In this document: one piece after another, positions 1 through 64,000 of the stretch
Position numbering within the stretch: the stretch's first letter is position 1
Layout of the letters: the number at the start of each line of letters is the position of its first letter
Source: Vitrella brassicaformis CCMP3155
Lineage: Eukaryota; Protista; Chromerida
Assembly (NCBI GenBank): GCA_001179505.1
Contig: CDMY01000456.1
Span: 309,129-373,128, forward strand
Direction of reading: 5' to 3'
DNA length: 64,000 bases
Made by a program: the position numbers and the translations under genes
Notes under the pieces: generated by a model
Told to the model about the DNA's origin: nothing
What the model saw: only the letters and a program-made list of their open reading frames with translations
Databases searched by the model: none

Positions 1-1
1 T

Positions 2-1109
2 TCGGTGGTCTCTCTGATGGCCTTCATCGCCCTCGCCATCGCATCAGCAGCACCATTCGCCATGAGAGGTACACACACACACACGCACACACACACGCAC
101 ACGATGGTATAAGCGCCCGTCGGTGGCTGCAGGTGTGCAGGAGAGAGAGGCCCACAGGCAGCTGCAGGGCGAAGAGGCACTGTGCCTGGAGATCTGCAAG
201 ACTTTCTGCGACTCTTACTGCTTGGGCCAAGGGGACGACTGCACGGCCGAGTGCAGCAGTTGCCCGCCGGGCTGCTCTGAGGGATTGCGTGGCCGCCGGC
301 TCCAGCAGCAGCGACTCCGGCGGCAGCGACTCCGGCGGCAGCGACTCCGGCGGCAGCGACTCCGGCAGCAGCGACTCCGGCGGCAGCGACTCCGGCGCCA
401 GCGACTCCGGCGCCAGCGACTCCGGCAGCAGCGACTCCGACAGCAGGGACTACGAAGAGGACTCCTCTACTGCCGGCAGCGACTACCGGGAGCTTCAGGA
501 GTGCAAACACACCTGCCACGACGTCGACATTTGTGATGACTGCCGGTTGGGCCAGTGGAACGAATACGCGGCGGCTACCAGGTACGTCAGGAGAGAGAGG
601 GGCTTACAGACAGACAGACAGACGGTAGGAGACGAGCACACGCACGCAGCATCCATCCATCCATCCATCCATTCACCCATTCCTGTCTGGCTGGGGCTAC
701 TTGTGTGTGTGCAGGTCTATACGGTAGGGCGCAATGGGTCATGCGGTGCTGTCTGGGCACGTCTTCGGACGACTGTTCTCTACCCCGGGTTCTTCATTGT
801 GGACAGCGGTGCTGCGGCACATGCGACGAAGAGAGCAGCAATACGACGGCAGAGGGAGGGGCGCTGCGGCAGCTTCAGGAGGGGTGCACACGTGTGTGCA
901 TCAACGGCGTGTGCAGGACGCTCTGCGAGATGGGAAATGCTGTCAACCGCACTGTGGTCGTACACTCTGCGGCACACGCTGCAGAGAGCCCGTCTGTGAG
1001 TTTGTTTGTCGGTCTCTTGGCCTTGATGCTGTGCATCAATCATGTTTTCCATACGCTAACTCACGGAAGGGAGAGGGGAGGGGAGAGGAGGGGGCAGCGC
1101 AGCTTTTAG
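2..1109 (+). CDS. Secreted Cys-rich multi-module protein with Ser/Asp/Gly repeat and four RxLQ motifs; 5' end possibly before the window; frame problem near 305; 3' end uncertain
   Basis: Hydrophobic exon 2-68 (SVVSLMAFIALAIASAAPFAMR) splices at 69-132 to a Cys-rich exon. Cys modules follow RQLQ (156), RRLQ (294), RELQ (487) and RQLQ (867). The reading frame switches +1 after RRLQ. A possible donor at 996 makes the C-terminus uncertain. Confidence 0.6.
309..440 (+). repeat. 15-bp tandem repeat (cagcgactccggcgg), about 9 copies
   Basis: Directly visible; reads (SDSGG)n in one frame and (QRLRR)n in another. Confidence 0.95.
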
Positions 1110-1571
1110 CTTTTTTCGGCGAGACGGGCCAGCAGATTTTCCACTCTTTTTGGCTGTGACGCTCTGCGCTGGTTTTTGCTGTTTGTTGTGTGGGAGGGAG
1201 GTGAGTCTGTCTGTCTGTCAACGTATGTTCAACACGAAGGCCCTGGATGGATAAGTGGGTGAGCCGTGGTTAGCTCTTCTACGGTAGAATGCATAGAGAT
1301 CAGCACACAGTAAGTACCAAACAAACGCTGCGACCGTAGAGAGTGACAAATTCAAACAAAGCTGCCTGCCACCCCATGCCATGCCATGCACCGGCTCACA
1401 AATACACAAACACATACATACATAAACACATGCGACGTATGATTGGATTGGTGCAGACAGACATACCTAAGCTCCTGTCTGTCATTGGTAGGAGCACAAG
1501 GACAGACACAGCCATCTCCCTCCACTCGCAAATACATACATACTCATCTCACCATCAGCCCCGCCCGCGAC

Positions 1572-4090
1572 TCACACACATGGCCCGGCGTGTTTGACTG
1601 AAAGGGCCTCACCCACCACCCCACCCGTCCCCGCCCGCACACAATTGGCGTTCCACAGATGGCATGCGTTCATGAAGGTCTGCCCGCTGGTCGCACACAC
1701 GGGCTGATGTACACCCCAACACGGCCTCGTGCACCCGTCGCCCTCCCTCTTTTCGGCGGCCCCCCGGCATTTCCGCCGTCTCTCGAGCAGGTCGATCATT
1801 CTCTGCACGTGCTGCGAGTTGGGGCTGGGTGCGAAGCACCTGATCCAGTCGACTTGGAAGGTGTTGCTGTCCTCGTTGGCTTCCCGGTGTGTGGTGGCGA
1901 TGGAGCTGAGGACGGTGTGCTGGGGGAGTGGCTGAATGCCCTCAAACAGCTGCAGCTGAGACAGCTCGGAATCCTCATGCAAGATGCCCTGGGGCAACAC
2001 ACACACACACACACACAGGGAGAGGGGAAACTGATCGCCGGTGTGGCTAGCGCACAGCCACCGTGCACACGTAGCCCACCTGTATGTGTGGATTGTCGCT
2101 CTCGCCTTCGTTGGGCACGTGAAGGTCCCCTCCTTCCTGTACCCCCACACACGCAAGCAAGCCGTCACGTGAGTGCCCCACCACTGTGTGCGCGCGCGTA
2201 CGTAGAAAGCGACGTAAAAGTCGTTGAATTCCATGGAGAACACCCTGTCCGTCATGGTCAGATTCCGAAACTTGGGTAAGTTTGTCCAGGCGATGGAATC
2301 CTTTTCTCTGAGAGGCTGGTTTCTCGTCTGTGAGCCCACGATCCTAGCCGTCTCCTCGACACACAGATCGGCTGCCGTCTGGTTGTCGTTGACGCTGGCC
2401 CTGATGGCGTCGCCGAATGCCCTCTCGATTGCTTGTGACGCGTTGGCCAGCTGATAGTCGACCACTTCTCTGGGCTTGAACATATACGCCCCTTGGTAGG
2501 TCATGAGAGTGCCATCGAGGTTGGGTGGGTGGACTGTCATCTAGAGAGGGAAACCCGACATGCATCGACAGTGACCCACAGGTACGTACGCAAAATACCT
2601 GTTCGAACATGTCCATCTCAAGATAGAAAAAATCGTCTGTCTCTAGTGCAGAATCAGATCCCGCCGGTTTTCCCCGTGTCCACACCTGGATAAAATCGGG
2701 TCCACAGAGAAACGGACATAGAAGGAGCCTTCATCTCTTTCCATTCATCCCTTCTTACGGTCTCATGGTACCCGTAATTGCCCTCAACCCTGCACAATAC
2801 CCGCACACACAACACACACACAAACAGACATCGGTCGAAATGCTCATTCGCTCTGCTCACGTGACTTTCACGGTGCAAAAGAGATTGGTCGTCGAGACCG
2901 ATTTTGCAGAAACAACGCCACCAGAGTGATAGATTGGATCGCCGGCACAATGCTGCCGCTCCCGACTCGCCATCGGGGGCGGTGGCTGAGGCCCATCCGA
3001 TGGACACACGAGCTCCGGCTCCTTGGTGGGGCAGTTGACATCGTCTGGCCAAAAGTCGCTGGTCTTGTTGCCCACAATCACGAGGTGGCCGTCGCGCACT
3101 GACACCTGCTCCGGGAGGCACTTACTCGCTCGGCACTCGCCCTCATCACGATACTGCCACTTCTGGGTGTCCAGGGCATCGCCCTCAAACTCGTCCGAGA
3201 GCTCTGCACGCACCCATCAAAAGACAAACAAGGTGAAGAGAATGAGCTCGGTCTGGTCCTTTCCTGGCATAAATAGATAGCCCTCAGGTGCTGCGTCGGT
3301 AAAGGGGTGGTCATCCAGGAAGATGGTCGCCGTCGGCTTGGGAGGGGCTCTGGCTGCGATCTCCTGCCTCTGTTCTAGCGACATGTCCGCGAGACAAGGG
3401 AATGGAATGCCTCGGGCCATGTCACTCTTAGGGCAGCATGGGACGTCGTTGGCCCCGTAGTCTGACCACTCGGCCACGGTCGATATGCAGCAGCCGGCAT
3501 CCAGATCATCAACATCAGCATCAGCATCGCAGCCTGGCCCGAGGGTGCCATCTTCGCGGCACTGGCAGGTATTTTGGCCATCGTAGTGGGTAGTGCAGCC
3601 GACGGGGCACTGACGGCCTGCATGAGAAAGAGACAGAAAGTCTGGAGTGTGTGCATCATGATGTGTGCGTGTGAGTGTTGGTGTATTGCTCACCGACAGG
3701 CTTGCAGCAGAGAGGGACCGTCAGAACTCCCCCTTCGCTCTGCTGGTCCGGCACGAACGACAGGAAGGCGCTCTCATTCCCGAGCGGAACTTCACCTGGC
3801 GGCAGCTCAGGCAAGGCGCCGCCCATCAACAGAACATCAGAAGCTGACATCCGAAGGCAGCCATCGCCGCAGTCCTCATCGTCCACCAACCGGTGCGAAG
3901 CATCGATATCGACCTGCAGGAGCAGAGGGGCTCTGCTTGGCACGAGCCGCCTGAGGTCCTCGCAGCTGTCCGCCTCTCTGATCCGCAAGTCTTTGACTGC
4001 CACGCATCCTGTGCGGTCGTGTGCGGCATGTGGCCGGCCACCAGAGGGCCACATGGACAGCCAGAAAGGGCAGAGAAGTCGCCAAAGCAT
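1572..4090 (-). CDS. Secreted glycoside hydrolase family 16 (laminarinase-like) protein with Cys-rich N-terminal region and C-terminal Kazal domain
   Basis: ATG at 4090 with hydrophobic N-terminus. GH16 hallmarks SDEFEGDALDTQKW, catalytic EMDMFE (about 2605-2625) and FQVDWIRCF. Last exon carries the Kazal pattern C-TRP-C-WGVHQPV-C-ATSGQTFMNA-C-HLWNAN-C...GPC, stop at 1572. Confidence 0.8.
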
Positions 4091-4236
4091 CGCACCGATT
4101 GAGTTTACAACTTTACAGCCGTTGGTGAGATTGCAACGGCTCGTGCCGCGCTTTCATATTGCGTATCTCGAGGCCCCTGCTTCTTCCGAAGTGACCACCC
4201 GAGATCAGCTGGGCCATCCATCCCCGCGAGACCACG

Positions 4237-4785
4237 ATGCACCTTCTGTCGACGATATCGGATGCTGACTTCTCGGCCCTTCTCGGGAGCGTGCTGTGTC
4301 TGGCGGCCCGGCCTTCCCCCTCGGAGGCCTCGTGCGTCCTCAAGCACCTCAAGACACACGCCATACTCACCGACAAGGACCCCCGATTCAGACAAGGTAT
4401 GTACCCACACACGTAGAGAGAGAGGATACACACTCACACACAAACACACATATCTCTGTGTCCTTTCTGTCGTTGGCATGTAGAGTGTGAGCACGCGTAC
4501 GCCCGTCTGCACCTGATGAATCCCCACCCGCCCAACGTGAGCCCGCCCTCCCCGCCCCCCTCCTTCATCTACCCCCCCTCCCTCTCCGCCACCGGCAGGG
4601 CGACCTACGGCGGGCTCGGCGGCTATGGCTTCGACGACGAGGCCATTCTGCCACACATGCTGGTGCCCCGAGCCTCTCTCAGCGTCAACGACATCATGGG
4701 CGTGAGGGCAGGGGTGACGCGGACTATGTCCTTCTCGTCAACGAGCTCGTGCTCCCTCACCACCACCACGGCAGCGAGCTACTAG
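4237..4785 (+). CDS. Hypothetical protein, 2 exons (4237-4396, 4484-4785)
   Basis: MHLLSTISDADFSALLGSVLCL... The phase-1 GT-AG intron 4397-4483 joins in frame to ECEHAYARLHLMNPHPP...AASY*. Confidence 0.55.
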
Positions 4786-5734
4786 GCCGGCAGGGAGGAA
4801 GGGAGAGGGAGGGAGAGGGAGGGAGAGGGAGGCGGAGTGTTGTGCTTTTCTGTCAGTGAGCCACACGTGAGAAGACCATCGTGTGAGTGCGTGTCGTGGG
4901 GAGACGGGTGGCGGACGGGCAAGTGGGTGAAGAATCCACGCGCGCGTCACCACAAGAACGACAGATTTAGCCAGCGGAGACCAACTAACTGCACGATGGC
5001 ATTTGCGCGTAGTAGCCTCTATGTCTGTCTGTCTGTCTGTGCCTGTGTGGTTTGAGGTGAGTGGGTCCGTGCGGGTCGGGTGCATGGCGAATTAATTAAG
5101 GGCACAGCGGGCAGAGGGGTGGTGCGGTCCGGTGGGGGAGAGGGGGCGGGGCGAACAGGGGAATTTTAGATGTCGCAACGCAACGCAACGGATCTGTGTG
5201 TGTGTGTGTGTACTATGCTAAGAGAGAGAACAGAGAGAAAGAGAAACACGTCAAGTGAGGAGGGGCCAATATATGTAACAACAACTATCTATGTGTGTCA
5301 CATGTGTGTTGTGGTGCAGTGCAACACCACAGATGGGATGGAGGCCCGGCCAAAAAGTATATATATTATATGTGCAAGACGGAAAGCGTCTCTTCTACTT
5401 GCAGAGAGAGACAATAAATGGGTCGGTCGGCCGGTGGGGGGCGGTTGGATGGATGGATGAAGGACAGACACCTAAGCAATTATGTGATGTGATGTGACTC
5501 GGTGGTTCTAACATGACATGCAGCCAATGAGCGAGCACTCTTTTCTTTTGCCCGCCCCACACATGAGCTGACTCATATATAATGGAACCTGTGGAAATGG
5601 AATTGATGGAAGCAAAAGTCTCGACATCAAGCGGAAGTCAGCTCGGCTTCGTCATCTCAGCTGGTAGCTAAAAAGTTCCCTGACGCACCGGCACACTCAC
5701 AGACCGGCACACCCACGCGGCCGCACACGCACGG

Positions 5735-5920
5735 ACCTACCTACCTACCTACTGTACTCACTGTACATCCCTCCATCCATCCATCCCTCCATCCATCCAA
5801 AGAGACCAGACCAGATCAGATCAGATCACATCGCACACACCAGACAGAAAAGCAGGCGACGCGACGCGCGACACGCGACGGCAGCCTCGTCTCGTCTCAC
5901 CTCATCTCATCTCATCTCAC
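5735..5920. repeat. Cluster of successive short tandem repeats (ACCT, CCAT, AGATC, GACGC, TCTCA)
   Basis: Directly visible in the convergent intergenic region. Confidence 0.85.
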
Positions 5921-6094
5921 CTCATTCGTGCCCAAAAAAACCACGCCATACGTTTGTTTATCGATCCATCCATCCATCCATTCCATGCATGCCGGCAAAA
6001 AAGAGGGAGGGTCAAAAGCCAGCTAGCTGCCTTCCTTACACTAGCTAGAGAGCCAAGCAAGCAGAAGCTCCTCTGTGTATGTGGTGAGTGAGTG

Positions 6095-7371
6095 TCATTG
6101 GGGTGCTTGTGGTGGTGGTGCGGTGGGCATGGGTACGACCTGCTGGGGGTAGGCCTGCCCGTACTCGGGGTTGATGGCTGCTGGCGGCTGGAACGACGGC
6201 TGATGTCGATGACACACACACACACACACACAGTCGGTGGTATGTGTGTGCTGGCTGGGGCGTGCGTGTGTGCCTGCTCAAAGCACTCACCCCATAGAGC
6301 AGCGGCCGCCGCCTCTCTGCTGCAATCCTCATCAGAGACCTGATACACACCACCAACACACACACACACACTCACTCTCACTCTCTCCCTGTGTGTGTGT
6401 GTGTGTGGATGTGTGTGTGGTTGTCCCCCCACGCACCAGACAAGGTAAGTAAAGTAGAAGGAGAGCAGAATCCACAGAGTGTCCATCGCGTAGCTCTTCC
6501 TGTGGATGCGCTCGTGCTCCTCTCGCAGCCCTGCTTGCAGACACTGCACACCACAGCACAGCACACGGAGGGAGGAGGGCAAAGGCATCGATCGCATCAG
6601 TCAGTGTGCTGATTCTTGGTTGCAATCGTTGGGTTTGCGGGTGAGGTGAGTGATTTGAGTGGCTGGCTGGCTGACCACTTTGACGACCGACACCACGACA
6701 GAGAGGATGCAGTAGAGGTAAAAAGATAACAGCTGCTTCTCCTGTCAGAGTTGACACAGACAGACACACACAGACACACCCCGACGGCATCTGTTGCGTG
6801 CCCATCCGTCCATCCATCCGTCCATCCATCTCACAATGAGGAAGGTGGCCCCGCTGTAGCCAGCACTACCGGCAAGGAACCCAAGAATGCCTACACAACA
6901 CACCACACCATACGCACACACCGCAACACACACAGATCCAACCGTGTGTTTGTCATCCTCTCTCCCATCCACTCCACTCCCTCCCTCCCTCACCCATGAC
7001 AGAGCTGAGGACCTCGACAACGGTGTTGTACCCGGTGAGGAAGCGGAAGATGGCGATGAACAGGCCGGCTATCGTCAGCGCGCCATACACCATCACCACA
7101 AAGGCCACGATCTTCACAGCTGCGGGGCACGGTGGGTGAAGAAGGAACACAGACAGACAGACAGACAGAGAGCTGCATGATACGATTGATGCATGTGTTG
7201 TGCGCTCTATGGTCTCCAGATGAGATAGATCTGTGTGTGTGTGCGCATGGACGTACTGCACATACCTGACTGAAGCGCACAGCATCCGCAGCATGTTTCC
7301 GCCGGCTTGACGTTGAAGCAGTACAAGAAATGGCGATGCAGATCTCGCTGAGTGCCTGCTATGCTCTCCAT
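6095..7371 (-). CDS. Multi-pass membrane protein with N-terminal CCGCC motif and Pro/Gln-rich tail (LAPTM/tetraspan-like architecture)
   Basis: MESIAGTQRDLHRHFLYCFNVKPAETCCGCCALQSG; hydrophobic exons (KIVAFVVMVYGALTIAGLFIAIF; GILGFLAGSAGYSGATFLI); last exon AINPEYGQAYPQQVVPMPTAPPPQAPQ*. Confidence 0.65.
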
Positions 7372-7633
7372 TGGAGGGACGCTCTTGGCGTCTGTTCGCC
7401 AAGCTTCGGAGCAGCAGCGGTTTCAGGGAGCACCCTAAGCTTCTGCAGCTGCGAGCCAGTCCCGAGATCTAAGGGGTTTTTCTCCCTTGTGAGGCCTGCG
7501 GATACCATCAGCAGCCTCCCATCTGCCTCTCCTTCAGTGGCGCGCCTTCATTTTCGACAAGTTTTGTCCGGGGCTAGTCTCACCAGCAGCTCACCAGCCG
7601 GCTCAGGTGGGTGACGCAGAGAGAAGCACAAAG

Positions 7634-9362
7634 ATGCCGGCTTGTATGGAGGCTGCCGGTGCCCTGGCGTTCACCCTCGACGGGCAGAAAGTGGTTGTGA
7701 AGGCCGCCGATGTCGATCCGTCGCTCCCGCTCGCGTCGTTCCTCCGCTCACATCTCGGCTGCCACAACGTCAAAGTGGCCTGTGGAGAGGGAGGTGAGCA
7801 CGCGACATCGCAATGCAATGCACTGTGTGCTGGTGCCGGGTGTGTGTGTGTGTGTGGTTGAACAGGGTGCGGCGCGTGCACTGTGCTGCTGGAGCGGCAG
7901 GACCCTTCGACCAAGGCCATTGAGCGCCACACCGCCCTGTCGTGCATCAAGCCACTGCCCTCTGTCCACGGCTGGAACGTCACGACGGCCAAGGGGCTCA
8001 AGGACCGCAGCGGCGCCCTGCACAAGAGGATGGAAACACTCAACGCGGCACAGTGCGGGTGGGTGAGCCGGCCGGGCAGGATCAGGCGGACAATGAAAGG
8101 CGTGTGTCGCTGTCTGTGTCTGTGTGTCTGTTTGTCTAGGTACTGCACACCTGGTTTCGTTGTCAGCCTTTATGACACGCTGACGTCGGCGGGTGGCGAC
8201 CTGACGACCGACCGGCTCAAGGGAGAGCTGGACGGAAACCTGTGCAGATGTACAGGTGGGTCTACTGGATGGGTGGGGAAATGAAATGGTCACACACCAC
8301 ATACCGCTCCGCTCCCTCTTTCAGGCTACCGGTCCATCCTCGACGTATGCAAGAGCTTCTGCACCGACGCACCGGCCCACCTGAGGCCGACCACACCCGA
8401 CATCGAAGACGCCATCCCCCCTTGCAAATGGCCCACACCCGTCCCGCAGCCCCTCCCATCCACCCCTCCCCCCCTCCTCAAGAACGCCTCCCTCACCTGG
8501 CACACCCCCAGCAGCCTCGCCGAGCTGCACAGCATTTTTCGCTCGCTGCGGCAGGACGGCAAGGTGCGCCTGGTGGGCCACAACACGTCCGTGTGCTGGC
8601 AGGAGAAGGCGAAAGAGGAGGAGTGCGTCATTTCCCTGGAGAGGGTGGAAGAGCTGGCAGGGATTCACGTGACCGAGAGGGCGATCCGCGTGGGCGGACA
8701 GGCGACCATCAGCGAGCTGATATCGGTCATCGACAAGGAGGCGACCAAGACGGCGACGTACGCCGCGCTGTCCGCCCACCTGAGGCACACCGGCAGCAAG
8801 CAGCTCAGGAACGAGGGCACAGTCGCGGGCAATCTGATGCTCGTCAAGACGATGGCCTTCCCATCGGATATCGCTCCCCTCCTGCTGGCCTGGGGCTGCC
8901 GCATTGAGTACATCGACCTCGACGCACCAACACCGTCGGCAGCACAGACACAAATGGTGGATCTGGAGGCATTTCTCGTCGCCGATGCGCCCAAGATGGC
9001 TCTCATCGTCGCCATCGTGCTGGACAAGCAGAATGAGGGCGCCTTCTTCCGCTCGTATCGCACTGCAATGCGCAAGCACTACGCACACGCGACAGGTGGG
9101 AAATGGCGAAATGACAACACGAAGACAGCCAGAGGTCCATCCAACGAGCACATGCGTCTTGTGTTGTCTTGTGTGCAGCCAATGCTGCATTCTGGTGTGA
9201 GTTTTCTCCCTCGTCTTCCGGCGTGGTGTCTGCGGTGCGGCTGGTGGCTGGGGCGGTGAGCGACCGGCCGCAGCGGGCACGCCAGACCGAGGCCTTCCTG
9301 CTCGAACAGGGCCTCACCAACAAGACGGTGACGAGGGCCATCGAGATGCTCACGGAAGAGGT

Positions 9363-9401
<39 letters not shown>

Positions 9402-12400
9402 CATTAGTGCGTCGTGTGTGGATGGATGGATGGATGTGTCCACTCACTCACTCAGGTCACCATCGGAGCATCGTCCCATGACAGCGAGTCCTATCGCAAG
9501 TCGCTGCTGGCCGGCTACCTCTACCGCTTCCTTCTCGAGTGCATCAACCGACATGACAACACCCGCACCAGCACCCCCTCCCCCAGCAGCACCAGCACCC
9601 ACTCAACAACAACAGCCGACACCGGTCACCTCAACGGCACCACACACACAGACACAGACACGGACCCTGACACTGACATCGACAGAGAGGGAGGAGGTGC
9701 CCGGATATGGCAGCCACTGGCCAAGCCAGACAACGAGAGGCTTGTCACGGGAGACGCCAAGTACACTGGTGATGTGGCGATGGACAAGAGGGCGCTGTAT
9801 GGTGCGTACGTGACGAGCGAGCATGCAAAGGCGACTCTGCTGAGGGTGGATGGGAGCGAGGCCATGAGGGTCGATGGCGTGGTGGACATCGTGACCAGTG
9901 AGGACTTCACCCTCAACCGCATGATCAACACAGGTCGGTGGCTGGGGCAGTGAGTCAGTCGTCCTTGACCCACACAAAGTGTGGTGGTTGTGGTGGTTTC
10001 ACGTGAAATTGGTCAGTGACCGCGTGGGACACGAATCTGCTCGAGAGTGTGGTGCCGATTGGGGGTCAGTCTCGCTTCGTCGGCCAGCCTGTCGCCCTGG
10101 TGCTCGCCGCCACCGAAGACACCGCACGCAAAGCCGCACACGTCGTCAAAGTACATACCCTCCCGGCACCGAGAGAGAAGGAGGGAGGGAGGGAGGGATC
10201 TCACAAGCCCACACACTCTCTCCTTCCCCACTTGTGTGTGGCTGTGCAGGTGGAGTGGGCTGACATCCAGACACCAGTAGTGACGATCGCGCAAGCCATG
10301 GCCGCCAAGAGGGAGTACAAGAAAATGTTTGAGGGCAGGAAAGGCGACATCGCACCGTTCGAGGCCGTCTTCAGCAGCAGAGGCACAGCCGACCTGCAAG
10401 TCGTCAAAGGCAAAGTGGACTGCGGCAGCCAGGTAGGAGCATCCAGAAGGGATACCACAGACGGGGAGAGGGTTTCCTTACTGTCGTCGCGTGTGTTGTG
10501 TTGTTATGTGTCGATCAGTTGCATTTCTACCTGGAGCCGCAGGTGGCTGTGGCATGTCCCGACGAGGACGGCCGCATGACGGTGCACACCGCCACACAGG
10601 GGCCGCAGTACGTCCACGAGGTCAGCCCATTAATGCATCGAAAACACGGCCATGGCCATTCTGCGCCCGCATGTCTGTCTGTCTGTATCCTGGACACTCA
10701 GAATGTCGCGCTGGCACTGGGCCTCCCCCAGCACAAAGTCGACGTCCGACTCAGGTGCGGCAGATGGGCACGCAAACAATTAGCGGTGGGCATCCGTGTC
10801 TGTCTGTGTCTGTATAGGCGTCTGGGTGGCGGTTTCGGGGGCAAGTCGACTGGCTCGGTGCCAGTGGCCATCATGGCGGCCGTTGCGGCGAGAAAGGCAG
10901 GCCGTCCGGTCCACGTCAGCCCCACTCGCCATCAAGACGCAGCCATGACCGGCGGCAGGTCAGTCAGTCAGTCAGTCAGACACACTGGGCCACAAACAGG
11001 CAGACACAAGCGTGCATGTGCCTGCCATTCACTGTGTGTTGTGTGTTGGTTCAGAGAGGAGATCGAGTTGGACTACGAGGCGGCCTTCGACCGTTCCGGC
11101 CGCATTCACGCCATCAGGGCCTCGGTGCACGTCAACTGCGGCTGTGCCGGCAATCTCGCATACATGTGCGGCAAATACGTAAGCACACCCGGTCCGGACT
11201 GTGCTGTGGTGTGGTACATGACTGACATGATCAACCAGCGCGTTCCATTCAGATTGCGGAGTTCCTCGAGCAGGCCTACGAGCTGCAGAACTTCTACCTG
11301 CTCTCCAAGCTGTGGATAACGGACCTCCCCATGCGGATGCCCGTGAGAGCACCAGGCGGCCTCCCCGCCGCCCTCGCCATCGAGACCATCCTCGACCACA
11401 TTGCCTCATCCCTCTCACTCGACCAGGCGGACGTCAGGCGCGCCAACCACCTCACGGAAACGAGCTTGACGTCGGCCATGTACGTCAACGGCGAGATGGC
11501 AGCCGCGCCCCGGCAGCTGACGGTGCCGGTGCAGATTGCGAGGATCCACGACGAGGTGTGCGCTTCGAGTGAGTGGGGGCGGCGTGTGGCCGAGGTGGCG
11601 GCGTTCAACAAGGCTCATCGGTGGCGCAAGAGGGGTCTGGGATTGATGGGGCTGCGGTTCCCGCGCCCCCTGTTCGCGAGCAACGCCGTCATCAACGTGC
11701 ACGTCGATGGGACGGTGCTGCTCCACCATGAGGGTGTCGAGATGGGTCAGGGCCTGCATGTCAAGGTCATCCAGGTACTGACTGCAGTAGCTGAGCTCGT
11801 AATGCCACAGCATAGATAGACATAGACGTGTGTGCAAGTATTCTCCGTCTGTGACTTATGGATCGGCCATAGGTTGCCTGCGACACCCTCGGTACGCGGC
11901 TGTTCGGTTACCCTCTCCCGGCGTCGCTCGTCCGGTCCGCCGACTTCGCCACTGAGTTCATGTATGTGAGCAACCAAGACGTCTGTTTGTTGGACCTTCA
12001 TGTCATTCGCTGGCTGCACCATGATGTGTCCTGTCCGTCCGTCCGTCTGTCTGTGTGTATTGTGTCCTGCCTGCCTGCCTGCTGCAGGCCGAACCCGTGG
12101 CTGACGGCCGCGTCAAGCACCTCCGAGCGCATGTGCTTCGCCATGCAGGACGCAGCAAACAGGATGGCAGAAAAGCTAATGCCCTTCGTCAACCAGGTCA
12201 GCTCCACACACACATACTGGTACCCCCACACCCACCCCACTTTCAGCACACGACATCAGTCAGTGTGTTGTGGCTGCATGCTGTGGTGTGTGTGTTCAGG
12301 AGAGCGCCGATGGACAAGTGGCGGAGCGGTGGAAGGAGGTGATCTTGGCGGCAAATGGTGCGAAGGTGAATCTCCAGCAGCAGGGTGAGTGGCGGCCGTC

Positions 12401-13343
12401 CAGCGGCAATGTCATCGACTTCTATGACACGTATGGCGGCACCGTGGCAGAGGTGAGATACATAACTTACATGATTGCATATGGAGAGGGAGAGGGGAGA
12501 GGAGAGATCGATTGCTGTGTCATACGGTTGGCTCTATATGCGGTGTGTGTAGGTCGAGATCGATGTGTTGACGGGGGAGCACTCCGTCCGCGCTTTTCAT
12601 ATGTCTTACGACTGCGGAAAGTGAGCTCCTGGACACACACATACACACACACGCACACGCTGTCTCGACCGGTCTGTCTGTTGTGTGTGCAGGTCTATCA
12701 ACCCATTGGTCGACATTGGCCAAGCAGAAGGAGCGGCAATCATGGTGAGCTGACTGAGCCCCCAACCACACCACACGCATTGACAGAGAATGCATCCCAC
12801 CCCACCCCACCCATGTGTGTCTGTCTGTCTGTCTCTGTGTGGATCTCCGTCCGTCCATCTCTTGATCCATCCATCCATCCACAAGGGTCAGGGCTTCTGC
12901 ACGAGTGAGCAGGTCACATGGGACGCCACCGGGCGACTCATCAACGACGGCACCTGGATGTACAAACCACCACTCGCCCCAGACATGCCCACGTACACAA
13001 CACAACACAACACACCACACCACACACCCCAACACACATCTACTGATTCCTCTCTGTGCATATGTGTGTGTGAGTGCACTGCAGTGACTTCCGCGTCCAT
13101 CTGCTGGACAACAGTGCCTTCCCCGGCGGCTTCGCCAGCAGCAAAGCGACGGGCGAGCCGCCACTTCTCGGCAGCGTGTCGATCTTCCTGGCCATCCAGC
13201 AGGCCATCCGCAGCGCGAGATCTGACGCCGGTGAGGAAGGGTTCTTCACGCTGTCCACCCCCGCCACGTGTGCCAAGATACAGCAGTCGTGCGGCACCAA
13301 GATTGAGGATATGACCGTCGAGGCGGCCAAGAGAGGGGAGTGA
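7634..13343 (+). CDS. Molybdo-flavoenzyme of the xanthine oxidase family, aldehyde-oxidase type
   Basis: [2Fe-2S] motifs CGEGGCGAC, QCGYCTPG and NLCRCTGY; FAD domain (QLRNEGTVAGNL, FPSDI); Moco domain LGGGFGGKS, VRAPG, EMGQGLH and catalytic KATGEPPL. Exon phases were consistent where checked. Confidence 0.93.
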
Positions 13344-13896
13344 TCGATCAGCTGGACGGGCAGCGAGTTGCGAACTTTATTCGTTCGTGCAGCGTGCAGC
13401 GCGGTGAGGTGCACGGACACGTGTGTGTGTGTGTGTGTGTGTGTCCCTGCGCTCGATCTGAGTTGCCCCCGAATATGGGTCGGGTGACTGGAGGATCCAT
13501 AGGATACATTACATGGTCAGTCACAGACGGCCGCTTTGTGGCACGCATGCAGCACAACACAGCGTCTCCATGTAATGTCATCAGCTACACACAGACACAG
13601 ACAGAAAAAAGATCGTCGGCCAGGGATCGCACAACCACTGGCATCCGTGTGCATGAGATGAGTGTTTGGGTGTGTCCACGCGCTGCTGCACACGCGCATT
13701 CATCAATTTCGCAAACCCTACGCACAACTAGGGTTTAACTGAGCACCTCAGCCGCCGCCCCGCCCCCCTGCAATGGGGAAAAAGCCTCGCAGCGCAGCGA
13801 CAAGGAGCCAATTGGAAACCCACAAACCCACACGCACTGACTTCTGCTTCGCCCCACACCACACACACCACGCTCCCTCCCTCCCTCCGTCTGTCT

Positions 13897-15408
13897 TTAT
13901 GTGGCGGCATCATAGCGCCACTGTCTGAGCTCTCTGTACATCTTGAGGACAAACTGGCCCGCCGGTGTGGCCCGGCGGCTGAGCACCTGCTGCCTGTATG
14001 CCGGAGGCAGAAGCGGGTTGCCCAGGGAGACCCAGTGGTGCGACATCTCTGCAGTTAGTTGATATTATGGCACACCACACAAGAGACACAGACACAGAGG
14101 CACACGCACCCCTCTGTGGGTCATCATGTCTCGGGTGTATGTCTGACCCGCAACGCACCTGGCGGCAGAACCAGGGGAAACGCCGCGGGTGCGAAGGCGA
14201 TGTCTGCGCGCACACACACACACACACACACATCATCCACACCCACACAAACAATATTGTAAGGCAGACCAGCAGCCGACGGGCAGGTGGTCAGCGAGAA
14301 ACTGCCGGCCGTCAGCGAGCAGCGCCTCCACCTTGGCGAAGGCCTCGTCGACCGCCGCTCGATGTGGGACCTCCTTGGCCTTCAAGCTGCGGCACAGCTG
14401 ACCTAGGATGCCGTAGCTTGCTTGATGAACGGATGCACACAGACAGACAGACAGACAAACAGAGAGACACAGAGAGAGGGGTNNNNNNNNNNNNNNNNNN
14501 NNNNNNNNNNNNNNNNNNNNNNNNNNNNNNNNNNNNNNNNNNNNNNNNNNNNNNNNNNNNNNNNNNNNNNNNNNNNNNNNNNNNNNNNNNNNNNNNNNNN
14601 NNNNNNNNNNNNNNNNNNNNNNNNNNNNNNNNNNNNNNNNNNNNNNNNNNNNNNNNNNNNNNNNNNNNNNNNNNNNNNNNNNNNNNNNNNNNNNNNNNNN
14701 NNNNNNNNNNNNNNNNNNNNNNNNNNNNNNNNNNNNNNNNNNNNNNNNNNNNNNNNNNNNNNNNNNNNNNNNNNNNNNNNNNGGGGGGGTTGAGAGAGAC
14801 ATGTGTGTGTGCGTGTGGCCGTGTGGGTGTTTATGCGGACGTATGGCGAGCCACTTCCAGATGGATGTGACCTCTGTGTGCAGCGCCACACACAGGACGA
14901 GCAGGCGGCCGGAGGGGGCCGTGTCCAGCAGGCCGTAGCACAACCGCAAAGTTGTCGTCAAAATACGTCTCTGATGCACACACACACACACACCTACCTC
15001 TGTCTCTCTCTCTTTCTGTATATGTGTGTGTATGTGTGTGTGTGTGTGAGTGTGTGTGTACCTTACCTAGGTCAGTGGCCTCCTTGTTCGGGAATAGCCA
15101 TGACGCCTGCCTGCCGTGGTGCTCAGCCAGATATGTCAAGATGCCCGTGCTGTCCGGCACAGACGCCCCTACACACACACACACACGCACACACACATCC
15201 ACACCTCTGTCTCTCTTTGCCACACACACTCACACGAGAGCGACTATTCTGCCTGATGCACACCGTTGGCAGCCACCATATATGGCGCGGCGGCGTAGGT
15301 GCCGTGGCTGACGGCCGTGATGGCGGGCTTGAAGTTGCTGGTGCCGTATGCCGTCTCGCTGTAGGCCACCCCTGAGGCATCCAGTGCCCAACGCGCCTGT
15401 GTAGCATC

Positions 15409-15444
<36 letters not shown>

Positions 15445-15861
15445 TTCCTGTGTGTGTGTGTGTGTGTGGTGGCGTGCCTTGTCGCAGAAGTGGGAGTGGT
15501 TGAGGTGGTGCTTCCCATCGATGGGCTTTGGCGGCGACGTGACGCCAAACACCCTGGTCGTCACACAGACAGACAGACACCGACCCACAAAGCATTCACA
15601 TCCATCATCCTCCACAGCATAGGACAGCCCCTCCTGTGTGCCATTTCTTTCCTGAACTGACCATTTCAGCACGAGATTGTGCGCCTGCACGGCCCATCTG
15701 CCGCCCATCATGACCCAGAACCCAGTGAAGACGAGGCCGAAGCGCGTCACGCCATAGCCCCACAGAAGCTCCAGCCACCGAGCGATGAACATGACCCGCG
15801 GCGAGCTGATGAAGCCCGGCGGCTCGTGGTTGGGCTCGTCCGTGGGATCGGTCGGTCGCAT
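13897..15861 (-). pseudogene. Glutathione S-transferase-like gene with N-terminal hydrophobic extension; two apparent frameshifts (pseudogene or assembly error)
   Basis: SHFCDK/ARWALD, PDSTGILTYL, LETYFDDNF, LADGRQFL, AADIAFA and RATPAGQFVLKMYRE are GST_N3-type motifs. Frame switches occur near 14940 and 14282. A GC donor lies at 15477. An N gap lies in one intron. Confidence 0.65.
14483..14782. other. Assembly gap (300 N) in an intron, flanked by G runs
   Basis: Run of N. Confidence 1.
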
Positions 15862-16136
15862 TGTGCACTCACTGCGACCGCCTTGATTCTGCAATATAGT
15901 GTGATTCTGTGAGGATGCCCGAGCCTGATGCGGTGTGGTGGTGGTGGGCGGGGCAGTGGCGGGGTATTCCTCGCAATCAACCATGTGTGCCTGCCCTTCG
16001 GGCAGGCCTGTCCGTAAGGAGATCGGCAGCAGAGGCTCGCAGGAAGGCCACACACGCAGCCAGCAAGCGGGGTCCTCTTGACAGGGTTCGAAACCCTGAA
16101 GCCCCACAAACCCTTCGAGAGTGGAAGCGGGCTTTC

Positions 16137-16797
16137 ATGAGCTCCCGGCAGCATAAGCGGGGCGCTGGCAAGTCGCCTCCGAAGGAGGCTGGCCTTACAA
16201 AGAGGGCCCGCATGGACCGAGATGAGTCTGACGACGGCGAGTGTGGCGACGATGACGATGAGATGGCATCGGCCGAGGAGGCTGCAGCAGCATTAGATGA
16301 CCAGGTAGGGTACGCGTACGGCCGATACATCGATCGATCTATCCATGTGGCGGGCGGGTGTCATCAAATGCACTTGTGTGGGGCACTGTGGGCTCTGTTG
16401 GTTGGTTTATGTGTAGGAGTATGACGTGATCGAACCGATCTGTATGTTTCCGATGCACGGGGACGCGACGTGTGTCTTGAAAGAGAACACACACATGGAT
16501 GGATCGTCGTCCCCCTATCAGACACACAGATACACCCATGTGGCTTTACCCATCACTCAACCCGGGATTCCCCCCGGCCACCCACTGGCATGCACCATGT
16601 TGATCAACCAACCGAAAAATGCAGCTTCCGACGATATGGGTCACTCACGGCAACAACAGAGAAGCGCATTCCGTCTCCAATTCCTTCCCTTCATCAGCGA
16701 GGCACACACCATGTCACAGACACCCGACCAGTACCGACCAGCCATCGACCCGACCCATCTATCGGCAAGCCAGCGAGGCGACGAGCGACCAAGCTAA
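16137..16797 (+). CDS. Hypothetical protein with basic NLS-like and acidic N-terminus; 3' structure uncertain
   Basis: MSSRQHKRGAGKSPPKEAGLTKRARMDRDESDDGECGDDDDEM...DDQ followed by a GT donor; next exon EYDVIEPICMF... Confidence 0.45.
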
Positions 16798-17722
16798 GCT
16801 GTACAATCGACGAACCACGCACGGCAGATAGACACACAGAGAGAAATACACAGACACACACATGTACAGGTAAACTTCTATCTCATCACCCGCGGCTCCC
16901 CCTCATAAACAGACACACACACACACACACGGACACAGCAAGAATGCAGCGGGCACAAGTAAGTGCCGCCGCCCGTCTGTTCGTTCAGGCTGACAATCAC
17001 TCATCAGCAAGTGGATCAAAATTGGAATGAACGAACGAGCTATAAATTCATTGGCAAGAATCCCCTTCCTCCTTGTCCTCGCCGGCCTCCCTGTCAAAAC
17101 CAACTTAGCGGCCGGCGTATATAAAGTGATGAATGAGCCGCCGGCCGAGGCCACGCGGCCTCTGAACACACAGCCCAACACACGACATCACTCGGACCGA
17201 AACCCTCCCAGGATCGTGGGGGAAAAATCCGTTCCGACGCATCTCGTTTGTTGTTTGCAGTGAACACTTCCTATCGGAATGTCACTGCTGAGCGATCTCT
17301 CTCTCTCCCCATCTGGTTATTCCTCGTGTGCCCCCTACTACACGGAAATAATTTCCCCTTCCCCACACATGTGCTGGTTGGTGCTGCAGACGTTCAAATG
17401 TCCGCCGCGGTAGATAGATGTGCGTGTGTGCATATGTATCCTCCCGCCGTGTGCTACATCAATCGAAAAGCCACCGAGTGCTCCCTCCCTCCTTACTACC
17501 AAAGTGAGTGACGTGACTCCAGCCAGCCGTGTGTAGTGAGTGCACCCCACTCCCCAGACGTGGCCAAAATGACACATAACAACAAAACCCCATCCACACA
17601 GTCATTGTCTCTCCCTCTTTGCAGCAACCAGACACCACACCAGAAAAATCCCGCCACAATCATCGTGTCAAGACATCCATCACCCACACCACACCACACC
17701 AGACAGAATCACATCACCATCA

Positions 17723-20700
17723 TCAAAGCGGGGGGCCCGGGCCTGCCTGCATCCCATCCATCCCATGCACCCCCTCCATCCCCTGCATCTGCCCCTCCCA
17801 CCGAAACCCAAACGTCGTCATCCTCCGACCATCGTCCACACCGCCGCAATCGCCCTGGTGACCTGGCGCCATGCCGCTGATGGGGGGAGGGTAGGGGGAG
17901 TAGGGGGGCGGGGGCGATCGCGAGGCGTCCCGGTGATGCAGGAAGCCACAGTGGTCGTAGTGGGGGCGCAGCGGGGGCAGCCGGTGATGGTGCCTCTCTA
18001 TGTGTGGAGGGTATGGGGAGGGAGGGGGCGACACCATCATCATCTGCTGACCCCCATCACCTTCACCTTCATCCAGGCCACGCTCACACCCATCGGCAGG
18101 GCTGCCTTCAGCTGGCGAGCCCGGCGTCATCGGCCGCATGTGGGGAATCCCTCGGATGATCCACCGATCCCTCTCGCACACGGCCGCTGGGGCGAAGGGT
18201 GACAGCTGCTGCTGTGGAGCTGACGCTGCCGCCGGTGGTGGTGCTGGCGGTGGTGCTTCGGCGCGTCTCATCGCGTCTTGGTTGGAGAGAGGGGGGAGCA
18301 TATCGGAGGCGATGCTGAGGAAGGGCGAAGAGCGCGCGATTGACAGGGGGGTGTTGCGGGGGGTGTTCTCCAGTACGGGCGACTCGGGCAGAGAGTCCTT
18401 GTGTGGGTTGTGGAACAGGTGGTCCAGCGAGCCACAGGAGGGGGCGCGCCGCATCATGTAGGGGCCCCCTGCAGCAGCAACATCGCCAGCAACAAGAGCC
18501 CCAGCTGCTGCTGCAGCTGCAGCTGGCTCATCAATGTTGCCTGGAGGGAAGATCGCATACGAATCAGCGCATCCATCCATCCATTGCTGTAAAGGGTGCA
18601 GTTCAGTTCATGTGTCTGTCGTCTCTGTCTTTCTCACGTTCTGCGGACACGCGCGGCTTCTTGACAGCATGGGCCTTGTCGCCGGACGGCGCTGAGACCT
18701 CCGCCTCACCCCGATGGATGGGCTCTCGCTTCTTGTCTGACCACTTGCTGCCCACACCTTCATGGAACACACACACAGCCACACAGACAGGTCGTCGCCG
18801 TGTGTGGTGGGGGGTAAAGGGCTGGAGGGGCTTACTGCCGTATGTCATGAGCTCTCCCGCTGCCGGGTTGGTGCGCCTTTCACTTCTCAGCGGCAGCGCA
18901 CCCGTCTCGATGAAGGTCGCCAGCTCATCCGCCGTCCAGTGATGCCAGTGGCAGGACCCATAACACGCCCCTGCATACACCCACACACAAACGGATAGAG
19001 AGGTATGAGTTTGTGTGTGTGTGTGCATGATGCACACACCAGTGAGGCAATAGACGAGGCAGATATCGCCCGGGGCGAGACGATCCGCACCGCCCCTCCC
19101 CCAGTCGGCAGCTGGCGAGCCGTCGGTGTCCATCGGCTGGCTGGGATGCAGCAGCGTGCATGACGGCGGACATGGCTCGCCTGTTGCAGTCACACCCATA
19201 ACATAGACACACACGCCATTGGATGTCTCCACCCACTTCACTTGAGAGTGTCTGTGCTGCTCACGTGAGGAGAGTGCCTGCAGGCAGATCCGCTGCCCTC
19301 TGTATGTGTTGATGGGCAGCATGGGGGGCTCAAAGTTCACCGTCCCATCAACAATCCGCAGCAAATCCTGAACATAACACACGCCCATCCATCTGTGCGC
19401 CGCGCCCCACCGTCCTCCTTACGATGAGTGCCTTGGATGGCAGCTGTGACGGCTGCAGGCAGGCGTCGTGAAGCACGCGGGTGACCGTGGCAATGCCCGC
19501 CTGCGACGGGGGGCTCATGCCGTCAGGGGGCCTGAATACACGCCGGCAGACACACATATAATGAGCATATGATATGTGTGTAATGGGGTTGGCTGCGTAC
19601 GGACATGATGATTCGGTTGAGAATGCCTCGTTTGGGGTCCCAGTGCAGCTCGTAGATCTCCTCTAGCAGGTCGAAGTGGCGGTAGCGGTCGTACTTGCCG
19701 CCCATCACCCGCAGCAACGCACTGAATGAATGGAATGCATCCATCACACACGAACAGAGAAAGGGGTATCCATCCAGCAAGATTCACAGTGATTGGTTGT
19801 GGTTGTGGTTAAACGTACTCGAGTCGGCTGTAGTTGGGCTCCATGGAATAAGACAGCCCCTGCAGCTCCTCCAACCATGACAACTACACAGGCACACCAT
19901 ACCGACCGACACCAGATCGGATCCACACGGACACGGACGACCCGTATCGTATGCAGTGCATTCCATCTTGCTATCTATCTACCATTTTCGTCTCACCATT
20001 TCGCTGGGCAGCCACTCGAACATCCGCTCCACCTCGGGATGCACCAGAATGCGCGGCATCACACTCACGTCACCACCACTGGGAGGGGTATTGGTGTTGG
20101 CTGGCGCCCTGGTGGCTGCGTACGCCGACGCGTGCAGCGTGTGAGAGGGATCAGCTGGGTCGTCGGCTGTCGGCTGCTGCTGCTGCTGCTGCTGCTGCCG
20201 TTGGGGTGCTGATGCGCCGTCATACGTGCTGCCGCTGTGGTTGGCACCCGCGTGTGGCCACCCCGCCCCCGGCCCGTCTGATTGCTGTGGTGGCGGCGGG
20301 TGGTGTTGGGTGTGTGGGGGCTGGCGCTGATTGATGAGCTCTGTGGCGCTGGATATCAGCCTCTCCTTGGCCAGCTTGACCGCCTGACGGTCCTCCTGAT
20401 GACATCCCATGGGTCAGACACACAAGCCTCGGTGTCACTGACTGACCGATCGTGTGTGTGTGAGTCACATATATACTTTGTATTGCCTCCACGGGAGGTC
20501 TCCGACGAGCAGGTCGAGCAGGACGAAGAGCAGCGACCAGAGGTCGTCCTTGCGCCCCTGGTCCTGGTTGTTGTGCGCCGTCAGCGACGCGTAGGTCGTC
20601 GTTCCGCGGAAATCGGCATTCTCACGCTCACGCCGCACACTGGCACGCGCCACACACAGACACAGACACAGCGAGATTCTCTCTTGCGTATGAGGGTAGG

Positions 20701-21805
20701 GATGGGGGTCGATGTGATTTGCTTACACGCCGTGGTCCATGTGCCGTCTGGCCAGGCCGAAATCGACCAGGTACAGCTGGTCCCGACGGGCGCCGCGGCC
20801 GAGCACAAAGTTGGAGGGTTTGACGTCCCTGTGGGGTGTGGTGGGAGTGGGGGGAATGGAATGAACATGAAATACAAAGAAAGCATCACACCCAATAAAG
20901 AGACGCACAGGTCCAGTCAGTGGGAGTCGGCCCACACACCTGTGGAGGTAGCCCTTCTGGTGCACAGCCTGGATTACACGCAGCGCCTGGATCTGTCAGA
21001 CAGACGCGCAGAGAGAGAGGGGGGCAAGGAAGTGGGACTAGCGTCATGATTGAAGTGTTGTGGTGTGTGCGGACGTCACGTACCCCCAGCTGCGCCACGG
21101 TGGCGATTTGTATCCTGTGCACTCGTCTGCGGACATCGCTGATCGAATCACCCAACAACTCCATCACCATAAACGACTCATGCCTGCCCATGATGGATCA
21201 ATAAACACATAAATTTCATACACAAATACCGTTCAGCGCACCCAGGCGTCTGTCTGTCTGCCTGCTGGACTTCTCACGCACCATTGGCCGTAGTAGTACC
21301 CTCCATCGACAAACTTGTACCACTGACAGATGCCGGGCAGACCTGCACACAACAGAACAGACAAAACACACACACACACACACACGACCTGCATGATGCC
21401 GCCCGCCCGCCCGCCTTGCTCCTTGGCTGGCTCACCCTGGCAGTCTTTGAGTGTGCTGCTCTCCTGCTTGAGCACCCTCTTCTCCTTTATCGGCTTCTCG
21501 TACTTGATAGCCACAACTCTGCTGCCCTTCTTGGTGTCCACAGCCTGGTATATGGTGCCTACACACACGCACAAATCACAGACACACACAGACACACAGA
21601 CGAACACGCCTCTCATCATCTGTTGTGTGTCTGCCGTGCTTTGCTTTGCTTGGCATCGTGTAGCTAGCTCACTGAAGGTCCCTGATCCGATGATATGCGT
21701 GATGGCGTATCTCCCCCTGAAGAGGCCTCCGATGACAGGGCCCACGCTGGGTGGCGGGGAGGGCGGGTGGGCGGAGTCAGGGCTGCCGGGGGGAGCATCG
21801 TTCAT
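17723..21805 (-). CDS. Casein kinase 1 family, tau-tubulin-kinase-like protein kinase with long C-terminal extension
   Basis: IGSGTFS, VAIKYE, HRDVKPSN, VDFGLAR, FRGTTTYAS, GRKDDLWSL, DLPW and LSYSMEPNY. Downstream exons continue on the same strand into a CCCH-like motif and a Pro-rich tail. The exact stop is uncertain. Confidence 0.85.
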
Positions 21806-22071
21806 AGGCGGGTAAGCCGCCACAACTGCGACACCGAGTCACACGCCGCTGCTATCGGTGCAGCTGTACAGCACCGTCACTGCCAACCTGCGCCTCGAGT
21901 CCAATGCTGCCGTGCCCCTCTGTTCAGCTCGCGAGATTGGTTCTTTTGAGCTCGCAAGAAGGGCGGGAAAGAGGAGAAAAGGAGAGAGGAGAAAAGGAGA
22001 GCATAGATCACTCGAAGATCACGCAGCCGCCAGAGTCTGATTCATCGTGAAAGGAAGGAAGGCAATTAAGG

Positions 22072-25000
22072 ATGAGTCATCCGGTGGAGAGCGCCGACGA
22101 GAGCATCTGCCAGTTCGACGACAAGCAGATGGTCCAGGTGGGTGCAGATTGAATCGATGGCCATAAGGGATGGATGATCGAATGGAACAACTGCATTCTG
22201 CAATGAGTGCACTGACTGACTGACTGTGGTGTGGGTGTGTGTGTGCGTCTGCAGGACTTGGCAGACCAGATCCGGGCGAAGCTGGAGATCCGCGACCGCC
22301 GATACCACCTCACCACTTACACCAAATGGTAGGCACGGCGCGTCATTCACACTGGTGATGGACAACCCTTGTTTCTGTCTGTCTGCTGTCTGCTGGTTGG
22401 TGCAGTTTCCTGGGCAGCGACGCGGTCAAGTGGCTGATGGGCAACGGCCACGCAGAGACCGTCGAGGACGCGCTGCTCGTGGGGCAGCTGATGATGGACC
22501 AGGGGTAGGTGGGGGGGTTGCGTCACCTGACAGGACAGGACAGGACAGGACATCCCACACACGCGCTCTCACCCACCCTCCCTGGTTTCTGCCCTGCCTG
22601 CCTGCAGGATGTTCGCCCATGTCACCAGAGACCATTCCCTGAAAGACGAGTCGCTGTTTTATCGGTTTGCGCTGGACGAGCCGTCAAAGGGGGAGAAGGC
22701 CGTCAGCCGGGACGGGAAGGCCCTCACCTGGGCGCAGTTCCTCAACGGCATCCTGCCCGTCGACGTCAGGCCTCTCGACGGCAGCAAACAGACCGACCTA
22801 AAGGTGGGCGAGTGGCTGACGGGGTGGGGTAAGTGCGGATGCCCTATGTGTGTGTCTGGTGTATGTGTGTGTGTGGGTGTAGGTGGTGAGCCGTGATCCC
22901 AACATGCAAATGGCACCGAAGCACATCGGCGTGGCGCCCCTGGACGCCTATAACACGTCGCTACTCGACCATGTGCACCCGGCGGCGTGGCACGACCCTC
23001 TCCCCAAAGCCACATACAACCTGGTCGTCATGGGGGCAGGCACAGGTGACCCATCGCTCCATGCGCCACGATCCTCCCATCCGAGTGTGTGCGTGTTGTG
23101 TTGTCTGTCATTTGATAGGGGGCTTGGTCTCTGCCGCTGGTGCAGCGGGCGTGCAGGCCAAGGTCGCCCTGATTGAGGACCACTTGATGGGCGGCGACTG
23201 CCTGAATGTGGGCTGTGTGCCGTCGAAGGCGCTGATCAAGGCAGCGACCGTGGCGCACCATGCGCGAGAGGCCTACACGAAGGAGTACGGCGTGCACATC
23301 GACGGCAGTGTGCGCGTCGACCTTGGGGAGGTCATGCAGCGCATGAGAAGGTGGGTAGTGTGTTTATGTGTCTATGTCTCTGATTTCCTGTGACATGACC
23401 GCTCTCTCTCTCTCTCCCTCTCGCTCTCTCTCTGTGTGTGTGTGTTCCTAGGTTGCGGGCGTCCATCTCTCATCATGACAGCGCCGAGAGGTTCACCAAG
23501 GACCTGGGGGTCGATGTCTATATCGGCAAGGGCGTGTTCACCTCACCCAATACTATCACCGTCAACGGCAAGACACTCAGCTTCAGGCAAGGAGGACCCA
23601 CACACCACACAGCATGATACACTTATGTGTGTGTGTGTGTGTGTGTGTGTGCAGGAAGGCCGTCATAGCAACCGGCGGCAATGCGGCCGTGCCGCCCATC
23701 CCCGGCCTCGCCGACTCGCCTTACCTCACAAATGCCTCCCTCTTCAACCTCACCGATCTGCCCAAGCGGATTATCGTCATGGGAGCAGGCCCGATCGGCC
23801 TGGAGATGGCGCAGTCGTTTCGACGGTTCGGCAGCGAGGTGGTGGTGCTCAACAGAGGGGGAAAGGTGCTGCCCAAGGAAGACGCAGATGCCGCAGCCGT
23901 CGTGCAGAAGGCACTTGAGCGGTGAGTAGTGAACGGGGGAACTAAGGCACACACGCACACGTGACATGTGTTTGGTGTGCGTGTTGCCTGAGTGTGTTCA
24001 GCGACGGCCTGGTGATCAAGAACAGGGTCACTTTCGTCAAGGTGACGCACGAGCCACCGGCAGAGGGACAGCCATTCGGGAAGATAACAGTGCACATCGA
24101 ACGAGGCAAGGCGCGCACACACACACACACATACACAAACCACACACACACGCCCACCCTCTCCCCATCCCAAACAGATGGTGGCAGCGAGGTGATAGAG
24201 GGAGAGGCCCTGCTAGTGGCCACCGGCCGCAAACCCAATGTGCGCGGGATCGGCCTGGAGGCTGCTGGCGTCGAGTATGACGACCGGATGGGCGTCAAAG
24301 TCAACGATTACCTGCAGGTCAGCCCCACCACAAAACACACAACCAATCCATCTCTTCTCGCGCACTTAAAATCTTGATGGGCGGCTGTGTGTGCCGGTGT
24401 GTGGTGGTCAGACGAGCAACAAAAGCATATATGCCGTGGGCGATTGCTGCACCAAGTTCCACTTCACCCATGCCGCCGATTTCATGGCGCGGGCGGTCAT
24501 CCGCAACGCTCTCTTCTGGGGCAAAGCCAAGATGTCTGACCTGCTCATTCCATGGGTACCTGCACCAGCCTCCCACACCCCTCTCTGTGTGTGCATCGCT
24601 CTCTCTCTCTCTCTCTCTCCGTGTGTGTGTCTGTGTGCCAGTGCACCGTCACCGAGCCCGAGATTGCGCACGTTGGGCTGTACCCCCGCGACATGGAGTC
24701 GGGGGGCATCGCGTACCGGACCTTCACCAAGCCCTTCGCGGCCGTCGACAGGGCCATCCTCGAGGGGGACACAGAGGGATTCGTCAAGATACACACCAAG
24801 CAGGTGGGCAGGGACCCTGGATGTGCGTGGATGTGGGATTTGTTTGTTGGATGTGTGGTGTGTGGCGTGGTGGCGTGGTGGCGGGGGTGGTGTGTGCAGG
24901 GGTCGGACGAGATACTGGGTGCGACCATTGTTGGCCCCAATGCGGGAGACATGATATCGGAGATATCCGTCGCAATGGAAAGCAAAATGGTATGTACTAC

Positions 25001-25224
25001 TGGACGCCGTGTGTGTGTGCTGTCCGAGTGCATGAGACTCTCTCTCTCTGTGTGTGTGGTGTGTGTGTGTGTGTGTGTAGGGTTTAGGTGCGTTGGCGTC
25101 AGTGATCCATCCGTATCCCACCAAGGCCGAGGCGGTTCGGCAGTGCGGGGACCTATATAACAAGACCAGGCTGACCGTGTTTGTCAAGGGCGTTTTCAGG
25201 AAGCTCATGCAGCTGCAGAGATAG
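22072..25224 (+). CDS. DEP domain fused to a MerA/LPD-like pyridine nucleotide-disulfide oxidoreductase
   Basis: DEP: IRDRRYHLTTYTKCFLGSDAVKWL...GQLMMDQG...KDESLFYRF. Reductase: VMGAGTGG, GGDCLNVGCVPSK, GAGPIGLE, ATGRKPN, AVGD, IHPYPTKAE; stop at 25222-25224. Confidence 0.9.
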
Positions 25225-27401
25225 AGTGGATTGGCAAGTGGAGGGAGCATTCTGTGAGCGAGGGATGGTGCCCCTGTGTGTGCGTGTGTGTGTGTGCTTA
25301 TGTGAGGACAATGGCAATGATGCTCCCCCTCGTCGCTTGATTGGGTCAGGAACTATTCAGTCAGTCAGTCAGTCAGTCCTTCGTCCAGCTGAGCACCACA
25401 TCCATCCATCCATCCATGTGCAGCAGACCGTCTGCATCTGTCTGTCTGTCTGTCGTGTTACGTACAGTGTACTGCAAGCACTGCAAGCACTGCAGTCACA
25501 CTCTCTCTCACACATACGGCGCTGCGTCTTCCAAAAACGAGGCTGCGCGGCTGCATACCCAGCCCAATCCAGTTGCACCATGTCACGCAGACGGCCAAAG
25601 GAACAGCGAGTCGCGTGAGGTGAGGACATACAAGGGGGCAGATAGATACATATGCATGCATGTGATCAACACACACACGGGGATGGTGGATATGGCCAGA
25701 CACCGCGCGCACGGGTCGAAAAACACTCATCGACCGAACGGCGACTGAACGGTAGGTATGTCGTGCAGTCAAGTCTATCGTATAAGCGAAAAAAGCGAGC
25801 GGACATTCCCCCCCCCTCTCTCTCACTCTCACTGCGAGTATAAGGTAAGGTACTGCCGGTCAGTCGGTCGAGCCAAGACCGTCTCTCCGCGAATTCGATG
25901 CTTGCACGGGTCCGATTGATCATGCAGGTGCACGCCCTGTCTCTCTGTGGTGTGTGTGTGTGCCGGGTGGGCGGGGGGTGTGTCTGTGTGGAAGGGTATG
26001 ACGGGGTCATGGGTATCGCGGGGTCATCTAACTTGACTCAGTGTGGGTGGGGTGATGGATATCTATCTCGGTTCAGGCAGGCAATCAAAATCCTTCGTTC
26101 CTTCCTGGCCAGCCAGCCACCGCCCCAAGACCATCTCAGCTCAGCTGGGAGCAGAGACCTTCGAATTGTCACCATCACACCAACCACACACACACAGACA
26201 GACGGACAGACAGACAGACACATGCACACCAACACGGGCACATGAGCGCTTACCTGTACACAACGACGCAGCAGCCAGCCAGGGAGGGAGGGAGCCCACA
26301 GACGGGCCCGGGTCAAAATGCAATAAAACAGCCGCTGCACTGCGCTCACAGCCCCATCCGTCCATCCATCCATCCATCCAAACCATCATCACTGCACACA
26401 TAGCGGATAAAAATAGGATCGATCATCCACACACACACACACACACGCACTCGCACACTGGTCGGTCGGCCGCAGTCTTTCCCTCCCGCAAAAAGGCCCC
26501 CACCCACTCCTCAGTCACTCAGTCAGGTGTGACTGCCATGCCAAACCTGACCACACGGTCGTCGACGGCCTCTTGACGGCGGTTTGGCGTCAAGAAGCGA
26601 CCGACACACTCACTGCTGTGCTGTGCTGCCCCCTCTCTCAGACAGACAGACAGACAGACAGCTCTCACAGCGCAAAACTGCCGCTTATGAGCTACCCCCT
26701 GGATCTCCCTTCGTCCCCCGGCCCCCCCGTCTCTCTCACACACACACTCGCACGGTCACTTTCACACTCACTCCCAAATGCACTCGCTTGTTCGATGGTC
26801 GGTCTGTCTGTCTGTCTGTCCGACCGCTCCATGCCTGTTCGTCACAGTAGTGATGCTGGCATGGCAGGGCATGAGACACCCCAGGCAGACAGACAGGCTG
26901 GAAGGGTAAAAAGACTCAAGACGCTCATTTGCTGCCTGCGCTTGTCCCACTTCATCTCGTCTACTTACAATCAAGGATAGGCGCAGGCAAGGCAAGGCAT
27001 GTCACACACAGCACTTCATCAAATAGACTACCGAATACTCTCTCTCTCGCTCGCTGCTGGTCGGGTGGGCGGCTGGGTGGCTGGGGTGAAGGTCTCTGAG
27101 AGACCCTCTCACCTCACTTCACTGCACACACACACACGCACACGCACTTCACACGCATTCACACACACGACACATGGATGGAGGCATGGCCAGTAAGCCA
27201 GTTTTGCAGCACGGACAAACGACACGCTCCCAGGGAGTGAATTAAACATACCTCGACTGACAGATGCACTCCCCCCCCATCCCCTAGCCCCCACAGGCAG
27301 GCAGTCAGGCCAGCCGGTGCTATAAACAGCCACACCATCAATCAACAGAGACAGACGGACAAAACCACTCCCTCCCTCTCCCTCCCTCAAGGTTTGCCTG
27401 A

Positions 27402-35841
<8,440 letters not shown>

Positions 35842-36080
35842 GGTCGCTCTAGATCATCAACACAGATACGATGCGTTCAGCTGCAGCACCCCAGACACAA
35901 CAGACCGCCAGAATGGGCCCGTGCGTTTGGGAGAGGTCAAGTCACGTGTGTGCGTTTACCTGGTACGTCAGCGATTTTGAGGTGCTTTCTCAAGCAAAGA
36001 TGTATCACAGGAATGCACTATGGGCATACAAAATCGGCAAATCGTTACTTCGTCTTCTGGCTCTCTTTTCTCCTTGTCCC

Positions 36081-36106
36081 AAGCTCGCAGGGACAAATGC
36101 GAGCTT
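36081..36106. promoter_or_regulatory. Inverted pair of the AGCTCGCA motif in the PNO/Kelch bidirectional promoter
   Basis: AAGCTCGCA-(8 nt)-TGCGAGCTT; the same 8-mer core recurs in other divergent promoters. Confidence 0.55.
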
Positions 36107-36172
36107 TACCCCGCGGTGCGATCTCCTTTTCTCTGCTCGCAGGCAAACACAAATTGATAAAGATTCTTTGGG

Positions 36173-38645
36173 ATGTTGAGCGAACTCTTGCCCCCGCCGG
36201 CCGCAGCCGAGACGGAGGCAGCAGACGGAAAGGAGGCTGCCAGAGGGGAACGAAGGCTGCGGCACAGACACTGGCAGTGGGCACGACCACAGGTGCGCAG
36301 CCTGACACACATGACATGACACCCCTTTGCAGTGACACATGACATGCAGCTGACTCCCTCCGTTGCGTTAATTGCAGGTTGAGGGCCTGGGCCCCTCTGC
36401 CCGTGGCGGGCACACGGCCACGCTTGTGGGCGGGCGTGTCGTGGTGTTTGGCGGCCACTGTTACGCGGGTCAGGGTGCCGATGTGGCCAAGAAGAAGCTC
36501 AAGGCGCCCCCTGTGGAGTCTGCGAGTGTGGCCAAGAGCAAGGGGTTCGAGTACTTCAACGACGTGCACGTGCTGGACGTCGACGCCAACCAGTGGATAG
36601 TCCCCAGATGCAGAGGCACGCCGCCACAGTCAAGGTAGGTGAGACAGACAGACAGACAGAGAGAAGGAAGGAAGGACACCGGACAACGAACGTACCCTTT
36701 GTGTGTGGCCATTCAGGTATGGCCACTCCGCGACTCTTGTCGGCAGCCGCATCGTCATTTTCGGCGGCAGGGGGATCGACGACACCCACTTCAGGGGTGA
36801 GAGAGTGAGTGAGTGGAAGGGTACACAATTAATCCACCCAGCCACCCAGCCACCCACCGTGCTCGGTGCATGTAGATTTGCACGCCCTGGAGACTGTGGG
36901 GAGCGGCAAGGAGGCGCAGTCGCCCTCCCTCGACCCCAACACGGGTCTGCCCCTGCCCATCACCATCACATATACGTGGTATCAGGGCCCATGCTCGGGC
37001 GGGACGCCGCTCGCGAGAATGGGACACTCTTGCTCTCTGGTCTGTCGGCACGGCACACCAGACGCCACACGCCACAGAGGCCAATCATTGGGATGGATGG
37101 GAGAAGAGACAGACAGACAGCCTCACCACATGTTTGGTTGCCCTTCTTGTCGTCGTCAGTTTGGGTCTCGCCTGTTCATTTTCGGCGGTGTCTGCGGCAC
37201 CACCTTCTTCGGCGATCTGCACTGCCTCGACCTCGCTTCGATGGGTAGGTAGCTAGCTAGACACGCCCGCATGGCGTGGTCCAAATGGGGAGAGGGAGGA
37301 AGAGACATATATGTAGTTGTCGGGGGGCTGGTGCAGCTTGGAGCATCCCCGAGACAATCGGGCCCCGCCCGTCGCCGCGTACAGGTCACGCCGCACTCAT
37401 GGTGGGTGAGAAGCTCGTCATCCACGGCGGGCTGTGTGCGGGATCGCCGCTCACATCCATCAAACGAATCGCGTGAGTGAGACACACACAACACAACACA
37501 ACTCACACGCGCAGCGCGGCGCACATACATTGACAGACAGACATGAATGGGTGCTGGTCTGGTCTTGCTGTGTTGTGTGTATCTATCATGTGCAATGCAG
37601 GTCCTCTGACACGAGCGGCACGTTGCTGTGTGACTGTTACCTGAACGACATGCGTGTGCTCGACATCCCCAACCTCGTGTGGTCACGCATACGCACCACC
37701 GGCACGCCGCCAGCCGCCAGATACGGTCGGTCGATCGATCGATCGATCCGCCGCTGAGAGAGACACTCGAGACACGACACCATACTACACTACAAGCGAC
37801 AACACGCATGCCTTTCCCTCCCTCCCTCCCTCCCTCCCTGTCTCTCTGTCTCTCTGTCTGTCTGTGTGTGTGTGTGTGTCTGTGTGTCTGTGTCTGCAGG
37901 TCACACGATGATGCTCTCTGATGAGGACATACTCATATATGGCGGGTGGGGCGGCGGCGTCAAGCGCAGGTTCGGTGGCGGGGGCAAGTCGATAACAGGC
38001 GGCAGCACCTCCCGCCCCGCATCACAGCAGCACTCGCCGCAGCAGTCGACCCACCGGAGGACACCGCCAACCGAGGAAAAGACAGCCGATGACATCTCAC
38101 TCCTCAGACTCGGTGCGTGGTGCGCTGCAGTGCGCTGGCTGGGAGGGAGGCTTGGATGGGACACCGCAGTGACCGCACCGCATCCGTCTGCTCTCCGGGC
38201 CTTTTGGTGTGTTGTTTGTGCAGGTGATATGCGTTGGTGCCGTCCCCCGTTCGTGGGAAGCCTGCCGGCCATTCGATACGGCCACTCGTGCACCGTCATC
38301 GGTCCGCACCTCGTGATTGTGGGCGGCTGGGACGGAGGCAAACCCCTCAACGACATTCTCGTCTTCAGAGACAGGTAGGTCCCTGCCTACCGTGCCGTAC
38401 ACACCTGGCTGGACGGACGATGGGTGGTGGGCATCTGTCTGTGCGTGGCTTGTCGGTTGGTTGGTTGGTGCAGGGCTGTTGACTTCGAAGACTCGATGAT
38501 GGGGCATCAGGAGCACCCCGAGCGTGAACACGATGAGGGAGGGGGAGAGTGGGAAGGAGAGGGAGAGGGGGAGGGGGAGGGGGAGGTTGAAAGGGCTGAG
38601 GAAGCAGCGGAAGAAATGCATGCAGATGCAGAAGAGGACGCGTGA
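36173..38645 (+). CDS. Kelch-repeat beta-propeller protein with acidic tail
   Basis: Six GH(T/S/A)x3 / FGG-type repeats (GHTATLVG, GHSATLVG, GHSCSL, GHAALMVG, GHTMML, GHSCTVIG); Glu-rich last exon. Confidence 0.88.
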
Positions 38646-39037
38646 GTGAGTGAGTGCGCTCTCGATGGATTGGACGCTGTTTGTGGTCCTGTGGATGGAT
38701 GGATGTATCTATGTGTTTGTATGGGATGGCTGCACGGCACCTGACGTGCTGGCTGACGAAGGAAGGATTGACTCATTCATTTGTGGGTGAGCGTTGTGTG
38801 GCTACGACGGGAAGTCAGCGTCAGTCAGTTCTCTGAAGTGCTCTTGCCCTAGCGCCTGCCTCAAGCATTCAAAGACCTGCGAACCACCAAGCCCACACCC
38901 CTGTCCAGCCGCTGCCCCTGCCTCTACTCGATCACCCCCACCGCCCCAATCACACACCCTCTCTCCGTACGCAGCCACAAGCTTGCCTACATATATGTCA
39001 CCAACACACACGCGCACACGCGTGTCAGGTACATGAT

Positions 39038-39406
39038 TCATGAGCTGTCTTGCTGCCTTGATTTCGCTTGCTCACAGTCGGTTTGGGTGAAGTAGGGGGC
39101 CACATTGACCTCAAAAACCCGCGCGCGCACCAATGTGAGGGAGGAGGGGTCCGGGGCGCTGGGGGTGTCACTCGTCGCTCCACGCATCGATGGAGCCGCG
39201 AAGCTCTTGGCGACCGAGAACCGCACACTGTGGTGGTCATCTTGTGGCTGGGGGACATCGGTAGGCGCGGTCTGGGATGCAGGTGGTGTGTGGCGGACAC
39301 GCCCGTCGGTGTCGACGTGGAAGGGCCTCATGAGGGGGAGGAACAGCGATGCGCACTCGTGGAGGGATATGTCAGCCTGGGTCGGGTCACAGACAGAGAA
39401 GGGATG

Positions 39407-39441
<35 letters not shown>

Positions 39442-40542
39442 CACTGCACGTGACGTGCAATACGCCAATACACCCCACCCAGCCTCCCACGCACCCGTTC
39501 TTCGAATGAGAGCAGTGCGGGGCCCGATGAGCCAGGAGCACTCTCAACACAAGAAGTGAACAGATACACCCTGGCGGATGATAACACTCACACATGAATG
39601 CAGACAGGGGGAGCGGCTGGTGCGTCTGTCTGTCTGTCTGTCTCACTCACTCACTCACTGCAGTGCGTGGCGGAGGTCATCGAAGATGTCGCTGCCTTGC
39701 CGGTCAGGGTCCACATACACACAATCTGTGCCAGCCGACGTGGAGATTTACAAGGTGCGTCCCCTTTGTGCGGCAACTACCTGATGCGATCAGCAGGTCG
39801 TATGGGCGGCTTCTGCGAGAGCCGGACGATTCATCATCAGTGTTGATGCGAAAGTCAGCCGGTGAGGCCTCGTGCCACAGCAAGGGGGCCACCTCAATGC
39901 GGCCGCTGTCTGACCACACGCACACGCACACAGTCCTGCATATACGAGTGTGTCCGCCTGCCTATCGTGTTGACCCTCCCTCCCTCCCTCTCTCACCGAC
40001 CAACCTTTCAGATGCGAGTTGAGGGCCACGCTCTCTGCGATGAGCGGCAGCACCTCCGGCCGGTCAGTCATCCGCACTCGTCGAGCGCCCTTGTCAGCAC
40101 ACACCAGCCCACACACACCCGTCCCCGCCCCAATCTCTACCACACCCACACCATTGTCGAAGAAGCCATCCGGCAGCCTGTCGAGCATCATGGTGGCGAG
40201 GCTAATGCCCGCCTCCCACACCACCGCACCCAGGCCGACAGTGCATGCCTTCTCCCAGTTGGTCTCCTGCTTGATGCGGACAGACGAGGGGCCACCGAGC
40301 TGCAGGATCTCGGCATCCCACATGGGGTTGCGGGTAAGCGTGAAGGACGCAGTCGTCGACATGCACCGACTCGGACTGCGGCTGCTCGGCCAGCGAGGGA
40401 ACGGGAGTGCCAGAGGTTTTGCTGGCTGCGGCAGATGTGCGTCGAGGGGCATTGGCTGCGGCCTCAGGCGTGAGCAGCAGATCTGGTGGCGGAGCTGCGC
40501 AGCGTACGAACGGGCCGACAGAAGACGCTGACTCATCTCCAT
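39038..40542 (-). CDS. Class I SAM-dependent protein lysine methyltransferase (Methyltransf_16 / METTL21-like) with a putative mitochondrial presequence
   Basis: GAVVWEAG, VVEIGAGTGVCG, MTDRPEVLPL, LLW, LIASDCVY and LSFEER. The first ~60 aa are R/S/L/P-rich with few acidic residues. Confidence 0.85.
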
Positions 40543-40773
40543 CCTCCGGCGCGGCAGATTTCAGAGACGGGATGACATTCAGAGGTCACGACGTCGTTCC
40601 TCAGGCCTTTTTCCCTGGCCTTTTTCCTCAGGATCGCAAAGCTCGCAAAGGGGGAGGAAAGGGCTAACAATTAGGGGGAATAGGAGAGCGCAGAAGGACC
40701 AGCAGGGCCAATCGGCTTTGTTTTCATCGTGTGCTCACTGTTTTGGAGCTGTGCTGACTGAAACGAGGCAGGC

Positions 40774-41676
40774 ATGGCAGAGGACCGGTATGTGTTTGAG
40801 ACGGAGTGGTACGACCCCCAGGCGGAGCTGCAGAGGAAATACCTACTCACCTTCTACCTCAAAGACAACACCATCGAAATGGTACGGATGGTCACACGCA
40901 CGGCGCTTTACAGTGCAGTGCACTAACAGCTCTTCCCCCATTGCAGATGGACATCGTGATGTTGTATGTTGATTGCGTGTGTTGCTGTGTATGTGCGCAG
41001 TATGACGTCAAGAACCACAGGATGTTTCTGAAGCGCACGTGCTACCCCTCCGTGGAGCTGTCGGACCTGTTCATCGGGGCCAGAGTCACCATCTTTTCGA
41101 GGCAGCTGAAGCTCGTCCAGTACGGCGACGTCTTCACACGCAAATGCCTCGAGACAAGGAGATCCAGGTGGAGTGGATGGGGGACAGGATCGAGAGAATT
41201 GTGTGTGGAATTGTGTCATTGATTGCAATGGTTTATCAGGACTCTCGCGTTGGTGAAGCCGGATGGGTATCAGAAGATGGGGCGGATTCTGCAGGCGGCC
41301 ATCGACGCGGGGCTGATTGTCAGCCGCGTCAAGATGGTGCGGCTCGCGCCGCAAGACACGGCCGACTTCTGCGGGGCCATACCCACATACGCACAGGTAC
41401 AGTACACACAGCCATCCCGTGTTTTGATGTGTCTCTCCACGTCTGCGTGTCTGTCTGTCTGTCTGCCAGGATAGCGGTGTCTTTGACCGTGCGGTGCAGT
41501 TCATGTCTAGCGACGTGGTGGTGGCCATTGAGCTGGTGGGGCAGGATGCAGTGGCCACATGGAAACGCATCATCGGCCCCGACGACCCCGCAGTGAGCAC
41601 ATGGACAGACGGACAGACGGACAGACGGATAGACGGACAGATCCAGAGGGAGGGAGGGAGGGAGGGAGGGAGAGAG

Positions 41677-41707
<31 letters not shown>

Positions 41708-42089
41708 CCAAGCAGACAAAGAGAGCGAAACCAGGGAGCCCTTTGTGTGTACTGTACGTGCAGCAAGCCAAGGCGCAGTCTCCTCAGAGTCTGCACGCGT
41801 CGTGTGGCGGTGAGGACGTTGTGCAGAATGCCGTCCACGGCAGCGACTCCAACGAAATGGCCCGCCTGGAGCTGGAGTTCTTCTTCGACAGGAAGTGGCA
41901 GGTGGGTACACACAACACACTACACACGTCTGTAGCTGTCACGTCACCTCATGTGTGTCCGTGTCGTGGGGTGGGGTGCACTGCAGCCGACGGCTTTGGT
42001 TAACCACTGTTCGTGTGCAGTCATTCGTCCGCACGCCATGAGACAGGCGGGGCACATCATAGGTAGGTTCACCACGCCACACGGCTTGG

Positions 42090-42123
<34 letters not shown>

Positions 42124-42869
42124 TTCTGACACCAACCGTTGACCGCTGGGTGTCTGTCATGTGGAGGTAGATGACATTCTGAAGGCGGGGTTTGAGGTCT
42201 CTGCGATGGAGCTCTTTCAGCTCAACAAACAGATGGCTCAGGAGTTCCTGGAAGTCTACAAGGTATTCATTAACCAGGAGGGAAACAACTGAGACACACA
42301 GAACGAACGAACGCTCCCGTGCGTGTGATTCCATTGATTGCGTATTGTCAGACGGCGTTGCCTGAGTACAGCAGTTTGGTGGAGCAGATGTGTTCGGGCC
42401 CCTGCCTGGCCATGGAGATTAGGCAGGAGAATGCCGTTCAGACCTTCAGGGACCTCGTAAACACAGCACACACAAGGCACCACCGAACCAAACGAGACAC
42501 GCAGGACAGGGAAAGGACATGTGGTGTAGGTGGGGCCCCACGACCCGGACATCGCAAGAGCTTTGCGGCCCAACACACTACGAGCAAAGTGAGACAGACA
42601 TTCTTGCTGCACAGACAGGTGATGAGGTGATTGAGGTTCGCTGGCTGCCCGCCTGCCTGTTGCTCAGGTACGGCATCGATCGCGTCAAGAACGCCGTGCA
42701 CTGCACAGACCTGCCGGAGGACGGCGCGCTGGAGGTGGGCGGGCCAGTGAGGTGTGTCGACCAAAACCGTTTGGGCTCATGGGGCTGGCTGTGTGTCGTG
42801 GGTTGACGACAGGTCGAGTTTTTCTTCAGCATCCTGCAGCAGCAGCAGCAGCAGCAGCAGGGCTCATAG
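40774..42869 (+). CDS. NME7: Nucleoside diphosphate kinase 7 (DM10 + two NDK domains), ciliary/centrosomal
   Basis: DRYVFETEWYDPQA...MFLKRT (DM10); RTLALVKPDG; QNAVHGSDS; VIRPHA; GPHDPDIAR; KNAVHCTDLPEDG; VEFFF. Confidence 0.93.
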
Positions 42870-43114
42870 ATAGCTTGGTGTTGGTTGGTGTGTGGTCGAA
42901 GGACAGCTATCCTCGTTCGTGTGTGTGGACGGGGGGCATCCATGATCGATGAACGGCATACACGCTCATGCAAAGTGAAGGCACAAGTCGAGCGCCCTGG
43001 CCTGCCTCCATGCCGTGTGTAGCTTGGGGGTTAATTAAAACGGTGTCCGGCAGAGACAGGCAGAAGAAGCCATCATGGTCATGATCACACACATGGGGCA
43101 CCCACACAGCACAA

Positions 43115-43145
<31 letters not shown>

Positions 43146-44818
43146 CATTCATAAGTGTGTCCAATGGCCGCAACCAATCCAATGCACTCACTCGCTCACG
43201 ACATGCAATCACCTCTCACACAACACTTTCGTCACAACACACGCACGGCCAAGCGGCACAGCTGGAAACGCTCAGGTGGTGACATGCACACACACGCACA
43301 CACACACACACGGACACACACACAGAGGCAGAGACCACGGATACAGACGTGCACACCGAGACGAGACAGTCAGTGGGTGAGTGTGATCCCGCCCGTCCGC
43401 CCGCCCGCCCGCCCACAAATATCCTTCAGCCAGCCAGTGGAGCGAACCAGCAGCCGGGCGGGCACCAGGGAGACAGACAGACAAGGCAGATTAAAAGATA
43501 CACCCACATAAGTGAGTGCGCCATCCCATCCCCCCGCAATGCCCCGCCCCTATCCCCACCCACACGACAGCCTGGCAGCCGGCCGGCCTCTCGCTCGCGT
43601 CCATTGGGATGCACAGAGGACGGCCGGCCGGCCGGCCGGCAAGACCGGCCAGTGATCATCACACACACACATACGGTATATACCCCACCCCCACCCCACC
43701 TCCATGGATCAGCTTGCCTCGCTGGCAGGGCAGGTGTGCATGGCATGGCGAGAGAGAGCTTGAGGGCCCCCGAGAGGCTGCATGCAAGCGTGCAGCACGC
43801 ATCAAAATCAACCTCTGACAGACAGAGCCTCACATGCTGCCTTTGCCTTGCCTTGCCCTGCCCTGCCTCCTGACGGCTGGCTGACACACACAGACAGTAG
43901 TGAATGCATTGAATGACATTCGAGATCCCTCCCTCCGACCCACCCACGCACCCGGTCGATGAGCTATACATGAAGGGACGACACACACACACAAACAGAG
44001 AAGAGTAAAAATCCGACACACACCCACCCAACACATCAATGAATGAGGGGACGGACGCGTGTGGGTCCAGAACACACACACGGGCGAGCCAGAGAGAGCG
44101 GAGACGTACGTGTTAATACCAAAGGAACCCCCCCTGTTTGTTTGGCTACGCGGGCTTTAAAAACCAATACACATACATCAATCGACGAATCAATCGTGTG
44201 TGTGTGTGTGTGTGTGCGAGGTGACACACGGCTTGTCCATCTCATCTACGGCGAGTGAGAGGGTGGTGAATAGAGACGACTTAGGCGCTACATACGCTAC
44301 TGACGACCGACCACACCGACCGACGGACGGACGCAGCGCTACGAGCGATGGAAGTGCCTCTCTACACCGAAAACACCACCCCGATATGACCACAGACCGA
44401 CGGACAGACCAAAGGTGAGCGGCCCTCTCTCTCCCTCCCAGAGACTGACTGACGGACGGACAGGCAATGACGTCACCCTCCCTCCTCCCGCCCGCCTCCC
44501 TGGATTTCCCCTTCCCCGCCACCTAGACAGTGAGTGCTCTCCCTCGCTGCGAGAGCGGCGAAAACGGATGATCGAGCCGTCAACACGACCGACACCACAC
44601 TCACACACAGACACACAGAGAGAGGGACATCGATGCAGAAACACAGGCAGGCAGGCAGGCAGACAGGCAGTCAGGCATGGACAGAGAGAGTGGGACACGA
44701 CAGACAGACAGGTGGGGCAGGGCATGGACCAAACACGCACGACCAACGTAGGCGGGATACACGGATGAATGAATGAATGGATGCCACGCATGCCGTGTAT
44801 CGATCGGTCGGGCAGGAC

Positions 44819-45585
44819 TTACAAAAGGTCCGCCACCTGCACAGACACAGACAGACACACGGACAGAGCCAGGTCACCCAAGCGTCGCTTTGTTCGTTAA
44901 GGCTTGCGGGCGTACGTTCGAAGGCATTTCCTCGATCTGCGTGTGGTAGTATCTTTCGATGTCCTTGAGGGCCTTCATGTCGTTGGACGTGATGAAGTTG
45001 ATGGCCACACCCTTGCGGCCAAACCGACCCGAACGACCAATCCTGCACAACACAACCACACACATATATCCATGCCAACCATGTTTGCGTGGATGCACTG
45101 CACTACAGCACAAGACACACGTGGCGCGTGGGTACCCACCTGTGCAGGTAGTTTTCCATGTTGTTTGGGAGGTCGTAGTTGATGACGAGCGAGACCTGCT
45201 GGACGTCGATGCCGCGCGCCAGCAGGTCGGTGGTGATGAGCACACGGCTGCTGCCGCTGCGGAACTCGCGCATAATCAACTCGCGCTCCTTCTGATCCAA
45301 ATCACCATGCTGATAGCACACAACCAGCACACCACACCCGGTCGGTAATGAGCATCCCATCGAGACATGTGTGTCGGGTGTGTCGGTGTGAGCGTCTTCC
45401 CCTCCCTCCCTCTCCCCACATATGTATACGTGTGTTTGTTAGTGTGTGTGTGATTGCACTGACTGACCATCGACGAGACGGTGAAGTCTCGTTTGTTCAT
45501 GTTGTCGGTGAGGTAGTCGACCTTCCTGCGCGTGTTGCAGTAGATGATGGCCTGTGTGATGGTGAGCGTCTCGTAGAGGTCCGTG

Positions 45586-45618
<33 letters not shown>

Positions 45619-46834
45619 GCCACGTAGAACTGCCGGATACCCTCGAGGGTCAGCTCCTCCTTCTTGACCAAAATGCGGATCGGGTTGCGCATGAACTTGC
45701 TCGTCAAGTCGAGGATGTCGGGGGGCATGGTGGCCGAGAACAAGGCCACCTGGATGGACGACGGCAGCTTGCGGAACACGTCGTAAATCTGGTCCTTGAA
45801 GCCGCGGCTCAGCATCTCGTCGGCCTCGTCCAGCACGAACAGGTTCATGCTGTCCAGCCGGAGGTACTTCTTGTCGATCATGTCGTAGACGCGCCCGGGG
45901 GTGCCAACCACCATGTGCACGCCCTGCGACAGCTTCTGGATGTCGTCACGCACCGCCGTCCCGCCCACACACGCGTGACACTTGACCTTCAGGTAGTCAC
46001 CCAGAGCCAACACCACCTACACACCCCACCACACCTCAGTGTTGTGCCTCGATTCCACCGTTCCTCCGCCCACTGCACTGACTGACCTTTTGAATCTGCT
46101 GGGCGAGTTCTCGAGTGGGTGCGAGCACGAGTGCCTGGCACTCGCGTATCTCGTAGTCGATCTTCTGCAGGATGGCGATGGCGAATGTGGCCGTCTTGCC
46201 GGTACCAGACTGCGCCTGTCCGATGGTGTCGTGTCCCTCGAGGATGGGCTTGATGCCCCGCTGCTGGATGGCGCTGGGCTTCTCAAATCCGTACGAGTAG
46301 ATGCCTCGCAGCAGGTCCTCGTGCAGCCCGAGGCCGTCGAAGTTCTCGATGACCTCGTCGTAGTTGCTCTCGATGACGGTGTCGTCGGCCAGCTTCTGGG
46401 ACCGCATCTCGGCGGCCTTGTCCTCACGGTCGCGGTCGCGGTCGAAGTCACGACGGTCGTCATCTCTGATCAACGTACGTGACAACATCGGGGCAGAACA
46501 ACACACACGGACACACAGCGACAGAGGCAGAGAAAGATCATGGTGATCAACGCAGAGAGGGAGTGTTGCTGAGTGCTTGCCTGCGTCTGTCCCGGCCATC
46601 GCGGTCGTCGTCACGTCTGCCGCGTCTGCAGGCAGAACGGACAGGCAGATCACTCGTTTGCTCGTCAGTGTCTGGGGATCTGACTGTCCGTGTGTTGTGG
46701 TGAGCGTACCTGTCATCGTATCTGTCGCGGTCGCGTGAGTCACGGTAGCCATCGCGGTCACGTCGGTCTCGGTCATCACGACGTCTGTCGTCATACCGCC
46801 CGTCCCTCTCTCTGTCGTAGTCATTATTGGCCAT
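44819..46834 (-). CDS. eIF4A: Translation initiation factor eIF4A (DEAD-box helicase) with Arg/Asp-rich N-terminal extension
   Basis: [55 protein letters not shown]; C-terminus ADLL*. Confidence 0.96.
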
Positions 46835-47022
46835 GCTGGTCTGCACTTCTGTGTCTTTCAAACAGTCAAACGATGCTTTGCTTGTGAATGCGGAAGCCTC
46901 CCGTCGCTTCGTCTGGGAGGCACTTTTCTCTGCAATTGCGAGCTTATTCGCGATCTCGACCGATCGAATGTAAATTGCGGAGCCGATACCCCTCGTCTGC
47001 GACGTTTGCAGAGCCGCTGGCG

Positions 47023-47928
47023 ATGATGGTGATGCGTCGTTTCGGCCTCGGAATCATCTTGGTGGTCGGCCTGGCCGCCACTGTGGAGCCGATGGTGGCA
47101 GCCCAGCCAAGGATGGCCGACGTAAGCAGAGGGGGGACACACACGCACCGAACCGACCATGCACCATGGCAGATCTGTCCATTCTTTGTGTTTTCGGTGC
47201 TCTTTTGTCCATATGGATGGCTGGATGGCTGATCTGTGGCTGCAGGGGTGTGGGTGGGCGAGGGAAGCTATGGTTCCGACTGCGAGGGGAAGGACTGCAA
47301 TGCCGACACATACGGTGGGCGGACCTCTCTATCTGTGAGATCTATGGACGTGTGTGGTCGTTCGTTCGACTTGTCCGTCTGCTGTGTGCAGGTGCGTCGT
47401 TTGTGGGCCGTGGTGAGGAGATCCACGCCGCTACGGACACCGCCATGGCCGCCAACAAACACGGTGCGTCCACCTGCACCTATCTGTACACATGGCACCC
47501 TCTCTCTGTGTGTGCAGGTGCTGTGTTGGGTGCTGGTGAGCTGTCGATGCTGCAGCAGCAGATCCAGAATGGTAGGGCCCTCCACCAGTCCGCCATGAGC
47601 CTCAACGCCCAGGCCCACAAACTCACCGCTGCGGCCCATGAGCTGATAGCCGATAGCCTCAGAACGATGGCCAACGAGCTGTCCGTCGTGGCCATCAACG
47701 CCGAGCGCACCACCATGACGATGGTCGACGACCAAAACACCGGTAGGTACGCCTGGCTGCCTTCGCGCGCATCCAGTACTCACCTCATGAATCCGTCGTG
47801 CAGGGTATTATTACTGCAGTGACAGCCCGAATGCCTCCATGTGCAAGATTTCTTCCAATGTGGGCAAGACGTGTGGGAGAAGCGAGTCCGGACGGTGCTT
47901 CTGCTACATGGGCATGTGCACGGGGTGA
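47023..47928 (+). CDS. Small secreted protein with a helical Ala/Gln region and a C-terminal Cys-rich module; first splice junction unresolved
   Basis: Signal-like MMVMRRFGLGIILVVGLAATV. A chain of phase-1 exons ends GYYYCSDSPNASMCKISSNVGKTCGRSESGRCFCYMGMCTG*. Exon 1 ends in phase 0, which does not match. Confidence 0.5.
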
Positions 47929-48566
47929 CAAGGGGTATGGGATGGATGGCACAGGTGCACAAGTAGACGCGCTGTTGCCGATACACGCACACAACACATA
48001 CAGGCACACACGCGCGCCATGATAGTGCATGCAGGCTGGCTGGCTGGCTGTGTGGCTGTCTGTCTGTCTGTCTGTCTGTCTTTCTGTCTGGTTGGGTGCG
48101 ATTGCATGGCATGGCATGGCTGGATTACTTTAATGGACACCGTGTGTGTGTATTGGGTTGACGATACATTTCTTTCCCACTCACCTGACCTCACCTTCTT
48201 AGTCAAGCGCTCCACACGACGGATCATCTCAGTAAGTCAAGAAACTCATCAACGTATCTACCTACAGGTACATGCCATGCCGACAGAGAGAAGGTCGCAT
48301 CCATCCCATCCACTGAATGCCCCGCCCCCAACACGCATGGCATGACGCATAGTAGGGCGTCGCCCGCCTGCCCGCTAGTGCCCAAGTCAAAAACTCCCCG
48401 CCCCCTCCCCTCACACACACAGAGCACACAGCACCAGTGCAACAGGACGGAAGTGCTGACCCCTTGAACCGATCTTTACACCTGCACTCGTCTAGTCCAT
48501 CCACAGCCAGCCAGCCAGCCAGCCACCCAGCCAGACAGACAGACAGACAGACAGACGGACAGCCGT

Positions 48567-50764
48567 CTACCACTTGAGTGCCGACTGTGTGACGAGGCCC
48601 AGCGACTCGGCCTCGTCCTTGAGGCTCCGATAAAAGGTGTGGAACAGCCTCTCCTGCGCCTCGGCCACAAAATCCCCACCCCGCCTCTCCACGGCCGCCT
48701 TCTCCCTCAACAGCGCATACACCCGCCACGCTCCCACATTCCGCCTGGGCGGCACACATGCCGTGTCGTCACTCTGGTGCAGCAGGGCCTCCAACTCCTC
48801 CAGCCGGTGTTTCATGTCGCTCACGGCCGGGGGCTTCTTGGCTGCCGACTCTGCGTCTGCATGTGCATCGGCTGACGATGAGGGGACGGGGTGGTCTGCG
48901 AGGGTGGAGGTGATCTGGCCGCCGCCGTTGAGGCAGCCGCCCGGGCACGCCATGATCTCCACAAAATGCAGCTCACTGCTGCTGCTTGTGGCGGTGGTGG
49001 TGGTGTTGTTGGCGGCTTCTGCCTGCTGTCTGACGCGGCGGATGACGTTCTGGATGTTGCGGAAGCCGTAGGCCATCGCGAAACGAAGCTTGACGGCACC
49101 GTCGACTTCCAGCGTCACCTCCTGCCATGCCATCAGACAGCCCAACCCACTCGTCCAGTCCCTGCATTCGCGTGTGGTGTGTCCTTCACTGTCTGTCTGT
49201 CACTCATGTTTGTGCTCACCTTGATGTCTTTATTCCTCCCCGGCTTGAGCTGCAGCGGTCCCTCCACCGTCACCCCGAACAGCTCCCGCGCCGCATGCCG
49301 AAACACGGTCTCAACATAGCCCCCCGACCCCCCATTGCTGCCCACAGGCACAGACAGATGGTGCTCTTGATGCTGCTGCTGCTGCTGCTGTCCCGAGCCA
49401 GCCGACGAGGCCGTCGGCGACGTCTGCGCGTCCTCCTCGGAGCACGCTCTGTCCTCACTGGGCGGTGTCGGGCAGATGGACGTGATGATGGACGTCAGGG
49501 AGTCGACGGGCGACGGGGGGAGGGAGGGGAAGTCGACACCCAGCTCGTTGACCAGGTCGAGTATCTCCGTCGTGGCCAGCACCGTGTCCACCGAGCCAGG
49601 CGACTCACCTGTCTGGCTGGTGCTGGTGCTGCTGCCGGTGGGCGGGAGGGGTGGGGCGTCTGCTTGTGTGGCATCGACAAGGGGGTTGCCGCTGCTGGTG
49701 TGGTCGTACTTGAACTCCGGCCGGGACGCCTCCAGCTTCTTGTCGAAACACGGCATCACACTCACGTGATACACATCACCTCGAGAGGCCGGCTGGCCCT
49801 GTTGCTGTTGCTGTTGCTGCTGTTGCTGCTGCTGCTGCTGCTGTGTGAGCCTCGTTGGGGGTCGGGGGAAGGGGAGAGGGGTGGATGACCGCCACTGGCG
49901 GAGGAACTCCTGCCTGCTGTGGTGGAGGGGTATGAAGGTCTTGACGAGCTCGCCCTGGATCTGCTGGCTGGACCGCACTGTGCTGATGTGCGGCAGCACC
50001 TCCTTGTCCAGCACCTTCTCGGCGTAACAGATCCACCCGGGGCAGTGTGACGCCAACACGGGCAGCGCGGGATGCCCCTCAGCTTGGTAGCGGTCGACAA
50101 ACTCCTGCTGCGCCTCGATGAGGGTGATGGCCTCACTCACGGCCATGTCCACCACATACACGGGGCAGGGGGGCGATGGCGATGCCGATAATGGCTCGTC
50201 TTCTTGACTGGCCTTGGCTGTCGGCAGCCGAGCGAGCCGGAAGAGCGTGGCAAGTCTGCCCATGACGTCCCACGGCGACATGTGGAAGTAGGCGGCAAGT
50301 GAGGTCCTCGACTGAGGCGAGATGGAGACCACCATCATGCCGGCCGTGGCGGCCTTCCGCCTGACCTCCTCGATGCCCTGCTGCTGGATGAGCACCGCCT
50401 CTGCCGACGTGACGCAGCCGCTGCACGCGAGGCAGTCGTTGAGAGAGACCTCGGCCTTCTTCTCGGCCGTCTTCTTGATCAGGTTGGGGCGCTGCAGCTT
50501 CACCTCCATGGCCGCCTCCTTGCCTTCAGACGCATCGAGCTGCAGCTTGCCGCTCTTCTGCTGCTGCTGGTCCTTGGCCGCATCCAGGATGGGCTTGACG
50601 CACTCCTGAATACAGTCAGGAGCACAGAAAGGGACAAGACAGCACAAGCTGTGGGTGTGACGTGTCCTCGAGGCATCTGATGTGGCGTGTGTGTCTTGAT
50701 GTACCTGTGCGGGAGTGAGGAAATCATCCAGGTCGGCAAGCCGCACAGCATTCGAAAACGCCAT
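48567..50764 (-). CDS. NAR1: Cytosolic Fe-S assembly factor NAR1/NARFL (hydrogenase-like)
   Basis: [85 protein letters not shown] and terminal KW. Confidence 0.94.
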
Positions 50765-51005
50765 GATGCTCACGGGTCTTCGCTTCCTGTGTCCCCTCAA
50801 AGAGAGAGCAGTTTCACGAAACGTCCTAAAAGTGCGAGCCGAGGGAAGGAGTACGTCAGGGAAGGGAGAGAGGAAGAGGGAAGGGCTCAGACGATTCGGC
50901 CCACAGATCTGCCTATCGACGATTGATGCATCTTGCAAGCGAATGCCTTCATCTGGCGCAAGAGGCTCCCAGCTGACCGCTTCCTCACAGTAAGCCTCAC
51001 TCCTC

Positions 51006-51595
51006 ATGAGCAGACCTCCCCCCCAGGACCACCCGCCTCCCATCGACCCCGAGCGCCTGCGCACCTTCTTCGCACGAGCCTCCGTGGTGGCCCACCTGCT
51101 GCGGTCTCGGCTGGCGCTGCCCCTGCTGTACCCCCTCAACACGCAGTCGTTCGCCAACCAACCTGACAAGCACAACCCCATTGCGTCGGCGAGGTGGGAT
51201 GCCAAGACGGTGGCGCGGACGCTGAGCCACATGACGCCCGCCATCATCGGCATGTCGCGTATGGTGCATCTGCTGAAGGCTGGCCATGCGCTGGCGCACT
51301 ACAGGGGCGGGGTCAAGAGGCACATGTATGTCCTCAAGAAGAGGAAACCAGGACAACACAGGTAGGTAGGGTAATTAAAGAAACAAAGGAAGAACAGGCG
51401 GAGAGACGGGCAGGGAGGGACAGCATTTGGTGTCGTGTCATCTGTTGATCGGTGTTTGCCTTGCTGCGTGTGTGGGTGTGTGTGGTTGGTTGTATCAGGC
51501 TTCACTTTGTCCGTCCCCACGTGTGGAATTATCTGAAGCCGGGCGACGAGCATCGGACCAAGCACCTCAAGTGGAGATACGGAGAGCCGCAGTAA
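51006..51595 (+). CDS. Small basic hypothetical protein (~150 aa), 2 exons
   Basis: The 119-aa ORF splices in phase 2 to RLHFVRPHVWNYLKPGDEHRTKHLKWRYGEPQ*. Confidence 0.65.
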
Positions 51596-51670
51596 GTGAC
51601 GACACGATCCAATCGATGAGCAGCAGCCCCTGGAATCGATTGTAAGAGGGCGTTCGGTGTTGTGCTGCCG

Positions 51671-51706
<36 letters not shown>

Positions 51707-52162
51707 GATGCTGCCATTCTGAGAGCAGACGCGAGAAGCTGGTTTTTCGGTCTGATTTGCCAGCCCCATGTGTGATGTGACAAAAGGGGACGTAGAGCAG
51801 GGTGGGTGCGTGCATGTGCGCACGTGTTGGTCATCTTCCCTGATGGGTGGGTTGAGGTGGGGATCTTCTCATGCGTCGTGTCCTGGGTCTTCAGAAGACG
51901 CATGGAGGTGCCATATACCATAATGCGTCTTTGATACTCCAGCGTCGGACGCATGAGAAGGAGCTCGCCTATGAGTTGGGATGCATCAGACTCATGTGGA
52001 TCTGTACTCATGCGTCTCTACTGCGTCAGGCGCGATCCGCTGTGAACTGCAAGCTCGAAGTCTCCCACCCCCCACAGCCCCCACCAACTCTTTAAGTTCC
52101 CCGAAAGGCAGGAGAATCCAGAGCTGCCACCAGATCCAAAACAAAAACCACCTGCCGACCGG

Positions 52163-54675
52163 ATGTCGGTCGTAGAGAAGCTGAGCGAGCAGCTGACAGA
52201 CCTCCTCGAGGCCTTCTCGCCCTCACAGGAATTCGAGGAGTCCGAGAGTGAGGAGCCTGGGGCCGAGACCTCCACTACCCACATCCCGATTCGTCCAGCT
52301 GGCGGAGGGGAACCCCCAAGCATCTCCGATGATGTTATTGTGGCCCTCTGCCGGTTCCTCCCCTTGCTCGACTTCCTCCGGGCAGTCGCCGTGTCACGAA
52401 GGTTCTACCACCTCGGGCAGTCGCCGTGTCTCTGGCGATTGCTGGACCTGACGAGCATCAACACCTGCCCCAGGTGCCTGATCCGCTTCATGAAGACCCA
52501 CCCCCTGGTGAAGGAGCTGGTTGCGCCATTCAACGGGGAGCAGTGTGGCCCGATGAAGATGCTGTGGAAGGCAGCGCCGCAGCTGACGCGGCTTGACCTG
52601 TCGTTTCTGTCGTGCCTCAACGACGCGAGCCTCCAGTCCATTGGGCGGCACCTCAAGAACCTAGAGGATCTGGTGCGCTGGGGCGGGGGGAGAGAGAGAC
52701 AGGGAGTGCATTCATTACGTGTGCCGCTCACGGCCATGTGTGTGTGTGTTTGTGTGTGTGTTCAGTGCCTGGAGGGGTGTGAGAGGATAACCGACAGGGG
52801 CATCAAGGAGCTGGTGGATCTGCCGCTTAAGCGGCTGAATCTCGCGCATGCCGAGATGGTGCTGGGGTCGTGTCTGCATCGGTTTGAGCACTTGGAAGAG
52901 CTGAACGTCGATGGCTGCTTCCACCTGCCGCCACACCAGATTGTAGAGGTGGGCGAGACCATACTCTCAGACGCGTGGAGACCTCCCTCTCTCTCTTTCT
53001 CTCTCTCTGGTGGTCATCAGATCGCTCTCAACCGCGGCCATGGACTCAAGTCTCTGCAGATAGACGGGGAGGGCATCAACGGCCCCACGGGGACCGTGCT
53101 GCTGTCGTGTCTCGACCTCCACACCTTCTCCGTCTCGTTTGCACAAGAGCTCTTTCCCCCGTTTGTGCGGCCATCGGAGGCCGTCAAGAACAGGGGCAGC
53201 GACGCCGCCGGCGAACTGGCCAGGATGAAGGACCTCACGTGTCTGCGGGTCAGGAAGGGGTCAAACCTGAGCGACGATGACGTCAGAAGGATCTTTGGTG
53301 TTCCGCGGCCCAGTCTGCATGAGCTTGTGCTGGCTGAGTGTCACCAGCTGTATGACGGCAGCCCGATCGCTCTCTCGTGCAGAGGTCGGCAAGGAGGCAG
53401 GGAGGGAGGGGAGACATGTGTCTGACGGTGCGTGTGGTTGATGTGATGTGACTGACTTGCAGGTCTGGTTGTGTTGGATCTGTCGTGGTGCTGGCATTTG
53501 TCGAATGAAGATGTGTTCAACATCGCACAGGCGAACCCGAAGCTGCAGACGGTCACCCTGACGGGCCTCAAGTACCTCAACGACAGCGGCCTCCTTGGCC
53601 TGCCCCTCTTCTGCCCTCAGCTCACACGCCTGGACCTCACCCAATGCGACCAAGGTGAGATGACAATGGACAATGCAGGTACAACATGCGCACATGTCTC
53701 CCTCCTCCCCTGGGGCTGCGGGTCATTCATTCAGTGCCCGATGCGTTCATTGCCTTACTGAGCATCCTGTACAATGACGCGACTCTGCGGATCATCCCGC
53801 AGCCCATCCACGCCCCAATGCCAACCGCCCTGCCGCCTCGTGTGGCCACCACCACCACCAGCTGCAGTGGGAAAGAAGGAGTGGCTGGGTTGGATGAGCA
53901 GCCGAGTGGTCCAGGCGGCCGCACAAGGGGGTGGCGTGTGGCCACCTCCAACGACCCCGGAACGCTGCAGTACCTCAAGTGAGCGTGATCGTTGTCGGTG
54001 TCCATGTCTCTCTCTCGTTCTTTCTCTTTCTCTCTCTGTCAGAGAGGTGTTGCCCAAGCTCGACGCCCTCCAGCAGCACAGCCCCACCACACAAGTGGCC
54101 TTCCCGCAACCGTCGTGTGCATGCGCGTCGATGGATGAACCATTGTCGTCATCATCATCCGCCAGTGCCAGTGCCCCTCGATCGGTGGTTCCGCATGGGT
54201 GGGCGGGTTTGGCTGGCGGCGCACCGCCACTGCCGCCGCTGTGCACCCTGGCGCCGTTTGTGCGGGAGCACCTGATGGAGATCCAGACACCACAGCCACA
54301 GCAACATGACAAGGGGGAGGGGGGAGGGGCGGAGTCGACGAACAACGACGAGACATCTGCTGCTGGTGACGGTGACAATGACAAGGACAATGGAAATGAC
54401 AATAAGGAGGGTGGGGAGGCCACCCCCGACAATGAAAGCTCATTCCTCTCCATCTGTGAGAGAATTGCCACGTAAGTCAAGTCCGCAGTGCCCCCATGCC
54501 CATCCCGCCCATCCTGTGATGGGCGGCTGTCTGATGCAGGTCGGTGTATCGGCGTCGGGCGTCGGCATTGCCGCGTCTGTTGATCAAGAACTTCTACAAC
54601 GAGGAGGAAGACGCATGGGTGATCGAGCCTCCCATCATCAGAAGGTGCTTGATGCGACTCGAACACATGGGGTAG
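52163..54675 (+). CDS. F-box / leucine-rich-repeat protein (FBXL-like)
   Basis: F-box ISDDVIVALCRFLPLLDFLRAVAVSRRFYHL...LWRLLDL; LRRs LDLSFLSCLNDASL, LEGCERITDRG, LDLSWCWHLSNE and LTGLKYLNDSG. Confidence 0.88.
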
Positions 54676-55529
54676 ACAAAAGGACAGACAGACAGACAGA
54701 CAGGGAGGGAGGGAGGGAGGCAGGCAGGGGGGGAGGGGCACACACAGGGGTTTGGGGCTGGGGTGCGCAAGTGGTTGGTGTGTGTGGCATTCCGTCAATA
54801 AGGCAGGAGGGCATGTATGTTGCGTATCACTATCAACACAGACAGACAGACAGACAGAGAGGTGGTGTACCATAGACAGACAGACAGACAGACACCAGGA
54901 AGGTTTGGGTTGTTTTGCCAGAGGTAGCTCACATACACAGCAGCATACATACATTTGCCTCGATCGTCGGTCGGCATAGGTTAGGTATTTTTCCCCTGGT
55001 CTGGTCTGGTCTGGTGGGTGGGCCTCGTTGTTCTTGCCACAACAAAGGACACAGGTTGCGTTGCGTTGAGTTTCTCGCTTTGACGCTCATGGATGCGGAG
55101 ATTAAGAAACAAGGGAAACTTGTCTGTCTGTCTTATCGTCCAAGCCTCTGCACTGTCTGTCTATCAGAATCAGATACCCATCCTTGTGTGTTCCGAGCTG
55201 TGTGTGCCTCTCGCTAGCTTGCCACTCCGCTGAGGAAGGTGCCCGGCTGACAGCCAGTAAGTCGGCCGCGCAGACAGACAGCCCAGCAGCGTCGCACGCG
55301 ATCGACACACACACACACACACTGCCACACACAGCTGGCCACACCATACGCAAGGTAGAGTCAGCTCGCGACAAGACAAACGACCAAAGCACGCCTCATC
55401 TCGTCCCGCGGACACGCACAAGCAGCTTGTTAACCAGCCCCCATCCCATTCAGCCACCCACACCACACACCAGCCACCACCCTTCTAGTCATCATCTCTC
55501 ACACCCGTCGCACCCGTCGCCTTGTTCGT

Positions 55530-57136
55530 TCACTCCTTCTTCTGGGTCTTGATCTCCCCGTCAGCGCTTCGTTTCACCACCCCAGTGCCACTGCCAGCCG
55601 CTGTGCCCTCACCGGTGGCATCACCGGCCCCTGCTACTGCTGCTGCTGCTGGTGCATCTTGCATGATTGTGTCGTGTGCGGGTGCAGGTGGCTGCTCTTG
55701 CTCGGGGTTCTCGCCTCCCCCTGTCTGCTCGGGCGCCTGCTGCTCCTCTCCCTGCGCCTTGGTGTCTGCTGCAGGGGCTGGCTTGTTGGTGGTCTCCTCA
55801 GGCTTGTTCTCGTCTGGTTTGTCGCCCTCCTTCTTGTCGCTCTCTTGACCCTCTGCAGCCTTCTCCTCCTCTCCCTCTCCCTCGGCAGCCTCGCCCTCGT
55901 CTTCCTCCTCCTCCTTCTGCTCTTCCTGGGGCTCCTCATCCTCACCGCGCAAGACTCCATCCATGATCTGACAGACACACCCATGGCAGAACGGCAGGGC
56001 GGTGGGTGCGTGTGTGTGGGTGTGTCCACCCACCCTCTCGTATATGTCCTGGTCCTTGGCGAGGAAGGTGCAGAACACAACGCGATCGACACTCGCATAG
56101 TTGTCGGCATCGCTCAACCAGTCACGCACCGCGCCGAGTGCCACCTGTGTGTGGGGTGAGAACGAGCAATGGGTCAACGGAGGAATTCGCTTTTCCATGC
56201 ACCTGTGTGCCACGCCGTGCCATGTCCTGTACTGCTGACCCACCTTTGCCGCTCGAGCATTCGGATACCCAAAGATGCCCGTGCTGATGCAGCAAAACAC
56301 TATGCTACGCAGACCATTCTCCTGATACATCCACACACACACACACACACACAGCCATTCAAGAAGCTGTCCGCCACACTTTGTCCCGTGTGTGTGTGCG
56401 TGACACCTTGAGAATGTTGAGGGATGTCGTGTAGCAGCTCCGCAACAAGGCGGGCTTCTCGCCTGCAGCCATTCATGACAGCAAACGAGTTTCAGACTCC
56501 CCTGATGCGTACGTCATGCTCTCACTGACCGATAGGCCCGACGGCGTGGATAATGTGCGTGGCGGGCAGTCTGAAGCCCGGTGAGATCTTGGCGCTGCCG
56601 GTGTCGCAGCCGCCCAGTGTCCTGCAGTAGCGACGGAGCTCATCGCCGGCCTTGTCGTGGATGGCCCCGTCCACACCGCCACCGCCCAGCAGACTCCTGC
56701 CATGCACGACACGATCGCATAAGTGGGGCGCGGGCAGCTGGCTTTCTCGTGTTGTGTGATGTGCCCCTCTCCCTCCCTCCCTCCCCTACTGGTTTGCGGC
56801 GTTGACGATGGCATCGCACTTGAGGCTTGTGATGTCACCCTGATACAGACTCACTTTGCGCAGCGGGCTGTTCTCGGGGTCGGTATCGGTCGCACGCGTG
56901 GGGAAGTCCAGCACATCGACCGCCCGCCGCCGAGCCGCGCTACCCGACTGACGGCTGCCACCGAACAAGAAACCTGCAGTCAGTCAATAGGAATACACAA
57001 ACATCATGACGTGTCTGAGTGCCGGGATAGTATGCGGCCGACCTGCCATGACGAGAAAGGATCCTGGAGCAGCTTGCTTGACGCGATGGCAGCTGACGAC
57101 GGCGAATTTCGAAGGCTGCAGGAAGCGGTGGAGCAT
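55530..57136 (-). CDS. Macrodomain protein (MacroD1/2-like ADP-ribose hydrolase) with acidic tail and possible transit peptide
   Basis: [49 protein letters not shown] and VVFCTF. ATG at 57136 (alternatively 57049). Confidence 0.92.
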
Positions 57137-57343
57137 GCGACACGGGACAGTCAGCCACTGATGAAAGACATGCACATACGAGATGAAAGATGGACGTCGG
57201 TTGTGTGTGAAACCAAAGCAATAAATGCGTGGCTAAGCCTCACCTGACCTGAGCAGAGATCTCTTTCCGCACTTGGTACTTTGATCAGACAGCTCGCAAG
57301 CTTAAGGTTTCTGTGAAACCGCTCTCTCCAAGGGAGAGCGACG

Positions 57344-58778
57344 ATGGATTTGAGGAGCTTTGACGTCCTCCGATGGCTCATGGCGTGTCTGTGTGTGCTG
57401 CCGTGGAGGTCGCTGGCAGCGAGGATGGCCGCCTTCCAATTATCAGTGCTATCACCGAGATCTCGCTCATTCAGGGTACAAAGGCAAACAAAGATCCATG
57501 TTGGCACAGTTGGTTGACTCATTGTCGGCTTTGCTTTCCAATCTGCAGCATCAGCAGCTGCCTTGTCATCGTCGGCTGCGCTCCCTCTCCCTCTTGCACT
57601 CCACTTCTGTCGTGCAGGGCATCACACCGGGCGACGCTGAGCCTCAGGGGCCACCGGACAGCTCGACAGCGACGACGCAGCAGCCATCCCCTGATGAGGG
57701 CCAAGGGGAGGGGGAGGAGAGTGTGGTGACGGGGTTCACCATCTATGACGCCGTGCAGTCACTGCAGCAGGTGGCCGACCCGCTCTGTCAGGACAGGGAA
57801 GCGTCCATCAAGGAGACCGAGGAGGCTATCGGGGCAATAGAGCACGTCCTCAAGGAGGCCAGGGTCGGTGGGTAGGGTGAGAGAGAAAGCCAGGGAGGGG
57901 AGAAAGAGAGTATCGATGTGCTCCCGTGGTTTCGTTGTGATGATTGATGTCATTGCAGGAGAGCGCGCAAGCCCGTGAGAGGCTCGAGAAAGTAGCGGAA
58001 GATCTAAAGGCGCTCGAGAAGGCCACGACGGAGGCGCAGGCCATCGTTAACTGCAACAAAATGGAGCTGACTGTGGTCAAGCTGGTCGCCGGAGCCCTCA
58101 CCAATCTGCGGGAAATCCAAGACCGACTTGTCCCGATGGTCAACGATATCCACCAGACATATAACTTCGCTCACGACCTGTCGCAGTCGATTCGGCTGAC
58201 GATGCAGCAGCACCCGGCTTACGACGTGTCGGGGCGGGGCAGCTACCCCAGTGATAAATGGGATGAGGAGGCGCGTGTGTTCAATGAGACGGTGTTCAAT
58301 CTGTCGGACCATGTGGCGGCGAGCATGGCGACGGTGAGGGAGTGGGAACGCGACATTGCGGCGGTGCGGGGGACGATGCGTGAGACGCACGAGGCGCTGA
58401 CCATCGCATGGAGGGAGGTGATGGAGATCGGGCAGGCGTTGAAGAAAATCGGTGACCTGTTCGCCGTGCAGATCAACGACCCTGAAGACTCCGTCATACC
58501 AGGTCAGTGGCCATCGACGCAACAGGACATGCCGTCCAAATGACCCCTATTCTCGCTCTGCGTTTGTCCATATGCCTGCAGGGATGATTGACATGTACGA
58601 CGCCTTCGCGAACAGTTTTCAGGATTTGCTTGGCAGCACACGGGAGCTGGTGGAGGGAGTGGAGGGACAGGTGACGCCGGCGCGGCAAGTGCTGGAGGGG
58701 GGGAAGATAGACACGACAGTGTTGGAGTCATTTAACAGGCCGCTCAATGTCGTCATGGGGGCTGCTACAAGTGAGTGA
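57344..58778 (+). CDS. Coiled-coil/helical hypothetical protein with a putative bipartite plastid-targeting leader
   Basis: MDLRSFDVLRWLMACLCVLPWRSLAARMAAF-QLSVLSPRSRSFR splices in phase 0 to HQQLPCHRRLRSLSLL; the later exons are heptad-rich. Confidence 0.6.
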
Positions 58779-58899
58779 CAGTGATGCATGGTGTGTGAGT
58801 GTGTGTGATGGTGTTCATACTCACAGACCCACCCATGGATGAAAGATGCATCAATCCATCCATCGCCATGCAGAACAAACGTCTGGTCTGTACTGTCAA

Positions 58900-61837
58900 T
58901 CAGGTCTCTGCTGGATTAGCGAGACACTCAGGGACCGGGTAGCAATAGAGCCTTAACAACTCAAGTGGTTCGGACAGCATCGCCCGCCGCACTCGCAGCA
59001 CAGTTGACGCCGCGGGTGTGCCCTCCACCTCGCTGCGCGTGTACACATGATCACCACGACTCCCCCACGTACCCCCACCTGCAATGAATGCAAACACAGA
59101 GACAGACAGAAACATTCTCATCAGCCATGCCTTGCCCTGTCGACTTAGTTACCTGCTGTCTCGGGCCACTGTGGGTTGGTGACCGGGCAGATAAGCGGCC
59201 CCCCAGCCCACGCCCATGGTGGCGGAAGCGGCAGCAGGTCCCACAGCGCCGAGAGCTTGTCTGCAGCTGATGCCTGTGGCTCTGATGGTTGCTGCGGGAG
59301 GTTGTGCGGCACGTAGAGGAAAAAGTGGGTGCTGAAGATGGCCGTGAAGCCCCCCTCTAAGCTGACGCTCGCCTCAGACAGAATCTGCTCACACACAACA
59401 TACCAAACAGCCCATTTGGTGTCCGTCTGCGGCCCCTGCTTGTGTGGTGGCTGCGGTGTCTCACTCTGCGTGTGTATTCGAATGCCTCCATGAGCTTGCC
59501 GCCGGTGAGTCCGCCCTTGTCAGCAGACACAGACACACGGACTACTGCATGCTCATACCCCAACAATGGAACATGGGCTGCATGAAAACACACACACACA
59601 GACACGCACCCGAACCAAGAGCAGATGACCCAATCCTCAAGCGAGACACAAGCAGAGAGGGGATGCTCACTGACTCTTTCTCTCTGAGGGTCTCCTTCTC
59701 TCTGACATGACGTCCTCGAGCAACATCTGTAGGGGGAAGGTTGGAGCGCCCAAGCGCAGCTGAGGCTCGCCGGGGGGCAGTGGGAGCGGGACGATCTGAT
59801 AACAGACAGGTCGGAGACCGTTAGACAAAGACTGGTGCGCGTGGAGTCAATGCACTTGCCTGCATATGTGTGTCGATGGGGGGGCGGTGGTCCCTTTGGC
59901 TCTCACCGAACGGCACTTGTTGGATCATGCCCAGGCCCCCGATGCTCTTCAACACGTCTGCGACAGCGTCCCTGAAGGCCACACGGCGTGTCTCATCACC
60001 CAATTGTGCGGTCTTGTTCTGTTTGCGTACCAGTCGGCTGCAGAGATCTCAGCGCCTCCCCTCCTCAGCACACGATGGACAGGCACTGGGGGCGGCCTGG
60101 TCTGCGGTGTCTCCAACACGCTGTCGATGGCATCACAGACGCAAGCAAACACGTCGCTCGGGGAGCCGGTGCCGTCCACCGGGTGGTAGAGGCTCGCGAA
60201 CTCTTCCCTCACGGCCTTGTTGTGCGTGTGGAAGGCCTGAAATGCACAAACAGGAACAGGGCGTGGCTTACCCTTTTGTCTCTCGGCCTGACCTCGAGCC
60301 TGACACGGCACTTCTCTTCTGTGTCGTCGGATCGCTGTGTAAGGCGTGCTCTGAGGTCGGCGTCATCAGGGGGCGGGCTGAAGTCCAGGTGATAGATCTT
60401 GCCTGCAGGTCCGAGACAAAGGAAATGTCACAAAAGACCATGACTGGCCACATTCCAGGTACCTACCTGTCTCAGGGTCGAGCCTTCTCCCAACGACTCT
60501 TTTGACAATGTCATCATCGGGCACCTCCAGCCCCACCACACAGTCAGGGATGATGCCGTACTCACGCAACTTCTCGCCCTGCGCCTGCATGGACGAGGCA
60601 GCCTGCATGGTGATTTTCGTGTCGTATCTCTTGCTTACAGCTGTCCTAGGGAAGCCGTCAAGCAGCCACCCCCTCTCGCGACACTCAGGAGACATTAATC
60701 GATGCTTCACCAAATCTGATAATCATATGACCAAAGAAGGAAGTCGCAACGCCTGGCTGGCGCGGAAATGACATTTCGGATACCGATGATGAGGTCATCA
60801 GGGACGAGCATCCCGCCGTCCATGAACTCCTTGGCCTTGAGCCCCACCTCAGTCCCATCCTTCACCGCCGCCCGCAGCAGGTCGCCGGTCGATAAGTGGA
60901 CCACGCCGTACCGCTCGACCAACCTCTCGCACTGTGTCCCTTTGCCCGATGCAGGAGCGCCACTGATGATCAGTTTCGGCCGATCGGTGAACAGCCGGCA
61001 TATCTCATCGGCCTCATCGGGTGTCTCGTCTGTGAAGCCATATTTGATCGACTCTGCAGGGACGATTGCAGAATGGCCCCAGCGGAGAGGTTGCGGATGG
61101 CTGACGAGCATGTGGGTGGCACCGGACTCTTCTTCTGTCACCGCCTTGCCGCTGGCGGCACAGATGAAGTGGCGTGCGTCCACCAGCTGGAAGGAAGATG
61201 GGCGCGTCTTCTCGGCCGCATACTGCTCCGCCAGCAGACGAGAAGTCCACACGGCAAAAGACATCTTGGCCATGATGCAGGTCTTCTTGTCATAGTCTGA
61301 AATCGGCTGCATCAGCAATGGGGCTGTATCAGCAATGAATGGTCGCATGGGGAAATCGGGCGTGGGTGCGATGCAGGGGCGGTGTGCAGGATGGACGAGA
61401 GCCGAGTTCTCCGCCAGCCTCGCCCTGATTTTCTCCTTCAGGTTTGGCCCCTGCACCTCCAGCCTTTTTGCCTTGTCCACTAGGGTGTTCCTCTCACCCG
61501 CCACTGCGCCGCTCTCCTTCTCCACCTCTTTCTTGTACAGCTGCAGCCGCCCCCCGTACGCCACGCCATAGTCGTCCTTCAAATGCGCGAGGAACTCGTC
61601 CTTTCCGCCGATGAGATGACCCTCAGCCGTCAAGATGACCGGCCCCCTGCTGTCCCGGTACTCTGGAAGGTCGAATTTCTCCACGATGCGCTGGATGTAT
61701 TGCGGCCAGTCGGCAGCATGCTTCAAATCGACGTGGAAGTGCAGGTTGGGCAGGACGTGACCGGCCCTCTCGGCGAAGAGCTCACATATGGCCGCCTCGC
61801 GGCTGTTGGCCTGGCTGGCGATGACGTACGACGGCAT
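58900..61837 (-). CDS. MDH1B-type N-terminal domain + Ap4A phosphorylase-like (HIT) domain with an inserted adenylate kinase
   Basis: MPSYVIAS...WPQYI...GHLIGGKDEF (MDH1B N-terminus-like); LVSHPQPLRWGHSAIVP (HIT N-half); SGAPASGKGT, STGDLLR, GWLLDGFPRT, GRRLDPETG and QRSDDTEE (AK); GLGM...GESQ...DTHMQIVPLPLP, FSTHFFLYVP and WAGGPLI (HIT C-half). An in-frame upstream ATG lies at 61909. Confidence 0.8.
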
Positions 61838-61960
61838 GAGAGGTGAGATTCCGGTTGGCTCACGTGTTCTCGCCTTCGTTGCTCGGGTATCTTCTCTCGC
61901 TTTTGCCATCTGGGGGCGAGACGGGGGCTGCCACCTCCACCGAATTTACACATTGGCGAG

Positions 61961-63284
61961 ATGACATCTGCCCTGCGCAAGGCTGCCGATGCCCTGGATA
62001 AGGCCATAGCTGAAGGGAGGGACTTTCGGGCGGAGGAGAGAAACCTCTTGGCTCTGGCGAAGGCCACAGTCTTTCGGCCATCGGAGCGTGTGGATCAGGA
62101 GGATGAGACGTCGAGCCCCCCCCTGCATCATCTGACTCCTCCGCACCTCCTCGCCGCCATCGGCGCAAGCGTTGCAAGAAGTCCCCACCCGCTATCGGCG
62201 AGATGGAGGAGACCAACGACCCTGCAAAGGCCTTCCTGGCATATATCGAGGCTCGGAATGAAGGCCAGAAGGCTCTGTGGCACGGCGAGGGCCCCCCCTC
62301 CCTGAGCCCTACTAAGAAGCGCGGCCACCGAGCCACGAAAAAGGCCCAGCATGAGGCGAGGCGCGCAGAGAGGCTGCGGGCGGCAGAAGAGGCGGCACAT
62401 GCCTCGATGGATGAGGATGAATGGAGTCCTTCGTCGTCTGATGAGGCCGACTCCTCCGATGAGTCTGACTCGGCATCCCGTCCACAGCAGTCGACCTCGT
62501 CGTAAGAAGGCAGCCGCAGCCACCGGCGACCCACCCGACCCATTGCCCACCACAGCCCCGCCCCTGGCCACACATGAGGACGTCCTCCTCATATCCGACG
62601 ATTACGCCGCCCTTCGAGCGCCGATCTCCGCATCCACAGGCCGGCTCCTGGCTAGTGTGCGCGAGAAAGACGACCAGCGGTGTGGGCAGCGCACCTTTGA
62701 GGCGGCGAAGGAGAGGTGGCCGGCGAAGTTCCAACCAGTGGTGGACTACTGGGACAAGAAGCTGGAGGAGCTGCCGAAAGAGATCCGCCCCGTTCTCATC
62801 CCGCCTCTCCTCCCGCGCCTGGTCACAAAGGGCGGCAAGAAGTCGCTGCGGCTGCACCAGGGGCTGGGTGTGGCTGAGGGTGCCGTCAAGGGGGACGCCA
62901 ATTGGGATCCGCAGTCGCTTCCCTGGCACCCGGAGGGCCATCCCACGTATTTGTGCAGACGGCCAGACGGCAAGTTCACTACAATGACCCTACGGTGAGG
63001 GCTTCGGGAAGGGTGAAAAGAAGATATGTACATGTGTGTGTAATGTGCGTGTGTCTGTGTGTGGTGGATGTGTGTGTGTGCACAGGTTTCTGACATACGT
63101 CATGCTTCGGTTGCCGCCCGATGACCCCTTCCCCTTTCATTTCCTCGATTTCGTCATTGCCGCGCCAGACATGACAGACCCGCGCTGCATCGCTTCTGTC
63201 AGGGAGAAGCTCAAGGCCGTCTGCGGGGAGGATGAGCTCATAGCCGTTCTGGAGAAGAGACCGATGGACCAATGGCGAAAACTG
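61961..63284 (+). CDS. Hypothetical nuclear protein, N-terminal part; middle segment is out of frame (intron or compensating frameshifts); probably continues into the Myb exons
   Basis: ORFs 61961-62305 and 62351-62998 share a frame, while a protein-like segment 62107-62505 lies in another frame. The exon ending at 63284 is followed by a GT donor. Confidence 0.45.
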
Positions 63285-63416
63285 GTGCGTTGAACCTCAT
63301 CCATTCATCCATTCATCCATTCATCCATTCATCCAGTCAGACAGACAGACAGACACCTCGACAACACTAGCAGTGTCAGTGCCCCTCCGGCGGCGGCAGC
63401 CGCGGCTGGTGCCGTG

Positions 63417-64000
63417 ATGAAGCACCCGGACGAGGCGCTGGTGCTGGCTCATTCGGCGACGATGTATAGCGGGGGGGAGATGCGCAGTGGCGGTCCGCCC
63501 TCCACCGGGGCGTGGTCGGTGGCCGAGAAGTGGAACTTCTTTGTCGGATTCGCCAAATATGGAAATTCGTGGGTTGAGGTGGCAGGTAGGTATGCGTCTG
63601 ACCGGACTGGGTCACTCACGGCAGGGTATGCTCGTCTGGTTTGGTTGTGTGTGTGCCTGTGTGCAGCTGAAGTTGGTACTCGTACGCGCCAGCAGTGCCG
63701 TTCCCATTTCCAGAAGACCTTCCTCTACTCACTGCCCGAGACCGAGCGCCAGGAGGTGGGTAGGGAGGGCGACACCACACACACGGGGAGAGGGAGAGAG
63801 GCACTTTGCAATGGAATTCATCAACCAGTCGTGTGTGTGTGGTCTGTGTGTGGTGGGGCGTGTGTGCAGCGTGCCCAGCAGTTCATCCAGCAGGAGTTGG
63901 AGCGGAACCGTGGCCAGCCTCCCCTCGAGCTGACCGACCTGTCGGCCCCTGCTGCGTCCAACCCCCTGCTCAAGACGAGCGGCGACCCCAGTGGCGGCCG
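63417..64000 (+). CDS. Myb/SANT (SHAQKYF-like) DNA-binding domain protein, truncated by the window end
   Basis: TGAWSVAEKWNFFVGFAKYGNSWVEVA / AEVGTRTRQQCRSHFQK joined across a phase-1 intron. An acceptor at 63344 would join it in frame to the upstream gene. Confidence 0.8.
   Translation, partial: MKHPDEALVLAHSATMYSGGEMRSGGPPSTGAWSVAEKWNFFVGFAKYGNSWVEVAGRYASDRTGSLTAGYARLVWLCVCLCAAEVGTRTRQQCRSHFQKTFLYSLPETERQEVGREGDTTHTGRGREALCNGIHQPVVCVWSVCGGACVQRAQQFIQQELERNRGQPPLELTDLSAPAASNPLLKTSGDPSGG

What the first reader, a model, noticed from the sequence alone, without database searches (positions are those of the whole stretch)
58900..61837. Adenylate kinase inserted inside an Ap4A-phosphorylase (HIT) fold, behind an MDH1B-type N-terminal domain
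Seen: one uninterrupted exon (61837-60784) encodes an MDH1B-N-like segment, then LVSHPQPLRWGHSAIVP, then the start of a short-LID adenylate kinase of the plastid/cyanobacterial type. After the AK ends, the exons resume with VADVLKSIGGLGM..GESQ..DTHMQIVPLPLP, FPLQMLLE, LLGYEHAV, FSTHFFLYVP, WAGGPLI and EPLELLRL. Known: this order of motifs matches Ap4A phosphorylase/ATP adenylyltransferase (Apa1/Apa2 type; GASQxHxHxQ, YNLLxTxxW, GFAG). Ap4A phosphorolysis yields ATP + ADP, and AK converts ADP. Inference: this is a domain-insertion enzyme coupling dinucleoside polyphosphate turnover to adenylate recycling, possibly in the flagellum. The HIT motif is altered (HxHxQ to DxHxQ; nucleophilic His retained), so the domain may have changed specificity or act as an AMP/ADP sensor.
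Basis: partly seen in the sequence, partly recalled or inferred. Interest (0 to 1): 0.85.

Follow-up and report, generated by a model that had tools for sequence, protein, structure and literature searches.

The report
Adenylate kinase embedded in HIT enzyme
A ten-exon alveolate gene, confirmed by spliced RNA, encodes one 773-residue protein with a docking-type domain like that of the ciliary protein MDH1B, followed by an Ap4A-phosphorylase-like enzyme fold that has a complete adenylate kinase inserted into one of its loops; this layout is not described in the papers I could search.

Summary
Spliced RNA contigs from two runs give a ten-exon gene on the minus strand (61837-58900) encoding 773 aa. 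Both junctions between the adenylate kinase (AK) and its host fold lie inside exons.

- **AK:** residues about 288-500 are a Pfam adenylate kinase with all catalytic residues present.
- **Host family:** the flanks (1-262 and 517-773) match a roughly 500-aa family without AK, largely from dinoflagellate transcriptomes. The AK sits in that family's variable loop.
- **Fold:** an AlphaFold model of a family member (pLDDT 92) matches yeast Ap4A phosphorylase Apa2 over the whole enzyme (Z 21.4). Its first 126 residues match the N-terminal domain of MDH1B (Z 17.9), which docks MDH1B on ciliary radial spoke 3.
- **HIT motif:** the change from H-x-H-x-Q to D-T-H-x-Q holds across the family (D/E in 60 of 61). 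The nucleophile His is kept in 53 of 61, including here.
- **Other lineages:** a 2800-aa relative has several AK modules at what appears to be the same site. A Besnoitia relative has an unresolved insert there.

Coupling of Ap4A breakdown to ADP recycling, and a flagellar location, remain plausible but untested. I rate it a new variant of known kinds, of moderate to high interest.

The parts
60784..61837 (-). Coding exon 1 (aa 1-351): N-terminal domain, first part of the HIT fold and the start of the adenylate kinase (AK), in one open frame
   Evidence: RNA contigs cover it without a break (X7 record 11, X1 records 4-6)
60639..60715 (-). Exon 2 (AK, DGFPRT motif)
   Evidence: Joint 60784|60715 seen in X1 and X7; Pfam ADK
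60467..60584 (-). Exon 3 (AK, GRR motif)
   Evidence: Joint 60639|60584 seen in X1 and X7
60293..60402 (-). Exon 4 (AK lid, RSDD and RVRL motifs)
   Evidence: Joint seen in X7; best solved match is maize AK 1ZAK, E 3e-8
60031..60236 (-). Exon 5: C-terminal helix of the AK, a linker, and the return into the HIT fold (PVPVHRVL, ISAAD)
   Evidence: joints on both sides
59860..59971 (-). Exon 6: HIT helix and the D-T-H-M-Q motif (59874-59860), followed by a GC-AG intron
   Evidence: Joints 60031|59971 and 59860|59795 seen in X1 and X7; motif
59675..59795 (-). Exon 7 (HIT fold)
   Evidence: joints
59465..59577 (-). Exon 8 (HIT fold)
   Evidence: joints
59153..59384 (-). Exon 9 (HIT2 / auxiliary part: FSTHFF, GGPLICP, WPETAG)
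   Evidence: joints
58900..59078 (-). Exon 10, ending in stop TGA 58902-58900
   Evidence: joint 59153|59078
61463..61837 (-). Domain: MDH1B-type N-terminal thioredoxin-like domain plus helix (aa 1-125)
   Evidence: E 5e-4 to MDH1B 9fqr_Xq; profile E 3e-15; Z 17.9 on the relative's model
61052..61390 (-). Domain: first part of the Apa2-like HIT fold (aa about 150-262), with the family-invariant H242, H247-P-x-P250 and H255
60048..61051 (-). Inserted segment (aa 263-516, introns included): linker, AK (aa about 288-500), linker
   Evidence: Relatives have about 29 residues here where this protein has 254; Pfam ADK
58903..60047 (-). Domain: remainder of the Apa2-like HIT fold (aa 517-773, introns included)
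   Evidence: phmmer to relatives, for example aa 505-763 against P0006 300-537, E 1.8e-20; family profile matches aa 1-763, E 2e-69

Best explanation
**Shown.** One mRNA encodes one 773-aa protein built of three modules.

1. Residues 1-125 are a thioredoxin-like domain plus helix, homologous to the N-terminal domain of MDH1B.
2. Residues about 150-262 and 517-773 together form a HIT-superfamily fold of the Ap4A phosphorylase / ATP adenylyltransferase (Apa2) type. They belong to an unnamed family of about 500 aa found largely in dinoflagellate transcriptomes.
3. A complete long-type adenylate kinase (AK) is inserted, with linkers, at the tip of a beta-hairpin. That hairpin follows the conserved H-x-x-x-V-P strand of the first HIT subdomain.

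**Inferred.**

- The AK is active (2 ADP <-> ATP + AMP), because every catalytic residue is in place. I put this at about 0.8.
- The HIT part is a nucleotidyl-transfer enzyme using His557 as nucleophile, with Asp555 taking over the role of the first histidine. I put this at about 0.55.
- Its substrate is an adenine dinucleotide or an ADP-yielding compound such as Ap4A (Ap4A + Pi -> ATP + ADP). The embedded AK would then rebalance the ADP on the same polypeptide, and the HIT part would remove ApnA compounds, which are potent bisubstrate inhibitors of AK (general knowledge). I put this at about 0.3.
- The N-terminal domain docks the protein on an axonemal structure such as radial spoke 3, as it does for MDH1B. 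I put this at about 0.45.
For: **Gene model.** Spliced contigs in two runs show all joints, and the reading frame is open for 773 codons.

**AK.** Pfam ADK gives E 1e-22, and solved AKs match at E 3e-21. Alignment of the lid exon to E. coli AK places R156, D158, D159 and R167. The P-loop Lys and the equivalents of R36, R88 and R123/124 can be read in the sequence.

**Insertion.** About 60 natural relatives lack the AK and align on both sides of it.

**Fold.** The model of relative P0002 (pLDDT 91.8) matches Apa2 at Z 21.4, 259 residues, rmsd 3.2 and at Foldseek E 4.6e-11. Atlas matches are ATP adenylyltransferase clusters. Pfam Ap4A_phos_N matches 33 of 61 relatives and ATP_transf matches 5 of 61. 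The family profile hits Apa2 by sequence at E 0.007-0.009, colinear over the domain.

**Conservation.** In the motif, D/E is found in 60 of 61, His in 53 of 61 and Gln in 50 of 61. The window protein keeps these, and 62 of 114 strongly conserved positions overall.

**N-terminal domain.** In mouse radial spoke 3 (RS3) this domain binds CFAP91, C10ORF53 and AK9, and RS3 carries five AK domains (bioRxiv 10.1101/2025.05.19.654877). A 93-kDa Tetrahymena protein similar to MDH1B only at its N-terminus falls in the CFAP91 knockout (PMC12399478).
Against: - The fold was modelled on a relative that lacks the AK (about 30% identical), not on the window protein. The spliced protein could not be handed to the folding tool by reference.
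- The canonical first histidine of the HIT motif is missing.
- The residue aligned with Apa2 Ser156 is not conserved, and Apa2 Asn92 is replaced by an invariant His. The substrate may therefore differ, or catalysis may be lost. Eight of 61 relatives lack the nucleophile His.
- Exon-sized pieces of the window's HIT part give no Pfam hit on their own.
- There is no localisation or activity data for any family member.
- The Tetrahymena protein was not shown to belong to this family.
Confidence: 0.7

Rival explanations
1. Only the adenylate kinase (AK) is an enzyme. The Apa2-like fold has lost catalysis and serves as a scaffold or as a nucleotide-binding sensor that positions or regulates the AK, in the way metabolic enzymes act as struts in radial spoke 3.
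For: The first HIT histidine is replaced in 60 of 61 relatives, and the nucleophile is lost in 8 of 61. Apa2 substrate residues (Ser156, Asn92) are not kept. In mouse radial spoke 3, the MDH1/MDH1B pair and the AKs have structural roles.
Against: Thr is kept in 58, His in 53, Gln in 50 and the upstream Arg in 58 of 61, and two histidines of the first strand region are near-invariant (59-60 of 61). This pattern suggests selection on an active site. An Asp can hold the nucleophile His as the first His does in Apa2 (inference).
Confidence: 0.3
2. The HIT part is active but works on another nucleotide, for example a nucleoside-diphosphate sugar, adenylyl sulfate or ADP itself, as do the related GDP-hexose and ADP-glucose phosphorylases. 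The AK would then serve a different pathway.
For: Structural matches also include DUF4922 / GDPGP1_C clusters. The sequence match to Apa2 is weak, at E about 0.007, and the substrate-contact residues differ.
Against: Apa2 and ATP adenylyltransferase clusters are the best matches by every method. No relative hits a GDPGP1 Pfam model. An adenine-nucleotide product fits the embedded AK.
Confidence: 0.25
3. The architecture is an artefact: two adjacent genes, a read-through transcript or a mis-assembly.
For: The RNA evidence consists of assembled contigs, not single long reads. Some X7 contigs run on into unrelated sequence at 60945 and 59093.
Against: Both junctions lie inside single exons. The same joints appear in two runs (X1 and X7) filed under different studies and organism labels. 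DNA runs hold the whole stretch. A 2800-aa relative from an intron-free reading frame has the same N-terminal junction and probably the C-terminal half of the fold.
Confidence: 0.02

Closest known systems
Yeast Ap4A phosphorylase Apa2 (PDB 4I5T/V/W; Pfam PF19327 + PF09830, ATP adenylyltransferase family)
   Same: Whole-domain fold: HIT1, HIT2 and auxiliary parts, Z 21.4 over 259 residues. The order of sequence motifs is colinear, and the nucleophile His and the Gln of the motif are retained.
   Different: Identity is about 15%. The first motif His is Asp/Glu, Asn92 is replaced by His, and the Ser156 position is not kept. An extra N-terminal domain is present. Here, a 254-residue segment holding an adenylate kinase is inserted after the strand that corresponds to Apa2 'EHSLLVT'.
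MDH1B (PDB 9D2F chain F, 9FQR chain Xq), N-terminal domain
   Same: Thioredoxin-like domain plus connecting helix starting at residue 1. The match is 28% identical with rmsd 1.6 over 119 residues on the relative's model, and is also detectable directly from the window sequence.
   Different: It is followed by a HIT fold instead of a malate dehydrogenase domain. Its location on radial spoke 3 is known only for the mammalian protein.
Long-type adenylate kinases with a shortened lid (maize plastid AK 1ZAK; second AK domain of axonemal AK8)
   Same: P-loop, NMP-binding and lid motifs with all catalytic residues. The lid length and sequence are nearly those of 1ZAK.
   Different: It is not a free-standing enzyme or an end-to-end fusion. 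It is inserted inside another enzyme's fold.
Multi-domain axonemal adenylate kinases (AK7, AK8, AK9, CPC1)
   Same: AK domains joined to docking modules of the axoneme. The 2800-aa relative P0021 has five or six AK modules, as AK9/CPC1-type proteins do.
   Different: Those are linear fusions with DPY-30 or other modules. None is reported inside a HIT fold in the papers I could search.

Membership tests
Adenylate kinase (Pfam PF00406) | Match above the curated Pfam score | tested here: met
   Exon 1 alone scores 81.3 bits against a cut-off of 26.8. Exons 2 and 3 continue the profile.
Adenylate kinase (Pfam PF00406) | P-loop GxxxxGKGT and the catalytic Arg/Asp set (E. coli K13, R36, R88, R123, R156, D158, D159, R167) | tested here: met
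   GAPASGKGT, GDLLR, DGFPRT, GRR, QRSDD and RVRL are all present. The lid exon is aligned to 1AKE residues 131-168. The other equivalences were read from motifs.
Adenylate kinase (Pfam PF00406) | Phosphotransfer activity | not testable with these tools
   Needs an enzyme assay.
Ap4A phosphorylase / ATP adenylyltransferase (Apa1/Apa2; PF19327 + PF09830) | Apa2-type fold over the whole domain | tested here: met
   On relative P0002: Z 21.4, 259 residues aligned; Foldseek E 4.6e-11; Atlas TM 0.81 by the matched cluster. The window protein joins this family at E 2e-69 but was not folded itself.
Ap4A phosphorylase / ATP adenylyltransferase (Apa1/Apa2; PF19327 + PF09830) | Pfam match above the curated score | tested here: inconclusive
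   33 of 61 relatives match PF19327 at E <= 0.05. P0055 passes the cut-off (24.5 against 23.1). The window's exon pieces give no hit, and the spliced protein was not scanned whole.
Ap4A phosphorylase / ATP adenylyltransferase (Apa1/Apa2; PF19327 + PF09830) | HIT motif H-x-H-x-Q | tested here: not met
   The motif is D-T-H-M-Q at aa 555-559. The first position is D/E in 60 of 61 relatives. The second His and the Gln are kept.
Ap4A phosphorylase / ATP adenylyltransferase (Apa1/Apa2; PF19327 + PF09830) | Substrate-contact residues of Apa2 (Asn92, Ser156) | tested here: not met
   In the profile alignments Asn92 aligns with the family's near-invariant His (59 of 61), and Ser156 with a variable His/Asp, which is Pro here. 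These are weak alignments, so the result is provisional.
Ap4A phosphorylase / ATP adenylyltransferase (Apa1/Apa2; PF19327 + PF09830) | Pi-dependent cleavage of Ap4A | not testable with these tools
   Needs an enzyme assay.
MDH1B | N-terminal globular domain plus helix | tested here: met
MDH1B | Malate dehydrogenase catalytic domain | tested here: not met
   No Ldh Pfam match in the window protein or its relatives. A HIT fold follows instead.
GDP-hexose phosphorylase (GDPGP1 / VTC2) | Best sequence and fold match | tested here: not met
   No relative hits a GDPGP1 model. DUF4922 / GDPGP1_C clusters rank below the ATP adenylyltransferase clusters.

The most novel reading that the evidence does not exclude
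The MDH1B-type N-terminal domain is a portable docking module for radial spoke 3. Where animals dock a malate dehydrogenase with it, myzozoan alveolates dock an Ap4A-phosphorylase-like HIT enzyme. In the chromerid/apicomplexan branch that enzyme took up one adenylate kinase (or, in one lineage, five or six) inside its own fold. The result would be a single axonemal machine that clears adenine dinucleotides and regenerates ATP next to the dyneins.
Probability: 0.2. Interest if true: 0.8.

Novelty: new variant of a known kind. Interest (0 to 1): 0.62.

Why it matters
- **Protein evolution.** Insertion of one complete enzyme inside the fold of another is rare and useful for studying how proteins evolve. 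Here natural versions without the insert, with one adenylate kinase and with several exist side by side.
- **An unnamed family.** The host family (MDH1B-type N-terminal domain plus an Apa2-like fold with a D-x-H-x-Q motif) has no name and no curated Pfam model of its own. I found no paper on it.
- **A testable link to cilia.** The family shares a domain with a known component of radial spoke 3, which in mammals is a hub of adenylate kinases. This gives a concrete hypothesis about nucleotide, and possibly Ap4A, metabolism in alveolate flagella, including the microgametes of coccidian parasites.

Tried and rejected
- **Alternative family.** I first suspected a GDP-hexose phosphorylase (VTC2/GDPGP1) rather than Apa. 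I rejected this because all sequence and fold matches favour Apa2 / ATP adenylyltransferase.
- **Alternative splice sites.** An alternative acceptor for exon 3 (60602) and an alternative donor for exon 7 (59671) were rejected by the RNA joints.
- **Searches for more relatives carrying an adenylate kinase (AK).**
  - An exhaustive search with aa 1-285 gave 29 hits. Only two of these have a long segment at the AK site, P0021 and P0028.
  - Word-index searches with Besnoitia P0028 and with a mixed alignment returned only P0028 itself.
  - A metagenome scan found nothing.
  - The ESM Atlas feature search found nothing.
- **The window's own protein.** It was absent from both protein collections.
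- **The Besnoitia insert.** It shows no sequence similarity to AK and folds with pLDDT below 50, so whether it is a decayed AK is undecided.
- **Failed query.** An alignment of exon pieces to P0028 (A3) was too poor to use as a query.
- **Loose contig ends.** Those at 61910, 61863, 60945 and 59093 match nothing in the window. I take them for contigs of other loci that share short words, but this is unproven.
- **Earlier findings.** The look-up returned nothing for this place.
Full report
**1. What is in the sequence**

On the minus strand, 61837-60784 is one open frame of 351 codons. It contains:
- an N-terminal segment;
- the stretch THMLVSHPQPLRWGHSAIVP (aa 241-260);
- about 30 further residues on, the adenylate kinase (AK) P-loop GAPASGKGT (aa 293-301).

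Pfam ADK matches aa 291-351 at E 1e-22 and continues into the next two exons. Solved AKs match at E 3e-21. The window is GC-rich (about 59%) and intron-bearing, so it is eukaryotic.

**2. Gene model and RNA**

I laid assembled contigs of four public runs on 58600-62200. Run X7 has a 2312-nt contig covering 61831-58904 in which nine segments are skipped. Run X1, filed under another study and organism label, shows eight of the same joints at 100% identity.

The exons are 61837-60784, 60715-60639, 60584-60467, 60402-60293, 60236-60031, 59971-59860, 59795-59675, 59577-59465, 59384-59153 and 59078-58900. Eight introns are GT-AG and one (59859-59796) is GC-AG. The joined frame is open for 773 codons and ends at TGA 58902-58900.

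- The in-frame stop at 59949 lies in the removed intron.
- The AK's C-terminal helix and the first returning elements of the host fold (PVPVHRVL, ISAAD) are in the same exon 5. The entry into the AK is inside exon 1. The chimeric order therefore does not depend on any splice.

All relatives, and MDH1B itself, begin at the position of the ATG at 61837. However, an in-frame ATG at 61909 lies in the transcribed leader (X1 contig to 61911), so 24 extra residues cannot be excluded.

**3. The flanks belong to a family that normally has no AK**

An exhaustive search of 1.84 billion representative proteins with aa 1-285 gave 29 hits, the best at 29% identity. I compared the whole spliced protein with these hits. 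The proteins of about 500 aa match three blocks: aa 1-90/150, aa about 170-265 and aa about 505-763. For example, P0006 matches 1-87, 139-229 and 300-537.

A profile search then found 62 members. Most come from transcript-sized contigs of about 1.6-1.9 kb. Named sources are dinoflagellates: Pelagodinium, Tripos fusus and a Symbiodinium gene model.

The family profile aligns to the window protein as one hit, aa 1-763, E 2e-69. Between two conserved anchor positions the relative P0002 has 29 residues, where the window protein has 254. That loop is variable and acidic in the relatives. The AK is therefore an insertion into a pre-existing protein, not a fusion at an end.

**4. What the host is**

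By sequence:
- The family profile hits MDH1B at E 3e-15 (residues 1-124).
- The only other solved family it hits is yeast Ap4A phosphorylase Apa2, at E 0.007-0.009, colinear from the first strand to the 'TKKWICVVP' strand.
- Pfam Ap4A_phos_N matches 33 of 61 members at E <= 0.05 (best 4.6e-7; P0055 passes the curated cut-off). ATP_transf matches 5 of 61.

By structure:
- AlphaFold on P0002 with 61 aligned sequences gave pLDDT 91.8 and pTM 0.84.
- Foldseek ranks Apa2 first (E 4.6e-11), then MDH1B from bovine sperm and from mouse radial spoke 3.
- VIA-align gives Apa2 Z 21.4 (259 residues, rmsd 3.2; model 127-501 against Apa2 4-316) and MDH1B Z 17.9 (119 residues, rmsd 1.6, 28% identity).
- In the ESM Atlas the best shape matches for residues 127-498 are ATP adenylyltransferase clusters (PF19327 + PF09830). 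DUF4922 / GDPGP1_C clusters rank lower.

The window's own first 150 residues hit MDH1B directly at E 5e-4.

In the model, the loop that receives the AK is the turn of a beta-hairpin (P0002 strands 229-232 and 238-243). This hairpin follows the H-L-V-L-V-P strand and precedes the helix that begins D-F-x-A-A. The two ends of an inserted domain can sit close together at such a turn.

**5. State of the two active sites**

*AK.* The following are present:
- the P-loop Lys;
- GDLLR (E. coli R36);
- DGFPRT (R88);
- GRR (R123/124);
- QRSDD (R156, D158, D159);
- RVRL (R167).

The lid exon is aligned to E. coli AK 131-168. The other equivalences were read from motifs. The lid exon's best solved match is maize plastid AK 1ZAK (E 3e-8), and the next is the second domain of axonemal AK8. 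It is a long-type AK with a slightly shortened lid and no zinc cysteines. I infer it is active.

*HIT part.* Apa2 uses H159-x-H161-x-Q163, with H161 as nucleophile, H159 hydrogen-bonded to it, and Q163 on the leaving phosphate (bioRxiv 10.64898/2026.09.13.751320).

| Motif position in the family | Count out of 61 |
|---|---|
| First position D/E | 60 |
| Thr | 58 |
| Nucleophile His | 53 (7 Tyr, 1 Phe) |
| Gln | 50 |

- The window protein has D555-T-H557-M-Q559.
- Two histidines near the first strand are near-invariant (59-60 of 61; H242 and H247 here). The second aligns with Apa2 Asn92, a substrate contact.
- The position of Apa2 Ser156 is variable, and is Pro here.
- The window protein keeps 62 of 114 positions that are at least 85% conserved.

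This points to a conserved pocket with altered chemistry. I favour an active nucleotidyl-transferase or phosphorylase with an Asp-His pair (about 0.55) over a dead scaffold (about 0.3). The substrate is not known.

**6. Other lineages with something at the same site**

*P0021* (2800 aa) comes from an intron-free reading frame on a 17-kb contig of run SRR22729506.
- The family profile matches its first 334 residues at 103 bits, up to the V-V-P strand.
- An AK-like P-loop follows about 30 residues later, as in the window protein.
- Five or six AK modules follow.
- Near its end it has D-S-H-I-N-V-I-P-L-P and later family motifs. A targeted test of the C-terminal half gives only 8.5 bits, E 6.5e-5 for one sequence, so the return into the fold is probable, not proven.

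*Besnoitia besnoiti XP_029222630* (P0028, 767 aa) matches the family over its whole length (E 3.5e-113). It has about 200 extra residues at the same site. These show no AK similarity and fold poorly (pLDDT below 50).

In a tree of the host columns, the window protein pairs with Besnoitia (SH-aLRT 91, both on long branches). The two, with P0021, lie outside the clade of 59 other rows, largely dinoflagellate-type sequences (support 94). One origin of the insertion is allowed but not shown.

No closer relative was found in metagenomes or by word-index searches.

**7. How it most likely works**

*Shown:* the modules, their order, the insertion point, and the intact AK motifs.

*Established elsewhere:*
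- Apa-type enzymes cleave Ap4A with phosphate into ATP + ADP through a His-AMP intermediate.
- AK interconverts 2 ADP with ATP + AMP.
- ApnA compounds are bisubstrate ligands of AK; E. coli AK binds and slowly cleaves Ap4A (PMC10399197, abstract seen).
- In mouse radial spoke 3, the MDH1B N-terminal domain binds CFAP91, C10ORF53 and AK9. That spoke carries five AK domains thought to regenerate ATP locally (bioRxiv 10.1101/2025.05.19.654877).
- In Tetrahymena, a 93-kDa uncharacterised protein resembling MDH1B only at its N-terminus falls in the CFAP91 knockout (PMC12399478).

*Inferred:* the protein is docked by its N-terminal domain, possibly on the axoneme. Its HIT part turns over an adenine nucleotide conjugate, and the embedded AK equilibrates the ADP formed. 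None of this was tested. I did not show that the Tetrahymena protein belongs to this family.

**8. Comparison and novelty**

- Each module is of a known kind. The combination is not described in the papers I could search.
- The host family has no curated model of its own.
- It fails the strict Apa membership test on the H-x-H-x-Q motif and on two substrate contacts. I therefore file it as Apa2-like in fold, not as an Apa orthologue.

I rate it a new variant of known kinds.

**9. Limits**

- The RNA evidence is from assembled contigs.
The closest named relative and the neighbouring genes suggest an alveolate near the apicomplexans.
- The fold evidence comes from a relative about 30% identical.

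Noticed in passing
window 58743-59594 (+ strand): A contig of run X8 (and a joint in X7) shows a plus-strand GT..AG splice from 58770 to 58904. It then runs unspliced to 59594, antisense over the last three exons of the gene. It is probably the 3' end of the convergent neighbour, whose coiled-coil ORF is at 57944-58543.
   Followed up: partly
window 61863-61911: An in-frame ATG at 61909 lies 24 codons upstream of the homology-supported start, inside the transcribed leader. A 46-nt piece (61863-61908) also occurs in contigs of X7 and X8 whose flanks match nothing in the 64-kb window, so a similar short sequence probably exists at another locus.
   Followed up: partly
window 60945 and 59093: Two X7 contigs match the gene up to these points and then continue for 255 letters of sequence absent from the window. 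The first break is in the conserved P-loop coding region, so these may be assembly chimeras with paralogous kinases.
   Followed up: partly
window 49136-51253 (-), 27490-28398 (-), 33958-34980 (-), 1575-2540 (-): Long ORFs hit the iron-only hydrogenase large subunit (E 9e-32). There are weak hits to pyruvate:ferredoxin oxidoreductase and to an NAD-binding oxidoreductase domain, which may be pieces of a pyruvate:NADP oxidoreductase, and a Kazal inhibitor domain.
   Followed up: no
L001:438-8840 (protein P0021): A 2800-aa intron-free ORF from run SRR22729506 has the MDH1B-type domain, the first half of the HIT fold, five or six adenylate kinase modules (some with degenerate P-loops) and probably the second half of the HIT fold at its end. 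The organism is unknown. Its composition is rich in Asn and Ser.
   Followed up: partly
model of P0002 residues 1-122: Besides MDH1B, the N-terminal domain matches unnamed axonemal chains 8j07_S (human; Z 15.5 by VIA-align), 9fqr_HZ (bovine; Foldseek E 0.023) and 9e5c_3h (Trypanosoma brucei; Foldseek E 0.062). The Z of 15.5 is well above that for ordinary glutaredoxins (about 9). I did not identify these chains. An oomycete cluster of 122-aa fragments matches at TM 0.95.
   Followed up: no
protein P0015 (Ichthyophthirius XP_004032465, 158 aa): A ciliate protein consisting of the N-terminal domain only. It may be a fragment of the orthologue of Tetrahymena TTHERM_00770670 (93 kDa), which is reduced in the CFAP91 knockout.
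   Followed up: no
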